DNA from: Nitrososphaerales archaeon
GTDB lineage: Archaea > Thermoproteota > Nitrososphaeria > Nitrososphaerales > UBA213
Direction of reading: 5' to 3'
Assembly: GCA_965197925.1 (NCBI GenBank)
Contig: CBDAOC010000020.1
Span: forward strand, 128,001-192,000
Length of the DNA stretch: 64,000 bases
The notes under the pieces are model-generated. The model was not told the DNA's origin and ran no database searches. It saw only the letters and a program-made list of their open reading frames with translations. The position numbers were made by a program, and so were the translations under genes. Numbering within the stretch: position 1 is the first letter of the stretch; the number at the start of each line of letters is the position of its first letter. Positions 1 through 64,000 of the stretch are shown here, one piece after another.

Positions 1-419
1 ATTTTCCTGCATAGAGATAATTTACTGAATAAATATAACTACATTGGAATCACATCTATGTGACTAAATGATGAATATCTTTTATTCAATAAACCTGCCT
101 TGACAAATCGCGGTATTAATAAAGTGCCCTATTGACTTCTCACATAGATTCACCTTCCATTTTAGCTTAAATTGTGATGTCTCATTCCCACTAACCATTT
201 CAGAAGCTAGTATATGAGGTATCTGCTGTGATCAAAATTGATGTAGCTAAGATCAGAAAGATATTGGTCACGTGGACCCTATTCCATTGATCTTAAATAA
301 TATGTGGATTTCCATCGATCTTAGGATGCTTCAATTACTGAATTAAATACGACTACAGAAAAAATATTTTACTATTTTTTGTAAGGCTTACTAATTAGCC
401 CTCAAAAAATGGGTGTTAA

Positions 420-1307
420 TTAGGGGCGTCCTACTATTCCTGAAGTTTGCTGTTTTATAGGAAGCTGAACATCCCTAGTCCCTCCGGATAGAATTCTACC
501 ATCTTCCATCATGAAATTAAGAAACGCAAATCCTGTTGTCTTGCCAGTTGGTGATTCCTTAATCTTATCCATAGCCACAGTAAAAACATATGATGCCTTT
601 CCTCCTAACGGAACGCCAAGATATAAAATGTCTTCATCTATACCAATGAAATCCGACTTTTCGACTTTGAACATTGATTCATAAAGAATAACACCTATGG
701 AATCGGTAATTTGAAATTCTGCAGTTCCACTTGCAGGAAGAGTGTCTATCTGGTCGTTACCAAGTGCAAATCCAACCTCATAATAACTTTCTCCAGCATG
801 CACAATTAGTCCCTTCATCTTTGTAACTGTGGTATCAAATCCTTGCCATATGATATAAGGTTCAGACCATTTCTCCTCACAATCAGGACAATACAATCGC
901 ATCTCCAGGGGTATTATCTTCCAATCAAACGGAAAATATTCAGTGAATAGGTCGAACTCCTTGGAACTTGATAGCACTTCAAATCCATGATTGCCGTACT
1001 CTCCCACTTTCACCCACTGCTCGGGATCTGCAACCTGATCCCACACATTGCGCTGGGGGGAGAGTAAGAGGTAAAAAGGCCTTGGAGCCCCTTCCTCAGG
1101 ATACAATAATCTAATATGCATGATGTATCCACCCGTACCCTCGAAATTATTTGTAAAATTCTTATACTGAATTATTCTTGCAAAGTCAACCTTGATCGGA
1201 AATTTGGATATTGGTTTGTCTTTTGCTTCAGGAATTGATGTTAATGCTAACACAATGGCTATAACTACGGCAATTGCTACTACACTAAAAATTGAAACTT
1301 TATTCAT
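420..1307 (-). CDS. Hypothetical protein with N-terminal membrane anchor/signal (295 aa)
   Basis: Long ORF; hydrophobic N-terminus (VSIFSVVAIAVVIAIVLAL); one CPDC motif; no family recognised. Confidence 0.7.
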   Translation of the reverse strand: MNKVSIFSVVAIAVVIAIVLALTSIPEAKDKPISKFPIKVDFARIIQYKNFTNNFEGTGGYIMHIRLLYPEEGAPRPFYLLLSPQRNVWDQVADPEQWVKVGEYGNHGFEVLSSSKEFDLFTEYFPFDWKIIPLEMRLYCPDCEEKWSEPYIIWQGFDTTVTKMKGLIVHAGESYYEVGFALGNDQIDTLPASGTAEFQITDSIGVILYESMFKVEKSDFIGIDEDILYLGVPLGGKASYVFTVAMDKIKESPTGKTTGFAFLNFMMEDGRILSGGTRDVQLPIKQQTSGIVGRP

Positions 1308-2421
1308 ATAATTGTTGTAATTTTCAAATCAAATTTAAGTGTAATCACTATTAGAAAGTAATGCGACAGAAAAGAAGGAATATACTTTGGTTAGTCGTAA
1401 ATTAACAATTCGCAATATGGGATCCTGATAATCAATTGGGACTGAAAATTTAAATTGCAACGATTCTTGACTCTATATACACACTGATTGGATTAGTAAT
1501 GAAAGATCTTTACACGTAATACAACTGAATGTGATAAGAATTCATAGTGTATATTCAAGCATTATTAGATTATTTTAATAGATAGAGGAGGGAGCCACCA
1601 AAATAATAATTCCTTTTACACTTATCCGGATGTATAAGAACCATGCCAAATGACATCTCAAATTTAGCTTTTATCCTTGAATTACTTGTAAAAAAAAATA
1701 AAGTGTAAACATCTTTTTATCCTTCCTATTGGACAATTAAATTGCTTTGACTAGTACAATTTTCAGAAGACCACTCGACAAACTTGTTGGAGAGATTGTA
1801 ACACCCTTTAGTACAAAAACAAGTTAGCCAAAGTATGTGAGAAATTTACAAAGTTTGTTTATGTTTTCCACGGCAACAAGCATTATTTCCCTTGAATCCA
1901 ATGCTATTACCTAGATGCTTTCATGTGTACTGTGCTAACTTTTTGAAGTTTAGGAGTCTTGTCCCAAGCCTTGATGTTCTTGGCATGGGAATGTGTTAAT
2001 GTTTTTTAATTGAATTTCACTGATAAATGTTCACATGCATTACTTATATTTCATCAGGATTGTATCATTGAAAGGTGTCTTCCTCAGAATTTTCTCCCAT
2101 ATGAATAAACTAAATTAAGACTGGATTTTTTAGAATCGGTTCTATCAATTACTTAGTATGATTGTGAACTTTTCGGAGAGAAGCGTTTAATTTCTATTCA
2201 ACCTAAGCAGATTAAACTTTCTTAATCTAGTTTAGGAGAATATGGTATTTCAGTTTGTTTGTAATATAAATATCTTCACGGTATCTGTTTTGGAATGATC
2301 CATTCCAAATTGCAAGATATACAAACGCTAATCTAAAATAAGTAAACCTACTATTTACACCTCTTATAAAAACAGTTTACTGTTATTTTTTTTTAAATGT
2401 ATATCAAGTAATTTTACCAAA

Positions 2422-3018
2422 TTATTTCTCTGACTTTACCAAATTTGCTTCAAGCAACTGGTTAAGTAGTTCAACTACTTCCTTCTCAACATCGGAACGC
2501 TGCAAGTTCAGTTTTACTGCAAATGTATCAACCAGCTGTGTTACTGTTTTCGTCCCATCACACATTTTCCAAAATTCAATCAATTGATCGTTTACCATAA
2601 ATCCTTGATTTTGTTCGTTTAGAAGTGCGAGTGAACCGTCTTGTTGCTGCACTGTCTTTCCCTGCTTAGTTGGTTTTGACTTTTCTAGGTCTATTGAGAA
2701 CCTTAAGCTCTTCTTTCCGTATATCTTCTCCTTGGCCTCTGGAGACATTCGATCTTGACTCCATGGCGGATCCCATACAATTTCTACGTTGATGTTACCA
2801 ATTTCATCAACTTTACCCAAATACCTCTTTACATCGCTTACCAGGGTATCGTGTAATGGACAACCACGTGTAGTCATCGTCATTTTAATATTAACATCAT
2901 TATTGTCCTTAATATCTACACCATAAATCAGACCAAGATCAACCACACTCAATGGAACCTCCGGATCCATACAATGCTTTAGTGCCTCCATGACTATTTG
3001 TTCATTGACTTGGATCAT
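2422..3018 (-). CDS. DUF59/MIP18 (SufT-like) Fe-S assembly domain fused to a C-terminal PqqD-like domain
   Basis: DPE...DLGLIY, MTMTTRGCP and VWDPPW are DUF59 motifs; C-terminal FWKMCDGTKTVTQLVD...LLNQLLEANLV is PqqD-like. Confidence 0.8.
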   Translation of the reverse strand: MIQVNEQIVMEALKHCMDPEVPLSVVDLGLIYGVDIKDNNDVNIKMTMTTRGCPLHDTLVSDVKRYLGKVDEIGNINVEIVWDPPWSQDRMSPEAKEKIYGKKSLRFSIDLEKSKPTKQGKTVQQQDGSLALLNEQNQGFMVNDQLIEFWKMCDGTKTVTQLVDTFAVKLNLQRSDVEKEVVELLNQLLEANLVKSEK

Positions 3019-3144
3019 CTTACTACGTAAATAGAAACGAACTGATGTGATAAATATCTTTGTGCTTTCTTAGGTTCAATATTATTTATTCTTGAATGCA
3101 AAATTCATGCTATCCTTCAGGTAGGTAGGGTAAAATTGAGGGGT

Positions 3145-3261
3145 TTAAGCACAACCGCTAGCAAACAAGCATTGTCCAGCTAATAAAGTATAGAGCACGA
3201 ACGCTAGCACTATTCCATATATGCCGATATAAAGAAATTTACGGCTAACCAACTTTAGCAT
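3145..3261 (-). CDS. Small single-pass membrane protein, 38 aa (MLKLVSRKFLYIGIYGIVLAFVLYTLLAGQCLFASGCA)
   Basis: Hand translation, ATG to TAA; basic N-terminus plus about 20 hydrophobic residues; TTTAATAA about 30 nt upstream. Confidence 0.55.
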   Translation of the reverse strand: MLKLVSRKFLYIGIYGIVLAFVLYTLLAGQCLFASGCA

Positions 3262-3331
3262 ATCTCTACGCGTTTTTTACAATTTCTACTTATTAAACAT
3301 GATGAATGTATCAAAGGTAGGAGAATAAAAT

Positions 3332-4369
3332 CTACTCGAGGAGAGTCTTTATAGACATATCATATGGAGATGTCAAAACTCCTTTTTCGGTAATTATACC
3401 ACTAATCAATCCTGGTGGTGTCAAATCAAAAGCTGGATTGAACACCCTAACTCCACTTGGCACAATTCTTTTGCCTCCAATATTAATAACCTCATCAAAC
3501 GGTCTTTCCTCTATAGTAACGTTATCTGGATCGCTATTGAAATCAAAACTGGATATCGGCGCTGCCACATAGAATGGTATATTGTGATTGTATGCCATTA
3601 ATGCTACTTGGTAGGTGCCTATTTTGTTGAAAACATGTCCAGTTCTCAGCACACGATCTGCACCAACTATAACTTTCTTTATCATACCTCTAGACATTAG
3701 TGACCCTATTGCGGTATCAGGAGCGACGCTAACATCTATACCAACATGTTTGAGTTCAAATGCAGTAAGTCTTGAACCCTGTAAGACAGGTCTTGTTTCA
3801 GTTGCAATGACATTGATATGCTTTCCCTGCTCCTTTGCCGCACGCAGTACACCAAGTGCTGTTCCATATGCCACAGTTGCAAGTGCACCAGCATTACAGT
3901 GAGTTAATACAGCATCACCATCTTCTATCAATACCGCGCCAAAAGCACCTATCTGCTTGTTTGCATTAACATCCTCTTCTGCCATTTTTAGTGCTTCTTT
4001 TAGTACAAAATCTTTGATTGCTTTTACAGAAGATTGGGATCGTGCCTTCTCCATTACACGCTCCAAAGCCCAGAAAAGATTTACAGCAGTCGGTCGAGTG
4101 CTTCTAAAAACCTTACACACACTATCAAGTTCATGCATAAGTTGATTAGGTGTTTTTGCCTTGCTTTTTTTTGCTGCAAGTGCAATGCCCATAGCTGCTG
4201 CAACGCCTATGGCAGGAGCACCCCTAATTACCAAATTCTTGATACAGTCAGAAATTTTTTCATATGTTGTGCATTTAACAAACTCTAATTTAATTGGTAG
4301 TTTTGTCTGGTCAATCATGACAACTGAATTATCTTTCCACGTAATTGTCAGAAGCTCGTCGGAACGCAT
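3332..4369 (-). CDS. mtnA: S-methyl-5-thioribose-1-phosphate isomerase (eIF2B-like)
   Basis: IRGAPAIG, RPTAVNL, LTHCNAGALAT, ETRP, NKIGTY and NPAFDLTP motifs. Confidence 0.9.
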   Translation of the reverse strand: MRSDELLTITWKDNSVVMIDQTKLPIKLEFVKCTTYEKISDCIKNLVIRGAPAIGVAAAMGIALAAKKSKAKTPNQLMHELDSVCKVFRSTRPTAVNLFWALERVMEKARSQSSVKAIKDFVLKEALKMAEEDVNANKQIGAFGAVLIEDGDAVLTHCNAGALATVAYGTALGVLRAAKEQGKHINVIATETRPVLQGSRLTAFELKHVGIDVSVAPDTAIGSLMSRGMIKKVIVGADRVLRTGHVFNKIGTYQVALMAYNHNIPFYVAAPISSFDFNSDPDNVTIEERPFDEVINIGGKRIVPSGVRVFNPAFDLTPPGLISGIITEKGVLTSPYDMSIKTLLE

Positions 4370-4399
4370 TCTGAGAGGCAGTGACGTATGTACATATAA

Positions 4400-5440
4400 T
4401 TAGTTTACTCGTTCCAACACTTCTATGATCTTCTTCTTTGGATCCTCCATCTGAGCAAGTAATTTTCTAGCCTTTTTAGCAACTGATATGTGGACGTTTG
4501 TATTACTAAGCATCTTTCTTGCAAGCTTTATAGTATCATTAATATCGTAAGATCCAAAGCTTACACCTTTTCCTATGAGAAATTTATTTACTGCAATATC
4601 TTGCATACTGTAAGAAATATTCGGCACCCCAAGTAATGAAGCTTCGCAGTTCATGGTCCCTCCTGAACCTATGAAGACGTCAGTTTCCATTAAGAGCGAT
4701 CTACCATCAGTAACACTGTCAAGTATTATAGCATGTTTATTATACTCTTCCAACTTCTTGATCTGATCATAATATCTACTTAATACAACTATATTGCAAT
4801 TCTTGAAGTTCTTTATTAATGAAGAGAGCAGTTTGTATGATATGGTATTGGTACTTACATATGCTGCTTTTGACTCCTCTAACCTGAGTGTAATAGTTTT
4901 CTTCTCGGGAACAAGTTCTATACCAAGATGAGTTTTTTTGAAGGGATGATTTAGCCACATTAGAGGGTCCAGGGCTTTGTAACTAATGATGGAATTTATA
5001 TCTATACCATATCTTGTAAATTCTTTCTTCCGAATTATCCACGGACACATTAGTTTGCTCATTAACGGTATTGAGAGTCTACATACAGCCTCTGCGTGCG
5101 GAGAGTCATTAAATCCTACATGTCTTGTCTTTAGACCGAAAGCGACTCTAGCAGCTTCTGGAGACGAGAAACTTGTTAGGGTATCCGGATTGAATTTTTC
5201 TATGAAATCAACAAGTTTGCCGGCCCTATTAGCACTTGCCACCACTTTACCTCTAAGAGAATTACCTCCATGCTCCCCGACTAATGTAATATTTAAACCT
5301 CTGAGTTTAGCTAGTTGTATGACTTCTCTATACCTTCTTGAAGTGCATAAGATCCTATGGTTTCTTTTATGAAGTTCATCTATAATGGGCTTGAAGAAGT
5401 TAACCTGCTTGGGTGTAAGCACGTCAATCCAGAATTTCAA
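4400..5440 (-). CDS. DUF354 family protein (GT-B-like)
   Basis: WIDVLTPKQVNFF N-terminus; GSGGTMNCEASLLGVP. Confidence 0.8.
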   Translation of the reverse strand: MKFWIDVLTPKQVNFFKPIIDELHKRNHRILCTSRRYREVIQLAKLRGLNITLVGEHGGNSLRGKVVASANRAGKLVDFIEKFNPDTLTSFSSPEAARVAFGLKTRHVGFNDSPHAEAVCRLSIPLMSKLMCPWIIRKKEFTRYGIDINSIISYKALDPLMWLNHPFKKTHLGIELVPEKKTITLRLEESKAAYVSTNTISYKLLSSLIKNFKNCNIVVLSRYYDQIKKLEEYNKHAIILDSVTDGRSLLMETDVFIGSGGTMNCEASLLGVPNISYSMQDIAVNKFLIGKGVSFGSYDINDTIKLARKMLSNTNVHISVAKKARKLLAQMEDPKKKIIEVLERVN

Positions 5441-5637
5441 ACCAATCCTTTCCCTCTAATAGTAACCAAAGTAAGTGTAGATATTTTTTCCCATGGTATG
5501 GATGGTTTTCTGGCATAGAATATTAATCATGATAAAGATTCACAAAATGGGTCGTACAAACAGAGAAAATATGGCTACTTCCGATGCCTTTTAGATCATT
5601 CCGACTTGTATGTGCATGAAGCTCAAAGCAATGAGCG

Positions 5638-6993
5638 CTAGCATCCTACAACTCTCCCTATGCCAGAAAACATTATGTTGTTATATTTGTAAGGGTCAAG
5701 AATTCCCCTGCCATCATATATTGCTATCACGTCTCCTAACTTCTTAGGATTTATCTTCGCGTACTGAGGATGATCCGTAGCCAATATTATTAAATCAGCA
5801 TCGCTTAATGCTACTTCCAATTTGTTTGTAAAAACTACAGACTCTGGGAGTGATTGATCATCTTCAGCGTATGGGTCGTGTACCGTAACTTTGCAGCCAG
5901 TGTTTAACAGTTCCTGGACAACTTCATATGAAGGCGAAAGCCGTGTATCTGATACACCTCCTCTAAAAGCAAGTCCCAGAACCAAAACTCTACTATCGGT
6001 AGTTGATTTTCCGCATTTTCTGAGAAGTGATAATGCTTCCTGAACACAATACTTGGGCATTATAGAATTGACTTGTCTTGCCAAGCCTGTAATGTCGGTA
6101 CCCGCCTTTAGTTTAGCTGCTACCTCCATTACAAAATATGGATATACAGGTATACAAGCACCTCCTACGCCTATTCCAGGCTTGTGTAAATGAGAATAAG
6201 GCTGAGAATTCGCTGCTTTTCTAATTTCCCAATAGTCTACACCCAATTTTTCACAAACTTTTGCAAACTCATTTGCCAGCGCTATATTAACATCTCTGTA
6301 AATACCTTCAAACAATTTTTCTGTCTCCGCGGCCCGTATACTACTTAACTTGATTACGCTTTTCTTAGAAATTAAAGAGTAAAGTGCGCTACCTGCAGCC
6401 AGACTTTTAGAACCCATACCAGCTACTATTGCTGCATAATTTTGTTCTATATCTTGAATTGCCTGACCTTCTGATATTCTTTCTGGACTATATACTAAAC
6501 CAAATTGCTTTTCAACCATTAAACCACTTTCTTTTTCGAGGATCGGTAAAACGCAATCTTTTGTGGTACCAGGAGGTACGGTAGGATTTACAGATACAAC
6601 ATCACCTTTCTTGAGTCCCTTGGCTATGTGCATCGCAGCGTCATAAATCCTGGAAATGTCTGCTAAGCCATTATGCAATCCAACCGGCACTGCAATAATT
6701 TTGAAATCAGACATTCTGGAAGCATGGATTCCATCCATAGTAGCAATAAAACGCCCTTTTCTTATTCCGGCTCCAAATGCTTGGGAGACACCTGGTTCAT
6801 TCACAGATGAAATACCCTTTGATACCATTTTAATCACATCTTCGGATATGTCCACACCGATTGACCTGGCACCGGCTCTGAGCCATACCGCACTCAGAGC
6901 TGAACCCACATGACCAAGACCATACACAGCAACAGTAAGTTTGTGTTTTTTTAAAGACGTAGCTAATATTCTAGGATTTTGTAATATATTCAT
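5638..6993 (-). CDS. Nucleotide-sugar 6-dehydrogenase (UDP-ManNAc/GlcNAc dehydrogenase, WecC/WbpA family)
   Basis: GLGHVG Rossmann motif, YSPER, AETEKLFEGIYRDVNIALANE, PGIGVGGAC. Confidence 0.9.
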   Translation of the reverse strand: MNILQNPRILATSLKKHKLTVAVYGLGHVGSALSAVWLRAGARSIGVDISEDVIKMVSKGISSVNEPGVSQAFGAGIRKGRFIATMDGIHASRMSDFKIIAVPVGLHNGLADISRIYDAAMHIAKGLKKGDVVSVNPTVPPGTTKDCVLPILEKESGLMVEKQFGLVYSPERISEGQAIQDIEQNYAAIVAGMGSKSLAAGSALYSLISKKSVIKLSSIRAAETEKLFEGIYRDVNIALANEFAKVCEKLGVDYWEIRKAANSQPYSHLHKPGIGVGGACIPVYPYFVMEVAAKLKAGTDITGLARQVNSIMPKYCVQEALSLLRKCGKSTTDSRVLVLGLAFRGGVSDTRLSPSYEVVQELLNTGCKVTVHDPYAEDDQSLPESVVFTNKLEVALSDADLIILATDHPQYAKINPKKLGDVIAIYDGRGILDPYKYNNIMFSGIGRVVGC

Positions 6994-7036
6994 TTTTATC
7001 TACACTTCGAAAACGCGATATAAAGCCATTACTTCA

Positions 7037-7602
7037 AGGCAAGCCAGGTACCAAGCGTCACATGCTTGTTGATGGAAGAGGGGTGCCTCTCCCATTAGTT
7101 ACTGAAGCAAGTAAACACGGCATGAAATCGGTCCCTTTCCACACTAGAGCGTTGTTGTTGATGGACCTAAAGTTAAACAGAATATATGTTGTATAGGGGA
7201 CATGATTTCCCTGGGATAGAGTACGGATAAGGAGGAAGGAGAAAGGGATATGTGGATCACATTCGCCATAACGGTGAAGTGCTGAAAAAGTTGTACGAAG
7301 CAAAGAGGTGGGTTGTTGAGAGGACAGCATCTTGGCATAACAGGTTCAGAAAGTTATTGGCAAGATTCGAGGGAGAGGAAAATTATCAGGCATCAGTAGA
7401 ATTGGCTAACTGTCTAATAGTGTATCGAGCTATATATTGGTAGTGTCATAAACATGTTAATGCAACTTCTAATATCCACCATCTACGATACTAAATCAAT
7501 AGCAAGAAAACTAAACCTAACGGTATGAACTAATATTCTTGCATTCTAAACGTTATCATTTCTACTAAACACAACCACCAGATAGAATTTTGGGACAAGC
7601 TC
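7037..7602 (+). mobile_element. IS5-family remnant (3' part of transposase plus right end), related to the element at 17125-18160
   Basis: KRWVVERTASWHNRFRKLL motif; clear inverted similarity to about 17125-17695; terminal aattttgggacaagctc followed by TAA. Confidence 0.8.
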
Positions 7603-7992
7603 TAAGTTATTCATGCAAGGATTTCATGTCGTAATTAACAATAATGATATCTTTAGTGGGAAACTTTCCGCGTCAAATGTGACCAGGATAGTATTCATTT
7701 GTGATGACATCTCCAGTTGATTTCAACAGGTGAATCATAAATATCATTGATACCATTAATACTGACGAATCAGAGAACAGATCTACAGTAAACTTCACTC
7801 CACAATCACTTACCTTGTTGTATAACGAACCAATTGATCTAGATTGTTCTACCAATCAAGCTTTAGTTCATCATTTTCTGTCATTTCATGAATTGGAGAA
7901 CATGCAAATCATTCACTAGTAAGAAAAGGTGGGATTTGAACATTGGTTTTTAACTCCATGAATTTGCAAATTCGCTCTTGCTAAAGTTGTCC

Positions 7993-8301
7993 TTATTTCT
8001 CACAACCAATCCCATCCTTATCGCGGTCAAAGCCATGTGGATCAGGGGGCAAGACTCTGAAGTTACGGTGAGTAATTTCACCACAATCCAGGTCTGGGGG
8101 CGAAGGGGGTATGCATACATCTGGATAAGAAGGATCACATCTCCTTTCTTCAGGTGCAGGAGAAGGTTGCGCTCTCTCTTCCTGATGTTCGGTCGCGGCT
8201 TCATCGGGTTGCTACGTTTGAGCTTCATCGGGTTGCTGCGTTTGATTCCAGATCACGGCACTAACTATAATTATACCTAGGATACCCCACGCAATTTTCA
8301 T
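7993..8301 (-). pseudogene. Signal-anchored protein with C-terminal Cys-rich Excalibur-like domain, interrupted by an in-frame TAG
   Basis: Reading through TAG at 8212-8214 gives MKIAWGILGIIIVSAVIWNQTQQPDEAQT*QPDEAA...CDPSYPDVCIPPSPPDLDCGEITHRNFRVLPPDPHGFDRDKDGIGCEK. Confidence 0.75.
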
Positions 8302-8577
8302 GCCTTTTTTCAAACATATATCACCTACTCTTTTTTCCTCTGATTTCCTCGATCTATTCCAAATTAAAGAATGAGGTTTTACTTTCCCATCTACTATATA
8401 TATGATTCTGCATCTACAGCATCCATAATGCATTGGAGGGTTTTGAGATGGCCTAATATCGCCTGTTTACTAATTTTTTGGAATGATTATGCCAATTTAG
8501 CATGACACGATTTGAGTTATGATGAATTAGTAAAAAGAAAAAGAGGGGAAGTTATGGAGCCCAATCCGGGTCTTTCT

Positions 8578-8967
8578 TTATGCGTGGATGCTTATCTTAT
8601 GCTTCTCTTCCCTGTTAGCCAGGAATGATGTCATCCATCCTAGGACGGCACCAAAGATTGCATACTGTAGCAATGGCACAAGTAATTCCGTGTATGGCAT
8701 TAATACTGGCCTTGCTATTACAGCGAAAGATACCAATCCAGTAATTACACCCAACGATACTGCATCCTTGGTTCTTACCGGCTTGACACTATCATTGGAC
8801 ATCAGCACACCGTATACTGCACCTATGATTAGAGTGGTAGGCAATAGCACTTGAAGGTCCAGGGTGTCTGTACCAAGCATGGTGACTGCTAACACCAGTC
8901 CTGCAAGGAGTCCCGCAATCGCTCCATTTCGAATACCCTTCTTTATTTCGTGCTTGTTGTTTGACAT
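8578..8967 (-). CDS. Small multi-pass membrane protein (129 aa)
   Basis: About four Gly-rich hydrophobic segments. Confidence 0.7.
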   Translation of the reverse strand: MSNNKHEIKKGIRNGAIAGLLAGLVLAVTMLGTDTLDLQVLLPTTLIIGAVYGVLMSNDSVKPVRTKDAVSLGVITGLVSFAVIARPVLMPYTELLVPLLQYAIFGAVLGWMTSFLANREEKHKISIHA

Positions 8968-9869
8968 GTTTGTCTATAGTCATATATGCAATGCAGCATC
9001 CTTAAGCTTGGATAGTATAATGTTGATCTGGAAGTTGTCATATTATACACCATTGAAGGACAATGCGCGTGTCAACATTTGTTGCAAGGATGCGATGGTT
9101 TTGTTCTTCCAATCTCGTATGATGTCGCATCTCGTCATCAGGGATAATGAGAGGAATTGAAACCTTGATCTGGTGTATTTAAGGATGAGTTAATTCCGAG
9201 TTTGGGTTAGTACATTTGACCAACCCATATTTTTCATATATTATGCAGTTAACAAGAGGGTTCATCACCAAATCATGTAATTTTAGTATCCAAATCCGCC
9301 ACAGATTCTGGAATGCTAGAGGATAAATATCTGATTAGTGAGAATGTTCACTTATAATTATTCTCATACCAAGGAATAATCTTAGCTAGATTCAATCTCA
9401 TCCATGAAATCATCTCATGAACATAATCAAATCATGAAGGCTTGGCGCAAAATAGCCGTAGGATTTAGATTTCTTGATGAAGCATGCCGACAATGTAATC
9501 CCACAAACCATGCCATGTTGCAAGTATACAGGCTACCGATGGATAATCGAGTCAAGCAAGCCGCTGCTCATTGAGGCATAAAAATCCATTGTTGCAGTTG
9601 GATGGGATATTGAAGTTTGTAAGAGGATAAAAACAGGGCGTTATCATTAACCCCAATTGATTCCATGAAATGTTCATCGCGGGAATAACTGTCGTGTGAT
9701 AGGTCGTCTCAAAACCCTTTAACGGTTAATGAAATTTCTGCGATCGATATATTTGCCAGTACAGGGTTCCGCAGATCAACTATTCGTTATGAAGGATCAT
9801 GGGAAACGTATATGGGATTTCCGCATCTAGCAGCATCCATAATGCATTGAAGAGTTTTGAGATGACTTC

Positions 9870-10071
9870 AATGTCTGCAATGATGTATATACCAACAGCG
9901 ATAGGGACAAGACATTGGTATAACAAGAGCCAATTGAGAACCGAAACAAGATCATTGCAGAACAAAATTCCTGCATTCAGATGATAATCAAGGAATTGAA
10001 GAATATCTCCTGAAGAAGATAAGGAATTGAATAAGAAACTAGAATTATTGGAAAGGACCTATACGGAATGA
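9870..10071 (+). pseudogene. Decayed paralogue of the 13190-13591 membrane/coiled-coil gene
   Basis: YIPTAIGTRHWYNKSQLRTE matches YVPTAIGIGHWHNKNQLRIE; after a frameshift EQNSCIQMIIKELKNIS*..KELNKKLELLE matches EQNPYVQMMLRELKGISKEVKELNRKLEVLE. Confidence 0.75.
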
Positions 10072-10106
10072 TAGACTACGTTAAGGATAGTGAATATATA
10101 CCAAGA

Positions 10107-11003
10107 TCAATTCTGTTCTAGTATCTTCCAGTCGTAGAGAGTCTTTAATAATACATCCACAGTACGTCGTGGAGAATATAGATCTCGAATCTTCCACGAG
10201 TCAATACTTACATTAGTTGCATGTAGGATTCCCTTTGCAATTGATCTTGGATTTGGCTCACAATTAACAACAAAATCCCTCATCTGAGGATAATCAAAGT
10301 ATTCGTCATTAACATAACAGACAACTGGCGTTCCAACTGCCAGAGCTTCAATCGTAACTATACCATATATGCCAGTTGTAAACTGATCACAGAGGACATG
10401 AATCTGAGACAAATAATCTGGCATTTTGTTGTGAGAAACACGTTCTGATAAGAGATCACAATTATATCCCATCGAATGTAGAACTGTTAATGCTTCATTT
10501 ACCAGATCTGTGCCTTTGATTTTAGCATTTGTGGGAAAATGTCCTACGATCAACGGTTCTCCTTCTCTCCATTTCTTCCTATTTCTTGGTGTGAATCGTT
10601 CAGTATCAATACACCGTGGAAGAAAGACCGCATCAGAGTTGCCTACATACCTATAAAGGTCCTTGGTTGTTATGAAACATCTCGACTCTAGCCCTATCAA
10701 TCCGTCTCTTAGATCACTTCCATTGTAGATGATAATACTATGCTTACTTTTTACATAACGTTCTGTTGAAAGACGTATTTCAAGGTCACATTCTTTCACA
10801 GTTCTTAACCATGCTTTCCTTAGAGTCCTTTCAAAAGGTATTTTGTGCACTTTGCCAATATTAATTTGAAATTCACTGTCACTCATCGTGGTTAGTGAAT
10901 CATAACTAGAATAGTTATCAACATAAAAACCACAATTCCTAAGTTCTTTCCCTATAAGGTAACCCAGTGATGCGATATTACCTACAATAGCTATACTTTT
11001 CAC
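10107..11003 (-). CDS. Glycosyltransferase (GT4-like)
   Basis: KIKGTD; DQFTTGIYGIVTIEALAVGTPVV. Confidence 0.8.
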   Translation of the reverse strand: MKSIAIVGNIASLGYLIGKELRNCGFYVDNYSSYDSLTTMSDSEFQINIGKVHKIPFERTLRKAWLRTVKECDLEIRLSTERYVKSKHSIIIYNGSDLRDGLIGLESRCFITTKDLYRYVGNSDAVFLPRCIDTERFTPRNRKKWREGEPLIVGHFPTNAKIKGTDLVNEALTVLHSMGYNCDLLSERVSHNKMPDYLSQIHVLCDQFTTGIYGIVTIEALAVGTPVVCYVNDEYFDYPQMRDFVVNCEPNPRSIAKGILHATNVSIDSWKIRDLYSPRRTVDVLLKTLYDWKILEQN

Positions 11004-11445
11004 GTAAACTCAAGATTACTTACCTTATTTCATGTATTAGTTTTATGTTTCACATTATTTGGCGAATTAGTCGTGAATTACCTTGGGAATCTTATATCTT
11101 GATAATACCTTTGGCTGATAACCAATTGATCTTTCAAAGTAAGGTAATCATTAGAACTTTTGTTAGATGTTTAATTTCCCAAATAATTGATGTTCAATAA
11201 TTAGACCATTGTTGAATAAATAAGGTACTTGCTAACCTGTTTCGATTGATCCATAGATTTCAGCAGATTCTCAAGACTGAATTAATATGATGATAACACG
11301 TAATTGTTATACCTCCAGGCGCAGATTGTTCTATTAACATCTCCTAGAGTCTTTTATATTGCCATGAGCTAGCTTCAATTGTTGTTTCTCAACACTTTAA
11401 CCATCTCCAATTAAAGTGATTATAAATATAACTCTACTATCTACG

Positions 11446-11910
11446 ATGCGGATCCTGAATAATTTTCGTCGTGTTAAGCAGCTTGTATCGAAAGGCAAGA
11501 TCGTTACCTCAGTTTATGGTTTTGGGCATGTTGGTGCTCCAACTGCGGCAGTATGGCTGAGAGCAGGAGCGAAAGTATAGCTGTAGATAAATTAGATTTC
11601 GTCGTTACTGCGGCTTCATCAGGGAACTTATCTATTTCTGAACCTGGAGTAGAATCAGTATTAAAGACTGCTCTTAGAAAGAAACGGTTCACAGCTACAG
11701 CTGACGCCGTCAAGGCGTCAAAACAATCTGACTTCAAAATATAGCTGTCCCAGTAGGCCTGTCAGACAACTCTGCAGATTTATCTGCCTTGGAAGATGTG
11801 GCAAGCAGCATAGCAAAAGGTCTTAAGAAAAGAGATTTAGTTTCTCTATCAACAACTGTTCCTCCATGTATTACCGAAGAGTTTCTTTTACCAATACTCA
11901 AAAAAAAGAG
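11446..11910 (+). pseudogene. Truncated, frameshifted paralogue of the nucleotide-sugar dehydrogenase at 5638-6993
   Basis: MRILNN...VYGFGHVGAPTAAVWLRAGAK, then shifted segments SEPGVE, SDFKI and KGLKKRDLVSLSTTVPP; runs directly into IS sequence. Confidence 0.85.
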
Positions 11911-11913
11911 CCG

Positions 11914-12324
11914 CGTTAGATACATTGTGAGAGATAAAGGATGTGATGATCATGAGTTACGTGATTTCAGCAGGTATAGGGAGCATCTACTAGTTTCCCA
12001 TTGGAAAGGTACAGGCATGTTGTAGATAATAATAGACCAGGCATTGTTGCAGTTCTATAACTCGGAGTATGGATGGTATGTATATTCTCGGAGGGGCATA
12101 GGCGTTGGGCCATTGATAGAGCAGATAAAGGATGTATTTGATGGATCTACTACCTGTTAGAGGATTTGATAAAGCTAGTATCTTCGCTCTGATTTCTATA
12201 TTGCTATAGCAGCTGATGGTATGCTACAACTAGACAGGAGACCTCTCAGGGCATTGAAGCATATGTTAGGAAGCTAAAGAACCAATATCAAAATAATATT
12301 ATAATTGAATTATGCCCGTGCCTC
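11914..12324 (+). mobile_element. 3' remnant of the IS at 13678-14775 (inverted copy)
   Basis: Shared peptide DDHELRD.SRYREHLLVSHWKGTGML; terminal aattatgcccgtgcctc. Confidence 0.8.
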
Positions 12325-12330
12325 ACTTAT

Positions 12331-13162
12331 TTACATACGTAAAACCCATTTTATCATTTTTTTTAGAAAGTTATTGGCAGTTGTAGAAAGTGGTTCCTTA
12401 TAAGACTGCCATCTGTCATGATATTCTCTAAAATGTTCTTCCTTTGTAATGTGATATAGACGTTCTAGTAATTCTATATGTACATTGTGATATTGTAAGG
12501 CTAGTCCTTCCAAGATATCGTAATAGGAATAACCGTTTGCATCATAACGTGGTAAGTTTTTTTTCAAAGCAAACACACCTTGATCAAAAAGATATTTTGC
12601 ATCTTCATGTCCAGTAAATTCATAATATTCGTAAATTCCTAACATAGCATACATCATACCGTTCAAAACTCTTGATTCTTTAACCCTCCCATTACTGGCA
12701 TATTCTTCATACCACCATCCATCTCTTTCTGTTTTATAGGTAACACCTCCTCCTTAACTTCCACAAAAAATGAATTTAGAAGGGCATTAGCAGTATCCAA
12801 ATACTTTTGGTCTCGTGAGACATCGTAAGCCCTCTTCAATGCCTGTATAGCCTGACCTTGAGCCATAGCTGATCGCCACAGAGGTGTTAAGTTGTACTTC
12901 GGCCATGGAAATTTATATTCTAAAATTTTGTAGTTCCCATATGGTAAAGCATTATCTGCTAACCAATTGGAACAATTCAGAAATAGTTCTCTAGTTTTTT
13001 GTCTCTATTATTTCTAAAATTGTCATGATAGTTAATAGCGGTCTGACTTATCGTAACTGGGTTTCTCTGTTTTCCAATACAGATCCCATAAAGATATCCA
13101 TAATCTATGGGAATACCTAAGTTATCTAAAATTATCTTACTGTTTCCCATATCCTCATACAA
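12331..13162 (-). pseudogene. D-glucuronyl C5-epimerase family protein, frameshifted into three pieces
   Basis: Segments NPVTISQ, SAMAQGQAIQALKRAY and LNGMMYAMLGIYEYY...YHNVHI. Confidence 0.75.
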
Positions 13163-13189
13163 TCATGTCTAACAATATATTTGTAAGTT

Positions 13190-13591
13190 CTATCGTTCCG
13201 ACTCCGCCTTTTCCAATACTTCCAATTTTCTATTTAGCTCCTTAACTTCTTTTGAAATTCCCTTTAATTCTCGCAACATCATCTGAACATAAGGATTTTG
13301 CTCCGCCATAATAGTTGCCTCTATTCTTAACTGGTTCTTGTTATGCCAATGTCCTATCCCAATCGCTGTTGGCACATATATTACTGCAAATATTATCGCA
13401 AAAATCCATAAGTTGATAAGTATATCTTGAAAAGAAGACAGGCGTTCTATCAGTAACCTATATTGAATTACAATAAAGTTCGCGAATGTCATAGCAAATA
13501 TTAAGTACAAACTATGACCCATTCTAAAGTCGAACCATCTTCGTCTCATCCACTTCTTATCAAAGGACCTATTTCCCAATGTAACCAACAA
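13190..13591 (-). CDS. Two-TM membrane protein with C-terminal coiled coil
   Basis: Two hydrophobic helices and a heptad-like tail. Confidence 0.7.
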   Translation of the reverse strand: MLVTLGNRSFDKKWMRRRWFDFRMGHSLYLIFAMTFANFIVIQYRLLIERLSSFQDILINLWIFAIIFAVIYVPTAIGIGHWHNKNQLRIEATIMAEQNPYVQMMLRELKGISKEVKELNRKLEVLEKAESER

Positions 13592-13677
13592 AAGACTATC
13601 CTTATATTAATACTAGATATTCATTAACCTCAAGTTGAAATAGATGAATAGTATGCGTGAGCATTAACGAGATAATT

Positions 13678-14775
13678 GAGGCATGGGCATAATTTCATAA
13701 CAAAAATAACCTGATGCATCTGATTGACTAACTTCCAGGCATATGCTTCAATGCCCTTAATGGCCTTCCTGCCAGATGTAGTACACCATTACCTGATACA
13801 ACAATACAGATAACTATGCAATGCTCCCTGCCTTATCGAACCCCCTAACTGGCAATGGATCTATGGCAAATACATCCTTCATGTGCTCTATCAATGGCCC
13901 AACGCCTATATGCCCCTCCGAGAATATACATACCATCCATACTCCGAGTTATAGAACTGCAACAATGCCTGGTCTATTATTATCTACAACATGCCTGTAC
14001 CTTTCCAATGGGAAACTAGTAGATGCTCCCTATACCTGCTGGAATCACGTAACTCATGATCATCATATCCTTCATCTCCTACAACATACCTTACCATTCC
14101 TGTAGGCAATGAAGATGTCATGCTTTCATACATCTTGTTATCAGTAATGTTAGCTGTTGTGAAATCAGCTGATAATGGAACCATCAATGAACCTGTGCTA
14201 CATGTAGATGCAGTTTGTATCCGAACATCCATCCCTTGGTTCTACTGAATCCCCATTTTGCATCTGAATCTATACCTGAACGCGGTACTTCATTCTTCCC
14301 CATGCCGGATTTGTGCCATGCATGTCCCTTTGCTTTCAACAAGGAACCGTCAACGGATATTATTGCCGGGTCTGCCAACCCATCTTTTACGAAGGGCATG
14401 CCCATGGCATCCATCCTTGATCTTATGTCAACTGATATTACCTTGAACCTTCTGTCGAATGTTCTTCTGTCTGGTAATCTATCAAGACCACATGCCTTCA
14501 TTACCTTCCTGTTGTATGGCATGTCTATCGAAAAGTATTCATGCAAGGCATATTGTTGCCTGGTATTCTTACCCATACCTTTACGATGAAGCATCCCATC
14601 ATTACCGTGGAAGAATAGTAGAATGGTCTCCCCTTTTCCCATCAGGTTTTGACCGAGGAATCACGCTAATCAAAAATAATATACGAAGAAGTATGGAGTC
14701 TGGGCTAAACACATCAACAATTGGAACTGGAACCTGATCTTATCGTTTCGAGCTACTTAATTATGCCCAAGCCTC
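13678..14775 (-). mobile_element. Full-length but degenerate DDE insertion sequence (IS982/IS5-like transposase)
   Basis: 17-bp terminal inverted repeats gaggcatgggcataatt / aattatgcccaagcctc (1 mismatch), AATT on both flanks; ISVDGS and DAKWG...GWMFGYKLHL motifs; frameshifted. Confidence 0.85.
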
Positions 14776-14779
14776 AATT

Positions 14780-15119
14780 AATTCCTGAAGATAAGAATCT
14801 ATTTTTTAGGTTAATCCTGAATTTCGGTTTGAATACTACAAATTTAAAGCCATGTTTTTCGAGCGTGCCTTTAATTTTGCTAGTTCTAGGATGCGGGTCA
14901 GGGCTCATATGAATGTAAGTTATACAGATCTGTTATACAGATCTGTCTGGAGGAATTTTCCACGCTCAAGTTTTGAGTTGCATTAGATCTTGGGTTGGTT
15001 TTACCTTCCATGATTCCTGCATCTCCCATCCTATGATTTAAGATATTTACAAGTATAGAATAGGCACGTAATATACCTAATTCAAGCTGTCTTATGGGTT
15101 TCCAGTATACTTCGTTCAT
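14780..15119 (-). pseudogene. 5' remnant of a glycosyltransferase paralogous to 22014-23132
   Basis: Removing a 13-nt duplication (14919-14944) gives RQICITYIHMSPDPHPRTSKIKGTLEKHGFKFVVFKPKFRINLKNRFLSSGIN, closely matching the 22014 protein. Confidence 0.8.
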
Positions 15120-16336
15120 ACACTCTTCATTTTCATAAGCTCTTGATAAACTGAAAGTAACCTCTTGCCTACTCCTCGCAAAGAGTAATCCTTTTCAATC
15201 TTATCTCGTGCATTTTTAGCAATTTTCTTTGATAGTTCTTTATCGGATAGAACACTTGATATCTTTTGGGAGAAATCCACTGGGTTATTCGGTTCTGCCA
15301 TCAAAAAAGTGGCATTGGCATCCATCAGTTCTCTTACACCTGCTACATCTGTTGCAACCACGGGCAGTCCTGATGCCATCGCCTCTAAAAGCTTAACCGG
15401 TACTGCTATCTCAGTAGTTTTGATCTTCGGTCTAGGAATTATAAACACAGTTGCTTGTCTCATGATATTTGGTATTTCGGAATGAGGTAATTGATAAAAC
15501 TTCACTTTATGTCCAATAGCGAGCTCTCGTGCTATTCTCATGTATTTTTTATCTGGATCGGTAGTAACAACATGTAATGTCACATCGCTCATCTGCTGGC
15601 AAACCATAGCAAAGGACATCAACATAAAATCTATACCTTGCCACTTCTGTAAACCACCAACGTACAAAATTATCTTCTCCTCTCTCTTTTCTTGCGCTGT
15701 AGATAGGTCAGGTTTAAATTTTCCTTCATCGACTGCAAATGATACTATTCGAACCTTTTCTTCAGATACGTACTGCTTCACTATTTCTGCTACACCCAAA
15801 CTAGAGGCTATTATCATATTAGCCAGTTTGAATCCTACACTTTCCACGGTTCGCATTATCCTTACTTTGGAGCTGTGTGGAGAGAGACCCTTGTCAACCA
15901 TTTCGATAGACATAATTGCAGCCTCAAGTACCACGGGTTTTCTTTTAGAGATCTTATTTACTAATAGCATTGCTAGAGCAACATATGGATGGCGTACATG
16001 AAACAATTGCACAGGATATTTCTGTGCTACATTATGAGCCTTTGTAGCAAGTCTCAAAGGATTTAGAAGCATATCAGCCACAAAGTTAAGGTATGGAAGA
16101 CATATGTACCGAGTTCTGTGAATCTTGATGCCCTCTTCAATGTCTGGTTCCTCTCTATTGGAACCACTATATGTCACTAAATGAACTTCTGCGCCACACT
16201 TCCGTATAGCTTTGCATCTATTGATAATATTCACAGAATCCCCTCTACTACTTGGTATAGGTGCTGTAACAACCATGCAAATTTTCATATTTGAGTTGGG
16301 GGTCACAACCATGGAAATTTCACAGCCTTTTTTCAC
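15116..16336 (-). CDS. GT4 glycosyltransferase
   Basis: ILYVGGLQKWQGID; PVKLLEAMASGLPVVATDV. Confidence 0.9.
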   Translation of the reverse strand: MKKGCEISMVVTPNSNMKICMVVTAPIPSSRGDSVNIINRCKAIRKCGAEVHLVTYSGSNREEPDIEEGIKIHRTRYICLPYLNFVADMLLNPLRLATKAHNVAQKYPVQLFHVRHPYVALAMLLVNKISKRKPVVLEAAIMSIEMVDKGLSPHSSKVRIMRTVESVGFKLANMIIASSLGVAEIVKQYVSEEKVRIVSFAVDEGKFKPDLSTAQEKREEKIILYVGGLQKWQGIDFMLMSFAMVCQQMSDVTLHVVTTDPDKKYMRIARELAIGHKVKFYQLPHSEIPNIMRQATVFIIPRPKIKTTEIAVPVKLLEAMASGLPVVATDVAGVRELMDANATFLMAEPNNPVDFSQKISSVLSDKELSKKIAKNARDKIEKDYSLRGVGKRLLSVYQELMKMKSV

Positions 16337-16699
16337 TATTTAAATATTAGACATAAGAATTAGTGTGATCGAATATCGTGTCTTCTATGTAATAAGAGAG
16401 ATTTCAACAAATACAGATAATATGATCAGGATTTGCTCTCAAGAGTATACTACGGCAATTCTTGATGCAAAAATGAAATGTCAAATTATTGTAACGGAAT
16501 GTTTTTAGTCTGATTAGTCTTCAGCTAGATTTGGTGCCTGCTAGATCAGCATTTTTGAGATTCATGAAGGATATATTGTGGGTCGCTTATATTGAATGTG
16601 ATTATATTGAATGTGATTACCAACGGTTTATCATTGAATTAAAATTCAGCCGATTGTTGAAACATATTAAAAAGTAACATATCTATTTATTTCAAATCT

Positions 16700-17029
16700 T
16701 CGAATTCAACAACCAACATTGTTGACTTGTGAATAAGTTACTAAATTTGAGTCTGATGCTATTAATAAGTAGTCTATCTAGTTTTGAATTGTACTGAAAG
16801 GTCTTAAAGTCTAGAATGCTAATCCCTAGATTTTGCAAAACATTTCAAAATCCTTGATAGACCAGTGATACAGATGTGTAAATGATTGCCTGGGAAAATA
16901 TCCTTTTAACAGCTGAATTCTCCATTTTATATAGGCGCTATTGGGTATAGCTACTATCACAGCTTTTCTTGCCTGATGAATTGCTTCTGAGAGTAGTCTA
17001 TCTATATTAATAATATGTTCTAGAACTTC
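16700..17029 (-). pseudogene. Class I SAM-dependent methyltransferase remnant (MetW-like C-terminal half)
   Basis: EVLEHIINIDRLLSEA...VIVAIPNSAYIKWRIQLLKGYFP...HLYHWSIKDFEMFC; no N-terminus; internal TAG at 16826-16828. Confidence 0.65.
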
Positions 17030-17124
17030 CTAGCATCTTGATCTCTCAACAATATATATGGAAAACAAGTCCAAGGCAGGTCAGGCATGAATAATTGATA
17101 GTGGAGTCTAGATGCTTAGCCTAA

Positions 17125-18160
17125 GAGCCTATCCTAAAATTCTAGCTGATAGTTAACGATTGGTAGAAATGATAACGTTTAGAATGCAAGAATATTAGTT
17201 CATACTGTCAGGTTTAGTTTTCTTGCTATTGATTTTATTAGTATTGTAGATAGTAGATACTAGAAACAGTTGCATTAACGTGTTTATGACACTACCAATA
17301 TATCGCTCTATACACTATTAGACAGTTAGCAAATTGCAATGCTCGATAATTCTCTCTCTTCTCGAATCTTATCAATAACTTTCTGAACCTGTTATGCCAA
17401 GATGCGGTTCTTTCTACAATTCATCTCTTTGCTTTGTACAAATTCTTTTTCAACACTTCATCCTTATGACGCGTGTGATCTACATATACCCTTCCTAACT
17501 CCATACTCTATCTCAGGAAAATCATATCCTATTCATGCATATGTTCTGTTTAACTTTGGGCCTATCAACAACAATGCTATCTATTGTAGGAAAGGCTGAT
17601 TTCATATCGTGTTTATTTGCTCCAGTAATTACAGATGAGAGAGGAATACCTCTTCTATCAACCAGCATGTGACGTTTGGTACCTAGCTTGCCTCTATCCG
17701 TTGGGTTTGCTCCGGTCGTTTTCCCCCTAATGGGGCCTTCGATACGCTATCCATGTATTGCCAGTCCCATCCTATACTCTTCAATTCATCATATATTTCC
17801 AGTAGCCTCTTCCATACCTTCTCGAATACTCCTATGCTAACCCATTCCTGAAATCTTGCATGGCAGGTTGAGCCAGAACCAAATTCTTTCGGCACCTTCT
17901 TCCACTGGCATCCAGTTCTTAATACATACAGTATTCCATTCAATACTTTTCTAAATGACACAGCTGGTCTTCCAACTGTTCCTGCCGGTTTCCCTGGTGG
18001 CAGCACTAGTTCGAGCTCTTCCCATAGATCGTCTGGTATATGCCATATGGTTGACATGCTCTTTTTCTTAGCTTTTATCACAAATTTAGCTAGAGAGGAC
18101 AGATCTAGATCTGTTTCGGTATAAACAATTAGGCTATGATGTTAATTTTAGTACAGGCTC
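17125..18160 (-). mobile_element. IS5-family element (two-frame transposase, degenerate)
   Basis: Terminal repeats gagcctatcctaaaatt / aattttagtacaggctc with TAA on both flanks; orfA ILYVLRTGCQWKKVP (17683-18081). Confidence 0.9.
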
Positions 18161-18196
18161 TAAGACTTATTAAGAAACGCAATATACTCTTAGAAA

Positions 18197-19126
18197 TTGC
18201 ATAATGATAGAATTCTAGTAACTGGAGGTGCTGGTTTTATAGGAAGTCATACCGTTGATACTCTAGTAGAAAATGGATATGAAGTTATAGTTCTTGATAA
18301 TCTCAGTACCGGTAAACTTGATAACATAAAATCTTATGTTGATAATAGGGATATCAAATTCATAAAAGGTGATATAAGGAATCACAACATCGTCAAGAAA
18401 GCGATACAGGGATGTATTGCCGTAATTCATCTGGCTGCTATAGGAAGTGTCCCTCAATCTATCAAGGACCCCCTAATAGTAAATAGTGTTAATGTTAATG
18501 GAACACTAAATGTTTTGAATTCTGCCATCAGCTCAAAGATCAGCAAGTTCATATTTGCTTCTTCAGCAGCAGTGTATGGAGATGCAGAACCACCCCATCG
18601 TGAAGAATTGCGCCTGATGGCATTATCGCCTTATGCGGCAACAAAAATAGCTGGAGAATATCTCTGTGAATCTTTCCAGACATCCTATGAGCTACCTGTC
18701 TGGATACTTCGATACTTCAATGTCTATGGGCCAAGAATGAAAAGTGACACTTATGGTTCCGTTATCATAAGCTTTGGAAAGAAAATCGCAGCAAATAGGC
18801 AACCAATAATAAATGGTGATGGTAAACAAATTAGAGACTTTATACATGTTATGGATGTTGTGAAAGCCACTTTGCTGGCATTGAAAAGCCAAAACGTAAC
18901 TGGAGATGTATATAATGTAGGTACAGGAAAGCCTACCAGTATTATATCCCTATGTAGTATCCTTATGGAAATTCTAGGTCGAAAAATAAAACCCAAGTAT
19001 GTTAGTGCCAGGCCAGGAGAAGTAAAGGAGAGTTATCCAGATATATCGTTGATTAGAAAGAAATTAGGTTTCAATACTAGTATTTCTCTCAGGAAAGGAT
19101 TGAAGATGCTGCTAACTGAATCCTGA
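18197..19126 (+). CDS. NAD-dependent nucleotide-sugar epimerase/dehydratase (GalE/WbpP-like)
   Basis: TGGAGFIGSH, YAATK, RYFNVYGP, RDFIHV. Confidence 0.9.
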   Translation: MHNDRILVTGGAGFIGSHTVDTLVENGYEVIVLDNLSTGKLDNIKSYVDNRDIKFIKGDIRNHNIVKKAIQGCIAVIHLAAIGSVPQSIKDPLIVNSVNVNGTLNVLNSAISSKISKFIFASSAAVYGDAEPPHREELRLMALSPYAATKIAGEYLCESFQTSYELPVWILRYFNVYGPRMKSDTYGSVIISFGKKIAANRQPIINGDGKQIRDFIHVMDVVKATLLALKSQNVTGDVYNVGTGKPTSIISLCSILMEILGRKIKPKYVSARPGEVKESYPDISLIRKKLGFNTSISLRKGLKMLLTES

Positions 19127-19197
19127 ATGATCTCCGTAGCAAATTTTGTGTAATGCAGCCTAGAAGAGATATATGTTGACTGGAGCGGACTTGAACT

Positions 19198-20079
19198 ATG
19201 ATCGGCGTAATAGGCGGAAATTTTTTTGCTAATGCTTTGGTCCAAGAATTGGAAAAAACTGTAGACATAAAATTGATTTCAACTGATTTAAGAGATCCCC
19301 AACTAGCAAAGAAAGCCGCAGATAGAGAAATCATCCATTACATATATTCTCCTATAGTCACTGTTGGTGGATTGCGCAGCGTGCAGAAACTAAAAAAAAT
19401 GAAGAAGAAAATCATCATCCATTGGATAGGAACTGATGTTTATAATGCCCTTAACAGCCATAAGTCAAAGTTCATTACAAAAAAGTACAAGGATCTGATC
19501 GATGTTCACCTTGCAGTGCATTCTAGATTAGTGAATGAACTTAATTCCGTGGGGATAAGTTGCCAAGAAGTTCCATTACCGACATTCAGACTTTATCCGG
19601 TCAACCCAATACCTGTAAAAAAGAAGATCCTGGTCTATCTTCCCGACTCGACAAGTGATTTTTTCGGGAAGTCAGTGATCAATAAATTATTCGATTCCTT
19701 CCCAGAGTTAGACTTTATAGTTCTGCCAAACTCTGGTAAAGATCACAGTAGAACAAATGTAACCTGCTTGTCATGGGTTGATAATATGGAAGAAATCTAT
19801 CGGGATATTGCTCTATTCATCAGATTACCGGTCCATGATGGCCTCCCAAATTCTGTTATAGAAGCTTTATCGATGGGTAGATATGTTATTTACTCTCAAG
19901 AGTTTCCCTATTGTGAGTATGCATCATCATTTGAGGAAGTTAAGACAAACCTAATGAATATACTACAAAAATCTTCACCTAACCAAGAAGGTTCAAATTA
20001 TGTTTATAGAAATTATAACAAGAACAGAATTATCGAGAAAATACTCGATATTTATAAACAACTCAGATTCGATCAGTGA
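19198..20079 (+). CDS. Glycosyltransferase-like protein
   Basis: IHWIGTDV; HDGLPNSVIEALSMGR. Confidence 0.75.
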   Translation: MIGVIGGNFFANALVQELEKTVDIKLISTDLRDPQLAKKAADREIIHYIYSPIVTVGGLRSVQKLKKMKKKIIIHWIGTDVYNALNSHKSKFITKKYKDLIDVHLAVHSRLVNELNSVGISCQEVPLPTFRLYPVNPIPVKKKILVYLPDSTSDFFGKSVINKLFDSFPELDFIVLPNSGKDHSRTNVTCLSWVDNMEEIYRDIALFIRLPVHDGLPNSVIEALSMGRYVIYSQEFPYCEYASSFEEVKTNLMNILQKSSPNQEGSNYVYRNYNKNRIIEKILDIYKQLRFDQ

Positions 20080-20209
20080 GAGGATTACTTATTGGTATAA
20101 ACCTACTTCTATCATTAAATATTTATTGATGATTTAGCCGTACTAATATGGAGTAATGCCAAAAGTGGTTTAGGCGAAGATGGTATGACTTCAGAAGTGG
20201 TCATACTCT

Positions 20210-21093
20210 CAACTCATCTCAAAACTAACCATTTAGACAATTTTTAGCGACCATTTAGATCCATGAATAGCGACATCTAAAATTATTTTATGAAATTCCA
20301 AGAATTATCAGACAAACAGTGGAGTATGATGGAATCACACATACCACCACATGCAAAAACTGGCAGGCCTAGGGATTATGATAGAAAAATCATTAACGGA
20401 ATAATCCATGTTCTAACTACTGGATGCCGATGGGACGATATGCCAAAAAGATATGGTGATGATTCTACTGCAAACAGAGGGTTAAACAAATGGCAACAAA
20501 AAGGAATCTGGAAAAAGATTCTATCACGTACTATTCACTCAGCACATAAATCTGGCAAAATTAATCTAAAAAAAATATCAGTTGACTCTTCATCCATTCC
20601 TGATAAAAAAGGGGCAATGTAACTGGATATAATGGATTCAAGAGAATAACAGGTACAAAAATACATGCCGCAGTAGAGGGTAACGGATTTCCAATATCCA
20701 TACTGTTGAGTCCAGCAAATGAACATGACAGTACAAAATGCATGGATGTTACAGGATCAATTTCAGACTATCTTGATGATGATTCAATACAACAGATAGA
20801 ACCAGTTTATGCAGACAAAGGGCATGATGCAAAATACATCAGAATGTATTTGTGGTTGTGGAATAGAAATATTGCATGTTGCATCCCATACAAAATAAAT
20901 TCCAAGTTCATCTTGCAAAATAATGATTGCAAACATTACAACAAGACAAGATTTGTAGTTGAGAGATTCCTTGCATGGCTCAAGAATGGATTTCACAGAA
21001 CAAGAACCAGGTATGAAAGAACGGCAGAAAACTATCTGGCATTTGTTAATCCCGCATCATTTTTGATGTATTGTAGGGTTTTGAGATGAGTTG
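20210..21093 (+). mobile_element. IS5-family (IS427-group-like) element, orfA/orfB with probable -1 frameshift
   Basis: Perfect 16-bp terminal inverted repeat caactcatctcaaaac; orfA 20290-20622; AAAAAAG at orfA end; RFVVERFLAWLK in orfB. Confidence 0.9.
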
Positions 21094-21941
21094 CTGACAT
21101 AATTCACGCTCATAATTTATTTGCAGCAAAGTTAGCGTCAGAATTCGATGTTCCGTTAGTTTTCGATGATCATGAATATATGTCGATGCGTGTTAAGGCT
21201 CTAACTGAGACATTAAAAAATAAATCAGTGAGGAAAAAATCTTCGCTTTGGCTTGCAAACAGGAAATGGCCTAAATGGGAACGAGTTTTGATCGAGTCAG
21301 TTCCCACCATAGTTGCATCAGATGTCGTAGCACAGGAATACAAAAGCAAGGGAAGTAGGGTGTTTGTTGTGCCCAATTATCCCAACAAAGACGAAGTTAA
21401 AGAGTTTAGTTCGGTAAAGACAATAGATTCCAAACTTTCGTCCGTTTATGTAGGCTTCGACAGTGAAACAGAACCACTTCCGCACAGGAATATTGTAGGT
21501 TTCACCAACCTTTTTTTCCTGCATGATATTGGCAACTTGACAATGATAGGCGCAAAGGGCATTAGTAGACTTCCTGTCAATTATACAGGGCCGCTTATCA
21601 GGAGAGATATGTATCAAGAGATGAGCAAACATCACATTGGTATAATACCTTGGAGGAAACACTGGCTTCATAAGTATAGCAATCCCAATAAGGCATTTGA
21701 ATACGTGCATTCAGGCCTCTTTGTGTTAACAGTAGGTACCTTAGATTATGTTACAACAAATCTTAGGGAACACTGCATCGCTTTCGACGATTACGATGAA
21801 CTTATTAAACATCTTTCTTATATAAAAGAGCACATCGATGTGGTTAACAAGAAAAGAATTGCGAGTCTTCGATACGCTCGTGAATATTTGCTGTGGGAGA
21901 GGTATGAACAAAACATATTTGAATCCTACAAAATCGCCTAA
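21094..21941 (+). pseudogene. Glycosyltransferase lacking its N-terminus (abuts the IS)
   Basis: Frame is open from the IS end (DIIHAHNLFAAK...FDDHEY) into ORF 21180; SNPNKAFEY motif. Confidence 0.7.
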
Positions 21942-22013
21942 ATTACGCTTACCATGCGCTAAATCTATGCTTAATAATATCTTTAATCAAACAAAATCAG
22001 GAATTCGTAAGTT

Positions 22014-23132
22014 ATGAACGACGGCCTCAGATTTAATTCGATTCAAAGTATGGATTCGCGATATCGAGGTAGACAGATCTCTATAACGTATCTTCATACT
22101 AATCCTGACCTGCACCCTAGAACTCACAAAATTAAAGATAGTCTTGAAAAGCATGGATTTAGATTTGCGGTGTTCAAACCAAGGTACAGAATCAACCTTA
22201 GGAATAGAATATTATCTTCAGGGATTAATTACTTCTTGTTTTTCTGGCAAAGCCTTTTTGTTCCAGGGGACATTTTATGGATTGCCAATTGTCCCGATAC
22301 CGTTGGTGTAGGACCATGGTTGACTGGGAAAAAGTATGTTTATGATTATCGCTCTCCATGGTCCAAAGAAGTTGAAATTGAATTCGGGAAGGGGATCTTT
22401 TCTAAATTGGCAGGTTTGATCGAACGGAGAGTAAGAAAAGGTGCAAGTGCAATAGTTGTGGTATCATCTAAAATGCTAAATGATGTAAAACTTTTAGGGA
22501 AACCCGTCTTTGTGGTACCGAACTATCCTTCGAGATACTTTGTACCTTCCGAAAGTAAAGAATCTGTGCGGACTATTGTCGGTTCCAGTCAGGATACTAA
22601 GGTTGTCCTCTTTGTGGGAAAACTAAGTCGTGTAGAAGGAGCCGATATGCTTGGAAAGATTGCTGAAAAGATAAGTTCCAAGAACGGTTTTGAACTATGG
22701 ATAGTGGGTGATGGCCCGTTAAGACCGCACATCAAAGATTTAACAAATAGATTTTCGGGAGTTGTGAGATTCTTTGGATGGGTTGATCACAAAGATATAC
22801 CAAACTACATTGGAGCAGCAGACGTGTGTATTGTTCCTAGGCATGCCAATACCTTGGCCTACTATTATAGTGAACAGGGTGTACACAAGATAGCTGAATA
22901 CATAGCTTTAGGGAAACCAGTTGTAGCTTGCAATATTGCTGAATCTGACAATTACATTCTTGTGCCTGAGGATTCATTTATTGATGGCATAGAAAAAGCC
23001 ATTAACGGAGGTATTACTAACGCAAAAAGAGGGTTCTGGGAAACTGATAGCGAACCTAGACTGGTCGAAGTAATATCTTCAATTCTTACTTATAATGATG
23101 AAAAGAAACTACCACACCATGATATGAAATAA
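22014..23132 (+). CDS. GT4 glycosyltransferase
   Basis: LFVGKLSRVEG, IVGDGP, KIAEYIALGKPVV. Confidence 0.9.
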   Translation: MNDGLRFNSIQSMDSRYRGRQISITYLHTNPDLHPRTHKIKDSLEKHGFRFAVFKPRYRINLRNRILSSGINYFLFFWQSLFVPGDILWIANCPDTVGVGPWLTGKKYVYDYRSPWSKEVEIEFGKGIFSKLAGLIERRVRKGASAIVVVSSKMLNDVKLLGKPVFVVPNYPSRYFVPSESKESVRTIVGSSQDTKVVLFVGKLSRVEGADMLGKIAEKISSKNGFELWIVGDGPLRPHIKDLTNRFSGVVRFFGWVDHKDIPNYIGAADVCIVPRHANTLAYYYSEQGVHKIAEYIALGKPVVACNIAESDNYILVPEDSFIDGIEKAINGGITNAKRGFWETDSEPRLVEVISSILTYNDEKKLPHHDMK

Positions 23133-23146
23133 GAGGATTTCTAGCG

Positions 23147-24124
23147 ATGAAGAAGGTTGTTTTGCTTGCAGGTGGCGGTGGACATACGGCTTATGCCTAT
23201 GCTCTTGCACAGCACCTCTATGACAGGTGTGAAATGGAGATAATAGTTCCGGAAGCCGATCAACTCAGTTTTAATCGGCTCAAGAGGTTTGGTACAGTAA
23301 AGACTCTATTAAAACCTAGAGGGCCTAAAACTCCCCTTATCCCCTTTATGGGTAGACTAGCAAGATCCTTTTTCCGTTCTTCACGTATGTTAAGAGATAG
23401 GACAGTTATGGTGAGTACTGGTAGTAACTTTTGCATACCTCCTTGCATACTTGCTTGGAAGAACGGGAATCCTATTATAAATTTAGAAAGTTCAATTAGG
23501 TTCACTAGGGCATCAAAAACAGCAAAAATACTTTCTAGAGTTGCCAAAGTAACAGCGTTACAATGGGAAGAGCAAAGGAAATTTCTGCCAAAAGGTGAGG
23601 TGTTTGGGCCTATGCTTGCAAAGCCTGAAATCCAGGCTAAGAAAGGTGAATATATACTAGTTACTGGAGGAACCTACGGCCATAAATTGTTATTTCAGGC
23701 AGTAGATTCATCAAAGATGGATAATGTGTTGCTTCAAGCTGGTGCTCTGTATACTCCGGAGTATTCAAAGAAACATCCTGGCTGGAAGGTCATAGATTAC
23801 AGTACCAACTTTCATGGGCTTATAGCAGAAGCAGAAGTTGTTGTCACGCACTTCGGTGAAACGGTAATAGATTCCGCACTTGTATATGGCAAACCTACTG
23901 TAATTTCTGTTAATCCAGAATGGACGAGAACTGTAGGATTGGATGATGCGGCTATACTTGCAATGAAAGTGAACGGAGTCTTACTCAATGAGTTCAACCC
24001 AGAGGCTTTACAAGAGGCTATAGACAAAGCTAAAAGACAGCGACCACCTAAATTAACAAGTGGAGCAGAATTACTAAGTAGCCATATACTTGACATTGCC
24101 GAAAATATGCAAGGAAAAGGCTAA
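23147..24124 (+). CDS. Fused Alg14/Alg13-like GlcNAc transferase (Agl24/MurG-like)
   Basis: LAGGGGH N-terminal motif, STGSN, NLES; second domain ILVTGGTYG. Confidence 0.7.
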   Translation: MKKVVLLAGGGGHTAYAYALAQHLYDRCEMEIIVPEADQLSFNRLKRFGTVKTLLKPRGPKTPLIPFMGRLARSFFRSSRMLRDRTVMVSTGSNFCIPPCILAWKNGNPIINLESSIRFTRASKTAKILSRVAKVTALQWEEQRKFLPKGEVFGPMLAKPEIQAKKGEYILVTGGTYGHKLLFQAVDSSKMDNVLLQAGALYTPEYSKKHPGWKVIDYSTNFHGLIAEAEVVVTHFGETVIDSALVYGKPTVISVNPEWTRTVGLDDAAILAMKVNGVLLNEFNPEALQEAIDKAKRQRPPKLTSGAELLSSHILDIAENMQGKG

Positions 24125-24152
24125 AAATGAATAGTCATAATCCCTAGTCAGT

Positions 24153-25250
24153 TTGAAATTAACATTAGTATTTGGAACGCGCCCACAAATTATCAAATGT
24201 GTTCCAGTCATAAGAGAATGTACAAGGAAAAAATTGGATATTACAATAATTAATACAGGTCAACATTATGACTTTGAATTGAGTAGGATTTTTCTCGAAG
24301 AGTTCCATTTGCCTAAGCCAAGATATAATCTTGAGATTGGTTCAGGTTCACATGGCTGGCAGACAGGTAACATCTTGATACATGTCGAGGAGACACTTAA
24401 AAAAGTCAAATCATCTGTTTGTCTTATTCCAGGTGATACTAATTCTGCTATTGCAAGTGCCCTTGCTGCAGTAAAGCTCAAGATACCTGTTGTTCACTTG
24501 GAAGCGGGTTTGAGGAGTTTCGAAGAGTTTATGCCTGAAGAGATCAACAGAAGAGCAATAGATCATTTTGCTCAGTTACTGTTTGCACCTACTCATATTG
24601 CTCAACGAAACCTTATTGCTGAGGGAATCTCTCGTAAGAAAATTGTGTTAAGTGGTGATACTATGTTTGATCTATATTTGCAGGAAAAAGACAGAATTAA
24701 TGAAGCGAAGATGCCTGAGCAAGCAACTGATCTACGTGACTACATAGTGATAACATTGCATAGACAGGAGAATACTGAACAATATAACACCCTAAAAGAA
24801 ATCCTCTCTGCAATTAGGGATTTTGGTATAACAACTGTGTTTCCAATACATCCCAGAACCAAACATAGGCTACAGCAGTTCGGTCTTTTTGGTACTGCCA
24901 AGAGAATCAAGAATTTAATCTTAATTGATCCATTGGGTTACCATGCAATGATGAAATTAATGTCTAGTTCTCTGTTTGTAATGACAGATTCCGGGGGTAT
25001 GCAAAAAGAAGCTTTTATGGAAAATGTTCCTTGTATAACGCTAAGGAAAAATACGGAATGGATAGAAACTCTAAAAATCGGGGCGAATGTACTAGTTAAT
25101 AAACTAGAAAAGAACGAAATACTCAGAATGATGAGACGAGTAAGTAACGAACGTAAATCAATTGTTAAGAAAATAAGAATGAGTAAAAATTCATATGGTG
25201 ACGGTAAGGCGGGTAGCGCAATAGTTAGGCAATTAACACAAAGGTTTTAG
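24153..25250 (+). CDS. wecB: UDP-N-acetylglucosamine 2-epimerase (non-hydrolysing)
   Basis: GTRPQIIK, TGQHYD, GDTNS, HLEAGLRS, PEEINR, TDSGGMQKEA. Confidence 0.92.
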   Translation: MKLTLVFGTRPQIIKCVPVIRECTRKKLDITIINTGQHYDFELSRIFLEEFHLPKPRYNLEIGSGSHGWQTGNILIHVEETLKKVKSSVCLIPGDTNSAIASALAAVKLKIPVVHLEAGLRSFEEFMPEEINRRAIDHFAQLLFAPTHIAQRNLIAEGISRKKIVLSGDTMFDLYLQEKDRINEAKMPEQATDLRDYIVITLHRQENTEQYNTLKEILSAIRDFGITTVFPIHPRTKHRLQQFGLFGTAKRIKNLILIDPLGYHAMMKLMSSSLFVMTDSGGMQKEAFMENVPCITLRKNTEWIETLKIGANVLVNKLEKNEILRMMRRVSNERKSIVKKIRMSKNSYGDGKAGSAIVRQLTQRF

Positions 25251-25285
25251 ATATCTAAAAGTGGGAACCTAAGTTAACCCTACTC

Positions 25286-25987
25286 TCACTGTTTTTTAGC
25301 CTTCCTTTCTATTGTCAACAATGCTTGTCTGAACAAAGTAACCATCAGCATCGCTTCCTTGGATGTCAGTAGATTCCTTCCCAAGAACCTCTTGAGTGCA
25401 ATTGCAAGTAAATTCTTCTTATGCCTTCTGTAACCAGTTGTATCTGCTAATCTCAGTGTATAATTAATTAAAAGCTCCCTTTCATGAACTGTGGCCAAAT
25501 TCCTCTTCTTCTTCAAACTATTTCTCTTTGTTTCAAATAATAATATAGCAAGGGCATGCGAAATGTTTAGTGTCTTATATGATGTGCCCGTGTCTATGTT
25601 AACTACTATATCACATGCTGATAATTCTGCATTATTCAAACCCGTTGACTCTCTTCCCAATATCAAACAAATACTCTGCCTCGAATTTACAAGGTTTTGA
25701 GCAAGCTGACCAGGACTTATAGAATCCCTTGTTACGTTTGATCTATCACTTGAAAGTATAGCTGTTGTGCCAATTAACCAATCAAACTCAAGTAGGTCAT
25801 TGAAAGTAATGGTTTTTGCCTTGTAAAGCAAATCTTTGCCATGCACTGCAAACACTACTGCCTTCTTTACATCAAATTTTGGATTCACTAATAACAGATC
25901 ATGAATTCCAAAATTCTTCATAACTCTTGCAACTTGGCCAACATTAACCTCATGTTCCGGTTCTATCATTGCTACACTCAGCTTCAT
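25286..25987 (-). CDS. SPOUT RNA methyltransferase, TrmJ/TrmH family
   Basis: NVGQVARVMKNFG, GRESTGL, LNISHA. Confidence 0.85.
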   Translation of the reverse strand: MKLSVAMIEPEHEVNVGQVARVMKNFGIHDLLLVNPKFDVKKAVVFAVHGKDLLYKAKTITFNDLLEFDWLIGTTAILSSDRSNVTRDSISPGQLAQNLVNSRQSICLILGRESTGLNNAELSACDIVVNIDTGTSYKTLNISHALAILLFETKRNSLKKKRNLATVHERELLINYTLRLADTTGYRRHKKNLLAIALKRFLGRNLLTSKEAMLMVTLFRQALLTIERKAKKQ

Positions 25988-26068
25988 AACAGCTTTTACT
26001 TAGAGGATCAATTTTAAGTTGTAACTTGGTCACTAGACTTTTAAAATAGTCTTAATGTAATTCGTATT

Positions 26069-26869
26069 GTGCAGTTGAAATTTACGAGTGTGATGAACTA
26101 TAGAGTCAGATATGCTAGGACTGGACGTGGCACTAACGAAGTGTTACTCATACACGGATTAGGCGGATCCGCATTAAGTTGGACATATAACTTGCGTGAA
26201 CTTTCAAAACATTTTCAGGTATTTGCACCTGATTTGATCGGCTTTGGAAAAAGTGATAGACCGAAGATCAGATATGATATGAAAATGTTTTTAAAATTTG
26301 TTAAAAGGTTTATGGATCGTGTTGGGATCAAGAAAGCTAATATCGTAGGATCATCAATGGGAGGGCAGATTGCTGCGGAATTTGCTTTGTCATATCCATC
26401 AAGAGTACAAAAACTTGTACTTGTGAGTCCTGCTGGCATACCACCAAGAGAGTTCAAAGGTACCGGTGAATTAAAGAGATATGCTAAGATTCTTGATGCA
26501 AAGAGTTTTGATGAGACGAGGAAGGCTCTCACGCCTGTAGATTCAAGTGGTATTTCCATTACCGATGATTATGTTAGCAGTGTTTACGATTATGTCAGAA
26601 GTCCAGGAGTAAAACATGCATTCCTTTCTTCACTACAAGGAAGTGCTAAAGCACCAAGGCTTGCAAGTAGACTAAAATCAATCAAGGTAAAAACGCTTGT
26701 AGTTTGGGGTAAGAATGATAATCTGATTCCAGTGAAGTACTGCGAACCTTTCATTTCAAGAGCTGATAACTTTAGACTGTTGCTAATAGAAAGATGTGGA
26801 CACAGACCACATGCTGAAAGACCTGATATATTCAATAGTGCCGTAATAGACTTTCTAAAAGAGAATTAA
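26069..26869 (+). CDS. Alpha/beta hydrolase
   Basis: HGLGG, DLIGFGKS, GSSMGG, CGHRPH. Confidence 0.9.
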   Translation: MQLKFTSVMNYRVRYARTGRGTNEVLLIHGLGGSALSWTYNLRELSKHFQVFAPDLIGFGKSDRPKIRYDMKMFLKFVKRFMDRVGIKKANIVGSSMGGQIAAEFALSYPSRVQKLVLVSPAGIPPREFKGTGELKRYAKILDAKSFDETRKALTPVDSSGISITDDYVSSVYDYVRSPGVKHAFLSSLQGSAKAPRLASRLKSIKVKTLVVWGKNDNLIPVKYCEPFISRADNFRLLLIERCGHRPHAERPDIFNSAVIDFLKEN

Positions 26870-26879
26870 GGTGTTAAGT

Positions 26880-28568
26880 TTACACACCAGTAAGGCTTGT
26901 GCCTATTTCCATTGACTCATGCATCTCACTCATTGCACAACCAAATTCTGATTGTGTCTTCCCCCTTCTGAGCAAGCCCCTGTACAATCCTTCCTCTAAT
27001 TTTTCTCCATGCGCATTCTCCCATTCCTCTACTCCATAACCATATTTTTTCTGTATTCTATCCCTATACCATTCCGGTATGACGTTAAATGCACAGAACG
27101 GTATTATTCTCATATCTGGAGTCAAATAGTGAATATCGCACCTTTGTAACCTTTCGAGATCTTCATTGTATTTGTCTTGGAAATGCATCATACCAAGGAA
27201 TAGGCTCCTGCCATGCCATGAACCAACTGAATCAAAACTCCTCTTCATCAGTATACTAGCAAACATCTTCGCAAGATCCAACCCCCTTGGTTGCCTACTC
27301 CTGTCAACAAATGAATTTAGTTTTCTCACAACTTCCAACATCGTAAGGTATCTGTTCCTACCAGATTTAATTTCATCTGATTTTTCTTCAAAGTATTCCA
27401 GCAATCCCTTGATATCTACGAAGGATGTGAGTGGGACAAGTCTCCTTGTTTCAGCGTCCTCAAACACATACGTTCCTGCTCCACACGCAAAGTGTATGCT
27501 TAACTCATATTTCGGACTCTTGCTAAATTGCTCGACTACATTTGTGAGTGGCATACAGCTCGGGACAGGGAACCACGTATCCTCTGGAATTTCACCATTT
27601 GTTTGCTCCTCAATCCTCTTTATGCAATCTGGTATAGTAATTCTATACTTCTCTCGCTCCTTCTTTGTCATCCTTCCAGTCAATGACACTGGTTGGAAGT
27701 TAACGGCGTGAACAACATCAAGGTGTTTCTGCGCATATCTTATAATTCCACCCAGTTCATGGTCATTTATCGATTTAATTACTGTTGGAACGAAAACAAT
27801 ATTCATTCCATTCTTCCTTGAATTTTCTAATGTATAAGGTACTTCCCAATGATTCTTTGGGTTTGTTCTTGGTGTAACACCATCAAAACTCAAGTACAGA
27901 TTACTTACACCAGCTTCCCTGATCTGTCTCATAAGATCAGGATCAACTGCCAATCGTATTCCATTGGTATTCATCTGTATGTGATCTATTCCTTCCTCCT
28001 TCAAAATTTTTACAACATCAAATATATTTTCTCTTAGCATTGGCTCTCCGCCAGTGATCTGTAATGAATTACCTGGAATTGGCCTTTCAGCCTTTAATGT
28101 CTTGGCCATTGCTCTTACCTGCTCTAATGATGGCTCATAAAGGTAAGCACCTTCAAGACCCTTCTTTACATAGAAAAAGCAATACCAACAAGTCAGATCA
28201 CATCTGTTTGTAATTATAATGTTAGCCAAACCAGAGTGACTCAAGTGATTTGTACACAAGCCACAATTCATTGGGCATGAACATTTGTCAATCATAACAT
28301 TCGGCGCTTGTGCACCCTTGCCATCCATCCAGTAGGTGCTGAATTTCTGGTACATTTCATAAGAACCAAAGTAAAGTTCCTCACACTCACCATGGGTTGG
28401 GCATGTTTTTGTCATGTAAACTTTATCATCGCGCTCAAACACCTCAGCATCCAAAATCATGTTGCAATCTGGACAGATGCTTTGAGTATACCGTATTGTC
28501 TTGCGTTCTTCCTTCTTTTTAGAAATCGTAGACGTAATTTGAATTAGATCCATCCTAGCTCCACACAA
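26880..28568 (-). CDS. tes: Tetraether synthase (GDGT macrocyclase), radical SAM
   Basis: N-terminal SICPDC...KTCPTHG; CPMNCGLC..H; radical SAM motif CDLTCWYC; C-terminal RC.IHY...IIPFC. Confidence 0.85.
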   Translation of the reverse strand: MCGARMDLIQITSTISKKKEERKTIRYTQSICPDCNMILDAEVFERDDKVYMTKTCPTHGECEELYFGSYEMYQKFSTYWMDGKGAQAPNVMIDKCSCPMNCGLCTNHLSHSGLANIIITNRCDLTCWYCFFYVKKGLEGAYLYEPSLEQVRAMAKTLKAERPIPGNSLQITGGEPMLRENIFDVVKILKEEGIDHIQMNTNGIRLAVDPDLMRQIREAGVSNLYLSFDGVTPRTNPKNHWEVPYTLENSRKNGMNIVFVPTVIKSINDHELGGIIRYAQKHLDVVHAVNFQPVSLTGRMTKKEREKYRITIPDCIKRIEEQTNGEIPEDTWFPVPSCMPLTNVVEQFSKSPKYELSIHFACGAGTYVFEDAETRRLVPLTSFVDIKGLLEYFEEKSDEIKSGRNRYLTMLEVVRKLNSFVDRSRQPRGLDLAKMFASILMKRSFDSVGSWHGRSLFLGMMHFQDKYNEDLERLQRCDIHYLTPDMRIIPFCAFNVIPEWYRDRIQKKYGYGVEEWENAHGEKLEEGLYRGLLRRGKTQSEFGCAMSEMHESMEIGTSLTGV

Positions 28569-28838
28569 TTCAGAAAGCTTGATTTTTAGAATATAAGTTT
28601 ATTCGATGAAAACATACGGTGAATAGTAGGATTTTGCACATAGGAAAATGAAGGAAGTTACAACCCATATACATTCCAACAAAGAATGACAGCTGTATCG
28701 CTAGCAATTTACCAATATTGGATTTACCAAGTATCCTCATAGAAATTGAGAATGTTAGATCATAAGATTATTTGCTTTGATCATTAATGCAGAAAAGTTG
28801 ATTACACATATTAATACCAAAGAGAGGATTAACTAACT

Positions 28839-29600
28839 ATGCTTAGTGACAAGGCCCATAGGGCCATGGAGAGTCTAGGCTTAACAAACTACGAAATTAA
28901 GGTCTATATTTCTCTTATTAATGAAGGTATTATGACAGCGCAGGAATTGAGTAAAAAATCAGCAGTGCCCTATAGCAAGATTTATGAGGTTGTCAGAAGG
29001 TTGGGAGATAAAGGATGGATTGATTCAGATAGTTCTAGACCTACAAGATTCTACCCAAAATCACCAACTACAGCACTTGAAGCTATGCGAATGCGTATTG
29101 AACACCAAGTTAAAGAGCATGAAAGCATTTTGATCCAAGAACTGACATCGACATATGAAAGGAGTGGTGTTAAGGAAATGCCTGAGATTTGGGTTCTTAG
29201 GGGACTGTACAATATAGCTGCTAAGGTCAAGGAAATAATGCAGAATTGTGAAAAGGAGCTTTTGCTGGCATTACCAGCAGTAGCGGAAAGTGTTACAAAG
29301 CCATTACAGCCAACAATCAGAACGTTGTATGAAAAAGGCGTGAAGATAACGGTACTTGCATCGGAAAATGCTACCGCTGATTCTGTGAAAGCGCTATGTA
29401 GAATAGGAGAAGTGAGGGTCAAGAATAGTATGTTTGGGGGAGGAGTCATAAGTGATGGAAGTCAAGTTATTATGCTTTTGGGGTCAGAAAAGAGCGGTAG
29501 TACCCACGAACCTTTGGCCATATGGGCGGAGCACATAGGATTGGCGAACTTTGCAAAAGAATACTTTGAGTACTTGTGGAAAGATGCTAAATCTGTGTAA
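28839..29600 (+). CDS. TrmB-family transcriptional regulator
   Basis: LGLTNYEIKVY, VPYSKIYEV..L..KGW. Confidence 0.88.
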   Translation: MLSDKAHRAMESLGLTNYEIKVYISLINEGIMTAQELSKKSAVPYSKIYEVVRRLGDKGWIDSDSSRPTRFYPKSPTTALEAMRMRIEHQVKEHESILIQELTSTYERSGVKEMPEIWVLRGLYNIAAKVKEIMQNCEKELLLALPAVAESVTKPLQPTIRTLYEKGVKITVLASENATADSVKALCRIGEVRVKNSMFGGGVISDGSQVIMLLGSEKSGSTHEPLAIWAEHIGLANFAKEYFEYLWKDAKSV

Positions 29601-29647
29601 ATACAGGTATATTTAATTAAGTATATCCTCAATCTAAATCGAGAGAA

Positions 29648-30118
29648 ATGGGTAACGCCAACGGTGAAATACTTTTTGTTGGTACGGCCGAATCTGAGCA
29701 TGTTGAAATGTATCTCAAGGCCATATGGTGGATCAGGGAACGGACGGTAGGGATCAGGGTCAGTTCTATCGCAAGGATCTTAAATGTCACACAACCTAGT
29801 GTTGTTCAAATGCTCAAAAAACTTGATGAGATGAATTTGGTTACATACAATAAGACTGGTGTATATCTTACAACTGAAGGTGAAAGAATAGGTAAAGTGA
29901 TGATTAGAAATTGTAGGTTATTGGAAGTTATGATGTTGAACGCATTGAAGATTGAAATTGATGAAGAAATGGTGTGTGGAATAGAGCATCACATGAATAA
30001 GAAATTTACAGATGCTTTATGCACTTTGCTTAAACATCCAAGGATTTGTCCACATGATCATGAAATACCTGAGGGCAGTTGTTGCAGGAATAAAAAAGAA
30101 ATGGAATTCTTTTCATAA
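29648..30118 (+). CDS. DtxR/MntR-family metal-dependent regulator
   Basis: EMYLKAI, V..PSV..MLKKL, IEHH, CPHDHEIP. Confidence 0.88.
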   Translation: MGNANGEILFVGTAESEHVEMYLKAIWWIRERTVGIRVSSIARILNVTQPSVVQMLKKLDEMNLVTYNKTGVYLTTEGERIGKVMIRNCRLLEVMMLNALKIEIDEEMVCGIEHHMNKKFTDALCTLLKHPRICPHDHEIPEGSCCRNKKEMEFFS

Positions 30119-30147
30119 TTCCTTTCTTCAACCTATGCATCATCAAA

Positions 30148-30717
30148 CTATCTTATTTTACCCATTACATTTAGTCTAAAATCTACTATGTCATTAGGAT
30201 CCAGCAGAACTATGTTACCGTCATCCTCTATTATGATACTTCCCTTTTTCTTGTCACTTGGATAAGCCTTGATCGATGAACCATCACTTCGAGTAAAGTT
30301 ATAACTAACGCCTGCAGAAGCCCTGTCTATAGCCATTAGAAATTCTTTAGCATCATCGCTATTTGGTATTTTAATACCTTCTTCATCAGACTGTGCGATT
30401 TTACGAATTACATTCAACCTAAGATCTGCCGCATCGCCAGGACTCAATCGAACCCAGTTACCTGCAGCTCTCTCTATTACTATACTTCCCTTCTTCTTGT
30501 CACTTGGATAAGCCTTGATCGATGAACCATCACTTCGAGTAAAGTTATAACTAACGCCTGCAGAAGCCCTGTCTATAGCCATTAGAAAGTCCATGACATC
30601 ATTTCCGCCGTGCATTACAACACCAGCTCTACTTCCCCTCGTAAGACCACCTGTACTCCCAGCATCACTTGACTTGATAATCCAACCTCCTTTATCTTTT
30701 ACAAGATCAGCGGTCAT
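30148..30717 (-). CDS. Hypothetical protein built from two ~82-aa repeats
   Basis: FLMAIDRASAGVSYNFTRSDGSSIKAYPSDKKKGSI occurs twice, 246 nt apart. Confidence 0.75.
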   Translation of the reverse strand: MTADLVKDKGGWIIKSSDAGSTGGLTRGSRAGVVMHGGNDVMDFLMAIDRASAGVSYNFTRSDGSSIKAYPSDKKKGSIVIERAAGNWVRLSPGDAADLRLNVIRKIAQSDEEGIKIPNSDDAKEFLMAIDRASAGVSYNFTRSDGSSIKAYPSDKKKGSIIIEDDGNIVLLDPNDIVDFRLNVMGKIR

Positions 30718-30804
30718 ACCATTGCTAAATTAGGACTCAAGTTATAAGGTTTTTGGGAACTACGCTATGTCGAATAATTAACCAGAAGAACTTGAATATT
30801 TGAT

Positions 30805-30923
30805 AGTTATTATAAATGAGATTATGATCAGTTATTATAAATGAGATTATGATCAGTTATTATAAATGAGATTATGATCAGTTATTATAAATGAGATTAT
30901 GATCAGTTATTATAAATGAGATT
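30805..30923. repeat. 25-bp perfect tandem repeat (agttattataaatgagattatgatc), about 4.7 copies
   Basis: Units start at 30805, 30830, 30855, 30880 and 30905. Confidence 0.95.
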
Positions 30924-30924
30924 C

Positions 30925-31790
30925 ATGCCTGATATGAACAGGAAAGGATACAATGTACTGATAAGAAGAGGAGAGATACTTCTTGATATGGATTTTATAG
31001 ATTCATGGCCTGTCGAATTAGCAAGAATTAATGAAGGTAAGGTAGGTAAGCCATTCGTGTATCCAGAATCATTTCTAGAGATGCTTTTCTGTTGTGCATG
31101 ATTACCTGCTGCTATAAAGCAGTTAGAAGGATTCACAAGGGTGAAATAAGTAAACATGTAAGGGGATTGAATACACTTGACTTCAGAAGCATAACGTGGA
31201 GGGTAGTGAAGATGGACATTAAGATAGACCCATCAATTATGAAGGAGGAAGTTATTGTAATAGCTGCAGATGCCTCTGGCATAAGGGTAGCAAACAGGGG
31301 AGAATTGTTAAGGAGGAAGTGGTATAAGGGGATTCATCAAGATGCATATAGCTGTGGATAAGGAAAGCAAAGAGTAGTTGTAATGAGGGAAACTAAGCAT
31401 GTACATAAGGGTAAGAAGATGATACCTATGATAAAAAAAAAAAGTGTTGAAGAAGATATTGTGACCAAAGTGATAGCAGATGTAGCTTATAATTCTATAA
31501 GGAACTTCAGCCTTCCCGATAACTGTATTGAACCAGTGATAAGGGGAAGGAGTAATGCATTGATAAAGGCAAAGGGAATGTATGTCAAGGAAGCTATCAG
31601 TAATAGAGCAGAAGGAGGGTCTAGATGCAAGAAGTAAAATTAAGAATATGGCCGCAGATGGAGGGCAGAATCGGTTTTCTCTGCTTTCAAGTGTATCTTT
31701 GGTGAAGATGTGAAAGTAGTCAAGGGAAAAATATGGTGAAGGAACTGTTGCTACAAGCATTCCATATACAACATGTTCATTGCAATAAAT
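30925..31790 (+). mobile_element. Degenerate IS5-family (IS903-like) transposase
   Basis: YN.LIRRGEILLD, GKPFVYPESF, AADASGIRV, ADVAYNS, ESVFSAFK.IFGE; many frameshifts; ends not identified. Confidence 0.75.
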
Positions 31791-32453
31791 CCAAAAGGGG
31801 TTGGATAACTGTTATAATAACGTAATTTTTTGACATAGCAGGGATCTACAATACTTTTCACACACATTCATTTTATACCTCATATTATATCGCATGAACA
31901 AACACACCTTGCTTTGAAATAATTGAATTTAATATTAAGAAGATGTAAAACCCTTTCCTTGTTGAAGAATCAATATAATATTAATTATTCAAATCCTCCT
32001 CTTAGATTTTATATTTTGTTAGGGCTTGAAAAATAGCTGAAATTTGGAGGGGCTCACAATTCATTAAAGGTACTAAATTTGTATACTATTTTCCATAATA
32101 GAACAGCATTTAGGATATCATGAATTTTTTCCTGGCAAAGACCAGCTAGAGAGAGCAATACAAATAGATTCCAATAAAGACGTAGCGTGAAGAATATCAC
32201 GGCGTTAAAAAAATATGAACTAATAGTAGATAATGGCTTACTTGGTTAAAGTGAAATGTGTTTTAATATATCCAAGAAATTAGGGAATTCAGTTTAGAAA
32301 AGCAATTTTTACTTCTATATTCTAGATACTACTCGGACAAACTATGAAGACTCTAGCCCTACTGATTTGATGAAGACGATCTTGAGTACGGAGTTTGTCC
32401 ACATCCATAAACTTCATAAACTTGATAAGTGACTCCTGTGTTTTTACCTACTA

Positions 32454-32939
32454 TTGGTTGTCATACAAACTAGCGCTAGATTGGAAAGTTTCAGGAGATA
32501 TGTGATCTTCAGTACATGCCGTTCATTCATGCCTGAAAGTTATCTCGAGGATCCTGAAGTCTTCCCCGAGCGTGAACAAGCTCCAGGGACAATTTATCTA
32601 GAAGCTGCCGATAAAGTCACACTCAAAAAAATCAGAGAAATAATTTTTGTAAATGCGAAAGACATACTTGGTATAATTTATTCATCAAAGAGTGGAAACA
32701 CAAAATTGAAGTGGAGGCAGATCAGACGGGGGATGGGTAAAGTTACAGGGGAGGCATCTGTCAATTCATTGGTAAATTTGGTAGAGGCCGGTGTAATAAC
32801 AAGAGAGTGGACTGACAATTACCTGCGCAGAACAAGAGATAGTGACATGGATAGATCTTCTGAATATATTTCACAAGGTTCAACCATTCAACAGATCCCT
32901 GACCAGACAGATGTTTCTGATGGATCCCTTATCTCTTAG
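32454..32939 (+). CDS. Hypothetical protein
   Basis: Protein-like 161-aa ORF; no family assigned. Confidence 0.65.
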   Translation: MVVIQTSARLESFRRYVIFSTCRSFMPESYLEDPEVFPEREQAPGTIYLEAADKVTLKKIREIIFVNAKDILGIIYSSKSGNTKLKWRQIRRGMGKVTGEASVNSLVNLVEAGVITREWTDNYLRRTRDSDMDRSSEYISQGSTIQQIPDQTDVSDGSLIS

Positions 32940-33099
32940 CTTCTTACAAACTATTTTTTATCTATTAAATTTTGGATAGATTTACTAAATACTTTCCTAG
33001 CTGCTGAAGTTCATTAAGAATATCTTATGAAGAATTTATTTACTTAAACACAATTACATATTTACTCATATATTCCTTCTAATACTCGAACTGATAAAT

Positions 33100-33605
33100 A
33101 TTGTAGAGAGCTTGATGTAACTATTCCATATTATTGCTACATTAGCATAATAAGATGAAGTATTACTGGATTTAAATCCCGATACATCTAACCAACGAAC
33201 ATTTTCCTTACCTTCGTAAGAGGGGTGAATGAACTGATTATGCTGCGTAGCAGTATATCCTTCATCATTAAAGCGAATTTCTGTTACTGTGTAATAGGAT
33301 ACCCTATCTGATTGTTGGGATATCCTCTGGTATTATACGTCATGCAGCCATTCCATAAACCTCCTGTAGCTCTTCCCCTTGTACTGCCTTAATGTTAGAA
33401 TGATCTTTTGCATGCCATACAGGGTAGATGTGATTGCTCTTCCAGTGCATGTAGAGGCATTCTGGCCTCCATCAACACATTCAACAATGTTTTGGCAAGT
33501 TTGACATATCTAGACTCTTTCATGATAAGTATGGAGGGATCTAACAGTTTATCTGATGATGCAATTCTGTATACAATGGGTTAAAATCTGTGGTTTTACA
33601 GAGCC
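33100..33605 (-). mobile_element. Left part of a degenerate archaeal IS5-family element
   Basis: MKESRYVKLAKTLLNVL...KSNHIY, LRQYKGKSYRRFMEWL and DVSGFK fragments; end ggctctgtaaaacc at 33605. Confidence 0.7.
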
Positions 33606-33731
33606 ATATGATTAATATATTCAATAATATTGAAACTTTCCATGTGACACTCCTGCTCTTTAATCACCTAAAGTTGTATTTATTATACTCTCTTTGTTTT
33701 AGTGAATGGCTAAATTATTCAGATACAAAAG

Positions 33732-34049
33732 TCAACCTCCAATACTATCAGCCATCCACTGCAAATAGCTATTACTTGCACCATTCATCGTTATCTCAAC
33801 AACCTCAGGAACCTCATATGGATGAGACTGTTCAATAGCTTCCTTCAAATTTTTTGCTGTTTTACCAATGCTTTTGAATAGTGCTAAACATTCATTGGAA
33901 TACTCTATTTTTTCATTCCACCAGTAAATTGATCTAATACTTGTGAGGTTAACACAAGCAGCTAATTTAGATTCTAGGATATCCTTAGCTATCTTCGAAG
34001 CAGTCTCTTGGTCAGGATAGGTAGACAACACTATAATACCTTTCTCCAT
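33732..34049 (-). CDS. cutA: Divalent cation tolerance protein CutA
   Basis: LAACVN, SIYWW, HPYEVPE; start moved to MEKG. Confidence 0.9.
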   Translation of the reverse strand: MEKGIIVLSTYPDQETASKIAKDILESKLAACVNLTSIRSIYWWNEKIEYSNECLALFKSIGKTAKNLKEAIEQSHPYEVPEVVEITMNGASNSYLQWMADSIGG

Positions 34050-34091
34050 AGCAACCGATAAATCCCCCTTAGATGATAAAAGGTTAACTAA

Positions 34092-35303
34092 ATGGCGTTT
34101 GAATTCTTTGAACAAAACTCCAGCATTTTCATGTTGCTGATAGCATGGGTACTAATCCTTGCTGGAGCGAAGGCGTTAAAGCTCGAGAAACATGGATTCG
34201 AAATAAAGCCTTTTATGCTGACGTATAAGAATCATAACATTTCAGGTACGCTGGACAGAATGTTGTCACATAAAACAACTATTGGAATATTTGCCGATAT
34301 TAGTGTGGTATCAGGTGCTATAATGATGGCGTTTTCATTATGGTTCCTCATCAATAATTTAAACAACTTTTTCGTTGCTACCGAGCAGTTCTCTGAAGTA
34401 ACCTTACTCATACCAGGAGTGACAGTAAGAAGCCTTCCGAACCTTACGTATTTCCTGCTAGCCGCTCCAGTCGTACTTGTCATACACGAAGTGGCACATG
34501 GCATAGTTGCTAGACTAGAGAAGATCAAGATAAAATCGGGCGGATTTGCAATAATAATAGCGATAATCGCCGGTTTTGTAGAACCTGATGAGGAGGAGTT
34601 TGAGAGAGCAAAGAGGAGGTCAAAAGTTCGGGTTATTGCTGCTGGTTCTACATCAAATGTACTCTTTTCCTTCATAATTGCAGGTCTTATGATATTTAAC
34701 CCTATGTTTGGTAACATTTTGGATCTTGTAAGCCCTGAAGTTAGAGGTTTGTTTTACAACGATCCCATAGGGGTTCCAGTACTCCAGGTAATGGAAGGTA
34801 TGGGAGCAGAACTTTCTGGCATGAAGGTAGAGGACATAATTACTAACATTAATGGGGTTCCAATACGAACCCCTTCAGACTTTGCAAATGTCAATTTGAC
34901 ACCTGGAGAAAGTGCAACCGTTATGGTATTAAGGAAAGGACAGATGATGAACTTGAATGTTCCAATAAATAATGCGCCCGATGACCCGAGTAGAGGACTG
35001 CTCGGGATAATAAGAGGTGCATTTTCCTATGTTCCCCCAAAAGTTCCCTACTACATTGATTGGCCTAGACCTATTTTCACATTTTTGCTGTGGTTGTGGA
35101 TGCTTTCATTTTTTATAGGAGTATTTAACATGCTCCCTATGTTTCCTCTTGACGGTGAAAAATATATTAGCTCTATACTTGGGGACAGGGTTTCGAAACG
35201 GTATTTACTTGCGACTAAAATAGGAATCACCGTTGTAGCCCTTGGACTATTGGGCGGTAATATAGCAGCAACTGTGATAAAATCAGGATTCATAACGATA
35301 TAG
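34092..35303 (+). CDS. Site-2 protease (M50) with PDZ domain
   Basis: HEVAH, NMLPMFPLDG, PDZ-like segment. Confidence 0.9.
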   Translation: MAFEFFEQNSSIFMLLIAWVLILAGAKALKLEKHGFEIKPFMLTYKNHNISGTLDRMLSHKTTIGIFADISVVSGAIMMAFSLWFLINNLNNFFVATEQFSEVTLLIPGVTVRSLPNLTYFLLAAPVVLVIHEVAHGIVARLEKIKIKSGGFAIIIAIIAGFVEPDEEEFERAKRRSKVRVIAAGSTSNVLFSFIIAGLMIFNPMFGNILDLVSPEVRGLFYNDPIGVPVLQVMEGMGAELSGMKVEDIITNINGVPIRTPSDFANVNLTPGESATVMVLRKGQMMNLNVPINNAPDDPSRGLLGIIRGAFSYVPPKVPYYIDWPRPIFTFLLWLWMLSFFIGVFNMLPMFPLDGEKYISSILGDRVSKRYLLATKIGITVVALGLLGGNIAATVIKSGFITI

Positions 35304-35304
35304 T

Positions 35305-36222
35305 ATGAGTATTGTATGTGATCGTTGCAACGGTAAAAGTGCATATCATAGGAATTATTCTGGAGAAAGTTTATGTGGAAAATGTTTTTCCAAGTCTTTG
35401 CAGGATAAGGTATCTAAAACTATATCAAAATATTCAATGCTAAAATATGAAGATAATGTGACAGTGGCTGTCTCCGGTGGCAAGGACAGTCTATCTCTAT
35501 TACACATGATTGTCCCAATATGTAAGAAACGTGGAACGAAAATTTGTGCAATTACGATTGATGAAGGGATAGAGGGGTATAGAGATGAATCACTAAGTAT
35601 CGTGAAGGAATTTGTATCTCGTATGCATGTTGAACATAGAGTATTCTCATATAAGCAATTTTTCAAAGTAAGTCTAGAAGAGAGTTTGCTTCTGAGGAAA
35701 GGGAGTAAGATGAGTTCCTGCTCTATCTGTGGTACCTTTAGAAGAAGAGCCATTGACGTCGCGGCAGAAATTGTTCGAACTAATGTTGTGGCAACAGCAC
35801 ATAACCTAGATGATGCACTACAAACATTTCTGATCAACATACTAGCAGGTGATGTTGATAGGATAGGATGGAATTACCCAAAAGCAATTGAGTATGCAAA
35901 AGGGTTGAGGAAGATTAAACCTCTTACTGAAATTTATGAGCATGAAATCGCGTTCTATGCATTAATTAATGAAATACCATTTCAATCTGAAGAATGCCCA
36001 CATATGAATGAGGGAATCAGGACAAATATTAGAGAATTTCTGAACAATTTAGAAGATAAACACTCGGGTATAAAATACAATGCTTTTAATACTATGGTAA
36101 AAATAGCGAACAGGATAAAAGATTCTTCTGAAAAAAATCATCGTAATTGTGTTTTATGCGGGAGAGATTCAAGTGGTCACATATGCTCCGTATGCGAACT
36201 GATGATAACTCTAAAAAAATAA
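35305..36222 (+). CDS. tRNA 2-thiolation protein (TtuA/Ncs6/NcsA family)
   Basis: SGGKDS PP-loop, CSICGTFRR, AHNLDD, terminal Zn fingers. Confidence 0.88.
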   Translation: MSIVCDRCNGKSAYHRNYSGESLCGKCFSKSLQDKVSKTISKYSMLKYEDNVTVAVSGGKDSLSLLHMIVPICKKRGTKICAITIDEGIEGYRDESLSIVKEFVSRMHVEHRVFSYKQFFKVSLEESLLLRKGSKMSSCSICGTFRRRAIDVAAEIVRTNVVATAHNLDDALQTFLINILAGDVDRIGWNYPKAIEYAKGLRKIKPLTEIYEHEIAFYALINEIPFQSEECPHMNEGIRTNIREFLNNLEDKHSGIKYNAFNTMVKIANRIKDSSEKNHRNCVLCGRDSSGHICSVCELMITLKK

Positions 36223-36262
36223 GAAGAAAATGCAAATATAACTGAAGTACATAGTACTCTTG

Positions 36263-36581
36263 CGGTAGTAGGTAGGGCCAGGGTGTTAGCCGTACCCTTT
36301 ACTCGAAACCGGCTTCATGCGAGGATCAGTAACCGTCAGGTAAATCCGTAGTTGATATGTACTTACTGACTTTGCTTATATGAACCCACGCCGTGATGGG
36401 TGCTTGCAGGTAACAGACCATCTGAAGGGATGGTGCTGATCATCGAACCGCCGAAAGGGGTGAGGTCCGGGAGGGAGCAACCCTAAGGTGGAGTAGGCAC
36501 GCTGTCACGTCTACGTGGTGGATCTTGCGATGTCAGAGATTTGGCTTATTGTCTACGGCGGAACTGATGGAACTACTACCG
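36263..36581 (+). ncRNA. ffs: Archaeal SRP (7S) RNA
   Basis: Complementary ends cggtagtag / ctactaccg; helix 8 GGGU-GAGG-UCC-GGGA-GGG-AGCA-ACCC; GC-rich, about 320 nt. Confidence 0.9.
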
Positions 36582-36634
36582 TTTAATTAGTAATTTGATA
36601 CAACACAAAAATAGGAGTTAATCCAAGTAACGAT

Positions 36635-36970
36635 ATGAATAAGTTTGAAATACATGCTAGACAACCTAAAGTATCAGGTGAAGATTATATATCAAAACTG
36701 GATGGGTCTATTAAAGATATTTTCCAAGACATCAGACGTTTCGTCTTGTCATTAGGTTCAAATGTGATAGAAGAGGTTAGACCTCATAGGATAGTTTATT
36801 CCAAATCTTTCAATTTTAGAACATTCCTGGATATAGAACCTCTAAACAACACTTTAATATTAAGTGTGAAGAAGAGACCAAAGGATAGCCCAAATAAGAT
36901 GAATGTTACTTCCAAAGAACAATTACAGGATATAAAGGACACCATTAAGATAGCTTATGAGAAAATTTAA
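36635..36970 (+). CDS. DUF5655-like small protein
   Basis: IRRFVLSLGSNVIEE...IKIAYE pattern. Confidence 0.6.
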   Translation: MNKFEIHARQPKVSGEDYISKLDGSIKDIFQDIRRFVLSLGSNVIEEVRPHRIVYSKSFNFRTFLDIEPLNNTLILSVKKRPKDSPNKMNVTSKEQLQDIKDTIKIAYEKI

Positions 36971-37248
36971 TATAATATAGTGAATTTATCGAACTCTCCT
37001 TTATAAGGCTCATATTCAACTTTGACATCGTCTACTTTAGCTTTATGGGTACCTACATGACACCATTCAATTACTTCAGTAACATCCATTTCCACACCTT
37101 CCAGAATTATCTCAACCCTTCTATCTCGTAAGTTTCTTACCCATCCGTTCACTTTGAGCTTTTTGGAGACCATGCGCATGTTCTGCCTGAAGCTTACACC
37201 TTGTACTTTACCTTTGACAAATATGTGAGCTCTAATTAGTTTTACCAA
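36967..37248 (-). CDS. acyP: Acylphosphatase
   Basis: GKVQGVSFR, GWVRNL. Confidence 0.9.
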   Translation of the reverse strand: MVKLIRAHIFVKGKVQGVSFRQNMRMVSKKLKVNGWVRNLRDRRVEIILEGVEMDVTEVIEWCHVGTHKAKVDDVKVEYEPYKGEFDKFTILY

Positions 37249-37289
37249 GTATACACAATTCGAAGAAAGTATGTATAAAAAATGTTATG

Positions 37290-38636
37290 CTAAAGATTTC
37301 CACCCTCTTCTGCAAATAAATGTTCAATCGTTGTTGCTTTCCTTACTAGTGTATAATGACCATTACTCTTCATCACAATTGAAGGTTTTGTTTGGCAGTG
37401 AAATGGCATGTTGAATACAATGGAATATGCGCCAACATTGTAAAACAAAACATATTTGTTCAGTTCAGCATTATGCAGCTGTGACACCTTTGAGATAGGA
37501 AAAACATCATAAGTATCACAAAGTCTTCCTGCCAAATGGACTCTGTTATTATTTATTGTATTCACATTCAAATTATTGTTATCACTCTGTTTACTGTCGG
37601 TGATTACAACTTCTTGTGGATATTCTTGCTTCAACAATGCTGAATCAAGTAGTAAATGATAACCAGCGTCAACTATTACGAATTTATCGTTTGCATATTC
37701 TTTCATGTTTATTATCTTGCTTACCAGCATACATGCTTCTGCAGTTAGATATCTACCACTCTCAATTATCACTGAAAAATTACCATGTGTATCATACATT
37801 TGATTTAGCTTGCCAATGAATGATGACGCTACCTCTCCCGGGGTTGGTACACTTTCACCATAGAATACTGGAGTGCCTCCTCCAATATCTATTGTGTTTA
37901 CCTTGAATTTTGGATTCTCCTTCTTCATCTTTGTCATAAACGAATCAAGTTTCTCCAATGCATTTGTGAAACATGAAAAGTCCGTGATCTGTGAACCAAG
38001 ATGGAAATGAAAACCTTCAAACGTGAGTATATCGCTCGAGAGTATTTCTTTTATAAGATGAGTTGCACTATCAACCTTATTTCCGTTAAAAGGAACGCCG
38101 AACTTTCCATGCCTGTATGATGCCCTGATTTCTGCCTTTACGCCCACTTCCGGATTTATCCTTACCATGGTTAATGGTTTAACATTCAAGGCCTTTGCTG
38201 CTTCTAACAAATTAATCAGTCCGTTGAAAGAGCTAACAACTATTTTTTTTATATCGTTCTTTAATGCATGTTCATATTCTTCGAGCTCTTCAGTAACACT
38301 TGTGTAGACTATATTGTCTGGATTCCCTTTACACTTATTATAAAAATACAATTCGCCTGTAGAAGTTGCATCAAACAGAATATTATCCTTCATAAACGCT
38401 TTAACAACTGAGGGATTGAAATTTGCCTTTATCGAATAAGCCACCCTTGCGGAACCTTTGAATTTTTTATAAGCTTCCAAAAGCTCTTTTACTTTTTTGT
38501 GTAATACTTGTTCATCAATAACATACATCGGTGTTCCAAACTGTTTTACCAATACAGCAAGATCTTTATTATTGATGAACCTGCTTAGATTGGATGATTG
38601 TGATAATTGTAAAGTCCTAACGATTTCTCCCATCAT
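37290..38636 (-). CDS. lysA: Diaminopimelate decarboxylase (fold-III PLP decarboxylase)
   Basis: YSIKAN, KFG, HFHLGSQ, DIGGG, ESGRY, GRLCD, GAY. Confidence 0.8.
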   Translation of the reverse strand: MMGEIVRTLQLSQSSNLSRFINNKDLAVLVKQFGTPMYVIDEQVLHKKVKELLEAYKKFKGSARVAYSIKANFNPSVVKAFMKDNILFDATSTGELYFYNKCKGNPDNIVYTSVTEELEEYEHALKNDIKKIVVSSFNGLINLLEAAKALNVKPLTMVRINPEVGVKAEIRASYRHGKFGVPFNGNKVDSATHLIKEILSSDILTFEGFHFHLGSQITDFSCFTNALEKLDSFMTKMKKENPKFKVNTIDIGGGTPVFYGESVPTPGEVASSFIGKLNQMYDTHGNFSVIIESGRYLTAEACMLVSKIINMKEYANDKFVIVDAGYHLLLDSALLKQEYPQEVVITDSKQSDNNNLNVNTINNNRVHLAGRLCDTYDVFPISKVSQLHNAELNKYVLFYNVGAYSIVFNMPFHCQTKPSIVMKSNGHYTLVRKATTIEHLFAEEGGNL

Positions 38637-38697
38637 TTCGTAGGCGTATTTGAAAAATATTTATTTAAAAACATTTCGTTCCATATTTTAACAATAA

Positions 38698-39426
38698 TTA
38701 AATCCTTCTAACCCTTGATCTACCAGTTTTCCTAGGAGCTATGTTTCCAACCTTTCTTCCAGGTGGTGCTGTTCTGCCGACAGAAGTTTGTTTGCCAGGG
38801 TGTTGATGCCTTCCACCTCCATATGGATGGAAAACAGATGCCATCGCTGTTCCTCTAACTCTAGGATACACCTTTCCTCTAACTTTCATCGCATAAAATT
38901 TCTTACCGGCTTTAAGAAACGGTTTCTCACCCGCACCTCCACCAGCAATAATACCAACAACAGCTTTGCAGTTAGCATTCAACGTAAGAAGTTTTCTAGA
39001 AGGCATCCTTAAAGTCACGCCATGTCCTGCATGAGCAAATACTGTTGCTGATGAACCAGCCGTCTTTACTAGCCTGCCCCCATCACCGGAGTTTCTTTCA
39101 ATATTACAAACTATAGTCCCATCTGGTATATTATTTAGATTTATGATATTCATGGAATCTATAGATGCATTTGAACCAATTTCGATCCTAGATCCAATGT
39201 TGACGCCTTCCGTGGCCGGGATGTAAACGTACTTACCATCATCAAACTTCACTTTTGCTAATGGTGCATCCCTTCCTGACTCATGAACAAGATCCACTAT
39301 CTCACCTACATGATGTTCTTCACGCAAATAATTTGGGTACCTAGCGGATTTTATTTTGCCTGTGGTAGCAGATCTAAATTGTTTCCCTCCACGTCCCTTC
39401 CGCTGGACCAGAATCCGTTTACCCAT
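38698..39426 (-). CDS. rpl2: 50S ribosomal protein uL2
   Basis: MGKRILVQRKGRG; HPYGGGRHQHPG; APPGRKVG. Confidence 0.97.
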   Translation of the reverse strand: MGKRILVQRKGRGGKQFRSATTGKIKSARYPNYLREEHHVGEIVDLVHESGRDAPLAKVKFDDGKYVYIPATEGVNIGSRIEIGSNASIDSMNIINLNNIPDGTIVCNIERNSGDGGRLVKTAGSSATVFAHAGHGVTLRMPSRKLLTLNANCKAVVGIIAGGGAGEKPFLKAGKKFYAMKVRGKVYPRVRGTAMASVFHPYGGGRHQHPGKQTSVGRTAPPGRKVGNIAPRKTGRSRVRRI

Positions 39427-39467
39427 TGTTAGATTGTTAGCAAAATCATATGATTTTAACCTTATGA

Positions 39468-40037
39468 TTATATGATATGTTTAATGTTGTCACTCATATT
39501 GAAACCAAAAGCTTCGGACGCTTCTTCCAGAGCTTTATTGGAATTGGGGCCTAGTAAGCATCGGAAAGCAATAATCTGAACAGGGGAAAGTTCTAGCTCC
39601 TTCAATACGCAATCAATTTCTGACTGTATCTTAAGATCTTCTTCTACTAGCGTTCGGAGCCTATTTACTACAATCTTTATTCGCATTTTTAACATTTTCT
39701 TGCTATAAGTTCTCTCTTTAAGGGTTTGAATATTTGAAAGTGAATTAACTTTGTATTCTCCGGAACCTATATACAGGCACAAAATACCGCTTCTGAAAAT
39801 ATATCCTAATGCTAATGGTTTACTAAGCGTATAAACAATCCTAACTTTTGGAACTGAATTAACTTTAACCTGTTCTACAAGACCATTTTTCTCTAATATG
39901 GCTAGATGCTTCAAGACAGCTTGCTGTGTAACACCAAGTATTCTAACGAGTTCGTTAATGCTCCTTGCTCTCTCACAAAGCAGCTCTAACAATCGTAGCC
40001 TGGTTACAGAACCTATCATCTTAAGTAGTTTTAACAA
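39468..40037 (-). CDS. ArsR-type HTH regulator (candidate heat-shock repressor)
   Basis: TRLRLLELL...VTQQAVLKHLAILEKNGLV; divergent from hsp20-cdc48. Confidence 0.8.
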   Translation of the reverse strand: MLKLLKMIGSVTRLRLLELLCERARSINELVRILGVTQQAVLKHLAILEKNGLVEQVKVNSVPKVRIVYTLSKPLALGYIFRSGILCLYIGSGEYKVNSLSNIQTLKERTYSKKMLKMRIKIVVNRLRTLVEEDLKIQSEIDCVLKELELSPVQIIAFRCLLGPNSNKALEEASEAFGFNMSDNIKHII

Positions 40038-40073
40038 TTCCTACGAAAATCATGATGCCAAAGATTTATAAAT

Positions 40074-40088
40074 GTAACCTATGGTTAC
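40074..40088. promoter_or_regulatory. Palindromic operator candidate GTAACC-TAT-GGTTAC just downstream of the hsp20 TATA box
   Basis: Perfect 6-bp inverted repeat next to TTTATAAA, 12 nt before the hsp20 ATG. Confidence 0.65.
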
Positions 40089-40100
40089 TAACCACTTGTT

Positions 40101-40589
40101 ATGCCAAGAAGAATCGGAAAGCTTGATGTTCTCGAGGCTTTGGAAAAGATGATAGAGTCTCTACAAAATGATTTTGAACAATCATTCAATGAATTTGGGA
40201 AATTCGGAAACGAATCAAAGCCATTGATGTATGGATTTCTTATGGATATGGATCCTAATGGTGAACCAATAATAAAGACCTTTGGAGATAAAGCATTTAA
40301 TTCTGGTTTCAGGGAACCGGTTTACGACCAGTTTGTCAAGGTCGATACAGACGAACTGATAGTAACCATAGAGATACCGGGGATTACTAAAGAGGACATT
40401 GAGTTGAAGGTAACAGAATCCAACATTGTAGTAACTTCAAATTGTGAGAGAAAATACAAATCATGTATCGATCTGAAGGTTCCCGTCGTTCCAGAGAATG
40501 CTAAAGCTGCTTGCAGAAATGGTATACTAACCGTGACCTTGAATGTCAAAGGTAAGAGTAATAAAGGATTAAAGATAAATGTTGAGTGA
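40101..40589 (+). CDS. hsp20: Small heat shock protein Hsp20
   Basis: [10 protein letters not shown]...NGILTV alpha-crystallin motifs. Confidence 0.9.
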
Positions 40590-40594
40590 GAAAT

Positions 40595-42775
40595 ATGAGT
40601 CAGAATACACTATCGCTTAAAGTGTTAGAGGCCTATACCAGAGATGTAGGTAGGGGTGTAGCGAGGATAGATTATGATTCCATGGATTCTTTAATTGCTT
40701 CGACCGGTGATGTTGTAGAGATTAAGGGAAAGAGGCGAACCGTTGCAAAATGTTTACCGTTATACCCTTCTGACGAAGGTAAAGGGATAATTAGAATTGA
40801 TGGTCTGGTTAGGAATAATTCTGGTGTAGCAATTGGAGATACAGTTATAGTGAAAAAGATTAAAGCTGTCCCTGCAGAAAAGGTGATTGTAGCCCCGCTA
40901 GAAGCAATACCCCCAATAGATGAGCGCTATCTTGCTGATGCCCTTGAAAGTGTTCCACTGATCAAAGGTGATAACGTTATGGTTCCGTACTTCGGAGGCA
41001 GGCTAACCTTCCAAGTAATAGGTGTTAATCCGGCTGCTGATGCCGTTCTTGTTAACCAGAAAACTATATTCCATATAGCTGAAAAGGGGGAAACACTCAG
41101 AGGTGTCCCACAAGTTACATATGAAGATATCGGCGGTTTAAAGGATGAGACACAGAAAGTCAGAGAAATGATTGAACTTCCATTAAGACATCCTGAAATT
41201 TTTGAGAAACTAGGTATAGAAGCTCCAAAGGGCGTATTATTATATGGACCCCCAGGAACTGGTAAGACATTATTGGCTAAAGCTGTTGCTAACGAAAGCA
41301 ATGCACATTTTATTAGCATCAGCGGACCAGAAATCATGAGTAAATTCTACGGCGAAAGTGAAGCCAGACTTAGGGAAATATTCAAAGAAGCTAAGGAAAA
41401 GGCGCCGAGCATTATATTCATTGATGAAATTGATTCTATTGCACCAAAGAGAGAGGAAGTTACTGGCGAAGTGGAAAGGAGAGTGGTGAGTCAATTGCTG
41501 TCGCTTATGGATGGTCTTGAGGCAAGGGGAAAGGTAATAGTTATTGCTGCCACAAATAGACCGAATGCTATAGACCCTGCTCTTAGAAGACCTGGAAGAT
41601 TTGATAGAGAAATTGAGATAAAGGTCCCGGACAAACGTGGTAGGCTTGAGATACTACTAATACACACCAGAAATATGCCGCTAGCTACAGGAGATGACGA
41701 CCAAGTGGATGTAGAGAGAATTTCAGCTGTGACACATGGGTTTGTAGGTGCTGATCTTGAGGGTCTCTGCAAAGAAGGGGCTATGAAATGCTTACGGAGA
41801 CTACTTCCAGAACTTAACATGGAAGATGAAAAGTTACATCCTGATGTTCTTAACAAACTAATAGTTACAATGAGTGACTTCAAAAATGCCATCAAAGAAG
41901 TGATGCCCTCCGCGATGCGAGAAGTTTATCTTGAAACTCCCGATGTGAAGTGGGTAGAAATTGGTGGCTTGGAGAGTATCAAACGTGAATTACAAGAAGC
42001 CATAGAGTGGCCATTGAAATACCCAGACTTATATCAAAAACTTGGTCATAATATGTTTAAAGGTATATTGCTACACGGCGTAAGTGGTACAGGTAAGACA
42101 TTGCTTGCTAAGGCTGTTGCCACGGAAAGTGAAGCCAATTTCATAAGTGTAAGAGGACCTGAACTCCTCTCAAAATGGGTTGGTGAATCTGAACGAGGTA
42201 TAAGGGAAGTATTCAGGAGAGCAAGGCAGGCAGCTCCTTGTGTGATCTTCTTTGATGAAATAGACTCGATTGCTCCGATAAGGGGGATAGGAGGAGAAAA
42301 CATGGTAACCGAGCGCGTCGTAAGTCAATTGCTAACCGAACTCGATGGTATTCAATCTTTACAGGGGGTTGTCGTTCTTGGAGCCAGTAATAGGGCTGAC
42401 ATGTTAGATACTGCGTTACTAAGGCCAGGTAGATTTGACAAATTGATCCTTGTGCCTATGCCAGACAAGGATGCCAGACAGAAAATATTAGAGATCCACG
42501 CCAAAGAAAAGCCATTAGAAGTGGATGTCGATCTGGTCAAACTTGCAGAGATGACCGAGGGGTTCAGTGGTGCCGATGTTTCATCAGTAGCCAACACTGC
42601 GGTTTCACTGGTATTGCACGAGTATTTGGCTAAATATCCGTCGCCAGAAGAGGCTGCAAACCATGCAGGAGAAGCATCTATATCATTTAGACATTTCGAA
42701 GAAGCAGTAAGGAAAATAAGACAACAGAAGGAAGGAAAGCCAGGCGAGAAGGTTGCTGTCCCATACTATAGATGA
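40595..42775 (+). CDS. cdc48: Cdc48/VCP AAA+ ATPase
   Basis: N-domain plus two AAA modules ([16 protein letters not shown]), RPGRFD. Confidence 0.95.
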
Positions 42776-43036
42776 AATTCAATAATTTTTTAGTAGATTT
42801 CATTACACATAGCTGGAGTATGAAGAAATATTGCTTAATATCTTAACACAGTTGTAATTGATGATTTGATAGCCATAGGATGTCAATTAAGATTATTTTT
42901 TCAAAATCACTTTTATTCCCTTCCTAGTGTTTAGTTTATCTATATTCTGCTGAACCTATGTCGTTTATTCACAATCTTAATTTGTAATTGACTATGTATA
43001 GTAATTCTTTAATGCAGTATAATATTTACCTGCTTC

Positions 43037-44356
43037 ATGTCAGAATTAACGGGATATAAGGGGAAAGTCTTCAATATACTATTTGATCATAACCTTTCTG
43101 TGGGAAACACACTATTGGTAAAAACTCATCGAGGTCTTTATATAGGAATTCTCATGCCAAGATATGAATTATCAGATGAAAATCATATAGTTATCAAACT
43201 AAAGAATGGCTATAACATAGGCATACATTCAGATAAAATTATTGGATTAGAATTGATGCAGGTTGAAGATGCAAGAATTAAAGGTAGTGAGAAGATTGAG
43301 CCAGCGATTAATCCAAATCTACCCAAAATTTTGATGATTAGTACCGGAGGAACAATTGCAAGCAAAATAGATTATAGAACTGGTGGTGTTGGGGCCCTCC
43401 TTACAGCTGATGAGCTGTATAACTCTATACCAGAATTGTCGAACTACGCGCAAGTAGATACACAAATACTTTTTAGCGAATACAGCGAAAACATATCAGT
43501 AAAACATTGGACCGAAATGGCGAAGAGTGTATATGAAAAAATAGTAGATGGTTATGAAGGTATAATATTAACTCATGGCACCGATACAATGCATTACTCT
43601 GCTGCTGCACTAAGTTTTGCACTAAACGAGGTGCCAGTCCCGTTAGTTCTTGTTGGTTCTCAAAGGTCTTCAGATAGACCTTCTTCAGATGGGGTGTTAA
43701 ATCTTATAGGAGCAACGCAGTTTGTATCCAAAGCAAAGGTTTCTGGTGTGTATGTCGCAATGCACAACAGCACAAACGATAATTTAATAGCCATTCATGT
43801 TGGTACACGAATTAGGAAAAATCATACAAGTAGAAGGAATGCATTTGAGTCGATAAGCCTTTCACCAATAGCTTTTGTTGACGGGGACAATATTGAAATA
43901 AACCAAGAGGTTATAACTAGACTAAAGAAACCTGGAAAATTTCTTTTAAGACCACATTTCGAAGAAAAAGTTGCATTATTGAAGTTTTACCCTGGCATGG
44001 ATCCAAGCGTAATTGAACATTATATCGATAAAGGTTATAGGGGTCTTGTAATAGAGGGAACAGGATTGGGTCATGTTGGAAAACAATGTTTTAGTGCATT
44101 AAGAAAAGCTATCGATAATGATATGATTGTTTGTATGTCATCACAATGCATATGGGGTAGGACTGGGATGACGGTGTACGAAACTGGAAGAGATTTGCTC
44201 AATTTTGGAATTATTCCATTATCAGATATGACTAGTGAGACAGCATTAGTCAAAACAATGTGGGCTCTTGCAAATTCCAAAGATAGGGAAGAAACTAGAG
44301 ATCTAATCTTGAAGAATATAGCAATGGAATATTGTGGAACATCACAATTTGATTGA
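43037..44356 (+). CDS. gatD: Glu-tRNA(Gln) amidotransferase subunit D
   Basis: KLKNGYNIG, TGGTIAS, HGTDT, SQRSSDRPSSD. Confidence 0.95.
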   Translation: MSELTGYKGKVFNILFDHNLSVGNTLLVKTHRGLYIGILMPRYELSDENHIVIKLKNGYNIGIHSDKIIGLELMQVEDARIKGSEKIEPAINPNLPKILMISTGGTIASKIDYRTGGVGALLTADELYNSIPELSNYAQVDTQILFSEYSENISVKHWTEMAKSVYEKIVDGYEGIILTHGTDTMHYSAAALSFALNEVPVPLVLVGSQRSSDRPSSDGVLNLIGATQFVSKAKVSGVYVAMHNSTNDNLIAIHVGTRIRKNHTSRRNAFESISLSPIAFVDGDNIEINQEVITRLKKPGKFLLRPHFEEKVALLKFYPGMDPSVIEHYIDKGYRGLVIEGTGLGHVGKQCFSALRKAIDNDMIVCMSSQCIWGRTGMTVYETGRDLLNFGIIPLSDMTSETALVKTMWALANSKDREETRDLILKNIAMEYCGTSQFD

Positions 44357-44395
44357 AATTAAGATTTAATATCTGTACACTTACTAGATAGATTA

Positions 44396-46306
44396 ATGGA
44401 GCTGAAGAAAAACAAGACAACCCCATCTGAATTAGGGCTGATGGTTGGAATAGAAATTCATCAACAACTAGCGGCGAGGGGTAAATTGTTTTGTGAATGT
44501 AAATTTGTGGAACAAGAAAAGTATAAATCAGAATTTGTAAGAAAGTTGAGACCCACAAAGAGTGAACTGGGGGAGTATGATCCAGCAGCTCTTTTTGAGT
44601 TTAGAATGGGTAATCAGATCAAATATCTTAGAAGTTCTACAGGAAGTTGTCTAGTAGAAGCAGATGAGGAACCGCCGCACAATGTGAACCATGAAGCTCT
44701 TGACACAGCCTTGATAATTGCATTATCACTAAAATCAAATGTAGTTGATGAAATTCACGTGATGCGTAAAATAGTTTTAGATGGCTCAAACACTAGTGGT
44801 TTTCAACGCACGATGTTAGTAGCAATGGGGGGTGAGATTCAAGTTGACAATAAAAAAATGGAGATACAAAGTATATCACTTGAGGAAGACGCAGCTCAAT
44901 TGATCTCTAAACATGATACAATGCGAACCTATAGACTAGATAGACTTGGAACTCCATTGATAGAGGTTACTTTCAAACCCACTACAGGAACTGCTGAAGA
45001 AATAATGAATGTGGCATTAGCGCTGGGCCGACTTATGCGTGCCAGTAGACGAGTTTCAAGGGGTTTGGGGACGATACGACAAGATGTTAACATATCAGTT
45101 GATTCCGGAGGTGTGGTAGAGGTTAAAGGTGTCCAGAAATTGGATCAACTAGTTGGTGTTATAGAGTATGAAATTAAACGACAACATTCTATGGTATTAA
45201 TAGCAAAAAAACTTGCGGAACGTAAAATCAAATCTGATGGCATTGGTGATCTATCACTTGATATTACTAGTATGTTCAAGAATTCTAGATCCAAAGCAAT
45301 CAAGAGAGCGCTAGATGATAATGGAATTGTACAGGTTATTAGGTTAAAGGCTTTTGGGAATATACTTTCATTTGAACCCTATCCTAACATTAGACTGGGT
45401 AAAGAATTTGGGGAACTTGTCAGGTTCTACGGTCTTGGTGGTGTATTCCATTCAGATGAGCTTCCTGCATATGGAATAAGCGACAGTGATGTAGAGGTTA
45501 TTCGACAAAGGTTATCTCTGGATGAAAGAGACGCATTTGTGATACTTGTAGGCAAAAGAGCAAATGTTGAGGCAGCTGGACGTGCTATCATAGATAGGGC
45601 AATAAACGCATTGGTTGGTGTTCCATCAGAGACCAGAGCGGCGACATATGATGGAGAGACTAAATATAGTAGACCTCGAGCTGGCTCAGCCAGAATGTAT
45701 CCTGAGACGGATATACCACCCTTACCTATAACAAAAGAGAAACTGGATCTGCTGAAAGGTTTGATTCCAAAGCCATGGAATACAATAATCAGTGAGTTAT
45801 GTACGAAATACGGCTTGAATGAAGTTTTGGCGAAGAAAATATTTGACTCTGAATATATAGATACCTTTGAGGAAATAGCTTCTGACTCAAAGACACAGCC
45901 AACCTTCATAGCGGCAACACTAGCAGAATCTTTAGTAAAGTTGGAAAGAGAAGGTCTAGATACTGACCTAATCACTGAAGATCTTATCAAAAATACCTTT
46001 ACTCTTGTTGATAAGGGTAATATTGCTAAAGAATCTGTTATATTGATATTTGAAAAGATGATAAAGAAAGAAGCCATATCATTAGATGATTCTATACAAA
46101 AACTTGGTTTGAAGACTATAAACGATGAAAGTATAGAACAAATATTGGATCAAATAGTTAAGGAGAACAAACAAATCATAGCTTCCAAGGGAATTGATGC
46201 TATTAGCTTACTGATGGGAAAGGCAATGAATATCTTGCGTGGGAGAGTAGACGGACTAAAGGTAAATACTTTGTTAAGGGAAAAGATCGAAAAAATTGCG
46301 GATTGA
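44396..46306 (+). CDS. gatE: Glu-tRNA(Gln) amidotransferase subunit E
   Basis: GIEIHQQL, DGSNTSGFQRT, RMYPETD. Confidence 0.95.
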   Translation: MELKKNKTTPSELGLMVGIEIHQQLAARGKLFCECKFVEQEKYKSEFVRKLRPTKSELGEYDPAALFEFRMGNQIKYLRSSTGSCLVEADEEPPHNVNHEALDTALIIALSLKSNVVDEIHVMRKIVLDGSNTSGFQRTMLVAMGGEIQVDNKKMEIQSISLEEDAAQLISKHDTMRTYRLDRLGTPLIEVTFKPTTGTAEEIMNVALALGRLMRASRRVSRGLGTIRQDVNISVDSGGVVEVKGVQKLDQLVGVIEYEIKRQHSMVLIAKKLAERKIKSDGIGDLSLDITSMFKNSRSKAIKRALDDNGIVQVIRLKAFGNILSFEPYPNIRLGKEFGELVRFYGLGGVFHSDELPAYGISDSDVEVIRQRLSLDERDAFVILVGKRANVEAAGRAIIDRAINALVGVPSETRAATYDGETKYSRPRAGSARMYPETDIPPLPITKEKLDLLKGLIPKPWNTIISELCTKYGLNEVLAKKIFDSEYIDTFEEIASDSKTQPTFIAATLAESLVKLEREGLDTDLITEDLIKNTFTLVDKGNIAKESVILIFEKMIKKEAISLDDSIQKLGLKTINDESIEQILDQIVKENKQIIASKGIDAISLLMGKAMNILRGRVDGLKVNTLLREKIEKIAD

Positions 46307-46357
46307 GGAAAAGATCGAAAAAAAGGTTTTATACATCTTTGTAACTCCAATTGTTAT

Positions 46358-46867
46358 ATGTCATCTAACAACGTTAAGATTAAGGTCAAGTTTGGTACTA
46401 ATGAAGTCGAGATTGAATCTCCTCTTGATTCTATCCATGATGCAGTTGATGCAATACCGAATATAATTAAGAATTTGGGGAGTAATGTAAGGATGGTTGA
46501 AGGTGTTAGGAAAGGGCTTACAGAACATATTGGTGGTATAGGGACAAGATCACAGATTGATATGCCAGAAATAAAGATAGACAAAGTCGATTCAATGAGC
46601 GATATAGTTGTGAAGATGTTCAAGAATTCTTGGGGGAGGCAGTCAAGGAAATTATCAGATGTTAGGCAAGCCCTTGACACATATGGATTATCATATCCGA
46701 AACAGTCTGTAGCAGTTACTCTCTTAAGGCTTGCTAAAAATGGCAAGTTGCGCCGTTACAAGGGAAGTGACGGAGATTTTCTGTATATAGCAGCCAACGC
46801 ATTATTGGGAGATGAACATTTAGTCGCTAGCGATGTGGTATCCGTGGATGCGCTTGAGGAACAATAG
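46358..46867 (+). CDS. Hypothetical protein, N-terminal beta-hairpin plus C-terminal winged helix
   Basis: VKIKVKFGTNEVEIE; SVAVTLLRLAKNGKLRRYK. Confidence 0.7.
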   Translation: MSSNNVKIKVKFGTNEVEIESPLDSIHDAVDAIPNIIKNLGSNVRMVEGVRKGLTEHIGGIGTRSQIDMPEIKIDKVDSMSDIVVKMFKNSWGRQSRKLSDVRQALDTYGLSYPKQSVAVTLLRLAKNGKLRRYKGSDGDFLYIAANALLGDEHLVASDVVSVDALEEQ

Positions 46868-46870
46868 GAA

Positions 46871-47386
46871 ATGTCAGAACTGCCGGAAAATGCCCAAGTC
46901 AATATTATCGTAACCTATGGCGAAACTACTGTAAAGTTTCATGGTGCTCCAGAGACCGTGATGGAATCTGTTTTGAGATTCATAGCAAAAGAAATCCCGG
47001 GCATTGAATTGGCAAAGAAGATTACTTTGAATTACCAAGTATCTGAATTAATTGATATGTATGCTGATTACATAAAGATCACCCCTGAAGGCCCGATTGT
47101 CATGAGTGAAGGAAAAAAATTAAGTGAAAAGGACCTTATTGGACTACAACTAGTTGCATACAAGCTAGCTAATGAATTAGGAAAGTCAGACAATAGTGAC
47201 ATGTCAGCACAAGATCTCCAGATTGCAACAGTACTAAATCCCAAATCAGTGAGTTCTAGGCTGAGTGAGCTTGTTAAATTGAGCTATGTTCAGAGAAGTA
47301 ATGACGAGAAAGGAGTAAGGTATAAAATGACTACCCAAGGTATATTTTGGTTGAATTCAACGCTGATGAAGAAAATCAAGGACTGA
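46871..47386 (+). CDS. Hypothetical winged-helix protein
   Basis: KSVSSRLSELVKLSYV...YKMTTQG. Confidence 0.7.
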   Translation: MSELPENAQVNIIVTYGETTVKFHGAPETVMESVLRFIAKEIPGIELAKKITLNYQVSELIDMYADYIKITPEGPIVMSEGKKLSEKDLIGLQLVAYKLANELGKSDNSDMSAQDLQIATVLNPKSVSSRLSELVKLSYVQRSNDEKGVRYKMTTQGIFWLNSTLMKKIKD

Positions 47387-47780
47387 CTTCGGGTGGTTTT
47401 TTTTGTACATATCTGTATGAACGCATAGTACCAGTTCTTGTCAGAATATTTTCTCTAACAAAATCTGTTAGCGAATGTGATACAGCCGTCCTGTCGTAAT
47501 TGTATCCACGTCTTGACAATTCTTCATGTACTTCTGCAAGACTTTTTTCAGCGATAAACCATCTCTCCATCCACAATGCTTCTATCAATCCTTTACAAGT
47601 CGCAGAACTATGTGGCTGTTGCTTCCTATCTAAGAGTGTATTTGTGCCTTCTTTAACCACGTTTTCCATACCAGATAAAAGATTTTCTACTACTTGCTTG
47701 ACTTTGCCCTCTGGGCAAGAGAATTCTATCTCCCACGAACCCTTTTTAAGTTTCACCTTCACTACTTCAGGATCACTCAT
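47376..47780 (-). CDS. Hypothetical winged-helix protein, apparently paralogous to 46358-46867
   Basis: VKVKLKKGSWEIEF; AVSHSLTDFVRENILTRTG...YRY. Confidence 0.7.
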   Translation of the reverse strand: MSDPEVVKVKLKKGSWEIEFSCPEGKVKQVVENLLSGMENVVKEGTNTLLDRKQQPHSSATCKGLIEALWMERWFIAEKSLAEVHEELSRRGYNYDRTAVSHSLTDFVRENILTRTGTMRSYRYVQKKPPEVSP

Positions 47781-47793
47781 ACTGACACCTTAT

Positions 47794-47874
47794 TATTGTT
47801 CATATTGTTCATATTGTTCATATTGTTCATATTGTTCATATTGTTCATATTGTTCATATTGTTCATATTGTTCA
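47794..47874. repeat. 9-bp perfect tandem repeat (TATTGTTCA), 9 copies
   Basis: Direct count; lies in a divergent intergenic region. Confidence 0.95.
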
Positions 47875-47979
47875 TGTTGCGCAATATTTATAGGCAACCT
47901 AAACTGTATATTGTTGAACAACATGCACATGCAATTAAACCTTGTTCCTTGGCTAGAAGTGATTGATCTTGGTCAGATA

Positions 47980-48936
47980 ATGTATAGATTTGAGGAAGTG
48001 GTAAACGCAACAATGAAACCAAAAATAGACAATTTATTTGGAAAGCAGGTTTTGTTTAGTTCCAGCGATAAGGAATTCTACCCAATGGAGGATTGGGGAC
48101 CGAAAAGTAATTTTTCGAATACAGTTAAGATAAAAGCGATACATGAAGCTACAAATGTTGCAGCAATAGACTCTAGCTGTGTGTTAATTGGTGAAACCTC
48201 AGAAGGTTCAATTTATTCTGCCAAGTGCTGCTTGGTTTTATCTTGCATTGGTAAATCTCTAATACATTTCAAGGTTGGACCTATGCTTTTTTACATAGAT
48301 AATGATATCAGCAAATCATCTATAATCGAAAAGAGATTATTGAATTTTGCTTTATTGGATCCTGCTACAACAAAAAGGATGATCAGGATCAGGATTGAGC
48401 GTATAATGCAAAATCAAATATCAAAATTGTTCAGTAATACGATTATACTTGTAGATGGTTCACTCAAAAGATCCTTATTTGAAGATGAACACAACGGATT
48501 CAATACCATATTACAAAATTGCAAAACATGGGGAAACCAGTTGGTTGGAATAAGTAAGACTACTAAACTAAAAGTTCTTGATAAATTTTCATCATCGTTG
48601 ATGCGAAGGAATGATGCTTGTTACATCGATGTTTCGTATATAGTAAAGAGATTGGTCAGTAATATTATAGGTAATTCTTTGCTTGCTAAACTCAGCCCTA
48701 ATGGATTAGCATTAAGGACAGATGTTTTAAATGACCCTAGTGAGGTATTAGGAAGATTAGTTACAAATGATGTTATTGTTAATGGTTATCCAGAAACACT
48801 AAGACTAGCGCATCATGTCTCAACATTCACAACGACGGAGATGACTTGTCTAAAAGGCCTAATACTTAGCAAGTTTGGAGCAAAAGAGATAATGTGTGAA
48901 GATGTAAGACGAACTTTATTAGGAACATTCCTGTGA
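47980..48936 (+). CDS. nurA: NurA-family nuclease (true start near 47959-47980, not 47500)
   Basis: AAIDSS, ILVDGSL, GISKTT, GYPETLRLAH. Confidence 0.8.
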   Translation: MYRFEEVVNATMKPKIDNLFGKQVLFSSSDKEFYPMEDWGPKSNFSNTVKIKAIHEATNVAAIDSSCVLIGETSEGSIYSAKCCLVLSCIGKSLIHFKVGPMLFYIDNDISKSSIIEKRLLNFALLDPATTKRMIRIRIERIMQNQISKLFSNTIILVDGSLKRSLFEDEHNGFNTILQNCKTWGNQLVGISKTTKLKVLDKFSSSLMRRNDACYIDVSYIVKRLVSNIIGNSLLAKLSPNGLALRTDVLNDPSEVLGRLVTNDVIVNGYPETLRLAHHVSTFTTTEMTCLKGLILSKFGAKEIMCEDVRRTLLGTFL

Positions 48937-50405
48937 GTCAAGTGAGAATATTCAACAAGGAAGGCAATGAATTATCTCTACTTGCAATAACAGAAGATGC
49001 TATAGAAAAAGGTGATTATCTCATTATCGAAGACAGAAAGACCAAACGTAGACTATTGGCTCAAGTGTACGAGATGGAGTATTTGAGCATACCAACGCTT
49101 TTACAGGATATCGTGAAAGAAGAAGTAGTAAACGCATCAAGTATAGAGGATAGCCACGATCCTCTGAATATAAGTTGCCTTTCTATGATGGTTAGAGACT
49201 CTAGATTGCTCAGATGTAAAATCAGGACGTCTCTACAAAATGGAAAATTGAGTAATGGTGTTTCATGGTTGCCGTCTAGGGTTGATTCGAAGATAAGTAA
49301 GTTGAAAATATCTGAACTTGATATTATATTGAGAAGAGGAGGTCTATTTCCTATACATATAGGCGAAACCAAAGATAATGAACAGTTTAGAATATATGGA
49401 GAAGAACTTGATGGAAATCTGAATGTAATAACAGGCAAAAAGGGATCGGGAAAATCACATCTTGCGAAAATGATTGTAAAGAAACTTACAGAGTATGGAG
49501 CTTTTGTTATAATCTTTGATCTTAACAATGAATATTCTGGACTTGCTTGGAATAGGGATGGTACTCCAAGCACCGTAAATGAACGTGTTATCATGTTAGA
49601 TCCTGGTAATGGCTTGCAATTTAGCTTAGACGATATAGGGAAAGGGGCTGTTACAACAATGCTAGAACACACATTGGACTTGCCTGCCGCATCAATGCGT
49701 GAATTCTTCAGAATTTGGGATCGGCTCAATGCAAGAAACTTGCTAGGTATAAAAAATTTGAGCAATGCAATAAACACCTGGGAAATGAACGAACTTGTAA
49801 GGGATGCTCTACTTTCTAGACTATATTCTATAGAATCCTCAAAGCTTTTTACAGATGATTACAAAAAATCATGCAGGCTTGAAGAGATAATTAAGAAACA
49901 TGATAACGGTGCTGCTCTAGTGGTTGGAATGGGTGAAACATCACCCATAGTAAGAAGAATGACTGTAGAACTTTTGCTCAGCAAACTCATAGAACTTTTG
50001 CAGGGTGGTAAAATTGCTCCTATATTCCTTTTTGCAGAGGAGGCACACCTTTATGTTCGCGACACCTACTGGGAAGATATCATAACTAGAATGAGACATT
50101 TCGGCCTTTATACAACATTCATAACCAATCAACCTGATGCTATCAGTGACGGTATATACAGACAGGTAGATAATATATTCCTGTTCAATTTTACAAATGA
50201 TTTTGATCTGGAAAGGATCTCCAAAGTGTCTGGTGCAGACACTGACACAATAAAGTCTATTGTAAGAACTTTACCACAAACAAATTGCTTAGTTATTGGC
50301 AAGGCAGTTCATGATCTACCAGTCGTGGTAAAGACTAATCCTGCAGAAGTATTAACTTTGGGAGAGACTAAACTATTTTTCAAGCACCTACAAGCCAAAA
50401 ACTAA
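48933..50405 (+). CDS. herA: HerA/FtsK-family ATPase (DUF87)
   Basis: TGKKGSGKS, FDLNNEY, FAEEAH, RMRHFG, TNQP; GTGA overlap with nurA. Confidence 0.85.
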   Translation: MSQVRIFNKEGNELSLLAITEDAIEKGDYLIIEDRKTKRRLLAQVYEMEYLSIPTLLQDIVKEEVVNASSIEDSHDPLNISCLSMMVRDSRLLRCKIRTSLQNGKLSNGVSWLPSRVDSKISKLKISELDIILRRGGLFPIHIGETKDNEQFRIYGEELDGNLNVITGKKGSGKSHLAKMIVKKLTEYGAFVIIFDLNNEYSGLAWNRDGTPSTVNERVIMLDPGNGLQFSLDDIGKGAVTTMLEHTLDLPAASMREFFRIWDRLNARNLLGIKNLSNAINTWEMNELVRDALLSRLYSIESSKLFTDDYKKSCRLEEIIKKHDNGAALVVGMGETSPIVRRMTVELLLSKLIELLQGGKIAPIFLFAEEAHLYVRDTYWEDIITRMRHFGLYTTFITNQPDAISDGIYRQVDNIFLFNFTNDFDLERISKVSGADTDTIKSIVRTLPQTNCLVIGKAVHDLPVVVKTNPAEVLTLGETKLFFKHLQAKN

Positions 50406-50409
50406 AAAA

Positions 50410-50754
50410 TTAAAGCGCGTCATTTCCTCTTTTCTTTGTTCCTATGTCTACAACATCCTCTACCGAGAAAATAAATATTTTTCCGTCACCCTTACTACCA
50501 GTACCAGCTGCATTTGTTATAGCGCTTATAACTGCTTCAACTTCAGAATCATCCACTACTGTCATTAAACTAGTTCTGGGATGAAATTCAGGAACGAACC
50601 GAGTCGTACCTCTTGATCCATGTATTGCTTCCCTTTGCCCAGCCCCTCTTCCTTTGCCATCTACAAACGTTATCCCACCTACCCCGATCTTCTTTAAGGC
50701 ATCGATTACTGCACTGCACTTCTCAGTAACAATCACAGCTTCAACCCTCTTCAT
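50410..50754 (-). CDS. glnB: P-II nitrogen regulatory protein
   Basis: GKGRG, TGSKGDGKIFI. Confidence 0.88.
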   Translation of the reverse strand: MKRVEAVIVTEKCSAVIDALKKIGVGGITFVDGKGRGAGQREAIHGSRGTTRFVPEFHPRTSLMTVVDDSEVEAVISAITNAAGTGSKGDGKIFIFSVEDVVDIGTKKRGNDAL

Positions 50755-51199
50755 AGTAGGTATAAATATATTAATTAATATAAGTCTTACAAAATAAATT
50801 AATAAAGTAATTTAATATATCCTTAATATCTTTATACGGTGTAATTAACATAAAAACTTGTGATTTGATGCTATCTACTGTTTACCTGCGCGGACGATAT
50901 GTTTGTGCAGTTGCCTGGTAACCAACCAGTCAGGATTGATGATCAGCGGGTGCTTGTATCTTTATCATAGGAATAAAAGAGACTGATAACTTTGTAAATC
51001 TAGACAATTTACTCGTTTAGGAATAGGTAGAATGGTGAATAAAAAGGGTTCCTAGTGAATTATAACAAATGTGATCATAATCAACCAACATCCTCTTGAA
51101 TATTTCTTCATAGTTGAATTAATTAGATTCATTCAACAATAGCAATTATACCAACCCAAAAATTTAATTAAACATAGACACAATTGTTCTTGTAGAAAA

Positions 51200-51604
51200 T
51201 TGTTTAGAAGAATAGGAGCTGTTATACTTCTAGTATCAGACATGCAACGGTCTATCGATTTTTATCAAAACATTCTTGAATTACCCTTGAAAAATAAATC
51301 ACATGAATGGGTGGAGTTCTTTAAAGATGGCACAACGATAGCTCTTCATCCTTTAAAGAAAAAACTACAAGAACATGCGAAATCGAAAATAGGTATATTG
51401 GTTGGTTTTATGGTTCATGACATGGATAAAACATGTGAGAAGTTAAAAGCAAAAAATGTAAAATTCATCAAAGAACCAAAGGATGAAGTGTTCGGAAAGC
51501 ATGCAATAATAGCAGATCCCGATGGGTATATGATATCCATAGCACAACTGACTTCAAAGAATGTAGAAGAAATAGATTTGTTTGGAGCTCTTGGGATAGA
51601 ATAA
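51200..51604 (+). CDS. VOC/glyoxalase family protein
   Basis: VSDMQRSIDFY...DPDG. Confidence 0.85.
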   Translation: MFRRIGAVILLVSDMQRSIDFYQNILELPLKNKSHEWVEFFKDGTTIALHPLKKKLQEHAKSKIGILVGFMVHDMDKTCEKLKAKNVKFIKEPKDEVFGKHAIIADPDGYMISIAQLTSKNVEEIDLFGALGIE

Positions 51605-51910
51605 AAAATGAATTAGCGTGTATTATTGTGAAACAACTAAAGGAGATAATAGAAATGAAAAAGATCCTTTCCAATTTTATATAAAGTCAAAGTCCAAATG
51701 AATTAGATTTTATTTTTGCAGACTATAATTAAATCTAGTGAACTATGTAGATGATGGATCGAACTATCTGTGGAAAAGAAAAAATCTTATTGACGAATTC
51801 TAGATTTATGCAAAAATTATTCAGATTGTGATAACACATTAGAAAGGGTTTTTGGTACCATTGGCATAAACCTGATAAAGGGTTGACTCTGGTTTTAGGC
51901 TAAAAAAATA

Positions 51911-52946
51911 ATGCCCAAAGTTGGAGAAGTTGTTTCCATTAAAAAATTAATAGGTGACATTAATACGGATGATCAGGGTACTATTATCGCGATTGAATCT
52001 GAAAGACCTTATCCGTATATAGTTAAGGTTAAAGACACCCAACTCATCTCAAAACCCTACAATACATCAAAAATGATGCAAGATTAACAAATGCCAGGTA
52101 GTTTTCTGCCGTTCTTTCATACCTGATTCTTGTTCTGTGAAATCCATTCTTGAGCCATGCAAGGAATCTCTCAACTACAAATCTTGTCTTGCTGTAATGT
52201 TTGTAATCATTATTTTGCAAGATGAACTTGGAATTTATTTTGTATGGGATGCAACATGCAATATTTCTATCCCACAAATACATTCTGATGTATTTTGCAT
52301 CATTTTGTCTGCATAAACTGGTTCTATCTGTTGTATTGAATCATCATCAAGATAGTCTGAAATTGATTCTATAACATCCATGCATTTTGTACTGTCATGT
52401 TCATTTGCTGGACTCAACAGTATGGATATTGGAAATCCGTTACCCTCTACTGCGGCATGTATTTTTGTACCTGTTATTCTCTTGAATCCATTATATCCAG
52501 TTACATTGCCCCTTTTTTATTAGGAATGGATGAAGAGTCAACTGATATTTTTTGTAGATTAATTTTGCCAGATTTATGTGCTGAGTGAATAGTACGCGAT
52601 AGAATCTTTTTCCAGATTCCTTTTTGTTGCCATTTGTTTAACCTTCTGTTTGCAGTAGAATCATCACCATATCTTTTTGGCATATCGTCCCATCGGCATC
52701 CAGTAGTTAGAACATGGATTATTCCGTTAATGATTTTTCTATCATAATCCCTAGGCCTGCCAGTTTTTGCATGTGGTGGTATGTGTGATTCCATCATACT
52801 CCACTGTTTGTCTGATAATTCTTGGAATTTCATAAAATAATTTTAGATGTCGCTATTCATAGATCTAAATGGCCGCTAAAAATTGTCTAAATGGTTAGTT
52901 TTGAGATGAGTTGACTGTATTCACTAAACTGGATGACTTCAATTAA
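51911..52946 (+). pseudogene. 53-aa SH3-like small protein split by an IS
   Basis: Joining 52039 to 52914 restores MPKVGEVVSIKKLIGDINTDDQGTIIAIESERPYPYIVKVKDT-TVFTKLDDFN*. Confidence 0.6.
52040..52913 (-). mobile_element. Second near-identical copy of the IS5 element at 20210-21093
   Basis: Same 16-bp terminal repeat; orfA 52501-52833; 4-nt deletion breaks orfB. Confidence 0.92.
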
Positions 52947-52995
52947 TTTGATGGTAAAACTAAGAAAAAATGACAATTTTTAATTGAATTAAACG

Positions 52996-53095
52996 TGCGG
53001 GAGGTGGGATTTGAACCCACGAACCCCTGAGAGACGAGGTTTCCCAAGGTATCTATCTGAGCCTCGCGCCTTTGACCATGCTTGGCAACTCCCGC
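52996..53095 (-). tRNA. tRNA-Leu(CAG) with 15-nt intron at 37/38 (53041-53055)
   Basis: Cloverleaf GCGGGAG...CUCCCGC with long variable arm; BHB CUCA[GA/U]AG-AUAC-CU UGGG[AA/A]. Confidence 0.93.
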
Positions 53096-53385
53096 AACTC
53101 AAAATGCTTTATCCTCCTAACATAATAGTATTTACAGAACACCATCAACTGGAGCCATAGTACTACTAAGACCAAATCATATATCTCTTTGACAATCAAA
53201 TATTATTTTATGTTTAGGACATTCATCCATAGGTCAAATCAGCAAGGCTTACTCTAGTAATTGCTATGACTGGTCCTTGTAGAGATCAATATTGTCTATT
53301 TAACTGCAATAGAAATTGAAAATTATATTGATTCTTGTTATTGAATAAAAAATGTAGAAAATTGAAGTGAAAAATCTATTAATCA

Positions 53386-53982
53386 TCATTTATCCATATT
53401 CAAGAAAGTTCTACATCTTGAACCTGTAGTCGAATTTTCGTGTAGATCTGAGATTATATTTATAGATTCAATTAGTTTTTTTATCCTGATTATCTTCCTG
53501 CTATTAACTTCTCTGTTCCAAGGTTGGTCATAAAGCAAAACATTACTACCCTTCGAAGCCATCCTCTCTACATTATGTGGTGAATCATCTATGAACACGT
53601 CATAATCCAATTTAGCCTTATCTCTTCCATCAAACACTGACACATATTCATTGAATTTAATACCATTGTGTTCTAGCCAATTGATCACATTATTCGTGCT
53701 TTCTTTATCCCTTGCAGTAACGATATCAACTCTACCTAGAGAATGAAGTCTATCTACAGCAGATGCAATGTCATTCTCAGTGGGGGGGACATCCTTCCAC
53801 CGCTCCCAGCTATTTGATAATTGGCGATAAAATTCATACTTGTCTAATCCAATCTTCCTCCAAAAGTCCCATTGGTTTATATCTTCCTTGTTTATTGATT
53901 TTTTATATTGTTTGTTATGATTTTCTATCCATGGGTGTATAATATCAGCCAACACACCGTCAAGATCTAACGCGATTTTCAT
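53386..53982 (-). CDS. HAD-family 5'(3')-nucleotidase (NT5C-like)
   Basis: DLDGVLAD, IVTAR, FIDDSP. Confidence 0.85.
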   Translation of the reverse strand: MKIALDLDGVLADIIHPWIENHNKQYKKSINKEDINQWDFWRKIGLDKYEFYRQLSNSWERWKDVPPTENDIASAVDRLHSLGRVDIVTARDKESTNNVINWLEHNGIKFNEYVSVFDGRDKAKLDYDVFIDDSPHNVERMASKGSNVLLYDQPWNREVNSRKIIRIKKLIESINIISDLHENSTTGSRCRTFLNMDK

Positions 53983-54625
53983 TTATATCATGTTGTATTA
54001 AACATATTTGAGGTTTACTCAAATATCATTTATTCGCCGTCATGCTTTCAGTCCTTCGTTTCAAAAGTTTGAGTACCATTTTTGAGTGTTAATGTAGCAT
54101 CGACTGATATATTACATCCTACAGAAATATCTCCTCATTTTCATTTCTTTGTATTTACCTTTTGATCGTATCATTGATGTATTTTTATTTTCAATGATCG
54201 TTATCCCTTTCCTTATTAACTCCAAGAATTTCTTCAACTACTCGACGCTCCTCATTTGAATTGGGGATATCAGCAGCTAGTCTTCATTTTTCTAAGGGAA
54301 ATCTTGCCGGACTTATCATAAACAAGCTATATAGTATCTTTTTCCCTTATAACATCTTCAATCAGGACTTGATGTTATTCGATAACCAAACACAAATCGT
54401 TTCCATTATGTAGGGACTGCTAAGGTGATCCGCGCTGTCTTACAAATTCCTTCGGTAACTTGCCCTTAAGTTTTCAAGGTCTTTTGGAACGTCCTTTCAA
54501 CCTCTTCATTATTTCTTCGATTTTATTGTGCCTTGGACTTCACCGTTCTAATGACTATTCTAAACCCGTTACCCATTCTGATAACAAATTAGATTAGAAC
54601 ATATCCAAAATTTTAATTTTAATTT

Positions 54626-55741
54626 TTATTCCTTTCCAAATTCCTTTTCTAATTCTATAAACAATGATTTTTGTCTATCATTCAACTTTGTAGGAAGCTT
54701 CACGTAAACTCTAACCAATTCATCACCCCTTCCATAACCGTCATTTTTTGGTAACCCTTTTCCTTTAATTCGCAAGACAGTATCCGGCTGTGTTCCCTGG
54801 GGAATTTTTATTAATGTGTTACCATCAAGCGTTGGTACTCTTACTTCAGCACCTAGCGCGAGCTTCGAGATTGATAATTCCATTTCGTATAATAAATCGC
54901 TATTGGATCGTTTGAAAATGTCATGAGGTTTTACCTGTACTTTTATGTATAAGTCACCACTAGCACCACCGTTTGAGTGCTCGCCTGCACCTTCGATTTT
55001 CAACATATTATCATCTTCAACACCCGCCGGTATCTTGAATCGCAATTTTTGGGGTTTTCTTACATGGCCTCTACCCTTACATGTCTTGCACGGTTTGTCA
55101 ATTATCAAGCCTTCACCACTACAAGTTCTGCATGGTTCAACCGTAACGAAGGTAGAAAACCTCGACTGATTCATAACATGCCTAACTTGACCTTTACCAT
55201 TGCATATAGAACAAGTTCTAGGCCTCGTTCCAGGTGCACTACGACTTCCCTTACATTCATCACAATTAACAGTTGTATACACCTCGATCTCTTGTTCTAC
55301 TCCATGTAGAACATCTTCAAGAGTCAACTCAGCTTCATAGACAAGGTCTTGACCACGTCTATTAGTGCCAAAACCAAATGGGTCACCCCTTCCAGAAAAT
55401 ATGTTAAATATATCCTTGAAACCAAAATTACCAAATCCAAACCCTATATCTTTGAATATTTCTTCAAAATTGGCTTCTGACCCTCTGAAGATATCTTGTT
55501 GGCTTGAATATCTTCCTGATAACCCTTCATACCCATATGTGTCATACAATTGCCTCTTTTCAGTGCTGGATAACACTGCATAAGCTTCAGAAATCTCCTT
55601 GAATTTGTCTTCGGCTTCCGGTGCCTTATTTCTATCAGGGTGATACCTTAATGCTAACTTTCTATATTCTTTCTTGATCTCATCAGCACTTGCATTTTTA
55701 GATACACCTAAGACTTCATAATAATCTCTCTTGTTGCTCAT
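54626..55741 (-). CDS. dnaJ: Chaperone DnaJ
   Basis: HPD J-domain; four CxxCxG zinc-finger repeats. Confidence 0.96.
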
Positions 55742-57705
55742 TGCTGTTCCTGCTTGCCTTCTTCAGTACCTGTAGTCTGGTCTTGGCTTGCTCCTGTAGT
55801 CTGGTCTTGGCTTGCTCCTGTAGTCTGGTCTTGGCTTGCTCCTGTAGTCTGGTCTTGGCTTGCTCCTGTAGTCTGGTCTTGGCTTGCTCCTGTAGTCTGG
55901 TCTTGGCTTGCTCCTGTAGTCTGGTCTTGGCTTGCTCCTGTAGTCTTTCCTGCTGCCTGATAAACCTGTGCGCTTACCTCACCTAAAATATTTTTTAGTT
56001 CTTGAATTTTTGTTTTCAAGGTATTGATATCACTACCAATCACTGCTTTCATAGCAGCAACCGCTGTATTGATCTGTTCTGTCTGTTCGCTTGTAAGCTT
56101 ATCTTTAAGATCTTGTTTGACCAATTTCTCCGCAGTATAAATCAAATTATCAGCTTCGTTTCCACTTTCCGCGTCTTCCTTCCTCTTTTTATCTTCCTCA
56201 GCGAATTGGTCAGATTCTTTCTTTAGTTTCTCTATCTCCTCCTTCGAAAGTTTTGTGGTTGCCGATATAGTTATCTTCTGTTCCTTCGCAGTTGCAAGAT
56301 CCTTTGCAGATACATGTAGTATCCCGTTGGAATCTATATCAAATGTAACTTCTATTTGTGGAACACTTCTTGGAGCAGGAGGAATTCCATCGAGGTTGAA
56401 CATTCCCAATGATATGTTATCAGCCGCCATCGATCTCTCACCCTGCACAATATGTATTGTGACCGAAGTCTGATAATCTGCAGCAGTTGTAAATATCTTG
56501 CTCTTCTTCACAGGTATAGTTGTGTTACGCTCTATCACTGGTTCACGTAAACCACCAAGAACCTCTACTCCAAGCGTTAGTGGGGTTACATCTAACAGTA
56601 CAATATCCTTTGAAATATCTCCCCCAATAATTGCACCCTGTATTGCAGCACCAATAGCTACTGCTTCCATTGGATCTACTCCTCCTTCGGCTTCCTTACC
56701 CATCACTTCTGCCACAAATTTAAGTAGAATTGGCATTCGAGTTGGCCCGCCTATTAAAATAATTTTATCAACTTGATCTGGCTTTAGTTGTGCATCTCCC
56801 AATGCTTGCATAATAGATGATTTGCAACGCCCAACTATCGGCCTAACAATATCCTCCAATGTAGAGCGGGTAGATTGCATTGTTAGGTTCTTGGGAGAGT
56901 TGGTAGACTTATCATATGAGATAAATGGTAAATTAATTTCTGTAGTCATAGTTGATGATAATTCTATTTTCGCCTTTTCTGCAGCTTCCCTTATTCTGGT
57001 CATAGCGGTTCTATCACTGGTTAGATCCGTACCACTTTCTTCTCTAAACTTGTTAATTATGTCATCTACCAACACATTATCCATGTCTGTACCACCGAGT
57101 TGTGTATCACCTGATGTACTTTTCACTTCAAATACACCACCGCCCAACTCCATTATAGTAACATCTAAAGTACCTCCTCCAAAATCAAAGACCATTATCT
57201 TCAGATCCTTCTCTGCCTTGTCAAGACCATAAGCTAGGGAAGCAGCTGTTGGCTCATTGATTATCCTTACAACTTCCAAACCTGCAATAGTACCCGCATC
57301 TTTAGTGGCTTGCCTTTGATTATCATTAAAATATGCAGGAACAGTTATCACTGCTTTATCGACAGGTTCGCCCAAAAAGGTTTCCGCATCTTTCTTGATC
57401 TTCTGTAGTATAAATGCCGAAATTTGTTGTGGTGTGTATTCCTTTCCATAAACTCTGAACTTGAAGTCAGAGCCCATCTTGCGTTTTGCTGCAATAACCG
57501 TACCGCCAGGATTGGTTACAATTTGCCTTCTTGCAGGTTCACCAACCAGTAGCTCCCCATCTTTGGTTAGAGCAACTACAGAAGGAAAAGCCTTTCCACC
57601 CAGAGTTACCCCTTCAGCAGCAGGTATAATAGTAGGTTTGCCACCAACTATAACTGCCGCTGCACAATTGCTAGTACCCAAATCTATACCAATTATCTTG
57701 CCCAT
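55738..57705 (-). CDS. dnaK: Chaperone DnaK
   Basis: [32 protein letters not shown]. Confidence 0.97.
55769..55946. repeat. 24-bp perfect tandem repeat, about 7.4 copies, encoding (TTGASQDQ)n in the DnaK tail
   Basis: Unit cctgtagtctggtcttggcttgct. Confidence 0.95.
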
Positions 57706-57710
57706 ACAAA

Positions 57711-58235
57711 TCATTCCTCATCAGGTTTAATATTAATTTTCTTTGAAATTTCTACTAGGCTAGGTCTTACAACTCTACTCCTTGACATATATCCTTTCCT
57801 GATCTCTGCGGTGATAGTATTTTCTAAATATTCATCGTTATCTATGAAGAATACAGCTTCGTGTATACTAGGATCGAATTTTTTGCCAACGGCATCTATT
57901 TCCTTAATTCCTTCCTCTTTCAGAGTGAAATCAAGATTCTTAAGGATTGATTCCAAACCGTTAACTAGTTCTGGATTGTCTCCACTCTTCACAGTTTCCA
58001 TTGCACGGATATAATCATCTTTCAATTCAATCAGTTTAATTAAAAATCTTTCAATCTCTTTCCTTAACATTATTTCTGATTCCCTTTCAACTTGTTTCCT
58101 ATAATTTTGATATTCTGCAAGAAGATATTGGTATTTGTTATGATACTCTTCAGCGTCAGCTTGCTTTCTCATTAATTGTTCCTTGAGTGTTTCTATTTCT
58201 CCATCATCATTGGTTTCCACCAAGCCAATCACCAA
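57711..58235 (-). CDS. grpE: Nucleotide exchange factor GrpE
   Basis: [20 protein letters not shown]...RPSLV. Confidence 0.93.
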
Positions 58236-58284
58236 TACATAATCACTGTAACATTATAACAATTTTTAATAGAGACCTATAAGC

Positions 58285-59421
58285 TTATCCCTGTATCTCA
58301 ACTTCACATAGGGGATTAGCTTTCACAAGTATCATATCAGATTTTGGGTTGTTCTTGGTAATTCTTTCATAATCATGTTTTGAGCATGCTATGGTAATGA
58401 CAGTTTTATCTTTATGGTATACATCGAACGTCTCTCCACGGTGACTTTCGACATCCCCAATATAGTCCTTTAATTTCAATTCAAGAGTTGCAAGCAGATC
58501 CAATTTGTCTCCACGCATTTCATTTGCATCAATTGTCCAAGCTATAGCAACTCTTGTTCTGCTAGCCTTAAGCTCTTTCTTCTTCAAGACTTCCCGTACC
58601 TGATCAATTAGATATTTAACATAGTTTTCGCTGCTTTTTATACTTCCATTAACTAGATACATTAAAGGCCCTGCGCTTTCGAGTGAGGAGCTTACGGCGC
58701 GAAGATCAAAGAGGCCATTGGTCATATCGTCAAAATATAGTTCCTTGAACTCCTCTTGATCCAACTGTTCCTTTGCAGTAGAATCATGTACATGTTTGCA
58801 CATCTCAAATATACTAGCAAGATATGAATAGTGAGCCAAGACTCGTATAGCATGTGTAAATTCTGCAGTGCCGAGATCGACGATTTTGGGTTTTCCTTCA
58901 GAATCCTGCAAAAATTTTACCATATTATTATCATTCTTAGATTGAAAAGACCCAATTGGATGATTCTCAAATTTTTCTGGGCCAATAGGCATGTAGTAAT
59001 AGTTAATGTCCAAGCCGACCTTCATTCCCGTTATGTGTTCAATCAATACTATGTTTTCATTGTTTCCACCCAATCCAGTAGGAAGATTATAGATTACCGA
59101 CGAGTCTTTTTTTAGCGGTTTAATTGCATCCTTGAATTTAGTAGAAATATCTCCTCTTACTTCCTGTCCGGTTCTCCTTATCCTGGGCGCAAAGAAGAGG
59201 TAGTTTGCATCCCGTATGGCCGAGTCGACCGGTTCCAAACCCAACAAGGGTTCATCATCTAATAAGGAATTGACATTAGGATAGGTCCTGGCAATCTCTG
59301 AGTGTATAGTAATTGCACTTCCTTGCAATTCGTCTATGATAGCAACTTGGGCATTCTTTTTCGCAAGAATAGATGCTATCTCATAGCCTTCCGTGCTTAA
59401 ACCATACACTACTGCTTTCAT
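58285..59421 (-). CDS. Divergent nucleotide-sugar-dehydrogenase-like protein
   Basis: MKAVVYGLSTEGY Rossmann-like start and similar layout, but no GGxC catalytic motif. Confidence 0.6.
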   Translation of the reverse strand: MKAVVYGLSTEGYEIASILAKKNAQVAIIDELQGSAITIHSEIARTYPNVNSLLDDEPLLGLEPVDSAIRDANYLFFAPRIRRTGQEVRGDISTKFKDAIKPLKKDSSVIYNLPTGLGGNNENIVLIEHITGMKVGLDINYYYMPIGPEKFENHPIGSFQSKNDNNMVKFLQDSEGKPKIVDLGTAEFTHAIRVLAHYSYLASIFEMCKHVHDSTAKEQLDQEEFKELYFDDMTNGLFDLRAVSSSLESAGPLMYLVNGSIKSSENYVKYLIDQVREVLKKKELKASRTRVAIAWTIDANEMRGDKLDLLATLELKLKDYIGDVESHRGETFDVYHKDKTVITIACSKHDYERITKNNPKSDMILVKANPLCEVEIQG

Positions 59422-59698
59422 CTCAGCCAAATCATTTTTTAAGGAATGTATCTGCACTAAAAGCTTTTCACATGCACAATTCTGTATTATTGCACAGTTG
59501 ATATTTGCGTGACCGTTTAGCACATATTAGTATTGAATTTCAATATGATGAGTAACCGGAGAAGAACTGGAAAAAATATGACTACATAAATGAGGCTTTA
59601 ACAACCTTTATTCCTTAGGATAATCATGTATTTGTATACGGGATCAGTATATCAAGTAAAATTATAAGGATGAGAATGAGTAAGACGAATGGCCCGGA

Positions 59699-59792
59699 AG
59701 CCCGGTGGAGAATCACTTTATTCGCCGAATGTAGCGGTCAAGCATAGGGGCCTTTGGAGCCCTTGACCCCAGTTCGAGTCTGGGCCGGGCTA
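59699..59792 (+). tRNA. tRNA-Gln(UUG) with 21-nt intron between positions 10 and 11 (59709-59729)
   Basis: Removing AGAATCACTTTATTCGCCGAA gives a complete cloverleaf AGCCCGG-TG-GTGT...CT TTG GA...TTCGAGT...CCGGGCT-A; junctions form a BHB. Confidence 0.9.
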
Positions 59793-59821
59793 CTTTCAAT
59801 ATATAGTCCCTCTTAGCACCG

Positions 59822-60030
59822 GGCTCTGTAGAAACCATACTATAAAGACAGTCATTCTGTGCATATTGTAGGCAATTACCCTAAATGTAAATTCCCTGTT
59901 CTGCATCTTAGCAAGTCTTGATGTCGCATACTCTCCAAACATTCTCTTTGTCACTAAAAATGTAGTCTTATTCTTGTTCCTTTGATAGCAAAGTTGTTTG
60001 TAGAATCTCCTCTTCATATGCTTCCGGTAT
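59822..60030 (-). mobile_element. Right-end remnant of an archaeal IS5-family element
   Basis: YQRNKNKTTFLVTKRMFGE...QNREFTFRVIAYN; end ggctctgtagaaacc. Confidence 0.75.
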
Positions 60031-60094
60031 CTACTGATTGCAAGAAGTCTATGAATTAGGCGATGAACAGATAAGAGTTAAGGAGGGATAAATC

Positions 60095-60289
60095 ATGCAT
60101 GAAATTAAATCTGCATTATTGAGAAGGTCGGAAATAAAGTGGCTATTAGTCAAAAAAGACGTATCCAAGTCGTATGAATACTACATGAAGAGCAATATAA
60201 AGAAGAAGCAAAAGACTTTAGTAGAACTGGAATTACCTTTACTTATAAGTAATGGTTTCACAAGCAACATGGACCTGTGTATTTACTAA
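60095..60289 (+). CDS. Small basic hypothetical protein, possibly a mobile-element relic
   Basis: 64-aa ORF preceded by a purine-rich aggaggg; no family assigned. Confidence 0.4.
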   Translation: MHEIKSALLRRSEIKWLLVKKDVSKSYEYYMKSNIKKKQKTLVELELPLLISNGFTSNMDLCIY

Positions 60290-60396
60290 GAATCTTAGAG
60301 CTAATTCTAATGGAATAGGGGAGACAAGTCATGTTGAAATTGTAGACGAAAATATACAGATTTTATCTATAAATAACAAGAAACAAAAAGAAATTG

Positions 60397-60550
60397 AGTT
60401 GTTCCCCGTATCTGACCCACAAGGAATCACAGGTAGCTACTCGCTTTACCTCCTCCCGCACTCTCTACGGGGTGCCTGCTGTTGCACAGCTGGGTGAAAC
60501 CGAGAATCATTATTTTCATCTCAATCCGTCTCTGTGCGTTTTTGCAGGCA
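60397..60550 (-). ncRNA. Two-hairpin archaeal box H/ACA pseudouridylation guide RNA
   Basis: Hairpin 1 GCACAG/CUGUGC, pocket, K-loop, then A-ACA; hairpin 2 CCCCGUA/UACGGGG, pocket, K-turn, then A-ACA; followed by a U-rich tract. Confidence 0.8.
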
Positions 60551-60574
60551 TATGAAATAAAACTTAAGGATCTA

Positions 60575-62215
60575 TTAAATTTTCAAAAGGTCAGAAATGT
60601 TGAACTCGAAGACAGAAATTGGTACACGCATCTTGAATTTATCAATAGTTTCTTTATTTACTTCTCCTATTCTACCCACACTTTTATTATTAAGGATGAT
60701 CTCTGCAGACTTGCCATTAACAAGTATTGGGTGGCTTACAGATCTTGTTTCGAAATGTATATTAAATAAGGATTGAAGTGTCGATTGCAAATAAGATCTC
60801 GCTTCTGTATAATCTGCATCCTTGTGAGCTATTGCAACAGCAATACTCCAAGATTCTTCAGCGGTCAAATTAGCAAAAATGACTTTCCCGACTTCGAATA
60901 TTCTCTGTGGATAAGGCTCGTGAATATTTTTAGAGAGAGTGAAAATAATTGATGGGAGAAGAGAATTCCGGAGCACAATAGGCCCAATACTCTTTGATCG
61001 TTCGATTGCAACGATGTTGTTTTGGTTCCTATTCATTAGGTTGTAATCAACTTCGTTACTTACAAGAGTGGAGTTCATCACCTCAATCATCCCAAGTGCA
61101 ATTAGAACTTCACGGACTTTATCCAGTATAGAGGAAAACAAATCTCTTGAGCCCACAGAACTTGATTGAGGATATGTTGCATCAAGTCTGTAGATGCCGT
61201 AACCTATGGCAATGTCTTCGACGAGATCAATATCATGCATTACATCTGTCCTATACCGTGGGATTTTACATCTTACAGCATTCCCATTCTTAATTGCGCC
61301 TATTCTACTCCTTTGCAGACAATTCACTATCTCAACTGCACTAAGATTAAGACCAAGAAGCTTATTTACATAATCAACCTTCAATTTCCTAATATTCTCC
61401 TTCATGTTTGGTGTTTCCACTCCCTTGCGCCCATAGTTGACCTTTACTGTATTGATCTTAAACTTTGCATCGTACAGAGTAACTGCTAGGATGGCAAGAG
61501 CATCTTCTGCCGCTTTAAAGTCCGTAGCTGTTACTTCAATAAACAAGTTCTTATTTCTTTCAGTTACTTTTGTTAGTTCAGAGTTGATAATAGGTGGGAA
61601 TGACAAAACGTTTCTATCTCCATCCTTAATAATCGGATGCCTTGTACAATTGTCAAGAATAGAACTATATTGTCTACCAACATCAGTATTTTCTGAAATT
61701 TCCTTCAAACTCATACTCCTATCAGAATTTAATGGAATAAATTTAAATTCTGAATTTTCAGTAGTGTATAAAATTGGCGATTTGATTACATCATAATTAT
61801 GAATCCCTATTGAAATTCTCTTTCTATTTCTTCCAATTCCCTTATGAATATCTTCCTGCATCGATATTATCTGCCGTATTCCCTCTTTGTCCAACTTGCC
61901 ATTCATAGCCACCAATGCGACAACGTAGGGTCTTACTTTGTTTACGCTTTGATCTATATTTACAGAAATTCCACTTTTCCCATATTGGAATTTTGGTAAG
62001 CCCTTATCGATTGAAAATATTCCATTCAAAGCTCTTGCAATTCCATAATCTGTTGAAAAGTCGGGTCTGTTGGGATTGTATTCTACTCTAACATAATCTT
62101 TAGCTTGTTCCTCAATATCCAATGCGATTTGTGGTAACATTTCCAGTATTTTCTCTACGCTCTTTCTTCTGACAAGCTTCTTCAAGCGATTATGGTAGAG
62201 AGTTACAACGGGCAA
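60575..62215 (-). CDS. pheT: Phenylalanyl-tRNA synthetase beta subunit
   Basis: NPNRPD, SFPPIINS, RYRTDVMHDIDLVED; probable TTG start (MPVV). Confidence 0.93.
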   Translation of the reverse strand: MPVVTLYHNRLKKLVRRKSVEKILEMLPQIALDIEEQAKDYVRVEYNPNRPDFSTDYGIARALNGIFSIDKGLPKFQYGKSGISVNIDQSVNKVRPYVVALVAMNGKLDKEGIRQIISMQEDIHKGIGRNRKRISIGIHNYDVIKSPILYTTENSEFKFIPLNSDRSMSLKEISENTDVGRQYSSILDNCTRHPIIKDGDRNVLSFPPIINSELTKVTERNKNLFIEVTATDFKAAEDALAILAVTLYDAKFKINTVKVNYGRKGVETPNMKENIRKLKVDYVNKLLGLNLSAVEIVNCLQRSRIGAIKNGNAVRCKIPRYRTDVMHDIDLVEDIAIGYGIYRLDATYPQSSSVGSRDLFSSILDKVREVLIALGMIEVMNSTLVSNEVDYNLMNRNQNNIVAIERSKSIGPIVLRNSLLPSIIFTLSKNIHEPYPQRIFEVGKVIFANLTAEESWSIAVAIAHKDADYTEARSYLQSTLQSLFNIHFETRSVSHPILVNGKSAEIILNNKSVGRIGEVNKETIDKFKMRVPISVFEFNISDLLKI

Positions 62216-63645
62216 TGCGGAATACTCCTTAGCCATGATAACTTGTTACTGTAAAGTTCCCTTACATCATCGAGTCCATACCTCAACATTGCAATCCTCT
62301 CTAATCCACCACCCCATGCAAGTACTGGATTTTTTATACCAACTGGTAAAGTAACTTCAGGTCTGAAAATACCCATTCCAAACAGCTCAACCCATTTACT
62401 CAGCTGTTCATGGTAAACCATTGATTGCAACGATGGTTCCGTATAGGGAAAGAATGAGGGCCAGAATTTGACCTTTTTCAAACCTAGTTTATAATAAAAT
62501 TCTGTCTGAAGACCCATCAGATCACGCAAAGTAACGTTCTTGCCAACCACTACTCCTTCTACTTGATAAAATTCAGCTAAATGCTTATATGTTGATTTTT
62601 CATTTCTAAAGACCCGCCCAGCTGAAAATACCCTAGCCTCAGCAGGTTTATTGTCAGCAAGATAACGGATCGTAACAGGAGTTGTATGCGTTCTTAATAC
62701 TAATTTACGCGCATCGTTAATATTCCATTTGTAGCCCCAACCTTTTTCATGAATACGCGAAACACTATTTACCATTTTCTTATCAGCAACACTACTATCC
62801 CGTAGATCTGCAATGTAATAGGTATCCTGCATATCTCTGGCAGGGTGATCCTGAGGTGTGAAGAGGACATCGAAGTTCCAGAAGCTGTTCTGCACCAACG
62901 GACCCTCAATCTCCTGAAACCCCAAGCCTATGAAAGTTTCCCTTACTTCATCAATAATATCCTGTAAAGGATGCTTCCTACCTGCAAATATTATGGGTGC
63001 TGATGCGGTTACATCTATAGCTATTCTTGTTTCTGGTTGCTTATTTACCGCCTCAACTAAAGTAAGACCCTGCTGTGATAGTTCGATTTCCTTGCTCTTC
63101 GTTTCACTCTCTTCAACATAATTTGGTCTTCTTCTTAACGAATGATAAGCGGCAAGCTCCTCTTCATGCAAAATATCTACTGAAATCCGGCCTCTTGCCA
63201 ACCTTGCAAGTAAAATTTCTTCATTTGATTCTTCTAAATTATTGGAAGCTGTAATCACCGAAGTTTTGTCTATAAATCTTATCCATCCCTTTCTCTTAGC
63301 AATTGAGATAGCTATATTAAATTCATTATCGTTGAGCCCGAACAGCTTTTTTGCTTCTAGTATTGCAACTTGTCTATTGAGTGAACGTAAAGAATTAATG
63401 AATTTCCTTTCAGGTAGCCCATTTAACACGGCCTCAGCACCCTCACTTCCAATGTTTAGGAATTTCGCAATATTTTCATTAACATTAATCAGACCCTTGT
63501 GCTTAAGCCACTCTATTCCTCTCCTTACTTGATCTTCATTCAGCCCTGTTTGATGAGTTAGAGTAACAAGTGTCAGCTTGCCTTGAGAAAGTTCTTTTAT
63601 CAGGATGCGCTCGATTTCATGAAGTGTATTAATATCGAAAGTCAT
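62203..63645 (-). CDS. pheS: Phenylalanyl-tRNA synthetase alpha subunit
   Basis: PQDHPARDMQDT, LRTHTT, FFPYTEPS, GLERIAM. Confidence 0.95.
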   Translation of the reverse strand: MTFDINTLHEIERILIKELSQGKLTLVTLTHQTGLNEDQVRRGIEWLKHKGLINVNENIAKFLNIGSEGAEAVLNGLPERKFINSLRSLNRQVAILEAKKLFGLNDNEFNIAISIAKRKGWIRFIDKTSVITASNNLEESNEEILLARLARGRISVDILHEEELAAYHSLRRRPNYVEESETKSKEIELSQQGLTLVEAVNKQPETRIAIDVTASAPIIFAGRKHPLQDIIDEVRETFIGLGFQEIEGPLVQNSFWNFDVLFTPQDHPARDMQDTYYIADLRDSSVADKKMVNSVSRIHEKGWGYKWNINDARKLVLRTHTTPVTIRYLADNKPAEARVFSAGRVFRNEKSTYKHLAEFYQVEGVVVGKNVTLRDLMGLQTEFYYKLGLKKVKFWPSFFPYTEPSLQSMVYHEQLSKWVELFGMGIFRPEVTLPVGIKNPVLAWGGGLERIAMLRYGLDDVRELYSNKLSWLRSIPHCPL

Positions 63646-63698
63646 TTATTCATCCAAGAGAAAAAGACTTTTTAAACGTTAAGATGATGGTAGCGCAA

Positions 63699-64000
63699 AT
63701 GGCAGATCGCGATGCCTACACAGTTACTCCTTGGACTGTAGAAGGTGAGATTGATTATGACAAATTAATGCAAGAGTTTGGTACGCAAGCAATTGATTCT
63801 GAAATTATGGAAAAGTTAATGAAATATACAGATGACATGCATCCATTTCTAAAACTGAAATACTTCTTCAGCCACCGAGATCTTGACTGGATACTGGATA
63901 AGTATGAAAGGGGTGAGAAATTCTATCTATATACTGGTCGTGGGCCTTCGGGTTCTGTACATTTAGGTCATATAATGCCTTGGATATTTACAAAATACAT
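63699..64000 (+). CDS. trpS: Tryptophanyl-tRNA synthetase (5' part, runs off the window)
   Basis: VTPWTVEGEIDYDKL...FSHRD...YTGRGPSGSVHLGH. Confidence 0.93.
   Translation, partial: MADRDAYTVTPWTVEGEIDYDKLMQEFGTQAIDSEIMEKLMKYTDDMHPFLKLKYFFSHRDLDWILDKYERGEKFYLYTGRGPSGSVHLGHIMPWIFTKY

Follow-up and report, generated by a model that had tools for sequence, protein, structure and literature searches.

A tRNA intron that begins only 10 nt into the gene raises the question of how it can be spliced when its splice motif takes up bases of the acceptor stem. Herein, we analysed a stretch of 64,000 nt (the window) belonging to a 2.9-Mb archaeal genome bin (G000), which near-identical tRNA exons in named records suggest to be of the class Nitrososphaeria. 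Inspection of the sequence revealed a tRNA-Gln(UUG) gene on the + strand at 59699-59792, with 21 extra nt after G10 and without an encoded CCA (Table 1). Rfam RF00005 matched it with 33.4 bits over 59728-59784, covering model positions 9-63 only. ARAGORN called no tRNA anywhere in the window; when its intron search was used, it made many miscalls and still missed the tRNA-Gln(UUG) gene. Elsewhere in the window, there were a tRNA-Leu(CAG) with an anticodon-loop intron (52996-53095, -), an archaeal SRP RNA (36266-36578, +), and a protein ending in seven tandem TTGASQDQ repeats (55738-57714, -), which, from its sequence, we take to be DnaK-like.

Table 1. Locations of the tRNA-Gln(UUG) gene parts (window positions) and of other tRNA genes of the same bin (genome:contig:positions)
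Feature	Location	Strand	Remarks
TATA-box-like element ATTATAAG	59661..59668	+	30 nt 5' of where the leader repeat begins
Leader repeat of the acceptor 5' strand TGGCCCGG	59690..59697	+	Complementary to tRNA positions 66-73; proposed surrogate strand
5' exon, A1-G10 (positions 1-10)	59699..59708	+	Positions 5-8 are the central helix strand of the splice motif
21-nt intron at 10/11	59709..59729	+	Inner hairpin 59710-59713/59720-59723; GCCG 59724-59727; 3' bulge AA
3' exon, positions 11-73	59730..59792	+	Anticodon TTG 59754-59756; acceptor 3' strand and discriminator 59785-59792
tRNA-Gln(CUG) paralogue (L441)	G000:C19:495062-495191	+	10/11 intron, 8-pair leader repeat, C12 replacing G12
tRNA-Ala(GGC) (L288)	G000:C20:321470-321570	-	7/8 intron
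tRNA-Ser(GCU)	G000:C19:514096-514226	+	7/8 intron, split leader repeat
tRNA-Ile2/Met(CAU)	G000:C19:563274-563383	+	9/10 intron, 6-pair repeat
Elongator tRNA-Met (L403)	G000:C20:487570-487662	-	Leader repeat without a 5' intron; the single exception among the 33 other tRNAs

In 122 of the 251 genomes of the class, intronless orthologues (e.g. loci L007 and L015-L018) have AGCCCSGTRG running straight into TGTAG, and the insert has no alternative register, since both of its terminal bases differ from the adjoining exon bases. The intron position is therefore 10/11. An intron at 8/9 or 9/10, hinted at by the Rfam alignment starting at A9, was ruled out by the same orthologues, and the correctness of the assembly at the insert rests on this comparison as well.

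The insert has the central helix, bulges and inner helix of a predicted archaeal BHB-type intron. Exon bases C5-G6-G7-U8 are complementary at 4/4 positions to GCCG of the intron, the inner helix GAAT/ATTC has four pairs, and the bulges are G9-G10/A on the 5' side and A-A/U11 on the 3' side. These two 3-nt bulges put the cuts at 10/intron and intron/11, and the predicted product is the junction of the intronless orthologues. Among 100,000 shuffled inserts, 0.029% had 4/4 central pairs with a 4-bp inner helix. Four of four central pairs were present in 130 of 132 distinct intron genes; of 151 related genes, 145 combined them with an inner helix (vs 0.35% of shuffles), and 147 had an inner helix of at least 2 pairs. 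The inserts ranged from 14 to 59 nt, with their middles free to vary. All 7 intron genes with C6 carried G at the facing intron base, a compensatory change. The outer pair C4-G12 is a single base pair, is replaced by C-C in L436 and the Gln(CUG) paralogue, and costs energy in the model (-30.2 with it vs -33.9 kcal/mol without it). The strict hBHBh' class calls for two or more pairs in the outer exon helix h; with one pair here, the class is HBh' (as defined by Marck and Grosjean 2003 and restated in the accessible text of bioRxiv 10.64898/2026.10.13.758758). The initial annotation, which had placed a 21-nt insert after G10, was right in coordinates and sequence, and the orthologues confirmed 10/11; every one of the pairings that it proposed (GCCG central, GAAU/AUUC inner, and the bulges) is present, and its claim that removal would restore the D-stem agrees with the orthologues. 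The outer pair that it added does exist, but with the weaknesses just described. We regard the intron as real and almost certainly spliced.

The position, which had been called rare, is a common one in this class. The 10/11 pattern matched 53 of the 251 genomes, in a search that missed inserts longer than 40 nt and whose reversed-pattern control gave 3 matches (L269 looks like such a chance match). By family, it was found in 29/30 genomes of one, 3/3 of the window's family and 14/145 of the largest. Other classes and phyla have it as well: a scan of a genome collection yielded at least 119 loci, and among the matches listed (names shown for 80 of those 119) were Nitrososphaeraceae, Nitrosopumilaceae, Bathyarchaeia, Methanomethylicia, Woesearchaeota, Nanoarchaeota and Sifarchaeum, with named genera including Nitrososphaera, Nitrosocosmicus, Nitrosarchaeum and Nitrosotalea. 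Non-canonical tRNA introns are listed at 20/21 to 59/60 and 3/4, without 10/11 or a leader helper, in the accessible text of bioRxiv 10.64898/2026.10.13.758758 and PMC4090602. According to the accessible part of PMC8450103, tRNAscan-SE 2 includes a thaumarchaeal intron model, so the 10/11 position is probably in databases and may already be catalogued.

One nucleotide upstream of the given tRNA start ends the repeat TGGCCCGG, whose duplex with positions 66-73 was calculated at -15.6 kcal/mol in tRNA-Gln(UUG). A leader duplex of -9 kcal/mol or stronger was found in 131/131 intron genes vs 8/98 intronless genes; 10 control and 8 intron loci (duplicates, cut ends or T-arm introns) were left unscored in this comparison, and of these 10 controls, 1 reached -9 when scored later; 2 more loci had short leaders. 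The same strength was reached in 18 of 19 further intron genes, the exception being L262 (-6.9). The duplex was also present in 12/12 further intron loci from other classes plus the Gln(CUG) paralogue, although some of those 12 duplicate records of the genome-collection scan and 8 of the 21 loci examined in that set were not tRNAs. The genomes are related, so the leader counts are not independent; the -9 and -10 kcal/mol thresholds are our choice, and -10 was set after seeing the data. When compared within families, intron genes had the stronger duplex in 6/6 families holding both states, with overlap only in f12, and the same was seen in genus g45, which also holds both.

Folding models were then compared with and without the leader. 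For tRNA-Gln(UUG), the probability of the central helix was 0.905 with the leader, 0.006 without it and 0.22 with shuffled leaders. The medians over 131 genes were 0.78 with their own leader, 0.003 without and 0.12 with shuffled leaders, and the helix stayed below 0.5 in 50/131 genes despite the leader. Folded alone, tRNA-Gln(UUG) kept its acceptor stem (P = 0.98) and formed no splice helix, in line with the initial inference that the acceptor stem is open during cutting. In the minimum-energy and centroid folds, the leader was paired with 66-73 and positions 5-8 were then paired with the intron; the minimum-energy fold keeps the central helix, but its 5' bulge closes into a longer hairpin. 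As explicit structures, the cloverleaf had -28.2 kcal/mol, the open splice form -15.7, and the splice form with the leader -30.2 to -33.9. In these models, the leader copy likely explains how the acceptor stem is opened. After in-silico removal of the intron, the leader still won the unconstrained folds (native acceptor stem median P 0.033), and when the arms of the spliced form were fixed, the two registers tied (-28.8 vs -28.7). Release of the stand-in is thus unexplained by secondary structure.

The same design was seen in other tRNAs of this genome. All 5 tRNAs with introns at 7/8 to 10/11, namely Gln(UUG) and Gln(CUG) (10/11), Ala(GGC) and Ser(GCU) (7/8), and Ile2/Met(CAU) (9/10), reached -10, vs 1 of 33 others (P = 1.2e-5, post hoc threshold; the base is 38 tRNA genes on non-viral contigs from an incomplete T-arm scan). 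The leader repeat was absent from this genome's tRNAs with introns at 15/16 or later. The Gln(CUG) gene apparently carries two further inserts.

For the Ala 7/8 genes, 29 distinct loci carried the repeat, and 26 of the 28 scored reached -12.5 or stronger, vs 1/12 controls; the two weaker ones were explained by mis-anchoring and distance. In 28 of the 29 repeats, there is an A opposite U70, not a copy of G3, which is not what DNA duplication would give. In the Ala(GGC) gene of this genome, leader bases -1 to -3 form an outer helix with 9-12 and a second leader element replaces the acceptor strand; a C-U mismatch interrupts the central helix, and position 33 is C, vs U33 in relatives. In 18/28 of the Ala 7/8 motifs, the central helix falls short of 4 pairs; motifs of this relaxed class turn up by chance at two-thirds of boundaries, as given in the accessible text of bioRxiv 10.64898/2026.10.13.758758. 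Duplexes of the Ser 7/8 genes (-7.9 to -12.1) overlap their controls (-9.0 to +0.3), as do those of the Ile2 9/10 genes (-6.8 to -13.4; controls -10.2 to +0.1). One further tRNA-Ser(GCU), L360 in G035, was read by eye as having its acceptor stem interrupted by an intron at 5/6; an exact repeat of 7 nt lies 21 nt upstream.

The elongator tRNA-Met is the exception noted in Table 1, and its repeat without a 5' intron was found in G000 and G008. Among related genes, which include L404-L406 and L413-L415, five combine this repeat with an intron at 8/9 and four have neither; this distribution led us to read the Met repeat as a putative relic of intron loss or a pre-adaptation enabling gain.

Considering the sequences and the models together, we think it probable that the leader copy acts as a surrogate acceptor strand, freeing bases 5-8 and tethering the 10-nt exon. 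In 94 of 148 intron genes, the repeat is preceded at 28-31 nt by the highest-scoring TATA-like word, as judged with a home-made weight matrix built on the archaeal consensus (a sigma-70-type promoter scan is not applicable here), so the repeat likely begins the transcript. For tRNA-Gln(UUG), transcription is predicted to start, likely, near 59691, about the first base of the repeat, and this would be the first step. In the second, which is modelled and whose pairing is conserved, the repeat would pair with 66-72/73, strand 1-7 would be freed, and 5-8 would pair with GCCG of the intron. A heterotetrameric EndA would then cut after G10 and before U11, as the geometry of the motif and the gene content suggest. 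The genome has two EndA genes (alpha and beta, frames of 189 and 194 aa), and the alpha subunit can be aligned with 2cv8 and 3p1z, its KPK loop coinciding with the crenarchaeal-specific loop, whose role is described in the accessible text of PMC12397907. Genes for RtcB and RNase P RNA are also present in the genome. In the fourth step, the leader helix would hold the 10-nt 5' exon to the 3' exon until joining by RtcB, with -15.0 kcal/mol as a tether vs -3.6 for the central helix alone. In the fifth and least secure step, the true strand would displace the stand-in by branch migration, and RNase P would remove the leader, fixing the mature fold. Because the leader wins or ties after splicing, finishing this hand-over would fall to tertiary folding and the irreversible RNase P cleavage. 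Of the initial interpretation, a spliceable BHB at 10/11 and an open acceptor stem stand, but rarity does not; the motif is HBh' and not the full hBHBh', and the leader copy had been missed.

Could the intron be spliced unaided, with the leader instead being an ordering device, not a folding aid, that hides the 3' strand from charging, CCA addition or RNase P for as long as the intron is in place? We consider this unlikely. It would fit with the Ala repeat, which puts A-U in place of G3-U70 (the identity pair of AlaRS) in nearly all genes, and with a leader register that is still competitive after splicing. However, such ordering would be needed just as much by the tRNAs of this genome whose introns lie at 15/16 or later, and these have no repeat; only introns with positions 1-7 in their central helix are accompanied by it, and the splice helix is not predicted to form without the leader.

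It is still less probable that the repeat has no RNA role and is a DNA-level leftover of tandem duplication or integration, or a promoter or initiator motif. Its fixed distance from the TATA box would suit such an origin, and so would its persistence in the intronless Met genes of G000 and G008 and in L150 (G119), an intronless tRNA-Gln with a perfect 8-pair leader repeat, which is possibly a recent intron loss. Against it, the repeat is kept across classes and phyla while its flanks diverge, at a spacer of 1 to 19 nt from the gene, and its sequence varies by isotype, unlike a protein-binding site. Over repeat positions 2-7 in 148 genes, there were 25 pairing-preserving changes, all C to U opposite G, and 4 that break the pair; the strand asymmetry, 25 C-to-U vs 2 G-to-A, is that expected of G-U pairing. 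The repeat also covaries with position 67, all 7 C6 genes having it changed to C or U, and in Ala it tracks the 3' strand, not the 5' strand. Judged by these substitutions, the repeat behaves like paired RNA. As for integration, the copy is 7-8 nt long and 1 nt from the gene, which differs from an attachment-site duplication, and the trace of a mobile element near the gene is a weak IS5 remnant, downstream only. This is a 73-aa frame just 3' of the tRNA (59796-60017, -) with a weak match to IS5 transposase (E 1.2e-4), likely a remnant. Upstream lie a 412-aa frame and frames that are presumably grpE-, dnaK- and dnaJ-like.

Two other readings of the repeat were rejected. The first, that it is a CCGG palindrome pairing with the 5' strand, fails in the C6 genes, in which a changed strand goes with a changed repeat. 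The second took the repeat as the true tRNA start followed by a second intron; U8 is seldom copied, the base after the repeat being U in only 8/148 genes, and the spacer is variable as given above.

Another tRNA-Gln(UUG), which the initial annotation had named as a reason for doubt if the intron gene were silent, does exist in the bin, an intronless gene at C16:25697-25772, but it lies on a viral contig, and the intron gene is the chromosomal one. Terminase, portal, head protease and tail genes were recognised on C16, a contig of its own of 150 kb (29/48 long ORFs scanned). This tailed virus (G000:C16:1-150385; L280-L287) also carries a DNA polymerase, a ribonucleotide reductase, NAMPT, a Cas4-like protein and its own tyrosyl-tRNA synthetase, as well as a tRNA array with 32 Rfam tRNA matches and CCA encoded. 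Both Gln tRNAs of C16 start with A1-U72 as the host's do, and in its Tyr tRNA, which we take to be of bacterial type, the first pair is G1-C72 and the variable arm is long. A Gln(CUG) tRNA would not read CAA, and the intron-bearing gene was the only Gln-like match in 5/5 relatives searched, two of them single-contig genomes; in cultured ammonia-oxidising archaea of the named genera, CAA appears to be read by the tRNA of this gene alone. The 18 runs annotated as RNA, or as possibly RNA, accounted for only a 0.06 share. Four contigs from RNA runs covered only the 3' exon, leaving the insert unspanned, and continued into genomic flanks that belong to other organisms, and three read an intronless junction; they are therefore DNA of relatives, uninformative on splicing. 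That the gene is silent or keeps its insert, with CAA read by another tRNA such as the one on C16, is very hard to credit: it has that intronless gene and the lack of a spliced read among those contigs in its favour, but C16 is a separate contig with viral genes, the relatives have no other Gln-like gene, and the exons are intact with a splice motif that covaries.

The proposed surrogate strand resembles known systems in part. The intron is like other non-canonical HBh' introns in its four-pair central helix, two 3-nt bulges, inner intron helix and (alpha-beta)2 EndA with a crenarchaeal-type loop, but unlike them, its central helix takes acceptor-stem bases 5-7 and so excludes the acceptor stem. 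In split tRNAs (Nanoarchaeum, Caldivirga, Aeropyrum and Staphylothermus), according to the accessible parts of PMC3218864 and PMC4033280, discarded flanking sequence likewise pairs and holds the exon pieces for EndA and ligase; there, leader and trailer pair together and the BHB spans two transcripts, whereas here there is one transcript with contiguous exons and a 21-nt insert, and the leader pairs with exon positions 66-72, far from the cut sites. Permuted tRNAs (Thermofilum pendens and Cyanidioschyzon), as described in the accessible text of PMC3218864 and PMC4090602, share an upstream-shifted promoter, an extended 5' end pairing with the other end, and RNase P action after splicing, as proposed here. 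In this gene, no 3' half lies upstream and the exon order is normal, the upstream piece being a 7-8 nt duplicate of the 5' strand. A literature search, in which positions written with a slash were not text-searchable and figures were not covered, found no description of a leader copy of the acceptor strand. Neither the 10/11 position nor a leader copy is mentioned in the accessible parts of PMC8450103, PMC4033280, PMC4090602, PMC3293823, PMC3218864, PMC11291895, PMC12397907, PMC3082918 and the Asgard preprint (bioRxiv 10.64898/2026.10.13.758758); the surrogate-leader mechanism is apparently new to print.

Leaders of tRNAs are usually treated as disposable, whereas here the leader seems to be under selection as a structural element of the splicing substrate. 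It would solve a conflict in which a 4-pair splice helix must beat a 7-pair GC-rich acceptor stem and a cut 10-nt exon must stay attached. We lean towards a general class of archaeal tRNA precursors whose first-transcribed nucleotides stand in for the acceptor strand. Acting in cis as RNA chaperone and splint, they would be required for any intron at about 5/6 to 10/11, decide where such introns can be gained, and force splicing before 5' maturation. The leader repeat is also a cheap signature for 5'-proximal introns that ARAGORN misses, and the proposal is directly testable in cultured ammonia-oxidising archaea of the named genera. It would yield a rule on the positions at which introns can persist in archaeal tRNAs.

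Follow-up and report, generated by a model that had tools for sequence, protein, structure and literature searches.

The pheT-linked element and its architecture

The window, by which we mean the whole stretch of 64,000 nt that was analysed, comes from a Nitrososphaerales genome (G000) in which archaeal SRP RNA, 16S and 23S rRNA and archaeal amoA are present. On its minus strand, at 60575–62236, lies pheT, the gene for the phenylalanyl-tRNA synthetase beta subunit, which was assigned by Pfam matches (PF17759, PF03484, and PF03483) and synteny and is the conserved upstream neighbour of the element described here. At 60550–60400 of the same strand, 24 nt past the pheT stop codon, two classic H/ACA units form a box H/ACA-type element of approximately 151 nt. 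The element is supported by its fold, by homologues and by an RNA-library contig matching 60406–60540, and the outer helix and the final ACA were taken to mark its ends. A BRE/TATA-like element, GAAAA-TTTAATA (60573–60584, minus strand), overlaps the pheT stop codon about 25–30 nt before the RNA. A word of the TTTAATA, TTAATAA or TTATAAG type stands at an equal distance in the 20 homologues inspected from families f1 and f8, and judging by its sequence the element is likely the RNA's own promoter. The U-rich tract at 60371–60393 (minus strand), A/T-rich in relatives but not conserved in sequence, is likewise a likely transcription terminator.

Several other features were recorded in the surroundings. 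In the tRNA-Gln(UUG) gene at 59699–59792 of the plus strand, the acceptor stem is paired throughout and roughly 20 nt, likely a non-canonical intron, are inserted at the D arm on its 5' side; the Rfam match to this tRNA covers only the part past the insert. Beside it, at 59820–60030, an element of about 210 nt with 37 further BLAST matches across the assembly (68–94% identity) overlaps a 73-aa ORF (59796–60017) without a Pfam match, and is likely a small mobile element or an IS remnant. The ORF at 55738–57714, which we take to be dnaK-like, carries at its 3' end (55754–55960, minus strand) about eight tandem 9-residue units of the TTGASQDQT type. A 412-aa ORF at 58285–59523 (minus strand) has no Pfam match and shares 70–79% identity with ORFs at the same place in genomes G008 and G005. 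Elsewhere in the assembly, contig C16 (24379–91424) holds thirteen intron-less tRNA genes, in contrast to the intron-bearing tRNAs of contigs C17–C20, and this stretch may be foreign DNA (contamination 5.4%).

Two H/ACA units on the minus strand had been proposed in a sequence-only reading, and all their elements were found at the positions given there. Unit 1 consists of a lower stem (60532–60537 with 60484–60489), the 5' guide strand AGACGG (60526–60531), an upper stem with a K-loop (60499–60525; 7 bp, U.U, tandem GA/GA and a 7-nt loop), the 3' guide strand UUCACCCAG (60490–60498) and the first ACA box (60480–60482), all on the minus strand. There are 10 layers from the pocket to the second GA, the tandem GA being 60517–16/60508–07. 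The two G.U pairs that close the unit-1 pocket in that reading are weak (pair probabilities of 0.27 and 0.44); it is more likely that the invariant GG at this pocket belongs to the guide strand. The same reading had left out the targets, the TATA-like box over the pheT stop and a 7-bp outer helix (60550–60544/60479–60473; pair probability 0.73–1.0), which encloses unit 1 together with its ACA box, the box lying within the internal loop that the helix closes. We infer that this outer helix has a structural role, holding unit 1 in place and shielding the 5' end, and is not a switch.

In unit 2, again on the minus strand and with the lower stem, GA/GA, C-stem, ACA and U-rich tract all where they had been proposed, the lower stem (60466–60472 with 60404–60410) is followed by the 5' guide strand GAGAG(U) (60460–60465), an upper stem that contains a K-turn (60418–60459), the 3' guide strand GGUCAGA (60411–60417) and the second ACA box (60400–60402). 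The K-turn has GA/GA at 60452–51/60428–27, a 3-nt bulge, a 4-bp C-stem at 60450–47/60435–32 and an apical loop. Its K-motif also lies 10 layers above the pocket by manual count, one bulge included; a K-motif about 10 layers above the pocket is the rule described in PMC4652768, as far as its available text goes.

The folding z-score of the element is −3.22, with equal stability in 0 of 200 shuffles, and its G+C content is 0.52 as compared with 0.30–0.38 in the surroundings. The pair probability of the unit-2 upper stem is low (0.02–0.11) in a model that ignores K-turns, and this stem therefore rests on its motif and on the homologues; in the MAFFT alignment it is only 70–75% paired. All sequence-level H/ACA features tested were found, except for the strict UN rule in unit 1. 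A descriptor scan of the whole 2.9-Mb genome returned these two units as the sole matches, and a looser descriptor run on the five largest contigs (2.38 Mb) returned the same two, with 0 in the reversed-sequence control; both descriptors were designed with this RNA in view, and atypical guides would escape them. The genome encodes Cbf5 (393 bits), Nop10 (75), and L7Ae (159), all above the cut-off, while the match to Gar1 is weak (E 1.6e-4) and below it.

The assignment of the element to a known RNA class, archaeal box H/ACA, is solid, and this member is absent from Rfam 15. A scan against Rfam 15 gave nothing at the gathering threshold, which HgcE/F/G, snoR9 and the other families did not reach; only chance-level matches (E 4.5–8.5) overlap the RNA or its 3' flank. 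The literature searched, mostly non-subscription, describes no H/ACA RNA from this lineage, and the earlier suggestion that the guide may be undescribed is thus borne out within Rfam 15 and that literature.

Two metatranscriptome runs were considered. In run X1, one contig matches 60406–60540 over 135 nt with zero differences and has adapters at both ends, leaving the rest of a 1,301-nt stretch uncovered. The contig covers both units, in agreement with a single RNA; it is a lone record from one of the two runs, selected for containing words of the element, strandless and not defining the true ends, and it could be DNA. Coverage in run X2 was of pheT only. The share of words found in both RNA runs was small (0.06–0.07), and we therefore make no habitat claim. 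Transcription as one RNA, probably with the TATA box that overlaps the pheT stop as its promoter and the U-tract as its terminator, is weakly supported.

Conservation and distribution

By BLAST, the element was found in all eight genomes of its own family and beyond, with some match in 19 of 61 genomes. In an alignment of 15 sequences, 95.3% of the cells of unit 1 and the outer helix are paired, and two-sided changes occur in 13 of 20 pairs, namely 5/7 in the outer helix (95% of cells paired), 4/6 in the unit-1 lower stem and 4/7 in its upper stem. None of 500 shuffles reached this value, a test inflated by the relatedness of the sequences, and slid controls pair at 30–45%. For unit 2, aligned over 41 sequences, 96% of the lower-stem cells are paired with two-sided changes in 2/6 pairs, and the 3' UGA of the K-turn and the ACA box are near-invariant. 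The 3' arms of both lower stems were placed by covariation and the pairing model, and that of the outer helix by covariation and pair probability. The sequence-only reading had proposed stem covariation as a check and loss of the ACA boxes and tandem GA pairs in relatives as evidence against itself. The stems covary, the unit-1 box reads ACA in 87 of 88 homologues and AUA in the other one, and both GA steps are present in 84/88; these counts overstate the invariance, since the motifs themselves served to select and anchor the hits. Together with the encoded partner proteins and a library contig confined to the element, this upholds the archaeal H/ACA architecture claimed there.

Model searches were made for each unit separately. 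The unit-1 model (R1) matched 107 of 151 genomes of the order and 70 of 121 of the class, and the unit-2 model (R2) 140/151 and 96/121, respectively, the latter at E ≤ 0.5; the tallies of 151 include one unpublished genome (G107). The R1 count is a lower bound, as clear unit-1 copies were missed in G157, G161, G159, G162, G165, and G174. In the phylum sample, from which G000 and family f12 were left out, R1 matched 2/131 and R2 8/131 genomes. Both R1 matches sit after pheT and retain the clamp, while some of the weak R2 matches are other H/ACA-like motifs. pheT is directly upstream in all of the 18 loci collected at the start and in 56 of 74 further loci, many of them with a flank of 400 nt only.

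The two units do not always travel together. In one f8 genus they are separated by 58–119 nt, and a further TATA-like word stands ahead of unit 2. Family f15 has unit 1 in 1 of 23 genomes and unit 2 in all 23 by the two models, and R2 did not find unit 2 in 6 of 10 f11 genomes. In one f15 locus (L018, G055, ~1420–1500), we observed a decayed unit 1, its pocket collapsed and its ACA gone, within an intact outer helix and next to an intact unit 2. Other R2-matched H/ACA-like motifs have different pockets (L205, G221:C21:498-567; L206, G207:C15:12682-12752; L200 and L201, in G171 and G189; L249, in G345), and a second H/ACA-like copy in two f29 genomes is among these extra matches; they are candidates for other guide families.

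Predicted target sites in the rRNAs

Targets are given in E. coli numbers, for which the 23S rRNA of the genome was aligned to one E. coli copy. The genome's own U2082, U2086, U2088, U2743, and U2744 align to positions 1878, 1882, 1884, 2546, and 2547 of that copy. At 2,865 nt the copy is 39 nt shorter than the standard E. coli 23S rRNA, which we take to be 2,904 nt long, and the corrected numbers are therefore 1917, 1921, 1923, 2585, and 2586. A further site, in 16S rRNA, aligns to U1376, numbered on an assumed length of 1,542. The rRNA sites are identical in the genomes of the order that were read (21/21 for the peptidyl-transferase site and 18/18 uninterrupted copies for helix 69), so guide–target covariation is absent. 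The target patterns each match once in 16S and 23S rRNA and in 1–20 of 1000 shuffled rRNAs, having been drawn after the match was known. In the f22 and f27 guides, changes are solely to G.U-compatible letters.

In five 23S genes (L060, L070, L073, L074, and L152, from G012, G058, G001, G030, and G169), we noted an insertion in helix 69 right after 1923/1924. Its beginning is complementary to the upstream exon, a pairing that presumably resembles a group I intron P1 helix, and the insertion breaks the unit-2 target, so that pairing of the unit-2 5' guide there would need the spliced junction.

The predicted target of unit 2 is, with good confidence, U1921 in helix 69 of 23S rRNA, as judged from complementarity. 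GUCAGA is predicted to pair with U1915–C1920 and GAGAG with 1922–1926 (1919–1925 if shifted), so that U1921 would lie 15 nt from the box, the canonical distance, with the target UN dinucleotide left as expected, though its N may pair. The UCAGA core is compatible in 79 of 84 guides, partly by selection. Sixteen registers, combining four U's with distances of 14–17 nt to the box, were compared using 84 guides from the set of 88 genomes whose loci were retrieved. U1921 at 15 nt is compatible with 72 guides, which represent 16 of 21 families, and is followed by U1923 (42 guides, 6 families) and U1917 (27 guides, 5 families), both at 17 nt; the other 13 registers fitted 0–1 guides each, and U1915 was rejected as a target on this ground (0–1 of 84). 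The guide of the source genome itself fits the U1921, U1923, and U1917 registers alike.

The presence of unit 2 also tracks U1921 across the class, which is suggestive only. Among 67 genomes carrying the exact U1921 word, which are pattern matches not each verified as 23S, unit 2 was found in 64, as compared with 1 of 8 with a verified C1921. Genomes G154 and G171 had been dropped from ten C1921 matches as lying outside rRNA, and G168 and G192 from 69 U-pattern matches as having a non-matching variant only. The C1921 genomes span three families, and the contrast is weak since five of the eight belong to f26, whose two U1921 members are also without unit 2; G018 keeps U1921 without unit 2. Two related ideas were abandoned. 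That five f11 genomes have lost unit 2 could not be tied to loss of U1921, because the one with a 23S gene (G018) keeps it; and the f8 guides reading AGAGGGU, for which C1921 was expected, occur with U1921, so theirs is a G.U change and not compensation.

For unit 1, the 23S site U2586 or U2585 is the probable target, again by complementarity. ACCCAG is predicted to pair with C2579–U2584 and GACGG with C2590–C2594, leaving U-U-A-G-A unpaired. The best-kept pocket letters, ACGG (88/88 homologues) and ACCCA (87/88), both partly by selection, are complementary to C2590–U2593 and U2580–U2584, which lie on either side of U2585-U2586-A-G-A. This match is the only one in the rRNAs and recurred in 1 of 1000 shuffles for the source guide and 20 of 1000 for the core. 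U2586 lies 15 nt and U2585 14 nt from the ACA box. Unit 1 would leave 4–5 target bases unpaired, where the UN rule, which itself is not strict, has an unpaired dinucleotide, and if the pocket is drawn canonically below the 10-layer upper stem, it is G2588 and not a U that would face the active site. The guide base expected to pair with U2585 does so in 14 of 88 homologues and is C in the source genome, while the outgroup guides of f24 and f29 have the second A, which would pair with U2585, in 9 of 10. In the 5' loop of Haloferax volcanii sR-h45, the first two of the three U's are paired to A's and Ψ2605 is the third U, the most 5' unpaired U being the modified one according to the available text of PMC7075261; on this ground U2585 would be favoured in the source genome. 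A search of the whole genome for a perfect canonical unit-1 target gave 11 and 37 one-mismatch matches, none in rRNA genes; tRNA targets were covered poorly, as ARAGORN gave just 27 tRNAs in the assembly.

Both assignments have competitors within the rRNAs. Unit 2 might mainly make the widely conserved Ψ1917, and perhaps Ψ1923, which we consider rather unlikely. In the source genome AGAGAGU pairs perfectly with 1919–1925, with 4 bp more on the 3' side, and the U1923 register has 8 contiguous 3' pairs; the descriptor scans found no other classic H/ACA motif that could serve U1917; Sulfolobus islandicus sR148 serves the 1917 and 1923 equivalents, as far as described in PMC11077068; and G159 retains a drifted unit 2 in spite of C1921. 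Against this, both registers stand at 17 nt from the box and fit far fewer guides and families than U1921 does. With similarly low probability, unit 1 might act on 16S U1376, alone or besides the 23S site, through UUCACC/GGUGAA and GACG/CGUC. This pairing has 6 + 4 Watson–Crick pairs in the source genome, puts the U immediately below the 10-layer upper stem, is as rare in shuffles as the 23S match (1/1000) and is compatible with 57 of 88 homologues, including 9/9 of f1; several sites per pocket are possible, judging from the parts available of PMC2377435 and from S. islandicus sR435 (PMC11077068, likewise in part). However, U1376 would lie 17 nt from the ACA, a distance seen in non-functional P. 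abyssi predictions, and the pairing is broken in 31 of 88 homologues despite an invariant 16S site. It leaves the invariant C7-A8 of the 3' strand and the last G of ACGG unexplained, and all members fit in 7 of 22 families as compared with 21 of 22 for the 23S core.

The remaining two alternatives concern the mode of action. That unit 1 is an assembly chaperone, holding the strands of the peptidyl-transferase loop and helix 93 but not modifying them, is improbable. Unit 1 does frame G2588-A2589 in the canonical geometry, these two bases could form pairs with the first two pyrimidines of the unit, and the 1/23 retention of unit 1 in f15, against 23/23 for unit 2, would agree with such a role. 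On the other hand, ACA box, spacing and K-motif are retained as in catalytic guides, non-canonical unpaired stretches can still be active, and the f24 and f29 outgroup guides read AACCCA, as described for the active H. volcanii loop in the accessible part of PMC7075261. Least probable is a cis element of the pheST transcript, be it a 3' UTR structure, a terminator or an L7Ae-bound regulator, in place of a free guide. In its favour, linkage to the 3' end of pheT is tight throughout the class and extends to two genomes beyond it. The RNA's own TATA-like box speaks against it, as do the f8 genus in which a second TATA-like word precedes the separated unit 2, some homologues without a pheT match in the flank examined and the X1 contig, which stops at the RNA; the rRNA-complementary pockets would moreover stay unexplained.

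Proposed function, known counterparts and implications

Taken together, we consider it likely that the pheT-linked RNA is a conserved two-hairpin H/ACA element transcribed separately as a guide, whose units would bind L7Ae, Cbf5, Nop10, and Gar1 and direct pseudouridylation of 23S U1921 (unit 2) and U2586/U2585 (unit 1). By analogy with the known archaeal H/ACA pathway, as presented in the available part of PMC7991803, L7Ae would sit on the K-loop and the K-turn and Cbf5 on the ACA and lower stem of each unit, and the target U would be flipped into the active site 14–16 nt from the ACA. The outer helix would clamp unit 1. In the element's own family, the unit-2 pocket can also be drawn on U1917 and U1923, in both cases at 17 nt. 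What weighs against the predicted sites is that in P. abyssi 6 of 21 predicted sites were unmodified, going by the part of PMC2377435 at hand.

The closest counterpart in predicted function and layout, compared by description and not by sequence homology, is H. volcanii sR-h45 (PMC7075261, from its available sections throughout). Its 5' unit is directed to the U-U-U before helix 93 (Ψ2605 corresponding to E. coli 2586) and its 3' unit to helix 69, in the same order as predicted here. Each unit has a K-motif and an ANA box and is able to work alone, and an atypical unpaired stretch is tolerated, the 3' loop making the helix 69 pseudouridines through 4 unpaired nt. In contrast, the 3' unit of sR-h45 serves the 1915 and 1917 equivalents, while the conserved register of the pheT-linked RNA is 1921; its 5' pocket follows the canonical scheme, two A's pairing with U2603-U2604, whereas the second A is present here in 14 of 88 homologues; and its units are joined by a 56-nt linker, while here they abut and an outer helix surrounds unit 1. 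S. islandicus sR148 resembles unit 2 in having a guide strand for the 3' side of helix 69 that reaches two sites (1917 and 1923 equivalents) by a register shift, but it has a single guide strand and is without lower stem and ACA box, whereas the pheT-linked RNA is made of classic units with both strands (PMC11077068, as far as available).

With the Pyrococcus RNAs Pab35/HgcF, Pab40/HgcG, Pab105/HgcE, and the single-motif Pab91, the element shares K-turns or K-loops, a 10-layer GA stem and, by prediction, an ANA box 14–15 nt from the target and targets in 23S domains IV and V, according to the accessible parts of PMC2377435 and PMC4652768. It differs from them in matching no Rfam family at E ≤ 10, in its other predicted targets, in lower stems of 6–7 bp as compared with 8–9 in Pyrococcus, and in the presence of the outer helix. 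Outside the archaea, the predicted U1921 falls on the same position as yeast Ψ2264 of helix 69, which the part available of bioRxiv 10.1101/2024.02.02.578723 states to be conserved from yeast to humans; as yeast 2260 is E. coli 1917, yeast 2264 is E. coli 1921. The yeast and human modification is made by eukaryotic snoRNPs without K-turns, and kinship of their guides to the pheT-linked RNA is not implied. An equivalent of Ψ1921 is not among the archaeal sites given for S. islandicus in Table 1 of PMC11077068, nor for H. volcanii and P. abyssi in the available text of PMC7075261 and PMC2377435, respectively.

A more far-reaching proposal, which we regard as doubtful, is that a class-wide guide gives the Nitrososphaeria a eukaryote-type Ψ1921, equal to yeast Ψ2264, and that the clamped unit 1, with its enclosed ACA box and a pocket that leaves 4–5 target bases looped out, puts a pseudouridine on the catalytic U2585 in the lineages that have lost the pairing A. 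The RNA might then be the only classic H/ACA guide of its genome, serving up to five sites (23S 1917, 1921, 1923, and 2585/2586, and 16S 1376).

The class and the mechanism of the RNA are well known, so the surprise is modest. The analysis provides a ready Rfam family of more than 100 members. Natural variants for probing the strictness of the ACA ruler and of the UN rule are at hand in the outer helix, which covaries, and in the wide pocket of unit 1. For the ammonia-oxidising archaea and their relatives, the analysis offers a testable pseudouridine map of two regions, the peptidyl-transferase centre and the subunit bridge at helix 69, and if Ψ1921 is confirmed, a modification known from yeast to humans would gain a guided counterpart in an archaeal class.
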